This document shows, piece after piece, positions 1 through 64,000 of a DNA stretch of 64,000 nt. Position 1 is the first letter of the stretch, and the number at the start of each line of letters is the position of its first letter. This stretch comes from Ascidiella aspersa (Eukaryota), in NCBI GenBank assembly GCA_963924565.1, contig OZ004608.1:10788001-10852000 (forward strand), read 5' to 3'. A program made the position numbers and the translations under genes. Below the pieces are notes generated by a model that searched no databases, was not told where the DNA came from, and worked only from the letters and a program-made list of their open reading frames with translations.

Positions 1-2037
1 AGAAATTTTCAAGTCAAGAGTGGAGCTATCTGAAGTCACAATGCATTTGGACAAGAGTTCCTCCGATTGTATGCACTGCATCTGGACAGAAACTTCATAA
101 GGCACAAAGCAGGTTGATGTGTTCAGTAATGGCCTTAAGTTTGCCACATTTGTTAACGAGTCAGGTGCTAGCAAACCACTTGGTTCAACTATATCCAAAA
201 CAACTGCATCAAATATACTTGAACCAATTGAAAAAAAGGTATCCAATGCAAAAGTCAAACTCTGCAACTTGCAACTTTTCGCAATTTCCTTGCAAGCATT
301 TAACAGTTCTTGAGTGTTGCAAATTTTGGTAATGGAAACTTCAGGACCCAAAAGCTGGCACATTCTAAACGGAAAGATGCTGAAGCCATCTGATATGTCA
401 AGGATGTTTAGCAGCCTTTTGGATGTAGATAACTTTTTAACAGCGTCAATCCAAATGTCACAGGTGGCAGTGTCATTTATTTTCATGACTTGTGCTTCAT
501 GAAGGGCAACATGTATCAGCTCTGGATGCGCACCTGCTATTTTTGACAGAACCTGAGGATACGACTTTGTGCATTGAGCATCAAAACTCAGTGTGTCAAT
601 GCTTTCCAACTGAAAACGGTCAACATGGACTGAAAAATTTGCCCTCAGTATGTCGCTAGGTTGAACCTGCAACCTTTGGCATTCAAGTTGTGTGAAGGTC
701 TCTGTATGTCCAGGGGCTGCAATTTTGCAAGCCCTAATGGGATAAATGGCTTGATCCCAGCATACTTCGGATCCTATTTCTGTTGTGATACAGTGCTTTT
801 TGTCAGGATCCAAATACAGTTGAAACCAAAGCACAAGGCAGTCAACACTGCCTTGTTTAATGTTATGAAAATCTACAAATACGTCGTCGAATTGGCCGTT
901 AGCGATTTTTATTAAAACCCCTGGACTATTAAAATTGATGTCCATCAGTTTGCATGGGCCACTTAAAAGCCTGTGAGTCACATTACCCATGCGCTCTGAG
1001 GTATAGGGCTCATGAACAGAAGTGGAAAACACATGCAACATCTGCTGACTATCCACAGCCATGTTTGACTTGGACTTTCCAACATCTTGGCCAACTCCAC
1101 TTGTTATAAGGATGTTTTGCATTTCCACAGGGTTTGTTGAAAAGTTGTGCTTCTTCCAGATTGAATCAGACTCAGCCAATGCGCAATAGACCGTGGCAGA
1201 GTATGGGATTACGACCCCACCATCCTGCTGAGGTAGTAACAAGTTTTGCCAGGCATGGTTTAAAGAATCAACAATTCCTTCCCCGAGCAAGCCAGCATCG
1301 ACAATTTCTGCAATGACCAGCATTGCTTTTTCTGAAATGGCCGGCACATCTTTACTTGAGTTTCCAGAGACAATTAAATTCAGTGAATCAGAATGAATGT
1401 TAACAATATTGGAATCCATGTTATTCAAAGCGATGGATTCTTCAGCAATGCTGTGCATGGCCTCGGACATTTCACAACAGTGCACTTTGGCAGCGCCACT
1501 TTGTATCGCAAACATACCAAGCAATCCTGTACCCGAGCCAATGTCCAGTATGCAGTCATCCCAGTCAATTGCATCCACTGCATCCCTAATGGCATCGCGA
1601 AAAGTCTTGTTCCTCCTATGGTCATTCAGCATGGCAAAGTGCCAACTGTCAACAAGGCCCCTGCAGGCATTTTCAAGGTTGACACTGGCCTCATGAGAAT
1701 TGTTGTTCACAATCAGCGCTCTGCGAAACATGCCTACCGCCTCCAGTTTCAGGCCCATTTGGAACAGACAAGTGCCCATGTGTAGGTGCAAGGCATCACT
1801 TCTCATAAAGACCTCTGTGCCCTGTTCGTACAGTTCCATTAGGTCATTTGTGCGCTTCAGTTGATACAGCTCTCGACTCCATTCTTTCCAAGCAGTTCCA
1901 AAATCCTCTGCAATCTCTTGTTGCACATGTTGATTAAGTTTTAGTGTGAGCAGGAAAAACGCATAAGCTTTTCCATAGTTTTTTTCGGCTAGACTGTGTC
2001 TTGCCTCTACAAGATACAGTTTAACTGCCTGTTGCAT
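1..2037 (-). CDS. PRMT9: Protein arginine N-methyltransferase 9 (PRMT9-like); uninterrupted ORF running off the left edge (3' partial)
   Basis: ATG at 2037 with an in-frame TGA just upstream. It translates MQQAVKLYLVEARHSLAEKNYGKAYAFFLL (TPR-like N-terminus)...LVDSWHFAMLNDHRRNKTFRDAI...ILDIGSGTGLLGMFA (SAM motif I)...VIAEIVDAGLLGEGIVDSLNHAWQNLL (double-E loop), matching PRMT9 motifs. I translated the 5' part by hand; its absence from the ORF track is consistent with no stop inside the window. Confidence 0.92.
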   Translation of the reverse strand, partial: MQQAVKLYLVEARHSLAEKNYGKAYAFFLLTLKLNQHVQQEIAEDFGTAWKEWSRELYQLKRTNDLMELYEQGTEVFMRSDALHLHMGTCLFQMGLKLEAVGMFRRALIVNNNSHEASVNLENACRGLVDSWHFAMLNDHRRNKTFRDAIRDAVDAIDWDDCILDIGSGTGLLGMFAIQSGAAKVHCCEMSEAMHSIAEESIALNNMDSNIVNIHSDSLNLIVSGNSSKDVPAISEKAMLVIAEIVDAGLLGEGIVDSLNHAWQNLLLPQQDGGVVIPYSATVYCALAESDSIWKKHNFSTNPVEMQNILITSGVGQDVGKSKSNMAVDSQQMLHVFSTSVHEPYTSERMGNVTHRLLSGPCKLMDINFNSPGVLIKIANGQFDDVFVDFHNIKQGSVDCLVLWFQLYLDPDKKHCITTEIGSEVCWDQAIYPIRACKIAAPGHTETFTQLECQRLQVQPSDILRANFSVHVDRFQLESIDTLSFDAQCTKSYPQVLSKIAGAHPELIHVALHEAQVMKINDTATCDIWIDAVKKLSTSKRLLNILDISDGFSIFPFRMCQLLGPEVSITKICNTQELLNACKEIAKSCKLQSLTFALDTFFSIGSSIFDAVVLDIVEPSGLLAPDSLTNVANLRPLLNTSTCFVPYEVSVQMQCIQSEELLSKCIVTSDSSTLDLKIS

Positions 2038-3023
2038 TGCAGATCACTTTTGTTCATATCTTTTATAAATCGAGTGTATATTTTGGTTCTAAAAAATTAC
2101 AATAAAAATTTACTGACAAGTTACGTTTAAAACTAGTATACATAATACCGCGGGAGTCCGGACTACGGATTACTGTGATACCAAACATTTTTCCGAAACA
2201 ATAGTCAGCTGTATCTTAAATTATCATTAATTTGGCAGTACAAACGTGTAGTTTATTCTAAACATTTGAAAACACCCCGAAAATGTGTCCTACCTTCTCG
2301 CGGTAACATGTGCGACAGTACATCACTTTAATTTAAAAGTTAACACAGAACGTCTGACTCTGAACGGACTATTCTAAATTCGTATGCTTGTTAAGTCTAT
2401 CGAAGCGCACTTGGCAATTCTTTTTCGAATTTTAAGCTACCGCTGTAAACAAAGCTTAATGATTTCTTATAAGATAACAAAACCCAGTGATCCACAGTCA
2501 ACACGATATCGTGATTTCGCACACATATGTTGATATGCTTTTAGGATTTCTCCTCTTAGGTAGGTCATGCTTGATTGCACACAGTCTCACACGTGACAGG
2601 ATTCTGCAGAATAACTTATTCGACAATTTTACAAACTCAACTGGTTTTCTTCTGAATTAAAACATTCTATTGCTTCTGTAACGTTAAATTCACATTTGTA
2701 AACGTTACACTTTATACTGACGGCAGACCCTTTGCATGAATGCTACAAGTCTTCTGACATTTTATCTCTCTGCTTTCACTGCACTGCAAAAAACAACACG
2801 AGCATTTGCGACACTGGTATATTACAAAACATATACAAAAGGTCATCAACCCGACTGTGGTAGTCACGATATACAAGTGAACTTCAACATACTTAAGTTT
2901 TACACAAAAACGATGCTATTTACACGTCGTCCAAATGAAAACAGAAACTTTAAAAAAGAACCCAATGAGATCCGGATCTTTCAACACGAAAATCAAACTA
3001 TGACAAAAGAACTGCTGAAGTAT

Positions 3024-4851
<1,828 letters not shown>

Positions 4852-6796
4852 CTAAAATATCCAAATTTTAACTAATAATTTTGATCTGACAGTGGACAAG
4901 GCCAAAAAAGATTCACTATAAGTTGAAAAACAATAGGAAGCGTTAAGGTTATCCACAGTATACAGCATATTTAATTTTGTTATTAAATAAAGGATACAGC
5001 ATATTTAATTTTGTTATAAAACTAAACTTGTTATACAACTTTCAAAACACATAATATTTGCATGCAATACATTTGAAAACTATTCTTTTAACATTTTGTT
5101 TAAAAATTGATTGAAAACTTTTTTAACTAATGATAAAGTCACACCCCGTTGGGTATTTTCTAACTTAGATAGCTGGACAGTGTGGTTAGTGTATTTTAAA
5201 GCACATACACATTTTCTTTATTTACTTTAGTCTGGATGATAAAACAGAAATGTAATGCAAAAGTGTAACACAAAAATAAGAATATGTTATACACCAATGG
5301 TATACTATGTAAATAACCTGAAAGTACTATGTTTTTAAAGTATTGCACAATGCTAAGTCTTACATTGGATTTGACTTTTCACAACCGAACACCCTTCACA
5401 AAGATAGTCCATAAAAAACATGCCGCGGCTAAAAATACAAAAAAAAAACCTTTCGAACCTATGACCCAAACTTTCCCAAATATATATGCCTTAACATTCA
5501 AACAATACTAAGAAAATACTGAAGACCAAGATTGAAAATTTAGATTTATCTCCTATGGGGTTGCACTCTCAGCTGCATATTTCATAATTGTTGTTGGCAA
5601 AAGACATTCACTGGCAAAAAGTCAATCAAAAACTTCAGTCGTTTATACGATTTTCGGTATAGTAGTTTATTTACCTTCGCGGCAAGTTTAGAATTAACTT
5701 TATTACTGGGCCGCAAAATTTTAAGTTGCATAAATATCTCCAGACTAAAAGAAATTTCAAAGCAGTATTTTTTCATGTATGTTTTTTTATCTTTTTTTAC
5801 TTTCAATCGTTCAAGTGTGGAAAATTTAATCATGTACAATTGTTGTTACATAGAATTTTATCATGTGTCGTAAGAAAGGGTCATTGGTGGGCAGTTCGTC
5901 TGGAAAGTATGGCGGATCTCAATAATATCTTGTGGATGTAAGGTTCTAAAACCTAGTTGACGGAGTGCACCAAAACCAGTCTGCACTTCATGGTGCTTTA
6001 CGCCGAGATCTCAGGTGTGCAGCCCAAAACTTTGAGGTGTGCAATTTTTGCACGCCTGAAGTTCAGGAATGTAGCACAATTCAACCTTTTATTTAATTTA
6101 GGCGTTTTGGTTACCAATTCAAATGGCAACACAAATTGTTTTTAAAAAAATCTTGGGTGTGCGCCTGGCACAGAATGCAAACTGGCAGCAAAGGTCTAAA
6201 GTGCACCCCGTATGTATACCATACATAGGAACATCACGGTGCAAATTTTATTTTTTGGGTTGCAAGTTGGGTCAATTTAAAAAAAATGTTGGTGCACTTG
6301 CCATAGTTTTTGATGGCCACGATTGCCTTTTTATATTAGACCAGGCCTTTAGATTTGAGCTTAAGCGATTTATTGAAAACAATATTTGTTGTGACGTCAT
6401 AAACACGACTGTTTTATTAAGGCATAGGTCATTAACACATTTGTTAGACTGGCGGTTGTTGTGGACTGTCTAACGCTAAATTATCTTTTTTGTCACTTTT
6501 TTATTTGACAAATAGCGGCCAACACGGCGAACTTTCTGCCCTTAACAACCTCTTACCCCTTAAGGGGTCGCGACCCCCAGGTTGAGAACAACTAGATTTT
6601 AATTTTTTTCTGATTTGCTAATGTAATGCTGAACGAGTGTATATAAACTATTTTTTTAAGGCACACAGAAAAAATATTATTAACTTATCAACATTGGTAT
6701 AGTTTCTAATTTTATGTAAATTAGTCCATCATACAAAACAAAACTACAAATTGCATAAACTAGCTGATTTCCAATTGTTAACTGCCTTGACAAAAC

Positions 6797-6854
6797 TTTC
6801 CCGCGAGGAAGTCACACGCTGAAACGGATGACAGCTAAATCAAGTATGACGTCA
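6797..6854. promoter_or_regulatory. Candidate bidirectional promoter core between RBBP4 and PBDC1
   Basis: E2F consensus TTTCCCGC (6797-6804), ETS core GGAAGT (6807-6812) and full CRE TGACGTCA (6847-6854), clustered between head-to-head genes. Motif matches only. Confidence 0.4.
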
Positions 6855-7073
6855 GATAGTTTATTAAATTATCTTATATAGTAAAAATGATGAAACAGAT
6901 ATTTTAAGTAGTCGATTGTGGTCGGTTAAATTTTATTTCTAATATTACAAAATAAAGTTGTGTAGCCTTAAACAAGTAAAATGTCTACAATCATTGGATT
7001 TAAAAAACCACACGAGTTGAAGCATATTTGTCAATAGACTCAATACTATTCGTTATCGTGATAAACGAAAGAC

Positions 7074-10022
7074 ATGAATGCTGCCGATTACAAAAACGAT
7101 GTAAGTAAATATTACAAGTTAAAATGAAGACAAAAATCGGCGCTGGTCTAGAATCCTATCACAGTTAATAAATCAACGCACAACGTTTGGGTTAGGGTAC
7201 AAGTTAACGTTTATAGGTGTGGGTGGGTCAAGTATTATTATATTCCGTATTTAATAAAAATACTAGCCCCACCCTAACCCAAAAAATGTAAGTTGTGGTA
7301 GGGTTCTATACCATAACCTTATAGTACATTGTCGTTTTCACCGTACCACATCATTTACTTAAAAGCTACAGGATTTAATACAATATCACGTATCTTTACA
7401 GAGCACTTTGGAACAAGTTTGGGCAGTCAGAGCGTTTGATGAAGCAGAAACTCACTACGACGTAAGTAGAACTATTTTTCCCACATTGTTGTGGTTATAA
7501 CTTTGTGCTTGATTCTTAAATTGCAATCTAAATTTAGTAAACAAAAAATAATTAACTTGCAAAAGAAAAAAGAAGAAAATCATTTACTAACCAGGGATCT
7601 ATGTTACTGTTAATACCAGGGCTGCGAAGTCGGTTAAAAATAACATGAGTCTGACTCCGACGTCAAAAGTGCGATTTTGTCAGCCCGAGTCCGGCCCTTA
7701 CTCGACAGCCTGTATTCCGTCAATTTACCTAACTTAAGTAATGTTGAAATTCACCAATCCACTTAAAAATCCACTTTGAGGTGTCGTATAATTCATTCAC
7801 TCACAATACACGGTTGGAAAATATATTCCGTCATATGCTATTCCACCTTAATAATTTCATATCAATTTTAAAAATTTGGTACTGAGCAGGCGCACATCGG
7901 ACTCGGTAGTTTTACTCAGTCTTACCCAAGTCAGACTCCAGCTAAACAACGATATGCAGAATATAGACTGGTATATTTTTATCATTGCTTGCCTGTTATG
8001 GTTGCTGAGATCTGGATAGCATTCAAGTGTTCCACCAAAAATGCTTGCCGTGTAATGCTCGCCCAAAACTCCATCATCCCAATCTGGAAAGTATGGCAAA
8101 TCTCGCGGGTGCACAACCTAAAAATCCAGGTCGGGTGCAACAAGGCTCAAAAAAGTGCACCTCAGGTACACTTTATGATTTTCGGATGCACTCGGTTTTG
8201 CTTACATGCGATAAATAGTGGTATGCAAGCGTTTTTTTGCAGTCCAGATTTTATCGGAGTGCACTTTTGGAAGGTTGAAAAATCTCGCTGGTGCACTTGC
8301 CATACTTCCCACAGTGGTCACCAGCCAGTTTGCATTTCATGACACTTTATGCCAACCAAATTTTGAGGTGTGCATTTATGTTATTTTGCACACCAAAGGT
8401 TTGAAATCCTACCAATATTTCACATACTAATCAGGTTTGCACACTAATTGCTTTAAAAAAATTGGGTTTACGCCTGTCCTATAATTTGGGTTTACGCCTG
8501 TCATATAAAGAAATATTGCCTTCAGTAGAAAGAGAGTGGCCCAAATAATAGATAAAAAATTCATTGCCGAAACGTTTGCTAATAAAAGAATGAATCTTTT
8601 ATCTATTATTTGGGCCACTCTCTTTCTACTGAAGATAATCAACAGATCCGTGTTCAGTGTTCCGAAATATTGCCGGTCTAGTATAATTAGAAATCTTTGG
8701 TTATATAACTAGAAATCTTTGGTTATATTTCTGTGAAGTTTCTCGCACATGCCTGATATATTATATTACATGAGAAAATTTTTGTGTTTTAATTTACAGT
8801 AATATCCTTACTATTGGCATTACTTTGTCACAGCTTATAACTACTGTTGATCCTACATTTCTCAAATTGTCTCTTCATGATGACTGGATTCATGAAGAGT
8901 TTAGAAAAATATTTCCTGACTTGGATGTGAATCACCTCATTGAAGATGAACTTAAAAGTGAAGCAGCTAAAAAGGCATTGCTCAAAACTTTATGCATATA
9001 TTATTGAAATCAAAAAAAAAATTGTGTTTGATTTATAATATTATGTCCATAGTTGCTAAAAAACAAATCAAGTGTAATAGTTAAGTTTTAATATTTTAAA
9101 GATTTGTTCTAGTTTGGTTCATGAATGCCTATCTAGATTTCACCAATTAATTTAAATTTGTTTTAGAAATGGAGAGAATTTTGTTTAAAGTTTGAAAAGG
9201 TTCTTCAAAACTACAACTATGGCTCACTAGTTCGTGTTAACCCCCTTGAAGGATATACTGATGCTAACACAATATTTGGTAGGTTCAGTCACCAAGAAAT
9301 AACATCTTATTTTTTTCTAATTCTAATTTTTTTTTAATAAATATTTCCACTGAATAATATTAGTTACATATTTTTTTGTTGTAGGGGATATTTATTGATG
9401 TATATACTGCCTTAAATATTTAAGCTATTGATAAAAATTAATAAAAATCACTTCATTTGAAACAACTAAAGACACAAGTATGTAACACAAAAAAGACAAA
9501 AGTATTATAGTTAAAATTAGTTAACTGCCACAGCCTAAATTATTTAGTATGGATAGTTTATGGAAAACAAAGTGTATTTAAAATGTAATAAAATGGATTA
9601 ACAATTCTTAACTGTTTGAAAGATTTCTAAGACTTTGGTTTGACTTGCAGTTGCAGATAATTTTTATCTTACCCCATTCTAGATACAAGCAATTGGAGTT
9701 GCGATTTGCTTCTATTTTTTATCAAACCTAATGGCATACGCAAGCAAGTTAGCTCACTGTCCGGACATCTTGTTTAAATTGCCAAGTTCTTTTTGTTACT
9801 AGTTAATGGAAATGTGTAACCGCTTTTAATCATGTTTATTAAAACAAACCTATGTTGAAATTGTCTGCAGTTACTCGAGTGCAGTACCTAGCGGTGGAAA
9901 TAGCACGCAACAAGGAAGGCATCACAAAAGAGCTCTACGACAGAGTGACCCGCGAGAGAAGAGAAAAAAGAGAAATTAACAAACTGTCAGAGTCGGCCGC
10001 CAACGTATCCGTGTCTTCGTGA
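7074..10022 (+). CDS. PBDC1: Polysaccharide biosynthesis domain-containing protein 1 (PBDC1/CXorf26 homolog)
   Basis: Exons 7074-7100, 7402-7461, 8834-8974, 9167-9278, 9871-10022 give MNAADYKND STLEQVWAVRAFDEAETHYD LITTVDPTFLKLS...ELKSEAAKK KWREFCLKFEKVLQNYNYGSLVRVNPLEGYTDANTIF VTRVQYLAVEIARNKEG, which are typical PBDC1 motifs. Intron 3 is GC-AG. Confidence 0.9.
7139..7319. mobile_element. Short non-autonomous DNA transposon, GGCGCTGGTCTAGAATCC-terminus family
   Basis: Imperfect terminal inverted repeats (TGGTCTAGAATCCTATCACA / TGTGGTAGGGTTCTATACCA) and an internal GGGTTAGGGT. Relatives at 30955 and 39246. Confidence 0.6.
7617..7940. mobile_element. Degenerate copy (opposite orientation) of the hAT-type MITE at 34247-34646
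   Basis: Begins CAGGGCTGCGAAGTCGGTTAAAAATAAC and follows the reverse complement of the 34646 end over ~300 bp. Far end eroded. Confidence 0.7.
8521..8663. mobile_element. Penelope-like retroelement terminal fragment with a perfect 38-bp inverted repeat
   Basis: Flanked by the 11-bp direct repeat GAAATATTGCC (8510-8520, 8664-8674). Perfect IR arms at 8520-8557 and 8597-8634. The loop contains CGAAACGTT...AATAAA, the 3' half of a PLE hammerhead plus a poly(A) signal. Confidence 0.6.
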
Positions 10023-10661
10023 CACAATACATAAGCTGCTCGGTTCATTTATAAATAGCTTAAAGCTGGAAATCTACGCTATAAAGGTTTTAAATCGCCT
10101 TGAAATGTGCTGCAGCTGAAAAGAGCTGTCGATTTCATAGTTAGTTCAGAATTACTCGGACGTTATATCGGATTTCCGTACGTTGCATAAAAGCAGCGTT
10201 TGGGCTCTAGAAATTTCTGGTGTAATTTTCGTGAAATTAGCGACCCTTTGTCTATTTCTAGCCTACATGCATCATTTTCGCTTGGCGGAATGTCAAAACG
10301 CTCAGCAATACACTGGCGCGCCAAATAACGGACTCATTATTGCGGTTACAAAAAACATGTGGCCTCGTAGAGCAGGAGTGTGAGTCGCGTGCGAGCCGTA
10401 AGATCGCCTACTGTACTTGCTTATTATTTGGCAGTGTATTTGCAACCTCAGCCCGACTAAACAACTGAGCTTTTTTATTGTTCTCCCGTAGCCGTGAACC
10501 CAACCAGAGCAGTGCGAAGATCAGAGCAAAGGGAGTACGGGCGAATGATCTGGCAGTGCGTTGTTCGGAAATTTTTTCTCGGAAATAGACCAACGATAAG
10601 ATAACAGTGCCGTATAGTACATACAGGTTTAAAGCTAAATTAGTTACGAGCCCTAACGGCG

Positions 10662-12262
10662 ATGTCACGGCAAATTAAAAAAGATTCTTCGGAGGCTGAA
10701 CAGTTGCTGGATGTATCTCCACGGTCGTCGGGCCACAAGCTGCGACAGGAATGGCCGGTGCACAATCAAAACGTTTCCAGTGCAAAAGACGCTGCTTCAT
10801 CAGCTAAAAAACTCTCCGCAACTCCTGGCAGGTTCGTATTCGCGACTACTTTTATATTGAAAAAAGACAGTTCACGGTTTGTGTAGAATGTGGATAAACA
10901 GATAAGTGCTGTGATTTTTGGCTAATACAGGCTTATTTAATATACTGTAGGTCGGAAACAAACTTATGGTTTCTTTAGCAAATTCAAAGTCAATTTTGTT
11001 CGATAAACGGTACTTAAGTTGTGCAGTTAGCTAGTGGAGATTAGTTCTAGATTTGAATAAGTTGTCTAAATCTTACTGAGGTCCGCATGAGAAATTTGAG
11101 AACGATAGCGGGCCGCACCAACATAACCAAGAAACAAAAACTGTTTTTCTAATAATTATGTTTGTTGTATCTACACTATGCTTAAGTTAAAGTGTAGATA
11201 TGTATACAGTCGTTTTAGCAGCACAAAATACAACCTAATAAAGTGACACGGGCTATAAGTTCCAATGTTTTCAAACGCCAAAAATGCCACGATTTAGGTG
11301 AACGGTACAAATGTAAAAACACTAATTTGCGCCAAAGGCTACCAAAAAAGGTTGATATATTTGTAGCCTATAGCCTATTTGTTTGATAGCCTACGTTTCC
11401 CACGGGCCGCAAGTTTGACACCCCTGGTCTCACTACCTGCTTTGCTATTTGGTAGGCCTATATAATGAATGTATAATTGGCTAGACACGAAGTACATACG
11501 GTACTGGTAGTTGGTTTGTTTTTGCTTTCACCAGAAAATCTGTTTTATTGAAAGCGGTCAGTAAGAATTCTCGCCCTAAACCCACGACTGAGCTAGCTGC
11601 GCCTGAATCCAGTTTAGTGGAAGAACGGCCGCTTCTCGATGAGTAAGTATTAGCCGTTAACAAAAAAGATATTACGTTAAAAGCTAAATTCTAAGAAAGA
11701 TGAATTGTATTCGTAACGTTTAAAGAGCGCTCCCCAGAGAGAACCCATGCAAACACATTGCAAACCAATAAATACGTTTTACCATGCAGAGTTGTTATTT
11801 TGCTGTTTTTCTCTCTAACATTACAAACATTTTGCTCATTTATGTTTGTGTATAGGCTAAAAAACTCGTTGTACAGTGATAATTGCGTTTGGGTTAGACA
11901 CCGACCAGACGGCGAAAGTTTAATAATGGTAAAATATAAACTGAACCAAGTGTTTGATACCGAAAGGCGAGGTTTGACACCTAAGTGTTTGATTTTTATT
12001 AAAACTCCTCATGAACGGTTTCAGGACTCCAACAACTGCCACCTTCGACCAATCCAACCCAAGGACCCAAGGAAAGAGCATCTTCCTTCCGCCCATGGCA
12101 CTTCCATCTTTACACAAGGCGAAAAACTTCGATTTTCGCAAGATTAACGCGGAAAAAGAGCGACCCCCAACGGTTGATCCGTTTCACTTCAGCAACCAGA
12201 GGGCGATAAGGAGGCGTAAAACCATTGAGAAGTGCAGCATTGCGAAACAAATGTTTAACTAA
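10662..12262 (+). CDS. Uncharacterised small basic protein (orphan gene; 3' structure ambiguous)
   Basis: Phase-compatible GT-AG exons 10662-10831 and 11535-11642, optional exon 11856-11928, last exon from 12025. The stop is at 12147 if the optional exon is included and at 12262 if it is skipped. No recognisable domain. Confidence 0.5.
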
Positions 12263-12938
12263 AATTCCACATCATTTCCGCGCTCTATACGCCCATAAAT
12301 CGAACACCATCTTTTAACAAAAAGTTTTTCGTAAATATCAAGGTTTCATTTGGCAAATGTTTATTTACCAATAGATGGTATCCCTAAAGTCTAAACTGAG
12401 TAGGCTAGGTTGTAAATGATCATAAAGGTCACGTGTGGCTAATGGTTTTTATTGCGTTTGTCACAAAAGTAACCTTTATTCGTAAAAGTTTAAGAGCAAA
12501 TGAGTCATACATTTAATTTTGTGATCATATTAATCCATCAATATTTTTAGTTTTACATGCAGTGGTCATAGCTGTAACGATTCGCGTGATTATTAGTATA
12601 AAAGGCAAGCGCAAAATAGGGATTGTACCAATATGAAGAACCAAACAACGTTGATGAATGTGTACAGGAAATAGGTTTGCTTCCAAACGAAGTTGGCCGG
12701 AAGCTCCGCTGTGTAAGAGGAAGCTCCGCTGTGTTTTAACAGTATGTCCTTGCTACAAATAATTTTATAACATTCGTATTTTGCTGAAATAGTAACCGTA
12801 TTTCGTTACTTCACCAAGTGACTCTATTCGGTACATGCGAAAAATAAAGCACATCTAACTATAATTAGACCCACCGTGTATTGTTTATTAGGTGCCCTTC
12901 GTTTTTGTGCAAAACTAGCACTTCTTGTATGTTCAAAG

Positions 12939-13445
12939 CAGGGAGTCGAACCAGAACCGAACCGAACCGGTTTTGGGTCAATTTTTTCCGAACCGTAACC
13001 GAACCTGAACCGGTTTTTATAAGATTTTAAGGAGCCGAACCGGAACTGAACCGAATAATTTGAAAGTACCTATGAACCTTAACCGAACCCGAACCTGTAA
13101 ACAAAAGCGGTTCGCTCCAGCATGACGTCACAACTTCTACTTTAGAGAGTCAAGTTACGCCATGTTCGAAATTTTATTAAAAAAATATGAATTATTTTTT
13201 AGATATTTCAATATTGAGTTGCTGTTTTTTATTAGGTCACGGAACTTAGATTAAATGACTTATAATCCAAAGAATATTCTCTACATTTATCGACCCACAT
13301 TTCAAGATTTAACGCAAATTATATTGTATCTGAACCGGAACTTTATGAACCGGTTTTGAAATAACCATGTTCGAACCGGATTCCGAAAAAATCCTTGAAC
13401 CCGAACCGAACCTGAACCGGAAAAGTCAAAAGATTCGACTCCCTG
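12939..13445. mobile_element. hAT-type MITE with AACCG subterminal repeats
   Basis: TIRs CAGGGAGTCGAA / TTCGACTCCCTG, perfect 8-bp TSD GTTCAAAG (12931-12938, 13446-13453). Confidence 0.92.
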
Positions 13446-13574
13446 GTTCAAAGTTTAAACACGATAAAAAGTTTGTCAGTTAAAACGCGTTTTTCTATAT
13501 ATTTAATACTTGAAACTAGAGGTAAGCAAAACACAAGATGTTATAGGCTCACAAACTTGTATTGAGGAATCAGT

Positions 13575-14336
13575 TTACGCCGCAATTTCTTCTACCTCTA
13601 CCGCACTTGATTTCGAACAGTGTAGTTGAGGCAAGGGAAATTCTTTCCACAAGGCGTAAAAGTACATGTCCGCTAATGTAACAAAGGTCTCCACGAAGGA
13701 AAGAAGAATCAGAATAATTTGACTTATAACAAGAAGTTCGTATATTCCGGAGATGCTGTCTGATCCGTTGTATTGGGGCAAAGCGTAAAGACCCGGCATT
13801 TGAATTGCCCATACGAACGTAGAAACGAACAGAATTGCAGTCATTGCGACGTTCATAAGGCACATTACAAGATAGGGCCAATCAAAGTGCTTTTGAAATC
13901 GCTGAACAATTTCGTAGCTTGCGAGGTCCACATTTGCGCTGGTTTTCTTATGTGCCAGGCCCAAAATGCCGAGAACAAGAAGGTACGATCCACTTGATAT
14001 GGCTTGACCGCTGTGTGTTTCGCACATACCAGTAAAAAAGTACCTACAACCATCCTGCATTTGGCCTCCAATCAACACCGTTATTAGTCCACACAGAAAG
14101 CACACCATACCCATGAGAATGTGGACGTTGACTGCGTAGTAATGCACATCTTCTACTGCAAGCTCTTCGGCTGGCTCTTCTAGTTCTTCATTAACTATGT
14201 GCAGTCTGTCTTCGACAACTGGAGTTGCTATTTGAGCAGGCTTACTGCTTTTTACTTTAGAGAACATCTTGACAGGCCAGTGCTGACGTTTTTTGTGCCA
14301 ACTTAACCAACTATGTTTTTGCCAGCTTAATCGCAT
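13575..14336 (-). CDS. Intronless four-transmembrane protein, MS4A/CD20-like family (253 aa)
   Basis: Four hydrophobic segments with MS4A-like patterns: VHILMGMVCFLCGLITVLI, GQAISSGSYLLVLGILGLA, YLVMCLMNVAMTAILFVSTFVWAI and LLVISQIILILLSFVETFVTL (Glu in TM4). Family assigned by pattern only. Confidence 0.65.
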   Translation of the reverse strand: MRLSWQKHSWLSWHKKRQHWPVKMFSKVKSSKPAQIATPVVEDRLHIVNEELEEPAEELAVEDVHYYAVNVHILMGMVCFLCGLITVLIGGQMQDGCRYFFTGMCETHSGQAISSGSYLLVLGILGLAHKKTSANVDLASYEIVQRFQKHFDWPYLVMCLMNVAMTAILFVSTFVWAIQMPGLYALPQYNGSDSISGIYELLVISQIILILLSFVETFVTLADMYFYALWKEFPLPQLHCSKSSAVEVEEIAA

Positions 14337-15251
14337 TGTGATGTCTCAATTGAAGTCATTACAAACAATTAAAACTGGCATAGTTCTTGGAAACTAATAT
14401 AAAGGTTACTGAGAGATTACCTTACGTGTCCTGCTATACAGCTTTTCTCTCTCGGTGCCTTAACTATGTGGCTGTATAGGTAAAAAAATCAACCTGTGGT
14501 ATGAGAAGACGACCATATATCAGCCAAAATCATGAATTTGCCTCCTTCAATGCTGAAGGAGCGCATAAGGTAAGTCAAGGTAAAGGCTAAATTTTATTGT
14601 CCTGTTAGCAACACTTTTGTGCAAAAAGGCTAATTTTATTCCCAGATATTGAATAAAATGTGTCACTTATAGAAGATAGTTTGAAATAGCCCAAACTATA
14701 TTCAATTTGTAAACGACTTTTTATAGGCTCATTAAACCAAGTCGACCACAGGCTCCAACAGAATACAACTTGCAGTACAAAAAGTGGCCAGTTAGACCTT
14801 TTACCTACGATACGTTTCGCGTTGTTGACACAAAAAAGAAAAAGAAGCTCTATGACACAATACAGATACCAAAAGTTTTAAGTACCACAACTAGTACTGG
14901 ATACCCAGCTTCTTCAGTTTCTACGGTAAGCTTTATTACATTACCTTATGAGTAGCGCTTTTGACAACAAAAATACAGGAAATTATTTGGGCCAAAAAAA
15001 AAATACAGGATATTTTTGACAACAAAATACAGGAAATAACTCTTTTTTTAGAAAGATCCCGGTTAAAAATTATTTTCTTCTATAGGCTACTGCGCAAAAT
15101 ATTGTTCGCTTGCAGCCCCTTAGCAGATACTTAATCAATATTTCCTTATTTCGAACTGATTACACCTACTTTCCAATGTTAAACAAATAGCCGGTAAATA
15201 CAGTGCAAACTTACGGACGACAATGGCTTGGGAAACGACTGCGATTCGACG

Positions 15252-18200
15252 ATGGTCCAGCCGCCGACCAACATCGACGTCCTCGAAGAAAACTACGACA
15301 TCGAATCGGTGCTGCAAACCAAAACCGCCAAGTTCCACCCGCGGCCTGCTCCTAAGCAAGGCTCACCAAAAAGCAAGAAACGCGGCGAATCAGCACCTAA
15401 AAATTCGCGGAAATCCCTGGTGAGTCAGGTCGCCAAGGCGCTTCACAAGACAGCCGCTGGTTCGAAGCCCAGCACCGGCAAAAACAAGCACGCCACACAG
15501 CTGAGAGCCGCGATCGATCAGTTTAATAAGAAGCGCATGAAGGAGGCCTGGGCTTGCTCGAACGAGGATTTGAGCGGTCAGCAGGAGCAGAAGTCGACTG
15601 TTCAGCAGGTAAGCCGCCAATCTCGCAATGACAGCGACCTGCTGCGAATCCGGGACCTTTATTGCGCCATCGAGAACGTTTCTCCCGACGAATGGAACCA
15701 GCGACGCTCGCAAAATGAGGACGAGAACTTGCTGAAGTCGCTGCCGTCGGAGGAAACACTGCAGAACGTTAGAAGGTTTGTGGCAAGGTTGCTCCTGGTC
15801 TTATACAACATTGTATGATAATGGTGCTTGTTTTCCTTAACTCCCCATTTTACTTTTTATTGTTATAATAAAAAAATATTTTAACCATACGGTCTATACT
15901 AAAAACCCCTTTGACGCCGATGGCCAATATTTGACACAATAGGTTTAGATCCAAGACACAATTAAACACGTATATAAACCTAGATTTTAATATAAAAATT
16001 CAACAATTCTAGGCATAATACCCTAAAACAGACCTGGGTAAACTATGACCCGCAGCAACTGTTTTTCGACCCACAATTTATTTCCTATAAAACTTTTTGA
16101 GAAAAATTCAGCCTTTTGCGTGTTTTCTAAGACATCCTCTTCCTATACTCTTAACAGCTTCTCAAAACAATTATTTACAGCTATATTTGAAAATAAATCA
16201 CAATTTCTGATATTTCATGTATTTTAGACAACCTTTTCGACTCGACAAATAAATGCCCCCTCATTGTTAAAAGATTCAAGGCTGAAAATATTTTGTTAAA
16301 TAGAGTTAAGCATTAACGAAGTGTATATCTATTTGGTCTACCCTAATAAATGTGATGTCTGGAGCGTTTATCGACGCTCCAAAAAACCAACGTCGAATAT
16401 CAGCTTTAAAAATAACCACCAGATCCGCCTAAAAGGTTTCTGAAGCAATACAAAACCGGTTACCAGGGGCGTATTTCATCTTGCGAACCAAAAGACAACA
16501 ACCCCGTTTTTTCGCAGTGAATCCGTAATCCAAATGAAGCTATTCGACAACTCACCGCCCGGCACGCCGGTCATACAGACGCCGCGACAAAACGGCAGAA
16601 AGCAGGGCAGGTGGTCGACGGGCGAGTGTAAGCGAAGCAGGCCTTTCTCGGTGGACGGCGTGGACGGGGCAAGTTTGCGAAAGCTCTACGCCAACCTCTC
16701 GCCAAAGGACCTCAGGAAATTACAGGACACCTATAGGGGACTGATAGGTGAGGTTTGTCGCATAACGAAGTGTGCTGGCACCCTGCTATTTTTGCTGGTT
16801 GTTTTGTGCTGTTTATTGCTTACCGGCGAATTTGACTGAAGCGGATAAATTATTTTGTGACAAAAAGATAACTTACAAGCCATTTAAGCCGGCGTTTCTC
16901 AATATTTTTCAGGCGACACCAACTTTAAGTCCCAAACGCTAATTATTTTCACCTAAATAGGCTACACAATGAACAACACACAAATAAGACACTAGCATAT
17001 ACAAGTTAAAATTTAAGTGATATGTGGCATAGCTTCGTATTGCTCCCGCCATTTTTTGTCAGAGAAATCTTGTTCAGAACCTTAATAAAGCAATCAATAT
17101 GATTTGCTTCGGGGGTGACCCAACTAAATCAATGGCGACTCAAAATTTTCGCGACGCATAAGTTGAGAAACACTGATCAAATCAATAAGTTTTTGTGTGA
17201 CGTTACACGCGGAAAACAATTTACAACAGATTATTACAACACATAGAATTAAAACTTTCTCTTTTTTAAACCATTTACCTAACGATTTCTTCTGTTAACT
17301 GATTTAGGCTTAGGCTCGGACAAAGTTCGGCGGGACGGCAAATCTGAGTTAACAGAGGAAGACATCAATGCACTTCGACAAACCGCCATCCGGTTCGATA
17401 CTTTAAAATTATTATCTGATTAGAAGTGTTATCTAAATACCCCCCAGATAAATAGTCAGTATAACGAAATTCGGTTTAATTTTTTTCCTTTTTACGTTGA
17501 TTTTATTTAATAATTTTACAAAAGGTTACTTTCCAATTCTTTTTTTTCCCTGGTGCAGCTAAGTTAAAAATATGGTTAAAAAGTTAAGTTTACAATATTG
17601 CTAAAGACTGCAGACTAAAAATAAAGCTATTCAAGTTCTCTTTTGCCTTATAGTTTCTCGTCCCTGATACAATAGCGCCAAATTTGTCCAAATTTAGTAC
17701 GGCGTCTTCGCCTTTACGAGTCCGCACCACGAAAGAATGGGACACCAGCTACAAGTCCGACTTTCGGAACTGGCACGCCGCCCAGCACAAGGAAGTGGAC
17801 TCACTCGACGAAAAGCAACACGCAACAGCAAACACCAGCACAGAAGGTATACGCTGTTCATAAAACGATGGGCTTAAGACTGTTTATAAAAACAGATATA
17901 AAAGATGAAATCATTTCCTAAAATTTTATAGAAATATTTAATTCGCCTTATAATTAGGCATCTTCAGTTTCCTTATTCGAATGAATTCACTTTAATTGTC
18001 TGCGGGAGATTCCTTGCTTCATGAAGCGCTTTAGCTGTTCATGAAACCGCTTATAAAGTGAGTTGTGCCATGCGCGATTTACGTAAACTCCCATTCTGAC
18101 TAACGGCACAATGCTGGTCGTGATGCAATAGAACACAAAAGTAGGAGGATGTTCGACGAAACTATATCAACCTGTTGCAATCTCATTGTTATAGTCTTTA

Positions 18201-21173
18201 TAGCAATAAGGTTTTCACTTAAAGTCCTTAAAAGTTTATCAATTGAGGTAAACCTTCCTAAAAGTTCCTTTTGTAAAACTTAACGCCCTCGTTATGCGAT
18301 TAACCCCTTGCCGAACGTTACCGTAATATTATATTATCAAAGTACCTAAAATAGTTTTTATCTATAACTTTTTGTGCAATAAAACCCTTTTCCGATTGTA
18401 TATGCTGATTTAAAGTGTTTCAAAACTCCCCCAAAAAATAACAAAAGGATATATCATCTGCGCAACTATAGAATGCTACAATGTTCGACGTAATTTACTT
18501 GCCATCGCTTTAATAGCAAAGTTGTTTTTATAGTTTCTTGATTTTTGCCAAAGCCCCACATTCCGAATAAAGCCCATCACATACCGAAAGCGCAACTCTT
18601 TTCTGTTTGAAGCAGCTGTTGCTTCAAGTGAAGAGAATACAGACGAAACCACCGAAGACGAAAACGAGGAGGACCAAGTCGAACTGATAATCGAAAGAAG
18701 GGCTGCCGAAATTGCCGAGAGGGAAAGGCACGTTTTACAAATCTCGAATGTGAACTTTTTGTTTGGACTGTTTTTTTTTGTTTTTTTTTATTAGCACGTT
18801 TCGCAAAATACTTTTCAGATGACTGTTTTTTATATCTATTTGGTCGTCCTGCTGACCTTATCGCCTAAGATGTTTTTGGTCGGGCTTGGGGTATTTTTTG
18901 GAATGTCTCTATATATTTTGAAATCAGTTAATAAATGACCCATTCTCAAATGAAAATGCTTTGCGCTTTTGCGGTAATATAGGCAGTTTTGTCCATATTG
19001 CAAACTGGCTAGGAAAAACAATTGCCGATTCTCCAAAAACCCGTCTGCAATTGTGTAAAAAGTTAAGCGGTATTTTCAAATCGCCATTACTTTATAAATG
19101 CCTCTTGCCAAGGACCTAAACCATTCGGAACCCTAATACCAGTCGCTGCTGTCGTCAAACACCCTCAAAACTTTAACCTCCGCCACTTTACACAGGACGA
19201 TCGACGAGGCAGCAAAGATAGAGGAAGCCGAGTACCTGGACCTGTTCAATCGGGACGGTAAGCATCGTTTGCAAGACCAGACCTCGGCCAGCGCGTTCAA
19301 GGCGTGGCCGCCCAGAAAACCCGAGATACCGATCTGGGCCAACAAGACCGTCGTTTCTCTGGGAAGGTAAGTTGTGGTACTTCGAGGGCAGTTACCTAAT
19401 ATATTTTTTTTTCCAATAAAAACAACACATGAGAATATATAGGGGTATCAATGTGTTCTCTAAAGGAATGCGAGCAAAAAAACACATTAACATTTAAATT
19501 CATCGGAATAAGGCCTCAATTCATAGCAATAGCCCAAAATCCGGAGCCAAAACAGCGGCGCCCTTTCGGCGCCGGTCAAATTAGAGCTTACAAACTTCGA
19601 CACCTGAACGGCCAATGCCAGGCCGATGACCCCGATCGTCCCATAACATCTACCTACAGCAATAGGCGTTATTTTGGCCATTTAAGCCTTATTCCGATGA
19701 ATTTAGGGCATATTCCGAAAGATTTAGGTATTTTTCAGACGATTAAGTTCTTATTCTGTTATTGATATTACTGCGTATTTGGCATTATTATGTTGTTGGT
19801 CTTAATACTATGGTTTTATAGACATTTCTGCTATAGTTATTGTTTTTTTTTAGTTTTTATTGTGTGTTCCCATTTATGTATATATATATATAGAAGTTTG
19901 CATTGCTTTTAAGTTAAAAAATTTGGGTTTTGAATTCAACCTTAAAGCATTTCCTTTTTGCGTTTAAATTGTATAAATTTTTTGCTTATTTGATCATATT
20001 AAAGCCGTCATTCGGTATCCGATAGAATCGACGTATTAGCAGTATCGGTATATATTGAAATAAATACGCAGTATCGCACATTCCTGCTTCAAATGGTTAA
20101 ATACTTAGAATTCACTGATTTTTTTTAACAGCACTAGTAAAATTTAATTTTGGCCGGTAAAAGCGGTGCGAATCAACCAGTGCGAACTGACAATACGGTA
20201 CTTAATATACTTAGCAACCACTGGAATCTGCCATTGAACAAAAACGACTGTTGGGAGCTCTCAGATTGCAGAGAAGATGAGAAGCTGGAAGACAAATCGC
20301 ACAAGTGTCCGCCGTACAAACAAAGAGTATGCGGTCCAGAAGAAGGTGATTAGAGACCCAGTTCAGATTCTTCGTATTTTGCGTGATTTAACAAACATAT
20401 AAAGAAAGCGTAGGCAGGATAAAAACAGATAGCGCTTGGAAACCGAAACACGATTTTATTCATCCAGTCGACCTGCCCTTGAGTTGAGTGATTTTGTGGC
20501 AAATTTAAAGTTATGGCAGATAGAAAAGGTAATAATGAATTTGAAAGTAGCTTAAGTTAAATCAGTAGATATAGCTCGAAGCAGTTTCAAATTCGGCGAA
20601 ATTAAGGCAAATGAGCTGAACCAACAATTTTATTTACACAATTTCTAAAGCTAAATTAAAGAAACCCATTTAAACAATTACTTGTTCGCTTGTATTTTAG
20701 CTGTGCCGATTAACTTACAAAAACTTTTAGACGGAAACCTACTTTTCAACCGCGAAATTAAAGTTGTTACGTATTTGCCTATTCTGACGTTTAAGGAGAA
20801 CTTATCCACCGTAAATTGCTAATAATGCAAATTATTGACAGTAATGTTTCTTTTTCAAAAACAATTGTGCCCCCTAATGTTTCACTGATAATGTTTGCAA
20901 GGCAAAATACATCTTTGTTTAATCAAGCGTCTCGGGTGAAAGCCTATTTTACCTGGTTTAAAAAGTAACGCCACCTTTTTTCGCGACGGCACAGAAACGT
21001 CAGCGCAGGACTCGGCAACGAAAAAAGAGATTCCGGCAGGTGGCGACGCCGAGCAGACCGACCGGTTCCTCGCGATGTACTACCCCGACCGCCGCACCAA
21101 CTCCACTTTCTTGACCGAATACATGCGCAAGTTTTACCGCTTGCCCGTGCCGCCGCGCCGCAAATTCCTGTAA
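15252..21173 (+). CDS. Uncharacterised ~552-aa protein with TxYxxxF-type short motifs
   Basis: Eight GC-rich exons whose phases all close: 15252-15775, 16518-16747, 17308-17392, 17698-17846, 18613-18749, 19143-19366, 20215-20345, 20995-21173. The stop TAA overlaps AATAAA (21172-21177). Start codon uncertain. Confidence 0.7.
16890..17175. mobile_element. Aged hAT-type MITE
   Basis: Imperfect TIRs CGGCGTTTCTCAA / TTGAGAAACACTG; TSD degraded. Confidence 0.55.
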
Positions 21174-22413
21174 TAAACGCAATCTACCATTCCGCCTTGC
21201 TCGCTGATTTTCTCTTGCATTGATAAGGGCCGCGTGTCAGTCGCGTAATTGCCTTGCAATAGTGGAAGCCGATGCTGTGTGATTTTGCATACATTCTTCA
21301 ATCGATGTTCACTGAATATGTGATGTTGGAAATCACTTTGACCCTTGCGGGATAAATGTCGACCTTTATTCCTAATCAGTAACCGCAGAATATAGCAAAG
21401 CTAGCAATTTAGGTCAGACACTTTTAAAAGATCCTAAAAGATTCTGCTGTCATTCGTTAATCGCAATGATGATAGACTCTGATTGGGGTACATAATGACG
21501 AACGGTATAACAGTTGATCTATAGCTTTAAAACCTCGCCAAAGTTGTAAAAAACACTAATTGGGTAAATATCATTAAGATATAGGCCTGCTGATGTTTCG
21601 CTCCTGACGGGCAGCCATAGGTTATCTTGTTTGAAGTTTACTATAAAGCGCAATAATTGCTCACGCGCAAGTTTAGTTGTTTGAAATTGAACTCAGTCTT
21701 TTTTTTTGCAGTGCTTGGGGTTTTGTGTTTCATTGCAATTGACTGGGGAGGATCAACATGGGGGTGAGATTCATTGAAAAAACTGCGTTTTCGACTATTT
21801 AAGCTACATAAAGGCATTTTTTTTCGAAATTATGTTTTTTGTATGTCTTAAACCGTTTTGTTTGAAGTGGTTCAGTCGAAAGGTGCCGTGCGTCTCATTT
21901 CAGCTTCTAAAATTGAAGTTTGGGCAACTTTTACATGGTTTAACGTTACGATTTGAACTTTATGACGTTATAGGCTTACCTGTATAACCTACATTTTTTC
22001 ATGCCCCTAACAAACAAAGTTCCTGGATTAATTGGATAACAAGTCGTATTTTTTTAAACGAAAAACTATATCCATTTCATGCTTCGCCTTACGCTACCAA
22101 TAGTTTTAAAAAAGTTATTGCACGTACGTAACAAAATTAAAGATATTGTACGGCTTCTATACGCCTTGGGACAATCCAAAAATAGTATGCGTTTGAATCA
22201 CACAACACGAGCTTTAAAACGGTCGGTTACCTGTTCAAACAAGACCTAATTGTTTTGCTAACAACTTTATTCCGCAAAGCCTTCATATACTCGGACAAGT
22301 GCGGCAACTGCAACATAACTCCCCTGGCAATAGTTTGCACTGGATATGTTGACTGGCCTGTACAAGGTATCTGTGCATCTGACCCGTAAATTGCTTTAAA
22401 CAAAAGTTACAAA

Positions 22414-25400
22414 ATGGCATTAATTCGGAACGTGCTCTTGAATACAGGCAGCAAGATGCCGTTACTGGGATTTGGCACTTGGCTGGTAAGACTGAGATTT
22501 TGCACATTTAAATAAATATATCGATTAACCGGAAGTAAAAAGATACTAGCAACTTACCTGTTATTGTATTTAAGAGCATATCAGCTCCTGCACTTGTTGT
22601 AAAGCAATCAGAGTGGTTCCCAAACTTCATAATTGGCAAGAATCTAATTTAGCTGGTCTTAGATCGCATAATAGGTACTTTGAAATATGTTCAAGTTAAA
22701 CGCTCTGTCGTAAATGCTGTATGAGGGGACAATCGTGCGTGGACGACAGCCAAAAAAGGTTCCTGTCATAAATCCTTTTTCTAGCTTTGTCAGCAAAACT
22801 TTCAGAAAGTGGAAACAAAAAATCTTGTTCAGGCGCCCGAAAGCAAAATCCAAGCATGCGTTGAAACGGCGATAGATGTGGGCTACAGGCATATTGATGG
22901 TGCTTGGGCTTATCAGAACGAAAAGGGAACTGGCCTGGCACTAAAAAAGAAAATTAAAGAGGGTACAATCGAGCGAGAAGACGTGTTTATAACCAGCAAG
23001 GTTAGAAAAGAACTTATCTGATATCGGTTTATTTTACCATTTTGCCCCTTCTAAGTTACACAGACAACGTTGTCAACTAACAAGTAGCTGAATATGCTGA
23101 TTTTGCCTGGCATTGTTTCAATTGTAAAGTTGCTCTCCCGGCTTTTCATTTATTAAAGTGCCAACGTTTCGATTACCTTTTTGGGCAATCTTGTTCAGGG
23201 CAATATTTGTCGTCTACTCTATAGGGACAATTATATTGCCCTGAAGAAGATTGCCCGAATAGGTAATCGAAACGTTAACACTTTAATGAAAAAATAAAAA
23301 AATAAATGTGTGAATTTAGCTCTACTGCACGTTTTTCAAGCCTTCGCAAGTGCGAATTTGCATAGAAGAAACTCTTGGCAACCTGCAGACCAACTACATC
23401 AACTTGTATCTAATGCACTGGCCTTTTGCTATGCCGGTAAGACCGACGCTCTTTATTTCTTGAAGAACTGTATGTTTGTTTGGGTGTTATTTGTAATTGC
23501 ATTATTTACAATAAGAAAAGTATTCCAATGTAAACATTGAATATGTTTATAATGATATATGGTGTGATCGAATACATCTACATATCATACTGATGGCATA
23601 AAGTCTTGTGACTATTTCAATAAAGTCTTGCTTTCTAATTTTTAAAACTTCCAATCGGGCATTGAGTTTTTGTTTTGCATTTATGTTTGGTTTTAGAACA
23701 TAAACAAGCAAATTCTCCCACTTGATGAAAATGGAAAAATATTGTCAGATGATACAGATTACGTTAGTACATGGAAGGTTGGTAGAACTTTTTAGGTTTA
23801 GGCTTAAATTTTTTTTAGGTTTAGGCTTATGTTATTTTTGCGCATATTTTTGTTAATCGAACGAGTCACCGATGTTGCTTGTCAATTTGCAGGTAATGGA
23901 GGAATTGCACAAAGAGGGCCTGGCTAAAAATATAGGGGTGTCAAATTTCAACACCTGCCAGTTGAACAGAGTTTTAAATGAAGGCACCATTGTGCCAACA
24001 ATCAACCAGATCGAATCTCATCCTTACCTACAAGAGAATACGTTAATCGCTTTCTGCAAGTCTAGGGATATTCAAGTTACTGCCTATAGCCCTCTTGGAT
24101 CTCCGGGCAGACCATGGTTAGTACTGGAATAAGTCAGTTTTTTTTCTGATTTGTAAGCAATGGTAAGTGTGGTAATGACTCAAATTATTGACCTGACCTA
24201 AGTGCATTTAAGTCACTGGTTTTAAATGACCGGACAATTACTATTTTGGACTTAACTAGGAATCAGGCCATATATGACTTGACTTGAACTCAGATATTTA
24301 TCAATAAGTAGAAATTGTTCTTCTGGTGTAAACGAAGTTATAAACCGACGTTTCGGCAGCATATGAAGCTGATCTCGTCAGGGTGATTAATTTATTAGAG
24401 AATAGGTTAGCCTACTTATATACTGTAAAAAGTATAAAATACAAGTGAAAATACTATAGATCAGTGATTCTCAACCGCGGCTCTCAACTGAACATTTTGC
24501 GGCTCTCTAACCGAGTGAAAAATTAGTTAGAAGTAGCAGAATTGCAACAAAGTAAGTAAGAGAAATCAAGAATTAATGAATTGTATCAGCAAGGATCCCG
24601 AGTGCGAAGTACTAATGTTACCGGGTACTTCCATCCGGCTCTTTAAAATAATTTTGTGGTTTGTTACGTCACAATATATTTAGTCCTGATCGACAAGCTA
24701 AGGCAAACACTGTTAATTAGTTAGCCTAGGCTAGCGTAATGTATATTTGTTGTTTTCTAGTTGCTTTCTTAATGTTTTTTAATTATATGCCTACTGTTGT
24801 TTTTTTTATGCGGCTCCTTGCAAACCTTAGGTTTGAAATGCGGCTCTTGCTCTAAAAAAGGTTGAGAATCACTGCTATAGATTAACAACAAATCAAGACC
24901 TTCCTGAACTATACGATAAGCTGTGACGCGACGAGGTCATCCGTTGCAAAACGACACTGTCGAACAATGCGGCGTTATCAGCCATGGCATTAGCTGCAGT
25001 GACTATAGTAGGCTTAAACCACAAACCCTTTTTTGTTCACAGCTTTTTGACATTGGTTAATCCAGATGATTCAATGATTTTTAATTATTTGTGATAGTGC
25101 TGTTACCAGTTTAGAATTTTGCAATTACACCAATCAATTTCATCAAAAACATTTATTTTTGATGAAATTAGGAATTAGGGTATAGTTATAGTTACTTTAG
25201 TTTTACGCGCAAATTATGTTGCTTGCTGTTTGTTTTATTTTTGGTCTTTGCAAGTTTTACTAGATTGATGTCAATCTTAAAAATAGGAGTTTTTGTTTAA
25301 AATATTTGCTAAACTGCCTAATATCTCTAAACTATTATACTGTAAAGGTTTTGTGTCAGGCACCATTATGAATAAAATATTGTTGTATGGAAACCTAAGG

Positions 25401-26637
25401 TTTTTTAGCCTGACCTGAACCTAATTTCACTTTTTGTGTCGTTGTAGGGCTACTGTTAATGATCCCATTGTCATGGAGGACCCGACCTTGGTGAAGATAG
25501 CTGGTAAATATAGCAAGACAGTCGCGCAAGTCATGATCCGTTTTCAGATTCAGCGAGGAATAACTGTAATACCTAAAAGTTCCGATGTGGCAAGAATAAA
25601 GGAAAATGCACAGGTTTAATTCCGTCACTTCTGTCATATGATTTTTGCCCTCTAATGGTGTATTACTGTGTTAATGGTTTTCGTGACCCTACAGCAGTGA
25701 CTTTTAACCAGGTTCCACGGCACTCTGTCCACTCATAAGATACCAATAGATATTTTAGATTCTTCAAGATCTAAGTTTTGCTGTACTGATAAGCGCCAAG
25801 AGGCAAATGGCAGAAGTTCAAAAATGCGTTGAATGTCTTCTGCGATTTTTGGGCAAGGTTTCTCAAGTTTAAACATTATAAGCCTGTGCGTACTTTTAAC
25901 ACATTTCCCAAAATTCATTAATTTTTAGAGCAAGGCCAACCTTATCCACAACATTAAATATAATAACAAATAATAATAACAGTATAAATATAATTTTGGT
26001 TAGTTTATATTCAATCGCGTTCAGTTTGTCTTAAAATATTTTAAGGGGTTACCTCGCACATATAGCCTATGAATTCATTAAAAACTAAGTAAAGTAAATA
26101 CAACTCTTTTTAAATTTGACTTAACTTATTATGATTGGTGTTTGAGTATTATGCCTGGTTATCCTGGTGGATGCTTGACATCCTTGTTTATATGTTTTAA
26201 CTATTAACTTTAAATCTAGGTATTCGACTTTGCCCTCACAGATGACGAGATGGAAGCAATCGCTGAAATTAACAAAGATTTAAGATTGGTTCCGATGGAA
26301 AAGTAAGCAGCCGCCGAAAATCTTGGCAAAAGTGTCTTTTGTCGTTTTTTAAATCGTTGTTAGTCATGAGTGTTTAACTTTCAAATCATTGTTAGTCACA
26401 ATATGGTCACCATACCCTGATACTAATTTGTGTATGCATATACGTTGATACTAATTTGTATTTTTAGCTCTAGGCCACAGCTTATCAATTCCTTATTAAC
26501 TTTTGTAACACAATTTTCTCCAATTAATTTAGCATTAGGATTTATTTAGTGGCGTTATTTTCACAGAATGCTTTTATATTTTTTGCAGCGCTAGCCATTT
26601 GAAGTACTGGCCGTTTCGTCCCAACTACAGTGAATAG
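22414..26637 (+). CDS. Aldo-keto reductase family 1 (aldose/aldehyde reductase-like), copy A, ~319 aa
   Basis: Exons 22414-22485, 22833-23000, 23320-23436, 23697-23777, 23893-24116, 25448-25613, 26220-26302, 26589-26637. Motifs [50 protein letters not shown] and IPKS. Catalytic tetrad D-Y-K-H intact. Confidence 0.93.
23145..23290. mobile_element. Inverted pair of Penelope-type terminal fragments, each with a minimal hammerhead motif
   Basis: ~145-bp imperfect palindrome. Plus arm: CTGAAGA-A-GATTGCC-loop-GGTAATC-GAAA-CGTT (23241-23276). Minus arm: CTGAACA...GAAACGTTGGCA followed by AATAAA. Confidence 0.7.
24344..24384 (-). ncRNA. Minimal type I hammerhead ribozyme motif
   Basis: Minus strand: ACC CUGACGA G-AU-CAGC(UUCAUAU)GCUG-C-C GAAA CGUC GGU. 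Core intact, palindromic ACGU in place of stem III, GUC cleavage triplet, 3-bp stem I. Confidence 0.7.
24462..24874. mobile_element. hAT-type (Charlie-like) MITE inserted into the Penelope fragment
   Basis: Perfect TIRs CAGTGATTCTCAACC / GGTTGAGAATCACTG, perfect 8-bp TSD CTATAGAT. Confidence 0.93.
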
Positions 26638-26716
26638 AAGGCGCTTAATTCATCGTTATAGATCCTGATTCCATTTGTCTGCGGATAACGGTGCAATTTA
26701 TCGCTACGGTCTAAAC

Positions 26717-27072
26717 CAGCCTTTCTTAACCTGGGGTAAATTTACCCCAGGGGGTAAATTTACTCCTTTTAGGGGGTAAATCCAAGGATATGTATTCAAG
26801 CTCTAAATATTCTGGTTCCATTTTCTTCAACTAACTTTTGCGAAGCGGCTTATCTGCATTGCTAACTATCAAATATAAAGCACGAAACCGACTTCATGTT
26901 AAATATGATATTCGTTGTGTATTAGGGGGCAGCCGTCACACTGACTATAACTGATGTAATTTGTTACTTCCGTTTTTTTAATAAATGAGCACCACTTTAT
27001 ATATTGGGGGTAAATTTGATATTCATTTTTGTTCAGAGGATAAAACATACAAAAAAAGATTAAGAATCCCTG
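26717..27072. mobile_element. hAT-type MITE ~80 bp downstream of the AKR copy A stop codon
   Basis: Imperfect TIRs CAGCCTTTCTTAA / TTAAGAATCCCTG, perfect TSD GTCTAAAC. Confidence 0.88.
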
Positions 27073-27439
27073 GTCTAAACTCTAACCGAACCAAATGTAT
27101 CTGGCACTTTTAAATGTCATATTCGTAACCTAAACTATAGAAAGGTGCCACAACGAAATAAGACCTGAACACGTCGGAATAAGCCCTGTCCTAACTCATT
27201 GGAATAAGTCCTGGATCCATCGAAGTTCCATTTTAACCGCTTAAATTAGGGCTTCCCAAGCTTTGAAGTCTGCTAAAATTTTCCAAACTTATTATCGCCC
27301 TAAAATGTGCGCACATTTTAAGTGCCTTAAAAAATGTGCGGATACGTTTTAAAGTGAAAAATGAGCGCTTATATTTAAATTGAACAGGTGCGCACATTTT
27401 TAGGTGGGCAAATGATCGTAAATCGGCATACTTTGATAT

Positions 27440-27800
27440 CTCTTTTTCTCACTGTTGTCATCTAACTGTCCTTTAATTCTTGTCCTCTAACTTTAATTTA
27501 AATCGTCTCATTTAACTCTTCTCCTTTATTTCTTTCTCAAACTTCTTTTTTCAACTCTTCTTTCCAACTGGTCTTCTACCCCTTTATCCTTTACTCTTCC
27601 TACATGTGAATCTGTTAGAACTCTTCTAACTCTTCCCCTCTACCTTTTTCTTCAAACTCTTGCTCTAACTCTTCTTTCAACTCTTTCTTCAACTACTCTT
27701 AAAACTCTTCTTCTAACTCTAACTCATCTAACTCTAACTTTTGTAACTTATACTTTTCTAATTCTTACTCTTATAACTCCAATTATTCTAACTCTAAGCT
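27440..27800. repeat. Pyrimidine-rich low-complexity tract (degenerate AACTCTTCT units)
   Basis: Strong C/T skew with almost no G; recurring CTCTTCTAACTCT-like words. Confidence 0.8.
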
Positions 27801-28562
27801 AATATTTCCACTTGCATGATTTGTGCTGTGCTGTGCGCACAGTTCCGCGTGCACATGTTTGCGCAAATTGTCCAAGAAAACGCCACATCCCCTGTTGCAG
27901 CCGATGCTAAGAACAACACACTTCCGGACGTCGAAAAACTACAATTTTAAAGATCCTTATTTAGGTTTAAATCATATTTTGGGTTTATTCCCATGCCTTG
28001 CCTACAATAACAGACATGCTCCTATAAAAATCGACTGTAGGAGCATAAACGTTTAATATGTTAGTGTTGGGTGCAAACAGTATAAACACCTTGTGTGTGT
28101 TTTTGTAACAAAACTATAAAAAAAATGCTTTTGTCAAATTTGTTACAGGAATTGTGCAGGTCACGACCAAAGTCCTTAGTCCTGAGCATTTAGGGGAGCA
28201 CTTTCTTCGATTCTTAAAAATGCAGTTATTTATGCAAGGTAGAAAAAATTAGATTATGTTATTCAGTTGGAAATTATCGTAAATTAGAAAGATTTTATTT
28301 TTATTTTCTTACAAGTTGATGTCTAATCTAATCGAACGCTACATAGCTCTCGCAGTATTAACGTGCTCCAAGTTTGCAAATAATGAACAACTAATATACA
28401 GAGATTGAAACCAATTGCTTTCGGCCTAAGTTAATACGGTAACCTGTCACATGAATTCTCTTTTTTGCGAACTGATATAAATACATTCTTCTTTTTAATA
28501 AAAAGTTACAAATGTAAAGTTTTTTTGTGTTATAGACATGTTTCACAGAGACCTGCAGGTGA

Positions 28563-28807
28563 GTAATCCTGAACCTAACCCATTTATGGCCTGTTTTACT
28601 TTTCAGCAGAACAATGTAGATTTGTTATTTTGCTGTCGTACTCAAGTCTTATTCATTACACATCAAACGCTATGTCAATATTAAAAATTTTCAGAAGTTT
28701 TTTTTTTCAGAAGTGATTAAGTGTACGATTGATTTTAAATCAATATGATATCCCTGCTCGTTAATTATGTTCGATTTCCGGTTAAAGGAACGCAATGTAT
28801 CAATTAG
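28563..28807 (+). repeat. Dispersed ~230-bp segment, also present at 33313-33529 (AKR copy B intron 3)
   Basis: Colinear shared blocks: GTAATCCTGA, CCATTTATG, GCAGAACAAT, GTCGTACTCA, CAGAAGTGATTAAG, TTGATTTTAAATCA, TATCCCTGCT, TTCCGGTT, CGCAATG, CAATTAG. Confidence 0.85.
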
Positions 28808-29325
28808 TTTTTTTCTCTCTTGACAATAAAACCTTTTACTTGAATGTGGGTGCATATTTCTTTTAAAAAAAGGGTCAGACAGTGCAGTACTTACTTAGCA
28901 ATAGCTCGCGATCCGTTTGACGCTGGGTAAAACAAATATCACAAAAGTTTGCGACAGCACATTGTTAGCCGAAGTCAATAAGACACCATTAATTAAGCAG
29001 GTTCATTTCGTCAGGTACATACATCGGTATAGAAGAGTGGAAAAACACAAGGCTACGTTAAGATTCATTGGGTATTAATTCTAAAGGACGGACCGACGGA
29101 GAAATGAATTCACATGCTTGTCTCACAAACAACTTGCAACCTTCGTTTTTCTATTAACTTCAGAAGTTTTTGACAAACACTTCTTGAAGTCAAACCATGT
29201 AAAAACCAGCTTGTTTAACTGATTGATCATTTCAGCAATGATTTTTCATAAATAGTAGGCTAAACATCATTCAAGTGTTAGCTACTAAATCCAGCGCTGT
29301 CCTAGATATATTTGTTACCAGCATG

Positions 29326-29819
29326 CAGACTTAGACAACTAGATTTATTTTAGCTTTTTAAAATTAGATTAGAATTAATATTAGAACATTTCAGTTTTTC
29401 CAAATTAGATTAGAATTAAAATTAGATAATTTTAAGTTTTCTCAAATTAGATTAGAATTAGAATTACCGAATTGTTAAAAAAAAAATTTGAACTAGAATT
29501 ACTTTTAATTATTCACAATCAATCTCATTTAAATTGCGAATTATTCCGATAAGAATGTAAATGGTGAATAAGTGTGTGTTAAGTTTTATGCCTTTTAGCA
29601 TATCATATTCTTTCTATTAGACGGTAAACATCACCTACAAGTCGCGTCCCATCAAAAGAGTTTTATTTCAAATTCTTTGTTTTGACCAAGAGACTAAAAA
29701 TGCCGTTGGGCGAAGAAGCATTTTTGGTAAAATTTGAATTAGATTAGAATTAGAATTAGCCGCATTTTGCTCTAATTTATTGAATTAGAAAACTAGAATT
29801 AGCTAGTTGTCCAAGTTTG
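29326..29819. mobile_element. MITE with TTAGA/TTAGAA subterminal repeats
   Basis: TIRs CAGACTTAGACAACTAG / CTAGTTGTCCAAGTTTG, perfect 8-bp TSD CCAGCATG. Confidence 0.88.
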
Positions 29820-30164
29820 CCAGCATGGGGGTGTTTGCATAAGCTATAGTCTTGGAAATTGTAGTGGCTGACAGGCAATGTGTCGACAAACAAAAAACGG
29901 ATGAGTTTACGTCGCAGGCAATTTACTCGTGTGGGTCGGCGGTAAAGTTAATGTTTAATTTGTCCGCAGAAGTGCGTTTAACGTTTAGCTAAAATATCAT
30001 CGGCATACAGCGAACCGCACATAACTAAATTTTGCAGTTTTTGAAAGGGCTGGACAAGTTCCAGTCGAGCGGTTTTGTAAGTTTTGTGTTAAGTCATTCT
30101 CATAGTGACCTAGCTCTTATAAGTCAGGATCGAGTCTACTAAAAAGCTTTACGTACATATATAG

Positions 30165-30705
30165 CAGGGATGGTGAACCACTGTTCTGCGGGTCACAAAG
30201 TGACCCACCAGAGATTTTTAATGACCCACTTGTCTCTCTCAAAAGGATGAATGTAAAAAGCAATTCTTTTATCTTTGAGTCGTGTAAAAGTGTTGTAGGG
30301 GTTATTAGTAGGCCTATATCATTAAGAAAACTAAAAGCATTTTGTTTATCGCTGTAAAGCGTTAGAGGTGGCGATTCGTTAAGAAGGGAAATTAGGAGCT
30401 TGCAGACTAAAAATTCCGAAAACCCAGGTTAAGTCACGCTGAAAAGCTTTTCGCTAAATTCCTGTAATCCCCTAAAAATGCTGCAGCATTTGTTAACTAT
30501 TTAGGTTCTTAATATTCGTGGGAATCCGAATTTGGAAATCGCCCGAAAACCGTTAATTACCAACCAAGGCAGTAAGACTTAAAACGACGCAGCAGCAAAG
30601 TGTGGCAAAAATTAACATAAAATAAAATCTATGACCCACTTGTGCTTTTTGTAAACATTAAAGTTGTGTTTGTGACCCGTGCGATTAAAAGGTTCGCCAT
30701 CCCTG
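30165..30705. mobile_element. hAT-type MITE ending ~107 bp upstream of the AKR copy B start codon
   Basis: TIRs CAGGGATGGTGAACC / GGTTCGCCATCCCTG, perfect TSD ATATATAG. Confidence 0.92.
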
Positions 30706-30812
30706 ATATATAGAGTGTAGGCCGACTTAAACCAAGTAATTGATTTTCCAAACTTAATCACTGCCAATTTGTTTTTTAACAAGGACAATTTGAGAGGATC
30801 CACCAGTTGAAA

Positions 30813-33800
30813 ATGGCGTTAACAAAGAGCTTGGTTTTGAACACAGGCTGCAAAATGCCTTTGCTAGGATTCGGCACGTGGCAGGTAAGAGCGATGGTTT
30901 CTCAAGTTCTAATAGACGCTGTTTACCCAGGACGAGAAACTTACAACACCTTTTGACGCTGGTCTAGAATCCTACCACATTTTCATCCGGGGTTTTATAT
31001 TGCTAACAATATTTGGGTTAGGGTTGGAGTTAGCGTTTTGGTTTGGGTGGGTCTAGTATTATTTTTATGTTTATTCTTACATATTTATGCCTTCTTTGCA
31101 ATTTCAACTTTGACCACTCGTTTCGTTAGCGTTAAACTAAATGTGGTTGTAACGCGGCCTGTTTTGGAAGTGGCTAAGTTCCTAGCTACGTCACACACTG
31201 CCTCTGCTTTCAAGGTGTAACACCGATCGTGATCGAAGTATCCACAGAAAATGTAAAACCTCTAACGAATTACTTTATTTTTGGTGAACCAATCACGACA
31301 GTTTTAAACCGTGACCGTGTAGCCCACAGTGGCAGCGCAGCTGTGAAAACACAATTGTCATTAGCACAACGCAAGACTATGACGTCACAACACATGATTC
31401 AACTCCCCAAAAACGTGGAAGGAAAACAACGAAACAGTATCAAGGGTTTGGTCAACAATACTCCAAACTGGAAATAAATCACGAATTCAGTTTAACTAAG
31501 TCACTGTGGTAACGACGAATTAGTAAAAAAGCACCATATCTTAACGAGTTATCGACAGTTTCAGGCATTAACAGTTTACTGCATTTACAGCCACAATTTA
31601 CATACATCTGCAGTATACAAATACAGTTACTTTAATAAACTTATCTGATGGTTTACTTTACTTAAGCACCTTTAAGTACATTCACCAGTCAACAACAAGC
31701 AAAATAACTAAACGAATTTAACTGGAACAGCTTACAACAAAATGACTGAACAAAATCATGAAGAATATCATCAAATGTATTATTTTAACAGTAGGGGGGC
31801 GTGGAGAAATTATTAAGATCCGATTCGTTATAAGTCTCGTTTTGCTTTTGCACACATCGCCTGGCCATCGTTTAGCAGAGGCGTGTTAACGGAATGCTAG
31901 TAACATCTTCGTGTTACTTTACGAGCAATGTTTATGGTGACAGGTCTGCGTTTGGGCCACGTCATTAAATAACAACAAATAATAAGGCGACCCCTATAGT
32001 ATGCTTTTAGACCAGCGCCCACCTTTTTTCTAGTAGAGTAATAGATAGCTCAAATCAAGGTATGTTTTCCCGTTTTTAAGTTTTCCGTAAATGTCGTTTA
32101 ATAGATCGTCAACTTAAGTTGAATGTTAACCCTTGCAAGGCTTGCATACTTGTGACTGCAGGAAACACTGTAGTGGTATACATACGTATTTTAATGTAAC
32201 GTTTACAGCAACGTTTTTTGCCAAAGTTTACTGATTTCAGGCGCCAAAAGACGAGATCCAAGCAAGTGTTGAAACCGCCATCGACGTTGGCTACAGGCAC
32301 ATCGACGGTGCATGGGTATACCAAAACGAAGAGGGAACTGGCTTAGCTTTAGACAAGAAAATAAAAGAAGGAAAGATCAAGAGGGAGGATATGTTTATTA
32401 CCAGCAAGGTTATTACATAAACTGTAGTAATTTAAACTATGGTTAAACTAATATTGTACAATAAAACGCTATATTGGATATCTCTGAAAACAATTCTACC
32501 ATATATCCTTTGAACAGGGGTTCTTAAACTGGGGTCCATCAACCCCTTGGGGGTCCGCGAACTAGTTTTAGGGGTTCAATGAAGGCCTACTTAAAATAAT
32601 AGAGTATATTTAAGAAGTATTCTTTTTTTAAAGAAAACCGTTTGATTAAAAATAAAACGGTTTTGCACTGAATCTTATTTAGACTCCATTTCACTTTCCA
32701 AAATCAGCAGATTTATAAAGTCTATTTGTACTGTGACGTCAATTTATGATGTCATTTTGGATTTTTTTTTTGCCGACCGTGGTCCACGCTAGGTTAAAAA
32801 AAAGTTCAGGGGTCCGCGGTAAAAAAAGTTTAAGAACCCCTGGCCTAGAGACTTGCCATTACTGTGGCGCCTAAATTGCTATGTAAAATCCATTCACATT
32901 AAAGATCGGAATTCATGGCCGCACTTTTTTTAATTTAAAGTAGCCTTATAAGTTAATCATTACAATACAATTTAAAATGGCCTGTCGATTTCGAAACAAT
33001 TAATGGCCTGACGCTGCCGACACCTATTTTACCCTAGTTGTTTTTAATGTTTTTGCAGTTATGGTGCACATACTACAGACCAACAGAAGTACGAAAGTGC
33101 CTGAACGACACTTTAAAAAAGCTGAAAACTAGTTACGTCGACTTGTACCTTATGCATTGGCCATTTGCCATGCCTCCGGTAAGAAAACTTTTCTTTATAA
33201 AACCTATGATTTCGGTTTGTTTCTAGCTGTTTAACCAATTTTCTCTCACATGTGTTTTGAAAGAACACATAGAGTATGTTAAAGTGTTCAATGAGTTTTG
33301 GCGAATGTATAGGTAATCCTGATCCTTAACCATTTATGCCCTGCTTTACTTTTCGCAGAACAATCCAGATTTGCGATTTTCCTTGTCGTACTCAGGTCTT
33401 ATTTGTTCTACATCAAGGGACATTAAAATCAGAAGTGATTAAGCGTGCGGTTGATTTTAAATCATTATTATATCCCTGCTTGTTAATTATATGACTTCCG
33501 GTTTAAGGCACGCAATGCGCATCAATTAGATTTTGTCTAAGAATGAAAGTTTATCAAGTTTTTCTAGTCATATCTGTTGGTTCAGATTTTTAGTGATGTA
33601 CACGTATTTACTTTGTGACAAATTGCTTTTAGAATAGCAAAAACGAAGCGTTGTCGCGCGACGAAAAGGGGAACCTCCTTGAAGATTTGATAGACTACGT
33701 AGAAACTTGGAAGGTAGTAACAAGTTACATGGAAATATGATAGCTGCTTTTTCCATAGGACCATAAATTACAGGTTCGTTTCTCTCGCATCATCAGGTTA

Positions 33801-35945
33801 TGGAGGAACTTTACAAAGAGGGCCTGGCCAAAAATATCGGAGTGTCAAATTTCAACATGTACCAGTTAAACAGAGTACTGAATGAAGGTTCAGTGGTGCC
33901 AACAATCAACCAGATCGAAACGCACCCCTACCTCCAAGAGCGTCCGCTTGTTGATTTCTGCAAGTCCAAAGGAATACAACTGACTGCTTACAGCCCGCTT
34001 GGTTCTCCGCAAAGACCCTGGTAAGCAGCTAACTGTTAATATGAGATTGAATTTAAAACTATATACAGCAAATGCTTTCGTCGATACTGGCTTTGTTTGG
34101 TAAGCGAAGACAAATATCAGTTTTAGTGTTATAGAAAGTTTTTTAAATCCGTTTATTTGAGGCTACCTGTGATGACAGAATGTAACCGTTAGACTGTGCA
34201 TGGTATAAGTAGAATAACACGAAGTTACCAATCTCGTGGTTTGAAGCAGGGCTGCGGAGTCGGACTCGGGACTCGGGACTCGACGGAGTCGGTTTGTTTT
34301 GCCGGAGTCGGACTCGGGACTCGAGTAAGACCACCTAAAACTACCCGAGTCCCGAGTCTGACGTGCGCAGTCTTAAATTTTGAAACTGATATGGCCGTGA
34401 ACAGTAAATTTTGAAGGCGGAATAGCATATGGTGGGATATTTTTCAACCATGTATTGTGAGGGACTGAATTATATGACACCCCTAGAAGTGGATTGCTGA
34501 ATATCAACCTTATTTCGTTACGTAAATTGGTGAAATACAGGCTGTAGAGTCTGAGCCGGACTCGGGACTCGACAAAATCGCACATTTAACCGGAGTCGGA
34601 CTCGGGAGTCGGACTCGGGTTATTTTTAACTGACTCCGCAGCCCTGGTTTGAAGACGTAACCTTGATGAGTACGAGACAAGCCATTTTTAATGCCTTTCT
34701 CAACTTTGTATTACTCAGGGGTACCAGTGACGAACCTGTTGTCTTAAACGACCCAACACTCAAAGCTATCGGAAAAAAATACGGAAAATCGGCGGCGCAA
34801 GTCATGATCAGGTTCCAAGTGCAAAGAGGTGTCACCGTCATCCCAAAAAGTATCAAAGCGCATCGGATCAAGGAAAACTCAGAGGTTTCACTGTTCGATT
34901 ATTTTCCTATAGACCAGGGATCACCAAAACTACGGCTCGCGGAAATAATCCTATTGAAGATAAAATACAGTTAATGTTGTCGGATGCAAATTAACATTCA
35001 ACTTAGATGCGAAACAAAAGTGAATGACAATTTAATAACGCTTACTATAGTTTTGGTGAAGCAGTTATTTATTTTTCTATGTTAAGTTATTAAAGTCGAC
35101 ATCAATATAACATCCGGTCCACTTCGTCAATCCTTGCAGTTGTCTGGTCCGCAATATTCAGCCAATCCTAATATCCGTCCTACTATGAAAAAAGTTCGAT
35201 GACCTCTAAATTCTATTAATTGTTGACTTTTTTTATTTATTTGTAAACATGCAAAAAGTCATAAATAAAAAGTGTTGTAAAATTCCATGACGTGTTTCAT
35301 AGATCAGGATATAATGAAACCAGTCGTGATTAGACCAACAGCATTGAGCATTTCTTTCTTTCACAGGTTTTCGATTTCGAACTTTCAGAAGGGGACATGA
35401 AAGAAATCGCTGATCTGAATAAAGATCTGAGGTTGTGCGGCATGAACGTGTGAGTGTATTACTACAAAACTTTTGTTTTCATATTTATTGTTTTATTTAT
35501 TCCTTAGTCTATACCTGTGGTAGACAAACGTCGTTCGCGATCGACCGGCTGATCGCTACATTTCATCTGGTCGATCGCGTCAAATATGTGTTATGTCATT
35601 ACAGTAGCTGTCGCACACAAGTGGAACATTAAAATGACCAATTGTTGTCTGGACAAGCCCAATAAAGCGTTCTTTGACGTAACAAATTAACCTCGGCCGC
35701 TGGCTTGGAATGCAATTAACACTCAAAATGTTTAATAAGTGTTCTTAATTGTGACTTTTTTACGGAACCAGTCAATAATATTTGTTTAATGCCTTATTTA
35801 CCGACACTTTTTTTAAACAAATAAGCTTCTTATTTCTTCGGAAACCACTGTTAAATAACGCGTGTTTGATGACTAACAACCTGCGTTTTGTTGCAGTGCA
35901 AATCAGCTCAAGTACTGGCCGTTCCAGCCAAACTACAGCGAATAG
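30813..35945 (+). CDS. Aldo-keto reductase family 1, copy B, ~320 aa (tandem paralog of copy A)
   Basis: Exons 30813-30884, 32241-32408, 33059-33178, 33633-33713, 33797-34020, 34719-34884, 35367-35449, 35897-35945. Same intron positions as copy A; tetrad intact; YVDLYLMHWP. Confidence 0.94.
30955..32019. mobile_element. Longer member of the GGCGCTGGTCTA-TIR family (Merlin- or Mutator-like by its termini)
   Basis: Ends GACGCTGGTCTA / TAGACCAGCGCC, perfect 8-bp TSD CACCTTTT (30947-30954, 32020-32027). Superfamily is inferred. Confidence 0.75.
32515..32842. mobile_element. hAT-type MITE in AKR copy B intron 2
   Basis: TIRs CAGGGGTTCTTAAACT / AGTTTAAGAACCCCTG; TSD degraded. Confidence 0.8.
34247..34646. 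mobile_element. hAT-type MITE with GGACTC/GGAGTC subterminal repeats
   Basis: TIRs CAGGGCTGCGGAGTC / GACTCCGCAGCCCTG, perfect TSD GTTTGAAG. Confidence 0.93.
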
Positions 35946-38034
35946 GGGAAGGCGTTCGACATCTGATGCTTTCTTTGCAGCCGCTTCACCTGCATTCTTC
36001 GTATACAGACCTCAGCAAGCTGTTAATTCAGTTCCTAATTCTGCTCGTCTCGTGTCGATAGCGTTCGTTTTTACCCCGTAACACGAGTAAACACTTTACG
36101 AAATTCACTCGAGGCGTTTTGGCAAACATTAGGACCTTCATGAAAGATAAGTTATCTCAGGCGCCGATTTCCCTTAAGGTTAAAAAATAACAGACCTGCT
36201 TCGAAAACAGATTATTCAGCAAACAACGGTATGTCTAAAAAACAAAAAAATGTAAATCATTTGTTCTTAGATCGCTATAGATTTTATTTAACGCAATCAA
36301 AATAATGGTGCGTTATTGGTCAGTTTATGCAACTGCTAACCAATAATGTTTATATCTATATAGTTTGTTAAACGGCTATAGTTTGTGTATATTCAAACAC
36401 TATTTTTGCTGAACTATAAAATTTTTATTCTTTGCTCGAGGAAATTAATTTGTTTTCTTAGACCCTTTTGCTTTTACTTGAATATTCATGCTGACGATAC
36501 GCTCAGAACTCTCAAAGTTTTCTAACGTAAATTAGTGATGATAGCGTAGTGAAAAATAAATTTCAGGCAGAAGTAGCGATGCAGCAGTTCTGAAACAGCC
36601 TGTGAACAGGCGTAATGTAAACAGGACTTTAATTCGACTAAAAGCAATTCACTGTTTTGCTGAGAGTCGAACGCTCTTCACTGTAGAAACTACTTAACAG
36701 CCATGAAACATATAGCTCTTGAGACAGTGCTTCTATTCATCGAGAGCACGTAGCGAAAGGTTGACAAGTTTTTACGACGTTCAAGTGCTAAGACATAGAA
36801 GTGAAACGTCTAAACGCGCGGCCGCCTTGTGAATCCACAGTTTTAACTTTGCTATACTTGGTATATCAAACCGCACCGTAGTTAAAGGCAAGTTAATCTT
36901 ACTGTTTCGAAAATAGTTATGTGGCCTACAGCAATATGGGAAACCTGTTGAAACTGTCGAAGCCTTTTAGGGTTGCGAACCAGTGTTGATTGTTTCCAGC
37001 CAAGTTGTAGATGTTAATGTTACATAATAACATGGCCTAACGTCATTATTTTTAACTGACTTGATTCAAAGTAAGTTTTTTGGCAAATTACTTTGCTTTT
37101 TTATTAAATGAAAGATTAGACTTGAATTGACTTGATATGAAAATGACTTGGACTGGGGTTAATTTAGGAAACTAATGAGTTTTTTTTTTCGGGCGAATTT
37201 TTGTAAGTACGTGACTTGACTAATGTCAATTTGCTTGCTATATATTAATTTTTTTTCAAGTTGACCTACTCATAATCGGGCGAGTTTTGATAACTTGGCC
37301 TGAGTCACTGGTAACGTGGACTTACCTGTTATTTTTTGAAAAAGATTTGTCTCAGATCTAACTTATTTTACAAATGACTTGACCCTGATTAAGAATTTTA
37401 AAACGACTTGTTTACAACACAGGTCCAATCAATGCAGTTTACTATTCTAAAATAATATAATGCAACGTGAAAACACAAGGCGATTTACTGTTCTCTATAG
37501 TCAGATCGTGGGGTCTCTTTTTTAGGTTCTTTGTCACCTTATCTTTATTGTAACGCAAAGTAGTTTTTTTCAGTAAATTGCTTTTTTCCACTTTTAACAC
37601 TTAAGATGTCCAGAAACAGGTTTGCCAGTTGAGTAGTAGAAAGTATTTAGCCTAAGATTCAACTTTCATTTGAGAACAAGATAAAAAAATCTAAGATCGT
37701 CGGGTTTCATAAGGTTGCCTGTTTTATGACGAGACATTATGACGCAGCTTTGTGACGTCAACTCTGATATAGTTATGCGTCATTTTGCTACTTTAACCTC
37801 TTTTCTAGCTTACTCCGTTTAGAAACTGGAGCGTATGTTAAGTGTTAACCACCTTTTCTCAAAGTAAAAACGAGCACCATTATTTCATTGTTGAATCAGA
37901 GTAACTAACGGACGTCACAATTGAGCAGCAATGTATACCGATCGATGTTGTACTTGTTTCTGTTCAGGCAATAAAAAATATAGAAATTGGTTTAAAATTT
38001 ATATTATGGGTATTAGGCTTTGATTCTATCAGCC

Positions 38035-41000
38035 ATGCCAACACTTGGAATGCAAAACGGTAAGCTGGTACTAAGTTGTTGTACATCGTTCATAAATATA
38101 AACTGCACAATTTAAAAATGCGAAAAAAAACATTAGAGTAATTGTAACAAGCATCAAACGTATAGTACAGTATAGTATAGTAGGCTACATAGGAGAAATG
38201 TCCGATACTTGGCATTGTATTCTGATGCCCAATAATTTGAGCCTGTACGGCCATCCGATCAACTACTAGGTAGGTGATGTCATGAATACGGAATTGTAGG
38301 CAATAAAGATGTTATGCTTTTCGGTTTATTGGGCCCAAATTTCCTTTAGCTTAGAAAGCTTATATATTTTCGAGTTTAACTTAACAATACTTAATGCATG
38401 AATTAATTCAGTAATATGGGGTCGATGCCACCTTAGTATCGGATTAGTGTCGCGTGAGTCAAGTTAAATGCAAAGGTCTTGTGAAATCTTGTAAATTAAA
38501 AAAAACACACGAAACCTGATGAGCGCGCCGCACAGGAAACGTTTTACAGTGATTACAGTAAACTGGCGCTTAGGTATATGTTACACATTGTATTTCCAAA
38601 ATACATAAATAAAAATATATTTGAATGAAACTAAAAAATTCTAGAAAAACAAAAATTTGTTTACACCTTCAAAGTATGGGATCTAACCGTGTGAAAGTTT
38701 TCTGCTTTGTGCAAGTTATATTTATAAACATACTAACAAGGTGTCAAAATATTAGCTATAGTCATGGGTAAGGTTTAGGAGTGACCCTAATAAATATATT
38801 CGTACTGGGTATATCTACATTAAAAAGTTATAGGTCACATGTTATAGCAGTACCCTAGTATTTTCTGAAGTTTTTAAGACTTTATTATTAGCAATTGCAT
38901 TACAGTTGGTCGGCCAGGGTCAGGGCTGGCAATTCTTCCGGACCGCGACGCAATCCAACCTCGTGTTGTCACGGCCCGCCGCCAGCTGCTTGCCAAAACA
39001 CGGTGCAGGGGAGAATTCAGGGGCCGAGTACTTGGGTCGAGGCTGAGCCACAACTTTATAGCCACGCTCTTGAGCTGCGATAACCAGCAGCTGCAGCAGC
39101 AACAGGCGGCTGGGGTTTCCTCGCGAAGCTGCGGAAGTCCGAACGTGGTGATCGCTGCGTACGGCACTCAAGCGAAGCTGCACCAGTACCCGTGAGTGCG
39201 TGTGTGTGGGGCGATCAATGGGTGCTCTCCGATAGGGCGAAAACTAGAGTATGGTCTAGAATCCTACCACAGCGTTGGAACAATTAATAAAGCAACGCAC
39301 AGTATTTGGGTTAGGGTGTCAGTTAGGGTGTGGGTGAGGGTGGGTCAAGTATTATTATTTAATAATATTGCTTAACCTACCCAAATAATAAGCATTGTGG
39401 TCGGATTCTACACCAGCGCCCGAAAACTTTCGGTTCACTCACAACCCTTAGTTAAATTTAGGCTTTTGACCTGTTGAGTCATCCAAAAAACTTGACATTT
39501 AAATTTCATGTTGTGCCTAAAACGACTTAACTTTGAAAATCACGTATGTTTGGTATTTTTAAAGTTCAAAATTTATTGAATGGATGAAAAAAAATACATA
39601 CAGTTATTTATGGCGAGAAGTGCACTTTTAACAGAGACCTATCATTTATCGTAAAAAATAAACTGCACCGTATATCTCCTATTTCATTCGGCGTTGCTTT
39701 GACATTTAGCTGAACTACGCCTAAAATTAGGCCAATCGATTGCAAGACCACGAATTGGCCTTTTACAACCCCCAAAAGCCCAAAAAGATGCACAAAATTG
39801 TCTCAAGATTATTAAAGCCTATACCCTTCGTATAAATTGATCACTTTAATGTCGCAGATCACGACCGAAATCAGCAGATCCAGCAACCTGTGGCAATTAC
39901 AGCCGCCGACGTGCGGGAGATATTTGGGAGCAACACCGCAGACGCACCCTGTTATTACGTCACAATCAGAAGATCGACAGCCGACCCAGCACCGCTCGTT
40001 CTGGCGCCACCTCGAGGCGCTCGTTGCCGACAATCCGCCGGGTGGCGCTGACGCTCAACTTAGTTACCGGCGTATCGACCGACGATCTGCTTCATGGAAC
40101 CTGTTTTGAGAACGTGTCCACCACGACAAAGGGTGTGTACAAATCGATAACCATCTGTGTGTAGCTTATATTCACACATGTCGTTTGTCTATTATACTCT
40201 TACGCATCGCGGCATTAACTAATATTTGCCATATGGATATATTATAGATTCAGTCTGTTTTTTAGAAAGCGATCCGATAAACTGAAAATGAATTGTTAGC
40301 CGTATATACCTGTCTGAAAGCGTATAATTAAACAATTTCTTGACATCGTATACAATTAAATGATTTTCCGTGGCCTGTATAATTCGTTGTACTTCGATGT
40401 AAATTAAAAATATAAATTCTATTTTCTTCAGGTCTAAATATCTGTCGGCGAAATACTCTAAATTCTAAAACAATATGATGAAACCTGACGCTCTGGTGAA
40501 TCGTTTTGATTTTCCAAGGGCGTCGCACAATGATAACTTTTCTTATTCAAACTTAATTTTACCCCTTGATATGTACAAAGTAAACTACATTGTTACGAAA
40601 AAATACAGTAATTAAATATGATTTTCCGAAACAAAAATAATGAATTGACTTGTGATTTGGTGAAACTTAGTGACATTGCCATCCACCCCTGGGTGTGTCG
40701 CAAGTCTAACAAACTTTTCGAAAAGCGTCGCAAGAAAAAAATTTAAAAACCACTGATTTAGGGTAGGCCTACGACATTCCAAGAGTTTTTTTGTCATTCA
40801 CTTGCTAAAACGATCACACTCATCCCATTGAACTCCGAGCCAAGTGGCTTGCCTGCGAAACAACCACTATACATTTTTTTGCTTTTCTTACTTTTACTTT
40901 AGAGACATCTGTCACCGACAAGCCGAATTGCACAAAACACGTTGAAAAGGAAAAATCCAAAATCGATTTAAGAAAAAACGACCATAATCATTCAGCGATA

Positions 41001-43064
41001 CCGAAAATCAAGAAAATCGAAAAGTGCAGTATTGAAAAAGCAGGCAGGTTTTACGATTACTTTTGGCTTTAATTGTTTTATTATATTGATCACAGTGTAG
41101 TAGCCTACAAGTTCCATATATGTAGATAATTTAAATACATAAGAGCGTGACTGTGAAGCATTAGAAAGTAGGCTACTTGAAAAGTAAAAAGAGGATTAAC
41201 AAGGTACTGTTATTTATAAACTAACATAGGACGATATTTATAAAAAAATGTATACTTTAAAAAAATAATACGTATCACTCAACTTTTGTGATATCCGAAG
41301 GGCAAGGGGCGGATCTAGGGGGGCACGTGGTCATGGCCCAAATTCTTTTGCCTGTTTTGTATAACGTTTTTAGGCCAAAGGCGTTCTGCGTCCCATCGCA
41401 TCCTCTAAAACAGGGGTACGCAAACAGGGGGTCGCGACCCAAATTGGGTTGCGGGACCATCCAGTTTGGGTCGCGAAAGCCTTAATATATTTAAATAGCG
41501 GCCTATAGTTGGTAAGTTTTTTAATTGTATCCTATTGTACACTGAATTATATACAAGAGGGCCGTCTTACTTTAAGCGCGAGTAGAATTGTCACGCGAAA
41601 TATATACACCGAGACCGTTTAAAATGTCGTGGGACCTTATTTCGTACCAGGTGATGGGATAGAGCGTTTGTAATCCAACACTATTTTGGCCATTACCACA
41701 CCAAACTGATCTGCTGAGCCGGAATCTGGGTTTACTTCCTAGTATGTGTTTTTAAAAATCCTTCTTTAACCAAAGCGTCCTGAGCACGTATAGTTTTCTT
41801 AAAGCTAAAATATGCAAACTTACCAGTTAAGGAATTTTTTTTCTTAACGCGATATGCATGAGCATTTTTGTCTCAATTAGTTTTAAAATTCTTGCTAACA
41901 TAAACTGTTTGACCGGGTTATGCAGTTTTTCTCGAACTTCAACGATATAAACGAGCTGTTATAAGATGCTTAACGCGAATCTTTATGTTTGCGGAAATAT
42001 TGTTTTTGTGTGGTCAAGCGTCATTCATATTTTTAAATGAAAAGTTTTGCTAACTAAAACCAGATGCAGGCAATCTGGTTGAAAAAATTATTTGCGGACC
42101 CCTGCTCTAAAATGAAAGTTTTAGCAGCGATATTAAGGCGTTTTTTTTATTCACGAGAATCATTTCCATTTTGCAATCCATAGCTATTCTACTAAATGTA
42201 ACACCTCTGCAAGCCTAAACTTCTACAAAATAAAAAAAAACTGTGAGTCGTTTTTAAGGATACGTCTCCATGACGTCACGTTAAGATGTAACTCTGTGAC
42301 GTCGCGATTTGACGCAACTTTGTGATGTCACGTCTAAAAAACAATTATGCCCCCTCCCCAAACAAATATCCTCGATCCGCGCCTACCAAGGCCACACATT
42401 AGTTTGGTAACGAAGACTTTTGCAACATTATTTGCGAAAAACAAAACTAAAGTCAAATTAAAAGAAGATGCAGGGATATGTCCTATTTGTGATCAGGCAT
42501 ATAAAAACTCTCACAGAGCTACTGTGATTAAAGTTAGAAAAAAGTGCGATCATAAAGGGAAAAAATGCGATCATAAAGGTTTTCTGGTCATATTCCCCCA
42601 AACTTTGGCGCATTTACTTTTCTTCCTTGTTTTACTGCATAGCCTACCACTGGCGGACTAAATTGTACAACGTTTGTATTTTATGTTTAGCTCGTCAACA
42701 AAACCGAGTGGTATCGCACGTTGAGGAGAAACCTCCTATATGACAATCATCAAGGCCGCAAGCGTCCAAGAAGCCGGCCTGTAAACCATTGACGTCAATA
42801 GAAACTATAACATGCCTTTTGGAAAACAACACAACCATTACGAAATCGCTGGTTGACACAAAAACGAGAACAAAATCATCCGAAAAGGTTGTTAATAAAA
42901 CAGAGGTTCGGTGCCTTACTCGACAAGCTTTGCAAAAATTTGATAAAGAAATGCATATGGGAGAAGATCATATTGGCTATGGCGACCAAGCGTTAATTTG
43001 GAAATGGCTGGAGGAATTGCACAGCAGTCCGCCACCAGACTGGCCCGCACCGGTCGCCGACTGA
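38035..43064 (+). CDS. Uncharacterised basic protein; last exon has an in-frame TGA (read-through, nonsense allele or early pseudogene)
   Basis: Phase-compatible exons 38035-38059, 38906-39191, 39858-40132, 40903-41047, 42403-42578, 42691-43064. SRPKSA/SRPSTAR and CPIC motifs. TGA at 42741-42743; final TGA at 43062-43064; AATAAA at 43082. Confidence 0.55.
39246..39420. mobile_element. Short member of the GGCGCTGGTCTA-TIR family
   Basis: TGGTCTAGAATCCTACCACA / TGTGGTCGGATTCTACACCAGCGCC, flanked by the direct repeat CGAAAACT. Confidence 0.7.
41304..42385. mobile_element. Older DNA-transposon relic hosting a nested MITE
   Basis: Imperfect TIRs AGGGGCGGATCTAG / CTCGATCCGCGCCT; flanks CGAAGGGC / CCAAGGCC match at 6 of 8 positions. 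Confidence 0.6.
41411..42104. mobile_element. hAT-type MITE nested in the 41304-42385 element
   Basis: TIRs CAGGGGTACGCAAA / TTTGCGGACCCCTG, perfect TSD CTCTAAAA. Confidence 0.9.
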
Positions 43065-43455
43065 TAAACACAAATTGATTTAATAAAATTTCTTTATTAG
43101 AAACTATCCAAGTTTAAAATTATAACATAACTTAATTGCAAAACAGCAAATCCATATTGTTTTTGTTTTGAAGTGCGTTTCGTTTTTTATGGTAGTTTTT
43201 AAGAGAGCAGCTTCGGGGTTTTACCGAAATGAAAACCAATTAATGTTTACTTTTTTGCAGTAAACTGGCTTACGAAGAAATATTATATCTTATTTTGTAC
43301 ATTTATTTCATGTTTAACCTTTCCACATTTAAGATTTACATCATGCGATTAAAGTCATATCGTATTAATCTGAAAAATAGTTTATATGAATATTAAAATA
43401 AGGATTTTTCTTGTATTTTGTAAATTTATTTGCTTATACAATACTATGATATCAC

Positions 43456-44269
43456 TAGGGCCATTATTTTTTGACTTATTAAAAAAAGTCAAAATTTTGT
43501 CAAATTTATACGTTAGGTCGGAATTTGTCCAAAATATTTTTACTTCAAATACCTCAAGTCAAAATGAATTAAAAATGCACATAAATCGTTTACAAAATTA
43601 AAATAACTATAATCAGCTTTTGAAATTGTTGTTTAGGTAAATTTCTTTAAAAAAAGTTTTGAGTAATATTCAGCGATATTTTAACTGTATTTTTTCTTTA
43701 TTAGGGCAATATATGGTATACGCGAGCTTGTAGAATTAACCACCCAAGCCTGATTTATCACATTTGGTTCAGCTGAACTTCTATTTTGTATTATATAGTT
43801 GTGGTCTTGTGGATCTCTGATTTAGACAAATGTTTTGAACAGTATTTGCTGTCATTTGTCGCTTGTGATTTGCAATTATCTTATTTCCTTTTTCTATAAC
43901 TATAGGTCTTTGTTAATTTTCTGCAATTAGTTTTATGTTGTATTTTAGCTGTTTATACAATATTTTCCAAAATAACCATCGTTTTGTTTTTTTGGCATTT
44001 TTAGAGTTGTTTGTCTTTTTGAAATAACTAAAATATTTGTTTAGAGTTTTGCACAAAGTCAAAAAAATAACTGATTTGTGTTTGACCGGTAGTCAGTAAA
44101 ACATCTAAAACGTGTGGTTGAGGACAATAAGGCAGTACTTCAAACAACAAATTGCGTTTAATTTAATACATTTCTAATAAGTCAAAATTTTGTCAAAAAA
44201 TATTTTTTAGGTCAAAATTTTAATTTTTTATGTAAATTTCTCATATTTTGGTCAAAAATAATCGCCCTA
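43456..44269. mobile_element. hAT-type non-autonomous element with GTCAAAA subterminal repeats
   Basis: TIRs TAGGGCCATTATTTTT / AAAAATAATCGCCCTA, TSD GATATCAC / GAAATCAC (7 of 8). A partial relative starts at 62438. Confidence 0.82.
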
Positions 44270-46381
44270 GAAATCACCCGTATCCAACTCACCAGACAAG
44301 ATATTACACTTTTACGAAAAACAAATTATGTCAATTATTCATAAAGTGTGATACACTATTATTTAAATTAGTATTTATCAATTTCTTAATTTTTTATTCC
44401 TAGAAGCACTTAAATTAATGATTTCCCACAACGATTTGAACAATTGTATTTTGTCACTTGGTACAAATAAAGATCGAACCAAATACAAAACTTAGTACCA
44501 GAAAATTGATTTGTTTTGGATTAGTTGTTAACCAGCGTTCAACAAAATTGTTTCGGGAGTTAAGCATGAACACCTTCTTAACCATTAACGTGCCATGAAA
44601 TTACAATTAAATGTAGTAGATTTTTTGCGACTAAGCAAAAATTTGCTATATAAGGAGGGACTTGGAATAGGGTAAAAAGCAGCGTTGTAGATGATATAAA
44701 ATATATTTTAATCCTATTAGCATCATCAGTATCTTAATTTAAATAATTGTTTAAAGCAAAAAAAAATATTGTTTCCAATCTGTCTGTCTTAAATTTGTGT
44801 CATAATATATTTTAGCTTATATTTAAAAAAATGTCTGATATGACTAAAGATATTTAAACAAAACATTTATTAAAATCACTCTGTTTTAAGTTTAAAGAGC
44901 TGTTCTTTTTTTATTTGTATATTTCAATACAAGTTTTTACTTTCTTTCATGTATACTTCCTTTGCTGCAAAATGCTTAAATCAATGCAATATGAATACTA
45001 TTCTATTTTTACAAAAATTCTTGAAAAAAACTCCTATTTGCATATAAATATATATAGATATATATATTATACTTTTGAAATAAAGCAAATGTTCTATTGA
45101 AAGCTGGTTACATAATAATTACTAAATATAGTGGCAAAATTAGGGTGTTTAAAAAGGTCTAATTTCATTTCGTTAGTTGTGTGTTACCTTTTTCTAAATT
45201 AGCATAATGATAAAACCACATCGATAAAAACATATAAAAAATTATGCTGTGTACTTGATAATTTTTTAAGCTTTTAAATTTTTCCTGGTAAATTTTAATG
45301 ATTCGTTATTGTAACAAAAATAGCTCAATTTGTTAATATTGGGCCAATATATATTACTAAGAACTTTAAAATTAATTGACTAAAAACATGTTTGTAAACC
45401 TTCTTGGTCAACTGGTTTCAACCTGTTTTCTTGTATCTTGTGCTGTCCTACATTTAAGGTTAGAACGTTGATCATTTATTGTGATAAGGTTAAATGCCCT
45501 TTAAATAGCATGTATTTTATGATTAACTTCCATACAATGTAAGCTGCAAAAACATCTGTTAAACTAAACTAAAGGTTTAGAAAAGGTAGTAAACCTAGAT
45601 ATTTATAAATCTATATTCCATTCTCCTTGTTCATTCTAAATACTATTACCTTAAATATTGGCTGGTAATTGTCAATTGATTTCTCTTTAGTGCAACATCA
45701 AACCTTTTGATATTGCTTTTATTTGATTATATGAAACATTACACTTTACATTATTATGTCAGGTTGACCTATGCTTATATTATCAGGTCATGTCAACAAG
45801 TTATCTGATTACTGTGATGAAATTTAAGAAGACCACCGTTGTTTGCCTTGTGAAGATATTTTTGTTTGTCCTTTCAATGCGCGGGTCAGTGAGCTCAATG
45901 TAAAGCATCTGTACTTCTCAGCCTCACATAGGTGAAATTCCCCTGCTATTGTACTACTTTCACTTAGAAAGCAAATATCTTATTTCTCAGTCTGCTTTGT
46001 AGGTCTCCTCAATAGTATTCATTTCCATTTAGTGGCTAATCGCAGTATTGCTTTTTGTATTTTTAACATGTTTAGAATTTTGACTATTAACTGTAATTAG
46101 TTCTTATAGGTTGGTCAAAATAAATGTCAGGTTAACAAGTAAAACTCATAGTTAAAAACATGAGTAAAAACAGGATCAGACGTTTTGTTTAAAGGAAAAT
46201 ATATTTCGCCAAAGTGGCATCATCAGTTCCTGTGTCAGGTTAAAGTATGGTTAGTTTTGAAAGACATTGATGATTTTGGTAACATAGCCATTAATGAAAT
46301 TTTTTACACAATTAGTTGTAAAAAAATGTTATATTTGTGAAGATAAAAATGTAATTTTTTTTTACTTTTGGAATATTTTAC

Positions 46382-49300
46382 ATGCCCAAGTTCAACAATA
46401 TGCTCTTTATTATTCTGGCGTTCATTTTGCTTGTTTCTTCAGGTAAGGTTATATAGATATTGCTCAACATATGTTGACCAGTTTTAAGCTCATCATGCAA
46501 ACTGATTTTGAAATAGCTAAGTTCTACATTGACTTCGTAAGCTAATAAACAAATTCACAATTCTAAGTTTTAAACTATTTATATGCATCATGTTATGCCA
46601 CCTTTTGGGTATTAATTTCTAAAGCTTTTAATTACAGGGTATGGCTGTCCATCTGAATCACATATGGAGCAAATAATTTATGAGTATGCCCCAATTGGGT
46701 CTACAGTTTTTGCTTTTACGTCAAATACCTCAAGTGAATACAAACTTGGTGGGGATCTGCCTAATTTTTTTGGAATCCTTAACAACAATGCAACAAATAT
46801 GTCATATGTAGTTGTCCGAACCAACATTACCAGAGATAATTCTACAATCAATGGACCAATATATTGCCTTTTAAGCAATACAACGAAGGTACTTTTTGTG
46901 TAGTTTGTTCAAAAGTGTAGACATTTTTTCAAAATAAAAGTTGCCCCTAGTTTATTGTTTTTTGTAGTTTTGTATCAGACTTAAAATAACATATTTTCTT
47001 GCTGCAGAACATAAGTTTAAATGCAACAGTTTATGTAAACAGCATAAACTTGAGTCCACCTGTATTCGATGATCTGCCAAGTGTAGTAAATGTAAATGAG
47101 GTTAGTTCTTATCAGTTTATTTGTTTTCATTTTATGAGTTTAAATCCTTTAAAACAATTTTGTGCTAGCAACCATTTGCATGCAGGTTTTGAATTTAAAG
47201 TTGTTGATTTTTATTTGTTTTTTTCGGTAATGTCTTTACATTATTGCCAGACATCCATACAAGTCTTATTGCGTCCCATTTAACAAACAATGTAATTTTT
47301 ATTACAGACAGACAAAGTAGGCACAGTGATTTTGTCTGTGTCTGCCAGTGATGCAGATGGCTTCCCCGTTGTGTACAGCTGTCAAGATACAAGTAATGCC
47401 TTCAAACTTGAGGGCAACAAGGTGTATATAGAAATCGCCCTTGACTACAGAAGGCAAAAGAGTCACTTGATCATAATGTGAGTTATCACTGACATGTTGT
47501 ATAAAATGTATATTTATCTATTAGAATTAGTGTTGGAATATTTGGTCGCAAAAATATAAAAGTAATACAAATATTGCAACAAAATAAATTCCAATTCCAA
47601 AAGAAAAAATATATTCAGAGATTAAATACTTCTTGAACGAAAATCTAGACTAATGGAAGCAGAAAGTTGCATTTTTGTATTAATTGACTTAAAAATAAAA
47701 TAATTGCGTAACTGTTTTGCTTTTTTGCTGCCAATCAGGTAATATCTCGTTTTTTTTGACACTAACTGTAGTGTTTTATTTTGTAGAACTGCCACAAGCA
47801 ATGGTTTCAATAACACTGGTGGCACTTGGATTCAAACACAGGTTAATCAGGTCACAGTCGAAGTTCTCAACAATGACTTAAACCCACCTAGCTTTTTCTT
47901 CGCAAATTGCTCTCTGTCAAACAGCTATTGCGGAGTGTATCAGATACAACTGTATACTACCAAACTACAGGTGTCGTGTTAATTGTTTTTTGTTTTGTTT
48001 CTATGTTAAAGATATTTATAAAAATTGAAAAAATAAAATTATAAAAATTATATATACATATAAGTTAAAACGACAACTGTTGAATGGTTTAATCAAATTT
48101 GATAACAGTATCATTTTTGTCTTTTGTATCAACATGCTCTTTATTTTTTTAGAACCTCACTGTTTTGCCAAATGATATAAAAGCTACTGACCTGGATCCA
48201 AACAATGCCAGTATGACCTACCAGTTTGTCTGGGGTAAATTGATATAATCCTTTTTAAGTGTATTGTCTGTTTGCTCAGTTTTTTAAAAAGAAAAAGTAT
48301 TATTGCCTAAAAAAAAAAAATTTTATTGCCTAAAAATTTGTAGTTCAAGTATTTTGTGGAATAAACTTTCCTTACAATCTACTGTTTAGGTGACACAGAG
48401 GATTATGCTTCTTACTTTTTTATCAATCATGAAACTGGGTTAGTATATATGAACCAATCTATTGGCTCGGATCAAAGTTTTTTGATTGTTGTTGAGGCTA
48501 TGGAAAGTTCAGGAAAAACATCCACAGCAAATCTTTATGTAAAAGCTGTTATTATATATTTGTGATGGAAATCTTTTATCATTTCTTTCTTGCTATTTGT
48601 TATCACTTAATCTGTTTAATTCTAATTGTTGAGTAAATATATGATCGGTAATTTCTCACAAAACTCATATTTGGAAAATAGTGTTAAGTAATATATTAGG
48701 ACTATTTGAAACGCTACTGTATAATTTTGTCTAAAATACCGTTGTTTTTGTACAAATTGTGAAATATTTTATTCACTTTTTTAGATTGAAGTACAGGCAA
48801 CTGAAGAGAAGCGTAAGTGTAAAGAGTCGTAAAAAATGCTTACATTTTGTAAGGGTGGCGTCTTTACAATTTAGTGATATATTGTGGGGATGTCTGATTA
48901 TATTTTGGATTGGAGCAAATATCAGATGCCAAGTGGTAGTATTGATACGCATCTGATCTTAGGCAGGTATAGGCTGACCATCCAAACCCAATTAGATATA
49001 ACAATTTTGCGCTATGATTTGCCATCCAAGGCAGCAATGCTACGTTATCGATAATTTAGCAAAAAATATTTGATGAAACGCTGAAGATTGTATCTAATCT
49101 AATACCTTTAAAATATGTTAAATCAATATTTTAAGTAGCGTTGGTAGATTTGTGTAAATTTTCATAAAAAATAAAAGTTTGTAAAATTCTAACCTAATTT
49201 GCCTTAAATATTTGGTTGAATATGAAAGATTGTGTAAACAGCTTCTCATCTTAATCTCTTCCATAATACAAGTTAATTTTTTTGTATTATGAAAGTACAT

Positions 49301-50967
49301 TGGTTTTGGTCATATAGGACTAATATTTTATTCCGCTTTGTAGATTAATAAACTGATAAAATGAAACCTTAATACAGTTCCTCTTTTTCAGTTTATCCTG
49401 AAGTTGTTGTACATGGACTTATTGGTGGATTTGTTTCTTGCTTTGTTATTCTCGGGGCCATCTCTATATGTGCGATAGTCAAACTAAGAAATTCTAATGT
49501 TACAGCAAAAAGTGAACCAGACTTGGTGAGTGGATTTTTAGAGTTTTGATTTCCATGTGAGAAGGTTTGCAATAGCATTTTGGAACAATGAAAAAAAAAT
49601 CAATTGTGTAATATAACTGTTATTTTAGATAACTGTTATTTCAATACCTTAAAAATGATTTTATGCAACTGTTAATGTTTTACCCAAAGTCTTTTAACAG
49701 CTCGCTTTGCATTAACTACAATTAAACAAACTTATTACACCAGTTTGGTCCCGTGGTCATAATTTGCATACTTATCTCTTAATATGCTTTGTATATATCA
49801 TAATTTTGTGTGTTTGTATATTCACAATTACCTTTTGCTTATTTGGATGTATTTTTTATTTTTTAAAGAAACCAGGTTCCCGCTACGTTACCGAAACTGA
49901 AATGCGCAACATTCAAATTGCTGGCAACACACCGCCAGGTAGTATGATATATATTTATATATATATGTTTGTTTATTTAGAAATTAATTTATGTTGTGCT
50001 GATAGTAATCAATTAAAAACAAAATAATTCTGGTAATGTTATTGTACATTTGTAAGGCGACCCGTGATACGGCCAATTTTACGCTCCCTACGATATATCT
50101 GTTTCTGTTAATTTGGACAGATTTTATTTCTGCTATTTTACTATGAAAATATTATATAGCGTTTCCTTGAAATGAACAAATTTCCTAATTTTTAACTTCT
50201 GAAGCTGCCATTGGCTTTCTTTTTCATGGCTGACTTAAAAAAAAGATTGTTTAGTTTACTATGTTAAGAATCTTGCCAAGTTAAATTGAAAAATGATAGT
50301 TTTTTCAATTTAATGGAAAGATAAACTAACTGTAATTTGCATTTTTGTTTCTTTAATTAAAAAAGGTTTTTGTTATCTGGTATCGGTGTTGGCAAATACC
50401 AAAATAGGTGGTTTTTGGTATTGTTTCCAAATGGTGATATTGTTTGATTTTATAAGTATTACTACAGTAAAGCGTTACATTCATTGTAACAATTAGCAGA
50501 TGATTATAATAGTACATAAAATTCTTTCATTAAGAATCATTGTGCTATTGTGCCAATTATCCCTGAATGACACAATTTTATCCATCTTTAACAATAAAGG
50601 TAAAAAATAAAATTGGAAATTAGTTTTTATTTAACATGGCTATTCAACTATTTTTTTTCTTGTATTTTTGTTTTATCTCTTCTCAAGTGACTTTTTGTGC
50701 AGACCAAAGCTTTAACAGCATATATGATGATGTTCAAGGTGAAGTGGAAGAAATTTATGAAGACTTTGACAATGGAAATGATAATGTTATTTACCAAACC
50801 GATATTGCCCAGTATGTGTAAATTATTTTTTTTTTTCAAAATATGTAACTGTGAGAGTACCTTAAAATTAATTTTTTTTTAGTATCACCCAACATTATAT
50901 GTTTTTCAGGCAACAATCTCAAGCTTATGAAGAACCCATACGGAACAATTCTCACAATTTTCACTAA
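46382..50967 (+). CDS. Short cadherin-related receptor (signal peptide, 3 EC domains, TM, tyrosine-motif tail), ~462 aa
   Basis: Exons 46382-46442, 46638-46888, 47008-47100, 47308-47477, 47787-47970, 48153-48234, 48390-48538, 48785-48812, 49392-49525, 49869-49938, 50703-50811, 50910-50967 total 1389 nt in frame. Cadherin motifs VSASDADG, ALDY, IKATDLD, FFINHETG. TM is VVVHGLIGGFVSCFVILGAISICAIV. Confidence 0.85.
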
Positions 50968-52938
50968 ATTGAGTCCTATACCCCAATTGTGTAGCGATAT
51001 TTGCAAAGTATTGAAAACTGTGATTTTTGTATTTTTAGATAACTTAATTTATTCATTTTGTTGTTAGCAGACATTTAGCTCTTTAAAATTATAGTTTATT
51101 GTTAGCAATAGAAGTAAAAATACCCCTTGTACGTTTTGAAATATCTATAGGGAAGATTCTTGTGGTTTCAATTATCTGGAACTTAACATCCCTATCTATA
51201 GCAATATTAATGTTGTGTCACAAGAGTAAGTTTGTTTTCTTCGTTCTTCCTGTTGTGTTTACTGTAGATCAGTGGTCCCCGAATTTTTTTAGCTCGCGGC
51301 AGACTACAAAATCTTAAATAGTTCGCGGCACACTTTTAACAGAACTTTTATCAAACAATATAGTAATCTTACAATCTCCATTAACACACTAAAAACTAAA
51401 TGTACAGTATATCTCAATATTACTAACTTGTAAAGGATAGTGTGTCTTTAGGTCTAAAATGCTTACGTGTATGTCTTTTGTAATACAAATAACTTAATTT
51501 TCCAAAATTACAAAAAAAATTCGAGGCACCCTTGTAGTTTAAACAATCCAACTAGTGACACAATTTTTGTTCAGTTTATTTTGTCAATTAGTCTATATTT
51601 TATTGTGCCTTTCTGCGTCTTTAATGCTCTTGTGTAAAAATAATGCCTACACTGTATATATTTGTTTTGTTATTGTGTATGCAATTTATTGTTCTGCTTG
51701 ATGTATGTGGGAAAACATCTTAAATGGTGGACGAAGAAATATCATTATGTAGAAAAATAAATGTTATATACTTGTTTCAGGTAACTTTTGTTTGCTCATT
51801 TATGTCTGATTTATAGCCTAAAATACCCATTTGGTTTTACCCGGTCTTTACTGAGAGAGAAGTTTTCAAAACTAGTTTAAAAAAATATTGTGCCTTTACT
51901 ATTTGTAAAGTTTTCGGTATTATCAGGTATGCACTATGAATGTAACAAAAACAAAAGGAGTTTTTTATTTGTGTTCCAAACATTTGTCAACTCTTTTGGG
52001 TGATATTTGAAGATTTATGACCCAAACAGAATGATTTTCCTTGTTTTTGATCATGAAGCTGTAGCTACTAGTTTTAAGCTCCATTCGATATTTTTGCTAT
52101 TACACAACAACAAACCTGAGAATTGATAAAATGGCACTAATTCACTGAACCAACATACACCCATTTGTAGTTATAATTGAATTGGCCTAATTATACAACA
52201 ATAATCTTGTTTGTTATGTTTTTCATGCTGACTTCTTATAGGAATTTATGATGTTTCTTATGCCCTATTAAAAAAGAATTTTTTGAGGTTTAACAAATCT
52301 TGTGTGGTAAACACAGTTTTATTGTAAACAACGATAGAATAAAGCTTTATTAAGTCTTTTTTGTTGTTTCAAGATAAATAAATGGTAGCTGGTTAGAAAG
52401 TCTGGTTTCTTTTCAAGTACCTTTATATGAGTCCAAGTTACATGATATTCTGATTTAGTTTTTACCACTTGAGTTTCCTGATATATTTTTTTCAAACTTT
52501 GGAATAAAGTCTTCTCGTGCAATAGTTTGTAAGTGAATGTAAAATTTAAACTAAATATGAATTACATTTAAATTTAGTTTGTTTGTAAAAACCTACAATT
52601 TTGTTTATTACAATTGCTTAAAAAATTATACTTATGACACCAACAAATAACATAACAAAAAACAAACCATTCATTATCTTATTTTTAATAACCAAAATGC
52701 TATTCATTTAAAAAAAAAGGCAAGAATATTGATGAAAATGCACTTTATGAGATGCAGTTTACATATACTGGTGTATTCTACCATTAGGTGGAAATAGAGC
52801 ACTGTGTGCCACCTGAGTGATCACTGTGGACAAAACCTATATATTGCCTGTTTTAAGTTTTTGTGAACAGGACGTGATTTCAGGATTACTGCACAGTATA
52901 TATTTTATGTTTTGTACATGACATTTTAAAGAAAATAG

Positions 52939-55900
52939 ATGAGATATTCACTTTTTTTATTATTTTTTGTGGTATTGCTTGATTTTGCGAAAGGTGAGTA
53001 AAAATATTCCCAAATATTCTATAATATTGCATAATCTCATGTGTGTCGTTTTTCTTTAGGAGCACCCTGTACATTAACTCAAGGCGCACGACAAGTATAT
53101 GAGTATGCTCCGGCAGGGACCGTAGTTGATTATGGAACATACGAAGCAGGCCATCCACCTAGGATAATTACCCTCGATCCAGATTTACAAATATATTTTG
53201 AGATGGACAACGAAACTATGAGAGTTAAAGATACAAATATAACAAGAGATGTTGGTACTGAAATAAGTGGGGATATGTTTTGCAACACTGGTACCGGTCC
53301 AGAAATTGTATGTAATTTATATTTTGATTGTAAAATTAGGGTTTAATATAAATATGTGTTTTATTTGCAGACAGATAATATTAAGGTTACTGTGACCAAA
53401 ATCAATAAAAGTCCTCCAAGTTTCATTCCAGATGCTGGCTATATAGCTGTTATACCTGAAGTAAATTGGTTAATACTTTTTAAGTTTAATTGCTACTTGG
53501 TAAAAAACCTTTAAACAATTTTTTTTTAACTTTTTTTTTTTTAATTTGTTGAATGCATTTTTTTCCTTAACAGAAAGTAATACATTGTTTATTTAAAATT
53601 ACCAGCTAAAATAACAAGGCAGATAAGATTTTCCATATAGGGTGAGCTTAAGAATATGTTTAAAAACATTAAAATAGGTTTGTTAGTCTATGGTTTGCTT
53701 GCTTGTATATTTTTTGTAATATTCCTTTATGTTTAAAGACATATCCAACCGGTCTCAATATATTGTTTGTTGAAGCAACAGATGATGATGTCTTCGGAAT
53801 AAATTTTATCATTGAAGAACAAGTTCCTGATAGTGCATTCATATTGACTTCACCTAGCTCTTCTTCCACCCAAATTCAACTAAATAAATCTATTGATTAC
53901 AACACCTATACCCACTATAATCTTACAATGTATGTTATCAGGGTTTTTTATTGTGGAGTGTCTAACATAGATTACAAATTTACTGGGATTATTTTTGTTA
54001 TTAGATCTGCAACCAGTACTGGGAAGGACAATGTGGGTAACGAATTACCACAAACTACCACCCAAATGTTTACAATAAATATAAGAGACATTGATAACAA
54101 TCCACCTCAGTTTCTTCCTTGTTCCACATTCCCTGCAACACGTTGTCCTCCACCACTTTATCAGGCCGAGATGTTGCCGGGAAATAAATCTGTAAGTTGG
54201 ATATGTTTATGTTTGCTCAACTACTATACCTATATTGCTGTAAAATGTTAATTTGATAAAGCCTTGTACCAAATATATCATCCGCACTACAATTTAAACA
54301 ACACTGTCGGAAACTTATTATATTCTTCAAATGATAATGTGCATCGGGTGTGTTTTTGTTCTAAATAATTAAGTTAATGAAATTATTATCTTATAACAAC
54401 AATTTTGCCTATATTTATTACCGAAATGACTTGACAATAGTCAATATAATAAAATATTGCCACAGATCTCTTTTGTTACACCATCAATAGAAGCTACAGA
54501 TGGAGACTCTGGGTTAAATGAAAATATTTCATACAAGTTTATCGCTGGTATGTCAACAATGTTTAAATGTTATAATAGGGTACATCTAACACTGTTAAAT
54601 TGGTTAAGTTAAATACAACAAACAAAAAACTGCCCACTATGCCGTGCATATTGGATTTAATTTGCTTTCAAGTAAATTAAGGTAAAAATAGTATTTTTAC
54701 CTAAAATTGTATGAAGGTGTACTTTCATTACATTGGACAAACATTTCTCTTCTTGTTAGGCCAACCAGCAAGGTATTTGGACCATTTTGAAATCAATCCT
54801 AATACAGGTGCTATAACTTGCACAAAAGAAGTTACCGTAAATGGTCAAATGTTTACCATTTTGGTAGAAGCAACAGAAACCACAGGAAAGTCTTCTGTGG
54901 CAACATTAACAGTAAGTCAACCAATGGATATTTTTATAAAATTCAAAGAGGTTTTGTGTTGTATGTGTAATGAGACACCCTTTAAGATTAAGAGGTAAAA
55001 CCAGTAGCTAGACAGGGTATCCCTATGTGTCCACTTGATTATTTTGATATACAATCATGGAAAGCACTTATAATTTTTATGGTTTTTCTTTTTAGTTACA
55101 GTGTTTTAATACCCCATAATTATTGTGTTTTATTGATATCTATTTGATCAGATTACAGTTGAAAATGTAATAAACTCAGCTCCTAATATCACGTCTACTT
55201 CTGAAACCGGTTACATCCAAGAAGGACTGTCAGGTTTTACATTTGTCACTGAAGATCAAAATGGAACAGTGCCAATAATCCTAACTGTCACAGATGATGG
55301 AGGAAACCCTTTACCAGTATGTTTGTTGTTTAAACTCTTAAACAAGATTTATTCTGCCACTATTAATGTTTTCTGCAGAACGTTTTTTACAATGTTACCC
55401 CAACAACATATGAAGTTTCAAGTGATGGGTTTATTTTAAGGTCCCCCAAGAAAACAAGTTTTGCCATAAGTGACAATATTGAGGTAATGTGTTTTTTTTA
55501 TTTTAACATAACGGAATCATATTCTAACATTTCTGTTTTTTTTATATTCAGATCACAGCAACAAACTTAGATGCCCCACCAGGGTCGCCAAATCGACAAT
55601 CTACTCTTAGCATTGGTGTTACTGTTGTGCCAGCAGGTGATTTTTGATGTTTTTTCTGTTTGGTTGCGTTTTTTGTGGTGATTTGTTTTGGATGATTTGT
55701 TTTTGAAATCACTCAAGCTTAGCTTAACATTTCGCTACATCTTTCATAACTTGCAATAGCAACCACTCCAGAACCTACCACTGAAGATACCACAATGTTC
55801 ACTACCGAGGTTACAACTGAAGTGACAACAGGTAATGTCTTCTGTAACAAATATAACATATAAGTTTTCAATCTTTATCTCTAAAAATATGCTAAATTGT

Positions 55901-58900
55901 TTTTTTGCTTTGTTTGAAAATGATTGTTTTGTACATGCAACTTAATTACCACAAAACAGATATTACAACAATGTAAAAATACTGGATTGCATTTTCATGC
56001 GTATCCTTAATTAGGTGTAGTTGCACGTAGTTGCTTACAAATGGATTGTAGTTATTTGGTATAATATGGCTATGGCACCTATAAACATATTAAATAGAAA
56101 TTTAATTCATTAAATATTAGTTGAAATAGTTAAACTTGTAGAAGTAACAACACCAGAGCCAACCACAGGGTTTACATCTGAACCAACAACTGAGATAACT
56201 TCAGCTGAGACAACAGGTAACAAACTAACAAAACTGCATATTTCATTTTGCCAAATTACATGCTGAATTCTCAAATTAAAATTTATTATTTTTAACATTT
56301 TGTATAATTGCCCATTCACCTAATTTTGTTTCTTTTGATTGTGTTTATTTTATAGCAATAAACTGAGCCAAAATTTTCTAATCAAAATTATTTGAAAATA
56401 ATTGGTCATGCATCAGAACAATAACTTCAAATTTTAATTGTTTAATGTACATTCCCCACCTTATAGTAGAATCGACCACACTACCAACCCAAACTTCAGA
56501 TTCTACAACAATGACTGGCGATACTTCTGCAACATCTTCAGGTCACTAAATAATAATGTGTTTGCTCAACAGTTTTGTATTGCTATAAATAAGATAATCT
56601 GAATTATTAACATTGAAGCTAGATGATTATTAATTTTCCTTTGTAAAGTAGTTAGTTGGTTACAATACAGTTTTACATTTTTAACTTCTAAAAGTCCTTA
56701 TTGCTTTAAGATCTGTTTAATTAAACACTGTACTGCATATGTAAGATTACTTATTTTTAGCTTTCTAATAATATTGATACCCTGGTAAACCAAGGTGTTG
56801 ACTTTTTTAAAAACAATGTTCTACATACTGTATAAACATTATTTTACTTTTCAAATTACAAACTCTGGGATCTCAAAATAGAAAGTATGTCTTGAAAAAA
56901 ATGCCCGCCAATATTTGTGGCCGAGGAACATTGTTATACTTGGTAATAAACATATTGAGCTCGGGAGCTACAGTGTTTGTGTCCTACCTATAATAAAAAA
57001 TTTCCAAAATATTCAGAAAAGCAGGGTAGGTTCAGGTTGTATGGGCACCAAGGCCATCTTAAAATTAATTTCAACTAGATTAACGATAAAAATATTTATA
57101 TATTTATTTAGACAGTTGCACATGACTTCTTTTTGGTTTCTTTTTCGAGGAACACAATTAAGCTTTGTATAAATATTTTTTTGCAAAAATTAATAAACTT
57201 ATAAAATAAAATTTAACACTAATTTTTATTTTTCAGTTTGCTTGGCATTTTGCCATTTAATTATACTTCCTATCGTAGACTGTTCTATAACAGTTGAGAT
57301 CTAACCATCAACATAAAATTTTGAATATTGCATTGCGTTTTTTATTGCAGTAACACAACTTTTTACTCAATATGTTTTATTTTTAGGCAGTACAGTTAAA
57401 GTTACTGACATTTCTACAACTGATTTAACTGGTAATAAGCTGTTTTATTTAACCTTGATTTAATTAAGACATATTTTGTTGAGCAAAACATGGATAATCA
57501 AGTTAAAATTCTGTAATATTATATTCTATTATATATGTTTATAATGCCCAATTTTGTAGTTTGCTTAACGCTTTAAAATTGATTTTTATGTCTGGTTTTA
57601 GTAATTTGGTGATGTTAGGCAAGAGATTACATCCTAATTAACCATGACAATTCTTTTAATTATGGTAAGAGTCATGCACATTTATCTATTGTTTTCTTCT
57701 AAGGCAGCACAGTTGATGTAACAGGCACTGCTATATCTGATTCAACTGGTAATTAGCTATTTCCTTTAACCTTGATTTAATTTGTGGATATTTTGCTAAG
57801 CAATACATGGATAAACAACTTAAAATTCTGTAATATTCTATTCTATTATATATGTTTGTAATGCCAAATTTTGTAGTTTGCTTACTGCTTTGAAATTCAT
57901 TTTTATGTCTGGTTTTAGTAATTTGGTGATGTTAGGCAATAGAATATATCCTTATTAACCATGATCATTCTTTTAATTATGGCAACGGTCACACATATTT
58001 TCTACTTGTTTTCTTCTAAAGCAGCTCTATTCATGTTGACGACACTACTTAACTCGTATTGAAGATCTTTTTTAAACTAAATCTTAATTGGACCCTCTTT
58101 GGTGTAAAAAATGAATAAACCTATAAAATTCCCTTTATAGCAGTTTGTTGAGCATTTAGCTCATTTGAAACACTTCGTATTTTAGGCCTTTTGTGGCACT
58201 GAGCAGAATTATAGTAGTTAAGAATATCACGTTTAACTACAACTCTTTATATCATAAAAGAATTACTAAGCTTTTATGACTGTAGTCATACATCTTTTTC
58301 TTTGGTATGTTTTGTTCTTAGGCAGTACAGTTGAAAGTACAGATACTTCTACACCTTTTTCATTTGGTAATTAGTCTTTTTTTTAACATGCATCCTTTTT
58401 GACATAGGTTATTTCGTAATTTATTCCAAGATTTTATGCCATAGATTACTTTCACATTATAATCCTGCGATATACATTTTAATTAATGGCTGCAATTTCA
58501 AACTTGTTCTACTTGTTTTTCATAGGCAGTACAGTTGAAGTAACAGACACTTCCCCAACTGATTTAACTGGTATTTAGCTACTTTATTCTACTTTTTTCT
58601 CAATAGGCACCTTTTTTGTGCGGAAAAATGGATAAACATTTAAAAAAAATTAAATGTTAGAATATTAAAATTCTCACTGTTGCTAAATTGCTTAAAATTT
58701 CGGAATTGTCTATTTTAGACTGTTTTTAGCAACTTATAAGAATAATATTACTATTCACAAATTTACAGTATTGCATAGCTTTTTTAACTGTAGTCACATG
58801 GTATGTTTCATTCCTAGGCAGTACAGTTGAAGTTACAGACACTTCTACAACTGATTCGACTGGTAATTAGCTAGTTTCTTCCACTTTTTCTAATGTACAT

Positions 58901-61900
58901 CTTTTTGTGTAGTAAATATAGATAAACATAATATACATATTTTGGGGGGTAATAAATTAACAAATTCAGTAATGTTGTCTTTAATCGTGTATGTATTAAA
59001 GCCAAATGTATTAGTATGCCTGCACCAAACAAATTAATAGCTTTGTTTAGATTTTCTATGGCAGATTTTAATTGTTGGGTGGTGTTTTGTGCAATTGATT
59101 AGTTTTACATCTTAATTTAATGTAATCTTTATTTAAATGGGGCTAGAATCACACATATTTTATACTTGTTTTTTTTCTTAAGCAACACAGTTGTTGTAAC
59201 AGTCAGTTCTATAATATATTAAGGTGGTATTTAGCATTATCCTTTTTTTTTTTAGTCTAACAGAATTTTTTTGTGTAGTAAAAATATATAAACAGCTTGT
59301 TGGATTCGATTTTTTACAGTTTATGTTTTTAAAGACTAATTCTGATAGTTTGCTAACCATTTGGTCATTTAATGACATTTTCTGCTATCTAAGAATTTTG
59401 TGGTGCTGAGTTATATGTACAATAGTTGAAAATATTATGCTACACTTTACCACAAAATGTCAGTATTACATAGCTTTTTTGACTTTGTTTTTCATCTTTA
59501 TTATTAGGCAGTACAGTGGAAGTTACAGACATTTCTACACCTGATTTAACAGGTATTTGGCTACTTTCTTCTAGTTTTTGCATAATAAGCATGCTTTTTG
59601 CAGTTAAAATGGACAAACATTCGATATGTTTTTTAAGATGAGTTTTTAATCTTTTTTATTTGAAACTTTACTTAGCATTTAGGCATTTAATTACAGTTTT
59701 AATCTTGGATTGTTATATAACAGTTAAGAATATCATCATTCACCATAACTTTCCACAAATAACATTGTTGCATAGCTTATTACTGCAGTTGCACATATTT
59801 TTTTACTTTATTCTATTCTTAGGCAGTACAATTGATGTAACAGACACTTCTACAACTGATTCAACTGGTATATTAGATATTTCCTTTGACCTTGTATTTA
59901 TAAGTATATTGTTTTGTAGAGCAAATAAGGGATAAAAAGTTTAAAATCCAGTATTTTTTTCTTCTATTATATATATTTTATTATCAAATTTTGGAATTGG
60001 TCTACCTCTTGGAAATTAGATTATATTTGAATAAGATATACTGACGATGCCTTGATTGGCGAAATATATATATATCTTTTAAGATCTGTTTATTGTGTCT
60101 GACCTGAATTGCTAGCTTTGCTAGAGTATTTTGCGGTTGCTCTTGGAAATTAGTTGACAACGTATTTTGTGCATGGAAGCATTAAATTGTTTTGTGTTGT
60201 AAGGCAATAGATTGCATCCTATTTAGCTGTGATAATTCTTTCAATTATGGCTACAATTATTTTTCTTAAGCAGCAATTATACACATGTTTTACTTGTTTT
60301 CTTCTTAGGTAGTACTGTTGAAATTACAGGCACTTCACCAACTGATTTAACTGGTATTTAGATTTTTTCTTCCACTTTTTTCTTAAATGTCTTCCCTTTT
60401 GGTTTAAAAAAAAGCTAAGCTTATATAACAAAATATTGGATGTTTTTTTTTGTTAAATTCTACGATTTGGTGACTATCTTAAGATTTAGGTATTAAATAA
60501 CACTTACTCTTTGTCAATAATAAATATAATTTAAGAATAGCATGTTTAACCATACATCTTCACAAAACAACTATTGCATAGCTTTTTTACTGCAGTCACT
60601 CATCTTTTCACTTGATTTTTATTATTCTTAGGCAGTACAGTTGAAGTTACAGAGATTTCTACAACTAATTCAACTGGTATTTAGCTTTCTTCTAGTTTTT
60701 GCGTAATAAGCATCCTTTTTGCAGTTAAAATGGACAAACTTAAAAATAAAACATTGGATATATTGGTTTACTTAGCATTTTAATTACAGTTCCCATCTTT
60801 GGTTGTTATATAACAGATTATTCACCATAACTTCCCACAAAATAACATTGTTGCATATTTTTTTTACTGCAGTCGTACATATTTTTTTACTTGGTTTATT
60901 CTATTCTTAGGCAGTACAATTGATGTAACAGACACTTCTACAACTGATTCAACTGGTAATCAGTTATTTTCTTTTACCTTGAATTTGTAAATATATTGTT
61001 TTGGAGCAAATGCAGTTTGAAATCCAGTAATTTATTTTTCTATCATATATATTTTATTACCAAATTTTGTAATTGATCTACTTGGAAATTTGTTGACTTT
61101 ATGTAGTTTTTTGCATGGCAGCCATAGTTTTGTGTTGTAAGGCAATAGGTTGCATCCTATTTAGCTGTGATAATTCTTTCAATTATGGCTACATTCTTTT
61201 TTCTTAGGCAGCAATATACACATGTTTTCTTGTTTTCTTCTTAGATAGTACAGTTGAAGTTACAGGCACTTCCACAACTGATTTAACTGGTATTTGGCTA
61301 CTTTCTTATATATCTTTTTTCTTAACTATCTTTCCTTTTTCCTTTTTGTATTAAAAAGTGGATCAGCTTATAACAAAACAGTGGAGGTTTTTTAAAACAA
61401 ATTTCTTAATATACAAATTTCTTAATATATTAATATTACATAGCTTTTTAACTGCGGTCACTCATCTTTTTCACTTGATTTTTATTATTCCTAGGCAGTA
61501 CAGTTGAAGTTACAGATATTTCTACAACTGATTCAACTGGTAATTAGCTGTTTTATTTAACCTTGCCATAGTATGCATCTTTTTCTGTAGTTTTTTATGT
61601 CTGATTTTAGTAATTTGTTGATGTTAGGCAATAGATTAAATCCTATTTAACTATGATAATTCTTTTAATTATGGCAACAGTCACACATGTATTCTACTTG
61701 TTTTCTTCTAAGGCACCATAGTTGATGAAACAGGCACTTCTACATCTGATTTAACTGGTAATTAGCTATTTCCTTTACCTTGATTTAATTTGTAAATATT
61801 TTGTTGAGCAAAACATAGATTAACAACTAAAAATTCTGTTATGTAATACTTTATTATATATGTTTATAATGCCAAATTTGTAGTTTGCCTAACACTTTGA

Positions 61901-64000
61901 AATTCATTGACATTGTTTAGAGATTGTGTAGCAGCTTTAGATAATTGTGTGTTTTAAGGCAATAGACTGCATCCTAATAATTTGTGACAATTCTTTTAGT
62001 TATGGCTACAGCTGCACAAATTTTTCTACTTGTTTTTTCTTAGGCAGCACAGTTGATGTAACAGGCACTTCCCTAAGTCATTCAACTGGTATTTAACTAC
62101 TTTTTTATATTGTATCTTGATTGAGCTTTTTTTTAATTTAATTGGATAAACATATAAAAACATTGGACATATTTTTCCCAAATGCTCAATTTAAAGGTTT
62201 GCCAAGCATTAAGGTGTTTTATGATATAAAAATGACATCTTTTTGTGCTGAGTGAAAATAACATAAATAGCTTTTAAGACTGTAGTTCTGCATCATTATT
62301 TACTTATCATTATCCATTTTTTTTCACAAAATTTTAGGAAGCACAGTTGATAACACAGTTACTTCTACAATTGATTCAACTGGTTAGCTATATATATTTT
62401 TTTAATAACACAAAATGTTGAATCTAATTCTTATCAGTAGGGCGATTATTTTTTGACCTAAAAAATTAAAATTTTGACTAATTTAGAGCAAAAATAATTT
62501 ATTTTGACAAAATGTTGACCTGTTAGAAATACATTGATTTAAACAACATATTGTTGTTTGAGATACTGCATTAGTGTCTTGATATCGTCAACTATATGGG
62601 TAGTACAATTTTAAGATTATTTTAAATGTTTTGCGTGTTACAAAATTTTGTGTTAGTTGTGCTTTTTACCTATATTTTTAATGTTGCCTAGCTTGGAGAG
62701 TTTGAATGACATGAATTGTGATTTGAGGGGCTTTTAACAATTTTGTTGAGTTTTTAAGCAATATGTGTTTTTTGCTGCAGAACATCATATTTAACTATTT
62801 GTATCTTTAATTATCTTGTCTACTGTGACAGGTATGACAGCCATTATTTTTTTTCAATAGAATTTTTTTTCTTAACAACATTTTGTCATGTATAGCAAAG
62901 TTTATAATTGGCTTAAAATGTTTCAAATATGCAGCGTATTTTCAAGTTAAAAGTTTAGGTTTACTTCTAATTATATTAAATAAAATTACAACCCTTGCCT
63001 TTAGAATCCACCACCAGTAATCCGGACACAACACTTAACCCAACAAATGACAGAACTGAAACAGGTAATTAATTCCCTGCTAACTGTAGAAATAATGAAT
63101 TGTGCAAAGCAACAAAGAACATTTTTGTTAAAGTTCACTCAACTGACTCTACAGACACAGCAACCATATCAACGAAAGCCAGCACCCAAAATACTGGTAA
63201 ACTATGAAGTTGGTAGTTCTACATTTGTTTTTTGCATTATGTATAACATAGTTTTTGAAAGCTAAACAACATTTTAGCATGTAAGGTGAATTGTGTGAAT
63301 GCATGATTGTCCATTTTTTTTTTAAAATAACCTTAAATTTGAGTTAGTATTGTTAATTGAAACAACTTGAAGGACTCTTGAATGCTTATTTTATTCACCG
63401 TTGTGTAATTAATAAGTTTTATCTTCCAGGGTACATTAAAAAATAATTTGTTTAATTTTCTTAAATATGTTCTCAAGAACCTTGTGGCAACCCGGGGTCA
63501 ATAATTTATTCACAGTGAATGTGGAATATTGTGCTTACACTGTTTGCATTGTAATAATTTTCATATTATTTCTATTTTTCAGGATCCCAGTACCAAGTGT
63601 CCTATGCATCCGCACAATCTAATTTTTCATGCTTTCTTTATGCTTCGCTTGCTACCTTTTGCTAGCTTTTTGTTTTTTTGCTGCTTGGCTGGTGGCATTA
63701 ATCATGGTGTTTGGCTTTGCTTTGGCATATGTTTAAGTAACACTCACTAGGGTGGTAATTTGATGCAAAAACTGACCAAAAAAGGTTCATATCTCTTAAC
63801 ATTTGTTTTCTTAAATTGCAGGTTCTGTGATTGGACAAGGAATAGATCCAGTTGTGCTCTATGCTGTTGCAGGCAGCCTTGGCGGAGCTCTGGCCATTTG
63901 CCTGATAATTATTGCTTACATGATTTACAAATTCTGTTACAAAGACGACGATGAAAAAAGCATACTGGGCTCGGAGGATTCAAATTCGGAAATGACTGTG
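52939..64000 (+). CDS. CDHR5 (mu-protocadherin)-like protein: signal peptide, 4 EC domains, long Thr/Ser mucin stalk, TM; 3' partial
   Basis: Exons 52939-52993, 53060-53307, 53371-53460, 53739-53929, 54005-54191, 54466-54547, 54760-54911, 55152-55316, 55379-55483, 55552-55636. Thr-rich exons 55760-55831, 56142-56216, 56467-56541, then the 45-nt exon array, then 63005-63064 and 63134-63196. TM exon from 63822. DIDNNPPQFLPC...C...Y...IEATDGDSGLNENISY resembles the CDHR5/PCDH15 EC2-EC3 junction. Confidence 0.85.
57387..62382 (+). repeat. Tandem exon-plus-intron array of 45-nt phase-1 micro-exons (consensus GSTVEVTDTSTTDST)
   Basis: Intact AG/GT-bounded 45-nt exons start at 57387, 57704, 58322, 58526, 58818, 59508, 59823, 60309, 60632, 60911, 61245, 61495, 61713, 62044, 62338. 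Decayed copies at 58021 and 59182. The flanking introns are also mutually similar. Confidence 0.9.
60020..60139 (+). mobile_element. 120-bp hammerhead-bearing retro-insertion (Penelope/retrozyme-like)
   Basis: 14-bp TSD CTCTTGGAAATTAG (60006-60019, 60140-60153). Contains AGATATA CTGACGA T GCC TTGATT GGC GAAA TATA TA TATATCT (60034-60077). Confidence 0.8.
62438..62580. mobile_element. Partial copy of the 43456-44269 element end
   Basis: TAGGGCGATTATTTTTTGACC...AAATTAAAATTTTGAC matches the reverse complement of the 44269 end. Extent approximate. Confidence 0.65.

What the first reader, a model, noticed from the sequence alone, without database searches (positions are those of the whole stretch)
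57387..62382. Mucin stalk of a CDHR5-like cadherin is built from a cassette array of 45-nt symmetric micro-exons
Seen: 15 intact exons of exactly 45 nt, all phase 1-1, each encoding a 15-aa Thr/Ser repeat (GSTVEVTDTSTTDST-like). They are spaced ~200-700 bp apart, were amplified together with their introns, and are largely invisible to the ORF track. Known: vertebrate CDHR5 has 4 EC domains plus mucin-like repeats and forms intermicrovillar links, with isoforms that have or lack the mucin region. Inference: any subset of these exons can be skipped without frameshift, so splicing or unequal crossing-over could tune stalk length in 15-aa steps (up to 225 aa). That would make it an adjustable molecular ruler for link length or glycocalyx reach.
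Basis: partly seen in the sequence, partly recalled or inferred. Interest (0 to 1): 0.8.

Follow-up and report, generated by a model that had tools for sequence, protein, structure and literature searches.

The report
Micro-exon stalk of a sea-squirt-type receptor
A row of fifteen 45-letter coding exons builds a sugar-bearing stalk in a cell-surface receptor that has cadherin repeats outside and a dead-looking kinase inside, so leaving exons out can change stalk length without breaking the protein.

Summary
Fifteen intact 45-nt units sit at 57387-62382 on the + strand. Each has an AG acceptor, a GT donor and phase 1-1, and each encodes (G)STVEVTDTSTTDST-like peptides. Two dead copies lie inside the array, and homologous introns show the units were amplified with their introns.

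Stranded RNA-seq gives GT..AG junctions chaining units 58818>59508>59823>60309>60632. One junction, 56216>58818, skips exon 56467-56541 and units 1-4. The other ten units have no listed junction, from about 6% of one run.

The gene is not CDHR5-like in architecture. It continues more than 12 kb past the window into a tyrosine-kinase-like domain whose catalytic loop reads HCH instead of HRD. It is the counterpart of Ciona intestinalis LOC100187099 and Clavelina lepadiformis LOC143459998. The RefSeq isoform models of both genes differ almost only in the Ser/Thr stalk.

Stalk length set by exon choice is therefore plausible and looks conserved in ascidians. The "ruler" function and regulated combinatorial skipping remain inference. 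The scan had noted this same stretch before (s1-805365), not on other DNA.

The parts
52939..52993 (+). Candidate first coding exon (start codon plus signal-peptide-like MRYSLFLLFFVVLLDFAK), phase-1 donor GTGAGT, 66 nt before the next exon
   Evidence: scan; inferred, no read support
53060..53460 (+). Two exons (53060-53307, 53371-53460) encoding the first cadherin-like repeat
   Evidence: Splice sites and phases. tblastn to Ciona P0006 residues 15-114, 40% identity. phmmer hit to P0006 residues 22-96
53739..54191 (+). Two exons (53739-53929, 54005-54191) encoding the second repeat, ending in DIDNNPPQF
   Evidence: Weak Pfam Cadherin hit, E 0.098, below the cut-off
54466..54911 (+). Two exons (54466-54547, 54760-54911) encoding the third repeat
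   Evidence: Pfam Cadherin E 0.019 and 4.8e-05, both below the gathering score. tblastn
55152..55636 (+). Three exons (55152-55316, 55379-55483, 55552-55636) encoding the fourth repeat
   Evidence: tblastn to Clavelina P0070 residues 355-456
55760..55831 (+). Stalk exon, 72 nt, phase 1-1, Thr/Glu/Pro-rich
56142..56216 (+). Stalk exon, 75 nt, phase 1-1; its 3' end is joined in RNA to unit 58818
   Evidence: Loose end of 3 reads. Its 30 letters match 56185-56214 exactly and uniquely
56467..56541 (+). Candidate stalk exon, 75 nt, phase 1-1; skipped by the only junction seen here
   Evidence: Bin depth 0.24 and no junction
57387..57431 (+). Unit 1, 45 nt, GSTVKVTDISTTDLT
   Evidence: No junction listed; read depth like the introns
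57704..57748 (+). Unit 2, 45 nt
   Evidence: No junction listed
58020..58064 (+). Decayed copy, homologue of unit 62044; no donor, stop codon (approximate bounds)
58322..58366 (+). Unit 3, 45 nt, divergent (GSTVESTDTSTPFSF)
   Evidence: No junction listed
58526..58570 (+). Unit 4, 45 nt
   Evidence: No junction listed
58818..58862 (+). Unit 5, 45 nt; spliced in RNA to 56216 upstream and 59508 downstream
   Evidence: loose end of 3 reads; junction 58862|59508 with 11 reads, GT..AG
59182..59226 (+). Dead copy (AA for AG, in-frame stop); skipped by the 58862|59508 junction
59508..59552 (+). Unit 6 (sixth intact), 45 nt; spliced in RNA
   Evidence: junctions 58862|59508 (11 reads) and 59552|59823 or 59552|60911 (7 + 7 reads)
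59823..59867 (+). Unit 7, 45 nt, identical in sequence to unit 60911; spliced in RNA
60309..60353 (+). Unit 8, 45 nt; spliced in RNA
   Evidence: junction reported as 60955>60309 'goes back' (4 reads), read as 59867|60309; junction 60353|60632 (4 reads)
60632..60676 (+). Unit 9, 45 nt; spliced in RNA
   Evidence: junction 60353|60632, 4 reads; 7 reads cover 60642
60911..60955 (+). Unit 10, 45 nt, identical to 59823; use cannot be told apart from it
61245..61289 (+). Unit 11, 45 nt (first codon reads D, not G)
   Evidence: No junction listed
61495..61539 (+). Unit 12, 45 nt
   Evidence: 10 reads cover 61530; the 8 that read A begin at about 2 places; no junction listed
61713..61757 (+). Unit 13, 45 nt, divergent
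   Evidence: Bin depth 0.23
62044..62088 (+). Unit 14, 45 nt, divergent
   Evidence: Bin depth 0.4
62338..62382 (+). Unit 15, 45 nt, divergent, atypical donor GTTAGC
63005..63064 (+). Stalk exon after the array, 60 nt, phase 1-1
   Evidence: Outside the stretch laid with reads
63134..63196 (+). Stalk exon, 63 nt, phase 1-1
63822..64000 (+). Transmembrane exon (LYAVAGSLGGALAICLIIIAY...); the gene runs on beyond the window into kinase-like exons at window-equivalent 66853-77561
   Evidence: tblastn at 55% identity to Ciona P0006 residues 560-628. Clavelina. Pfam PK_Tyr_Ser-Thr on 2 of 5 downstream exon translations

Best explanation
The 15 units are genuine coding micro-exons, tandemly duplicated together with their introns. 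All are 45 nt and phase 1-1. With five other phase 1-1 mini-exons (72, 75, 75, 60 and 63 nt) they encode an acidic, Thr/Ser-rich and probably O-glycosylated stalk of up to about 340 residues. The stalk lies between four cadherin repeats and the membrane anchor of a single-pass receptor.

The cytoplasmic part, beyond the window, is a tyrosine-kinase-like domain that lacks the catalytic Asp and is therefore a likely pseudokinase. The gene is the counterpart of Ciona LOC100187099 and Clavelina LOC143459998. It is an ascidian receptor family, not CDHR5.

Every stalk exon is symmetric, so the spliceosome can include or omit units without shifting the frame. In the one RNA sample read, some units are included consecutively and a run of five candidate exons is skipped. 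Stalk length therefore depends on exon choice in 15-aa steps.

Shown: the anatomy, the splicing of 5 units, one in-frame skip, the gene's identity, and stalk-only isoform differences in orthologue models. Inferred: O-glycosylation, regulated or combinatorial choice, and any spacer or ruler role.
For: Anatomy:
-.
- Composition of the 210 whole codons is S+T 55%, D+E 17%, P 2%.
- Two to three dead copies have lost splice sites or frame, while 15 of 15 intact units keep exactly 45 nt.

RNA:
- All array reads have the first mate on the - strand, consistent with RNA from the + strand.
- GT..AG junctions are 58862|59508 (11 reads), 59552|59823 or 59552|60911 (7 + 7), 60353|60632 (4) and 59867|60309 (4, reported as 60955>60309).
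- A 3-read loose end before 58816 equals 56185-56214.

Gene identity:
- The EC1 exon hits Ciona P0006 residues 22-96 at 44% identity.
- tblastn hits are colinear from EC1 through the membrane anchor to kinase exons.
- P0006 has Pfam PK_Tyr_Ser-Thr at E 3.5e-43 plus Cadherin.
- The window's downstream exons hit PK_Tyr_Ser-Thr at E 1.6e-05 and 5.2e-08.
- HCH aligns to HRD.
- The kinase exon is single-copy in the genome.

Orthologue isoforms:
- The 14 Ciona models aligned are 1077-1265 aa. Thirteen of them differ only by stalk gaps of 2, 14, 17, 19, 36, 50, 66, 67, 72 and 172 aa; the fourteenth (X3) differs only near its C-terminus.
- Eight Clavelina models of 999-1293 aa differ by stalk gaps of 54, 73, 109, 127 and 294 aa, plus small C-terminal differences.

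Splice signals: donor +5G occurs in 6 of 9 cadherin exons but in only 1 of 15 units and 0 of 5 other stalk exons. Weaker donors fit optional exons.
Against: - Only about 6% of one RNA run was read and 92 reads laid. Ten of the 15 units have no listed junction.
- Units 1-4 have depth like the neighbouring introns. The bins holding units 61713 and 62044 have mean depth 0.23 and 0.4.
- No pair of competing junctions from one site is shown unambiguously. The apparent 59552>60911 skip cannot be told from 59552>59823, because the two target exons are identical and the reads reach at most 44 letters into them.
- The 56216>58818 skip could therefore be constitutive.
- Substitution-level constraint is weak. 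There are 21 synonymous against 58 non-synonymous differences from the unit consensus, and exon versus intron identity in one block pair is not significantly different (p = 0.23).
- Proline is nearly absent, unlike classic mucin domains.
Confidence: 0.7

Rival explanations
1. There is one fixed isoform. Only a constant subset of units (at least 58818, 59508, 59823, 60309, 60632) is ever used. The rest are young, unused duplicates on their way to decay, and stalk length is not adjustable.
For: No junction is listed for 10 of the 15 units. Units 1-4 have depth like the introns, and the bins holding units 61713 and 62044 have mean depth 0.23 and 0.4. The three last units are the most divergent, at 9 of 45 differences from the pattern. 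Decay does happen here, as 2-3 dead copies show. Substitution-level constraint is weak.
Against: All 15 of 15 units keep exact length, open frame, AG and GT, although intron divergence of 15-30% between duplicated blocks shows the copies are not new. Orthologue models in two ascidians vary in the stalk. Read sampling was thin and limited to one sample.
Confidence: 0.2
2. One reading: a CDHR5 orthologue forming intermicrovillar links, with a mucin region that can be spliced in or out.
For: The ectodomain layout is the same: about four cadherin repeats, a membrane-proximal Ser/Thr repeat region and one membrane span. Vertebrate CDHR5 has long and short isoforms that differ by the mucin-like repeat domain (PMC10916864, passages read).
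Against: The gene carries a cytoplasmic tyrosine-kinase-like domain. The nearest full-length relatives are ascidian cadherin-kinase proteins. Other named relatives are Fat4, CELSR1 and protocadherins. No CDHR5 appears among the 20 hits or the best 60 of 107 hits.
Confidence: 0.05
3. This is not coding sequence but a dispersed or satellite repeat that happens to carry splice-like edges and an open frame.
For: The units sit in repeated DNA. One 265-nt fragment lies 2.4 Mb away with no gene match.
Against: There are strand-specific GT..AG spliced reads through 5 units. The array lies colinear between the cadherin and membrane exons of a conserved gene. It is confined to this locus: 13 of 14 genome matches.
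Confidence: 0.02

Closest known systems
Ciona intestinalis LOC100187099 (XP_026691322-35, isoforms X1-X15) and Clavelina lepadiformis LOC143459998
   Same: Signal peptide, four cadherin repeats, a Thr/Ser stalk, a near-identical membrane span, and a tyrosine-kinase-like domain with HCH in place of HRD. Homology to the window locus is colinear. Isoform models differ almost only in the stalk.
   Different: The stalk repeats differ: about 17-19-aa VTTP.STTEQVTTEATT units in Ciona and irregular Ser/Thr blocks in Clavelina, against the regular 15-aa / 45-nt unit here. The 45-nt array is therefore a lineage-specific expansion. These proteins are unnamed or mis-named by automatic annotation (mucin-3A-like, filamentous growth regulator 23-like). 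I found no paper on them.
Vertebrate CDHR5 (mucin-like protocadherin)
   Same: Four cadherin repeats, a membrane-proximal mucin-like repeat domain, a single span, and long and short splice isoforms with or without the repeat domain (PMC10916864).
   Different: Human CDHR5 has four 31-aa repeats and a short tail with a PDZ-binding motif. This gene has 15-aa units on separate micro-exons and a kinase-like tail. No sequence affinity to CDHR5 was seen.
RET receptor tyrosine kinase
   Same: Cadherin-like repeats outside and a tyrosine-kinase fold inside. RET is the only human receptor tyrosine kinase with cadherin-like domains (abstract of PMC7619074, seen in the listing).
   Different: No cysteine-rich domain, a mucin-like stalk instead, and a missing catalytic Asp. 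RET is not among the best 60 solved-structure hits of either the whole Ciona protein or its ectodomain.
Cassette-exon stalks and springs: CD44 variant exons, CD45 exons 4-6, titin PEVK exons, nebulin repeats (recalled, no call; a CD44 paper, PMC12563948, was only seen in the listing)
   Same: Runs of symmetric exons encode an extended, often O-glycosylated or elastic segment whose length is set by exon inclusion.
   Different: Those exons differ in length and sequence, or are far longer. Here 15 equal 45-nt copies were amplified with their introns in a cadherin-kinase receptor.

Membership tests
CDHR5 (mucin-like protocadherin) | Four extracellular cadherin repeats | tested here: inconclusive
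   Nine exons total 1305 nt (435 aa) with linker-like motifs. Pfam Cadherin hits on 3 of 10 ORF pieces, all below the gathering score. The orthologue P0006 passes Pfam Cadherin. The count of four is inferred from length.
CDHR5 (mucin-like protocadherin) | Membrane-proximal Thr/Ser/Pro-rich repeat domain | tested here: met
   S+T is 55% in the units, placed directly before the membrane exon, but Pro is only 2%.
CDHR5 (mucin-like protocadherin) | Short cytoplasmic tail ending in a PDZ-binding motif, with no enzyme domain | tested here: not met
   Kinase-like exons are colinear with P0006 and P0070 at window-equivalent 66853-77561. Pfam PK_Tyr_Ser-Thr on 2 of 5 exon pieces.
CDHR5 (mucin-like protocadherin) | Closest sequence relatives are CDHR5 proteins | tested here: not met
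   Named relatives are ascidian cadherin-kinase proteins, Fat4, CELSR1 and protocadherins. Solved-structure hits are CELSR1, CDH23, Fat4 and PCDH15 (best 60 of 107 shown). No tree was built.
CDHR5 (mucin-like protocadherin) | Heterophilic binding to CDHR2 at microvillar tips | not testable with these tools
   Needs binding and localisation experiments.
Ascidian cadherin-stalk-pseudokinase receptor (Ciona LOC100187099 type) | Colinear homology from first cadherin repeat to kinase-like domain | tested here: met
   tblastn of P0006 and P0070 against the window plus the next 20 kb gives ordered hits on one strand at 30-59% identity.
Ascidian cadherin-stalk-pseudokinase receptor (Ciona LOC100187099 type) | Catalytic loop IVHCHL(Q/R)(A/S)KC instead of HRDLAARN | tested here: met
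   The window exon reads RKIVHCHLQAKCVMLD and aligns to EGFR RRLVHRDLAARNVLV (the exon alone has a weak E-value). The same motif is in Ciona and Clavelina.
Ascidian cadherin-stalk-pseudokinase receptor (Ciona LOC100187099 type) | Ser/Thr stalk whose length varies between transcripts | tested here: inconclusive
   The stalk is present. One in-frame skip is seen in RNA, but no second form at the same site. Variation in the orthologues rests on RefSeq models.
Active receptor tyrosine kinase | Catalytic Asp of HRD, Asn of the catalytic loop, DFG | tested here: not met
   HCH for HRD, C for N, DYE for DFG in the window exon. A pseudokinase is inferred, not assayed.
Symmetric cassette-exon array | Each exon a multiple of 3 nt with the same phase at both ends | tested here: met
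   15 of 15 units are 45 nt and phase 1-1. The five other stalk exons (72, 75, 75, 60 and 63 nt) are also phase 1-1.
Symmetric cassette-exon array | Exons spliced into mRNA | tested here: met
   GT..AG junction reads for 5 of 15 units. For 10 of 15 none is listed.
Symmetric cassette-exon array | Alternative inclusion (two or more forms) | tested here: inconclusive
   One skip, 56216>58818 (3 reads). The possible skip 59552>60911 is ambiguous because exons 59823 and 60911 are identical.
Mucin-type O-glycosylated domain | Dense O-glycans on Ser/Thr | not testable with these tools
   Only composition is known.

The most novel reading that the evidence does not exclude
Ascidians have a private receptor family (cadherin repeats, variable stalk, pseudokinase) in which stalk length is the regulated variable. 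In this species the stalk has become a regular array of 45-nt exons. That array can grow or shrink by unequal crossing-over and is read out combinatorially by splicing, giving cell- or individual-specific receptor heights in steps of about 3-4 nm (step size recalled, not computed). Height would then gate which partners the cadherin tip can reach, or how the pseudokinase is positioned. This would be a size-based signalling or self-marking device, comparable in spirit to the individual-specific splice repertoires recalled for the Botryllus fester gene.
Probability: 0.25. Interest if true: 0.7.

Novelty: new variant of a known kind. Interest (0 to 1): 0.5.

Why it matters
Cell-surface height is a functional variable for adhesion and signalling receptors, yet mucin stalks are usually encoded as repeats inside one large exon. 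There, length changes only by mutation. Here the repeat unit is the exon, so length can in principle be chosen per transcript, and it can also evolve by unequal recombination.

The gene also joins cadherin repeats to a kinase-fold tail, an architecture that among human receptor tyrosine kinases only RET has. It appears conserved in three ascidians yet has no paper that my searches could find. It offers a compact system for testing whether stalk length matters for receptor function. It also corrects an annotation trap: the orthologues are auto-named mucin-like or filamentous growth regulator-like.

Tried and rejected
- **Self protein.** phmmer of the first cadherin exon against 1.84 billion representatives found no protein of this species. 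The species' own annotation is not in the library, so its gene models could not be used.
- **Purifying selection on exon substitutions.** Exons are 0.81 identical against 0.34-0.43 for ungapped flanks. When the best duplicated block pair is aligned with gaps, the difference vanishes (p = 0.23). Codon-position diversity (0.144 / 0.202 / 0.230) and 21 synonymous against 58 non-synonymous differences give little support. I dropped the claim of residue-level selection.
- **Rfam.** A search over 55000-64000 at E up to 0.1 found nothing. This includes no hammerhead in the mini-element noted by another reader.
- **Paralogues.** The kinase exon matches only itself in the genome.
- **Orphan unit.** The copy 2.4 Mb away has no cadherin or kinase match nearby.
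- **Literature.** Searches found nothing on this gene family or on such an array. Subscription journals are not covered. Supplemental Figure S1 of PMC10916864, which shows repeat domains in other species, was not seen.
- **Read pile at 61240-61639.** I considered it evidence for units 61245 and 61495 and rejected it. No junction is listed, the 8 variant reads at 61530 begin at about 2 places, and DNA depth there is 2-3 times the neighbours.
- **Back-splice reading.** I considered reading 60955>60309 as a circular RNA and set it aside, because exon 60911 is identical to 59823 and the linear reading fits.
- **Organism.** It is coded. I did not name it.

Full report
**1. The observation**

Reading 57000-64000 and searching with the unit pattern gave 16 copies on the + strand and none on the - strand. 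Fifteen are intact. One, at 59182, has AA for AG and an in-frame stop. A further decayed copy near 58020 is the homologue of unit 62044.

- All 15 intact units are exactly 45 nt.
- All 15 follow a pyrimidine-rich tract (67-94% Y) plus AG and precede GT.
- All 15 are open only consistently at offset 2, that is phase 1-1. Offset 0 is open in 5 of 15 and offset 1 in 0 of 15.
- They encode GSTVEVTDTSTTDST-like 15-mers.
- In the 210 whole codons, S+T is 55%, D+E 17% and P 2%.
- Spacing is 204-690 bp.

The repeat finder and a self-BLAST show intron homology families and multi-unit block duplications. Examples are 59477-60448 against 60605-61393, and 57373-58036 against 61592-62102, at 70-85% identity. 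The units were therefore copied with their introns.

The unit is private to this locus. Of 14 genome matches, 13 are in the array. One is a 265-nt orphan fragment of intron plus unit, 2.4 Mb away, with no gene match.

**2. Constraint**

Ungapped identity between units is 0.81 in exons, 0.63-0.74 at the splice signals and 0.34-0.43 further out. In the best gapped alignment of a duplicated three-unit block, however, exons (124 of 135) and aligned intron columns (559 of 636) do not differ significantly (p = 0.23). Differences from the unit consensus are 21 synonymous against 58 non-synonymous.

What is conserved is length, frame and splice sites, not particular residues. That fits a spacer. The dead copies show what unconstrained copies look like.

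**3. The gene**

Splice sites and phase arithmetic, exon by exon without joining, give the following model:

- a candidate signal-peptide exon at 52939-52993;
- nine exons from 53060 to 55636 (1305 nt, 435 aa, about four cadherin repeats);
- three Thr-rich phase 1-1 exons of 72, 75 and 75 nt;
- the 15 units;
- two more phase 1-1 exons of 60 and 63 nt;
- a membrane exon from 63822.

Pfam sees Cadherin only weakly on exon pieces, in 3 of 10, all below the cut-off.

phmmer with the first cadherin exon found no self protein. It did find Ciona intestinalis LOC100187099 isoform X15 (P0006), matching its residues 22-96 at 44% identity. P0006 has Cadherin plus PK_Tyr_Ser-Thr at E 3.5e-43.

tblastn of P0006 and of Clavelina P0070 against the window plus the next 20 kb of the same contig gives ordered hits on one strand. 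They run from the first repeat, through the membrane span (55% identity), to kinase exons at window-equivalent 66853-77561. Two of five of those exon pieces pass Pfam PK_Tyr_Ser-Thr on their own.

The catalytic loop reads IVHCHLQAKC where kinases have HRDLAARN, and DYE stands for DFG. The same holds in Ciona and Clavelina. A pseudokinase is therefore likely. That exon is single-copy in the 308.6-Mb genome.

The gene is thus a cadherin-stalk-pseudokinase receptor of ascidian type, not a CDHR5 by architecture. No CDHR5 appears among the 20 relatives or the best 60 of 107 structure hits. The kinase fold is nearest EGFR, TIE2, MET and FGFR3, not RET.

**4. RNA**

One RNA-seq run of the same species label was available. 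Read laying read about 6% of it and laid 92 reads on 56440-62430. All array reads have the first mate on the - strand, as expected for + strand RNA in most stranded libraries.

GT..AG junctions:

| Junction | Reads | Note |
|---|---|---|
| 58862\|59508 | 11 | jumps the dead copy at 59182 |
| 59552\|59823 | 7 | |
| 59552\|60911 | 7 | cannot be told from 59552\|59823 |
| 60353\|60632 | 4 | |
| 60955>60309 "goes back" | 4 | read as 59867\|60309 |

Exons 59823 and 60911 are identical and the reads reach at most 44 letters into them. The 59552 junctions therefore cannot be told apart, and the "goes back" joint is best read as 59867|60309.

A loose end of 3 reads before 58816 equals 56185-56214 exactly and uniquely. 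So 56216 is spliced to 58818, skipping candidate exon 56467-56541 and units 1-4 in frame.

For the other ten units no junction reached the listing threshold. Units 1-4 have depth like the introns, and the bins holding units 61713 and 62044 have mean depth 0.23 and 0.4. The pile at 61240-61639 is not spliced and looks repeat-derived. Fifty-nine further loose ends were not shown, and exon 63005 lay outside the stretch.

The result is that these are real exons, some are used, and an in-frame skip exists. Alternative use within one sample is not demonstrated.

**5. Comparative support**

The Ciona gene has at least 15 RefSeq isoform models. The 14 I could fetch are 1077-1265 aa. Thirteen of them differ only by stalk gaps of 2, 14, 17, 19, 36, 50, 66, 67, 72 and 172 aa, among repeats of the VTTP.STTEQVTTEATT type. 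The fourteenth (X3) differs only by small changes near its C-terminus.

Clavelina lepadiformis LOC143459998 has eight fetched models of 999-1293 aa. These differ by stalk gaps of 54, 73, 109, 127 and 294 aa, plus small C-terminal differences.

These are automatic models whose evidence I could not see, and the exon maps were out of reach. Still, a variable stalk recurs in three ascidian lineages with three different stalk sequences. That points to length rather than sequence as the conserved property, and it marks the 45-nt array as a lineage-specific expansion.

**6. Mechanism**

Shown:
- the exon symmetry;
- the splicing of five units;
- one in-frame skip;
- weak donors, with +5G in 1 of 15 units against 6 of 9 cadherin exons;
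- block duplications.

Inferred:
- The stalk is O-glycosylated and extended.
- Exon choice sets its length in 15-aa steps, about 3-4 nm each if about 0.2-0.25 nm per residue holds (recalled).
- Unequal crossing-over changes unit number.

DNA run X2 has almost no contigs at 95% identity or more over 56440-58240. This is a hint of haplotype variation, no more.

**7. Known and new**

CDHR5 long and short isoforms are known, and human CDHR5 has four 31-aa repeats (PMC10916864, passages read). RET is the only human receptor kinase with cadherin-like domains (abstract in the listing). Cassette-exon stalks and springs (CD44, CD45, titin PEVK, nebulin) are recalled, not checked.

Six literature searches found no paper on this gene family or on such an array. 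Subscription journals and supplements were not covered.

I rate this a new variant of a known kind and score interest at 0.5. It is a clean, partly validated case with a corrected gene identity, but the functional claim is still open. The joined spliced model was deliberately not built or searched.

Noticed in passing
window 46676-50821: An upstream tandem paralogue on the same strand. Its cadherin-like exons match the Ciona and Clavelina proteins at 46676-46876, 47788-47895 and 48269-48541. An ORF at 50636-50821 carries tyrosine motifs (IYDDV, IYEDF, IYQTD). No kinase exon of the HCH type belongs to it, since that exon is single-copy.
   Followed up: partly
window 60006-60153: A mini-element sits in the intron after unit 59823 and is absent from the sister block (gap between 60017 and 60142 in the self-BLAST). 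It is extremely high-copy in DNA runs, with bin depth about 58,000 and 106,000 against about 50-100 nearby. Reads lie on both strands. Rfam finds no hammerhead or other family at E up to 0.1.
   Followed up: partly
G000:C2:8354500-8354766 (L013 about 4500-4766): An orphan 265-nt fragment, 88.7% identical to intron plus unit 60632 (window 60431-60686). Its AG and GT are intact and the frame is open, 2.4 Mb from the array. No cadherin or kinase match lies within 25 kb.
   Followed up: yes
L012:855-899 (window-equivalent 64855-64899): A dead copy of the 62044-type unit (GG for AG, AT for GT). It lies downstream of the membrane exon, inside the next intron.
   Followed up: no
window 56440-58240: DNA run X2 (another sample) has almost no contigs at 95% identity or more here, while X1 has normal depth. 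One X2 contig joins 56673 to 57408 with only 24 letters on one side. This may be a divergent or shorter haplotype over exon 56467-56541 and units 1-2.
   Followed up: no
window 61240-61640: An unspliced RNA read pile. Six molecules end at 61464. The 8 of 10 reads that read A at 61530 begin at about 2 places. DNA depth is 2-3 times the neighbours. A 16-nt tandem repeat lies at 61397-61429. Unexplained.
   Followed up: no
L012:7985-8095 and orthologues: The catalytic-loop motif IVHCHL(Q/R)(A/S)KC replaces HRDLAARN in this genome, Ciona and Clavelina. This is a conserved loss of the catalytic Asp and Asn, pointing to an ascidian receptor pseudokinase family.
   Followed up: partly
window 32550-32843 and window-equivalent 68158-68470: A dispersed repeat of about 300 nt. 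It is shared at 77-78% identity with the locus 2.4 Mb away, and one copy lies in a kinase-region intron of this gene.
   Followed up: no
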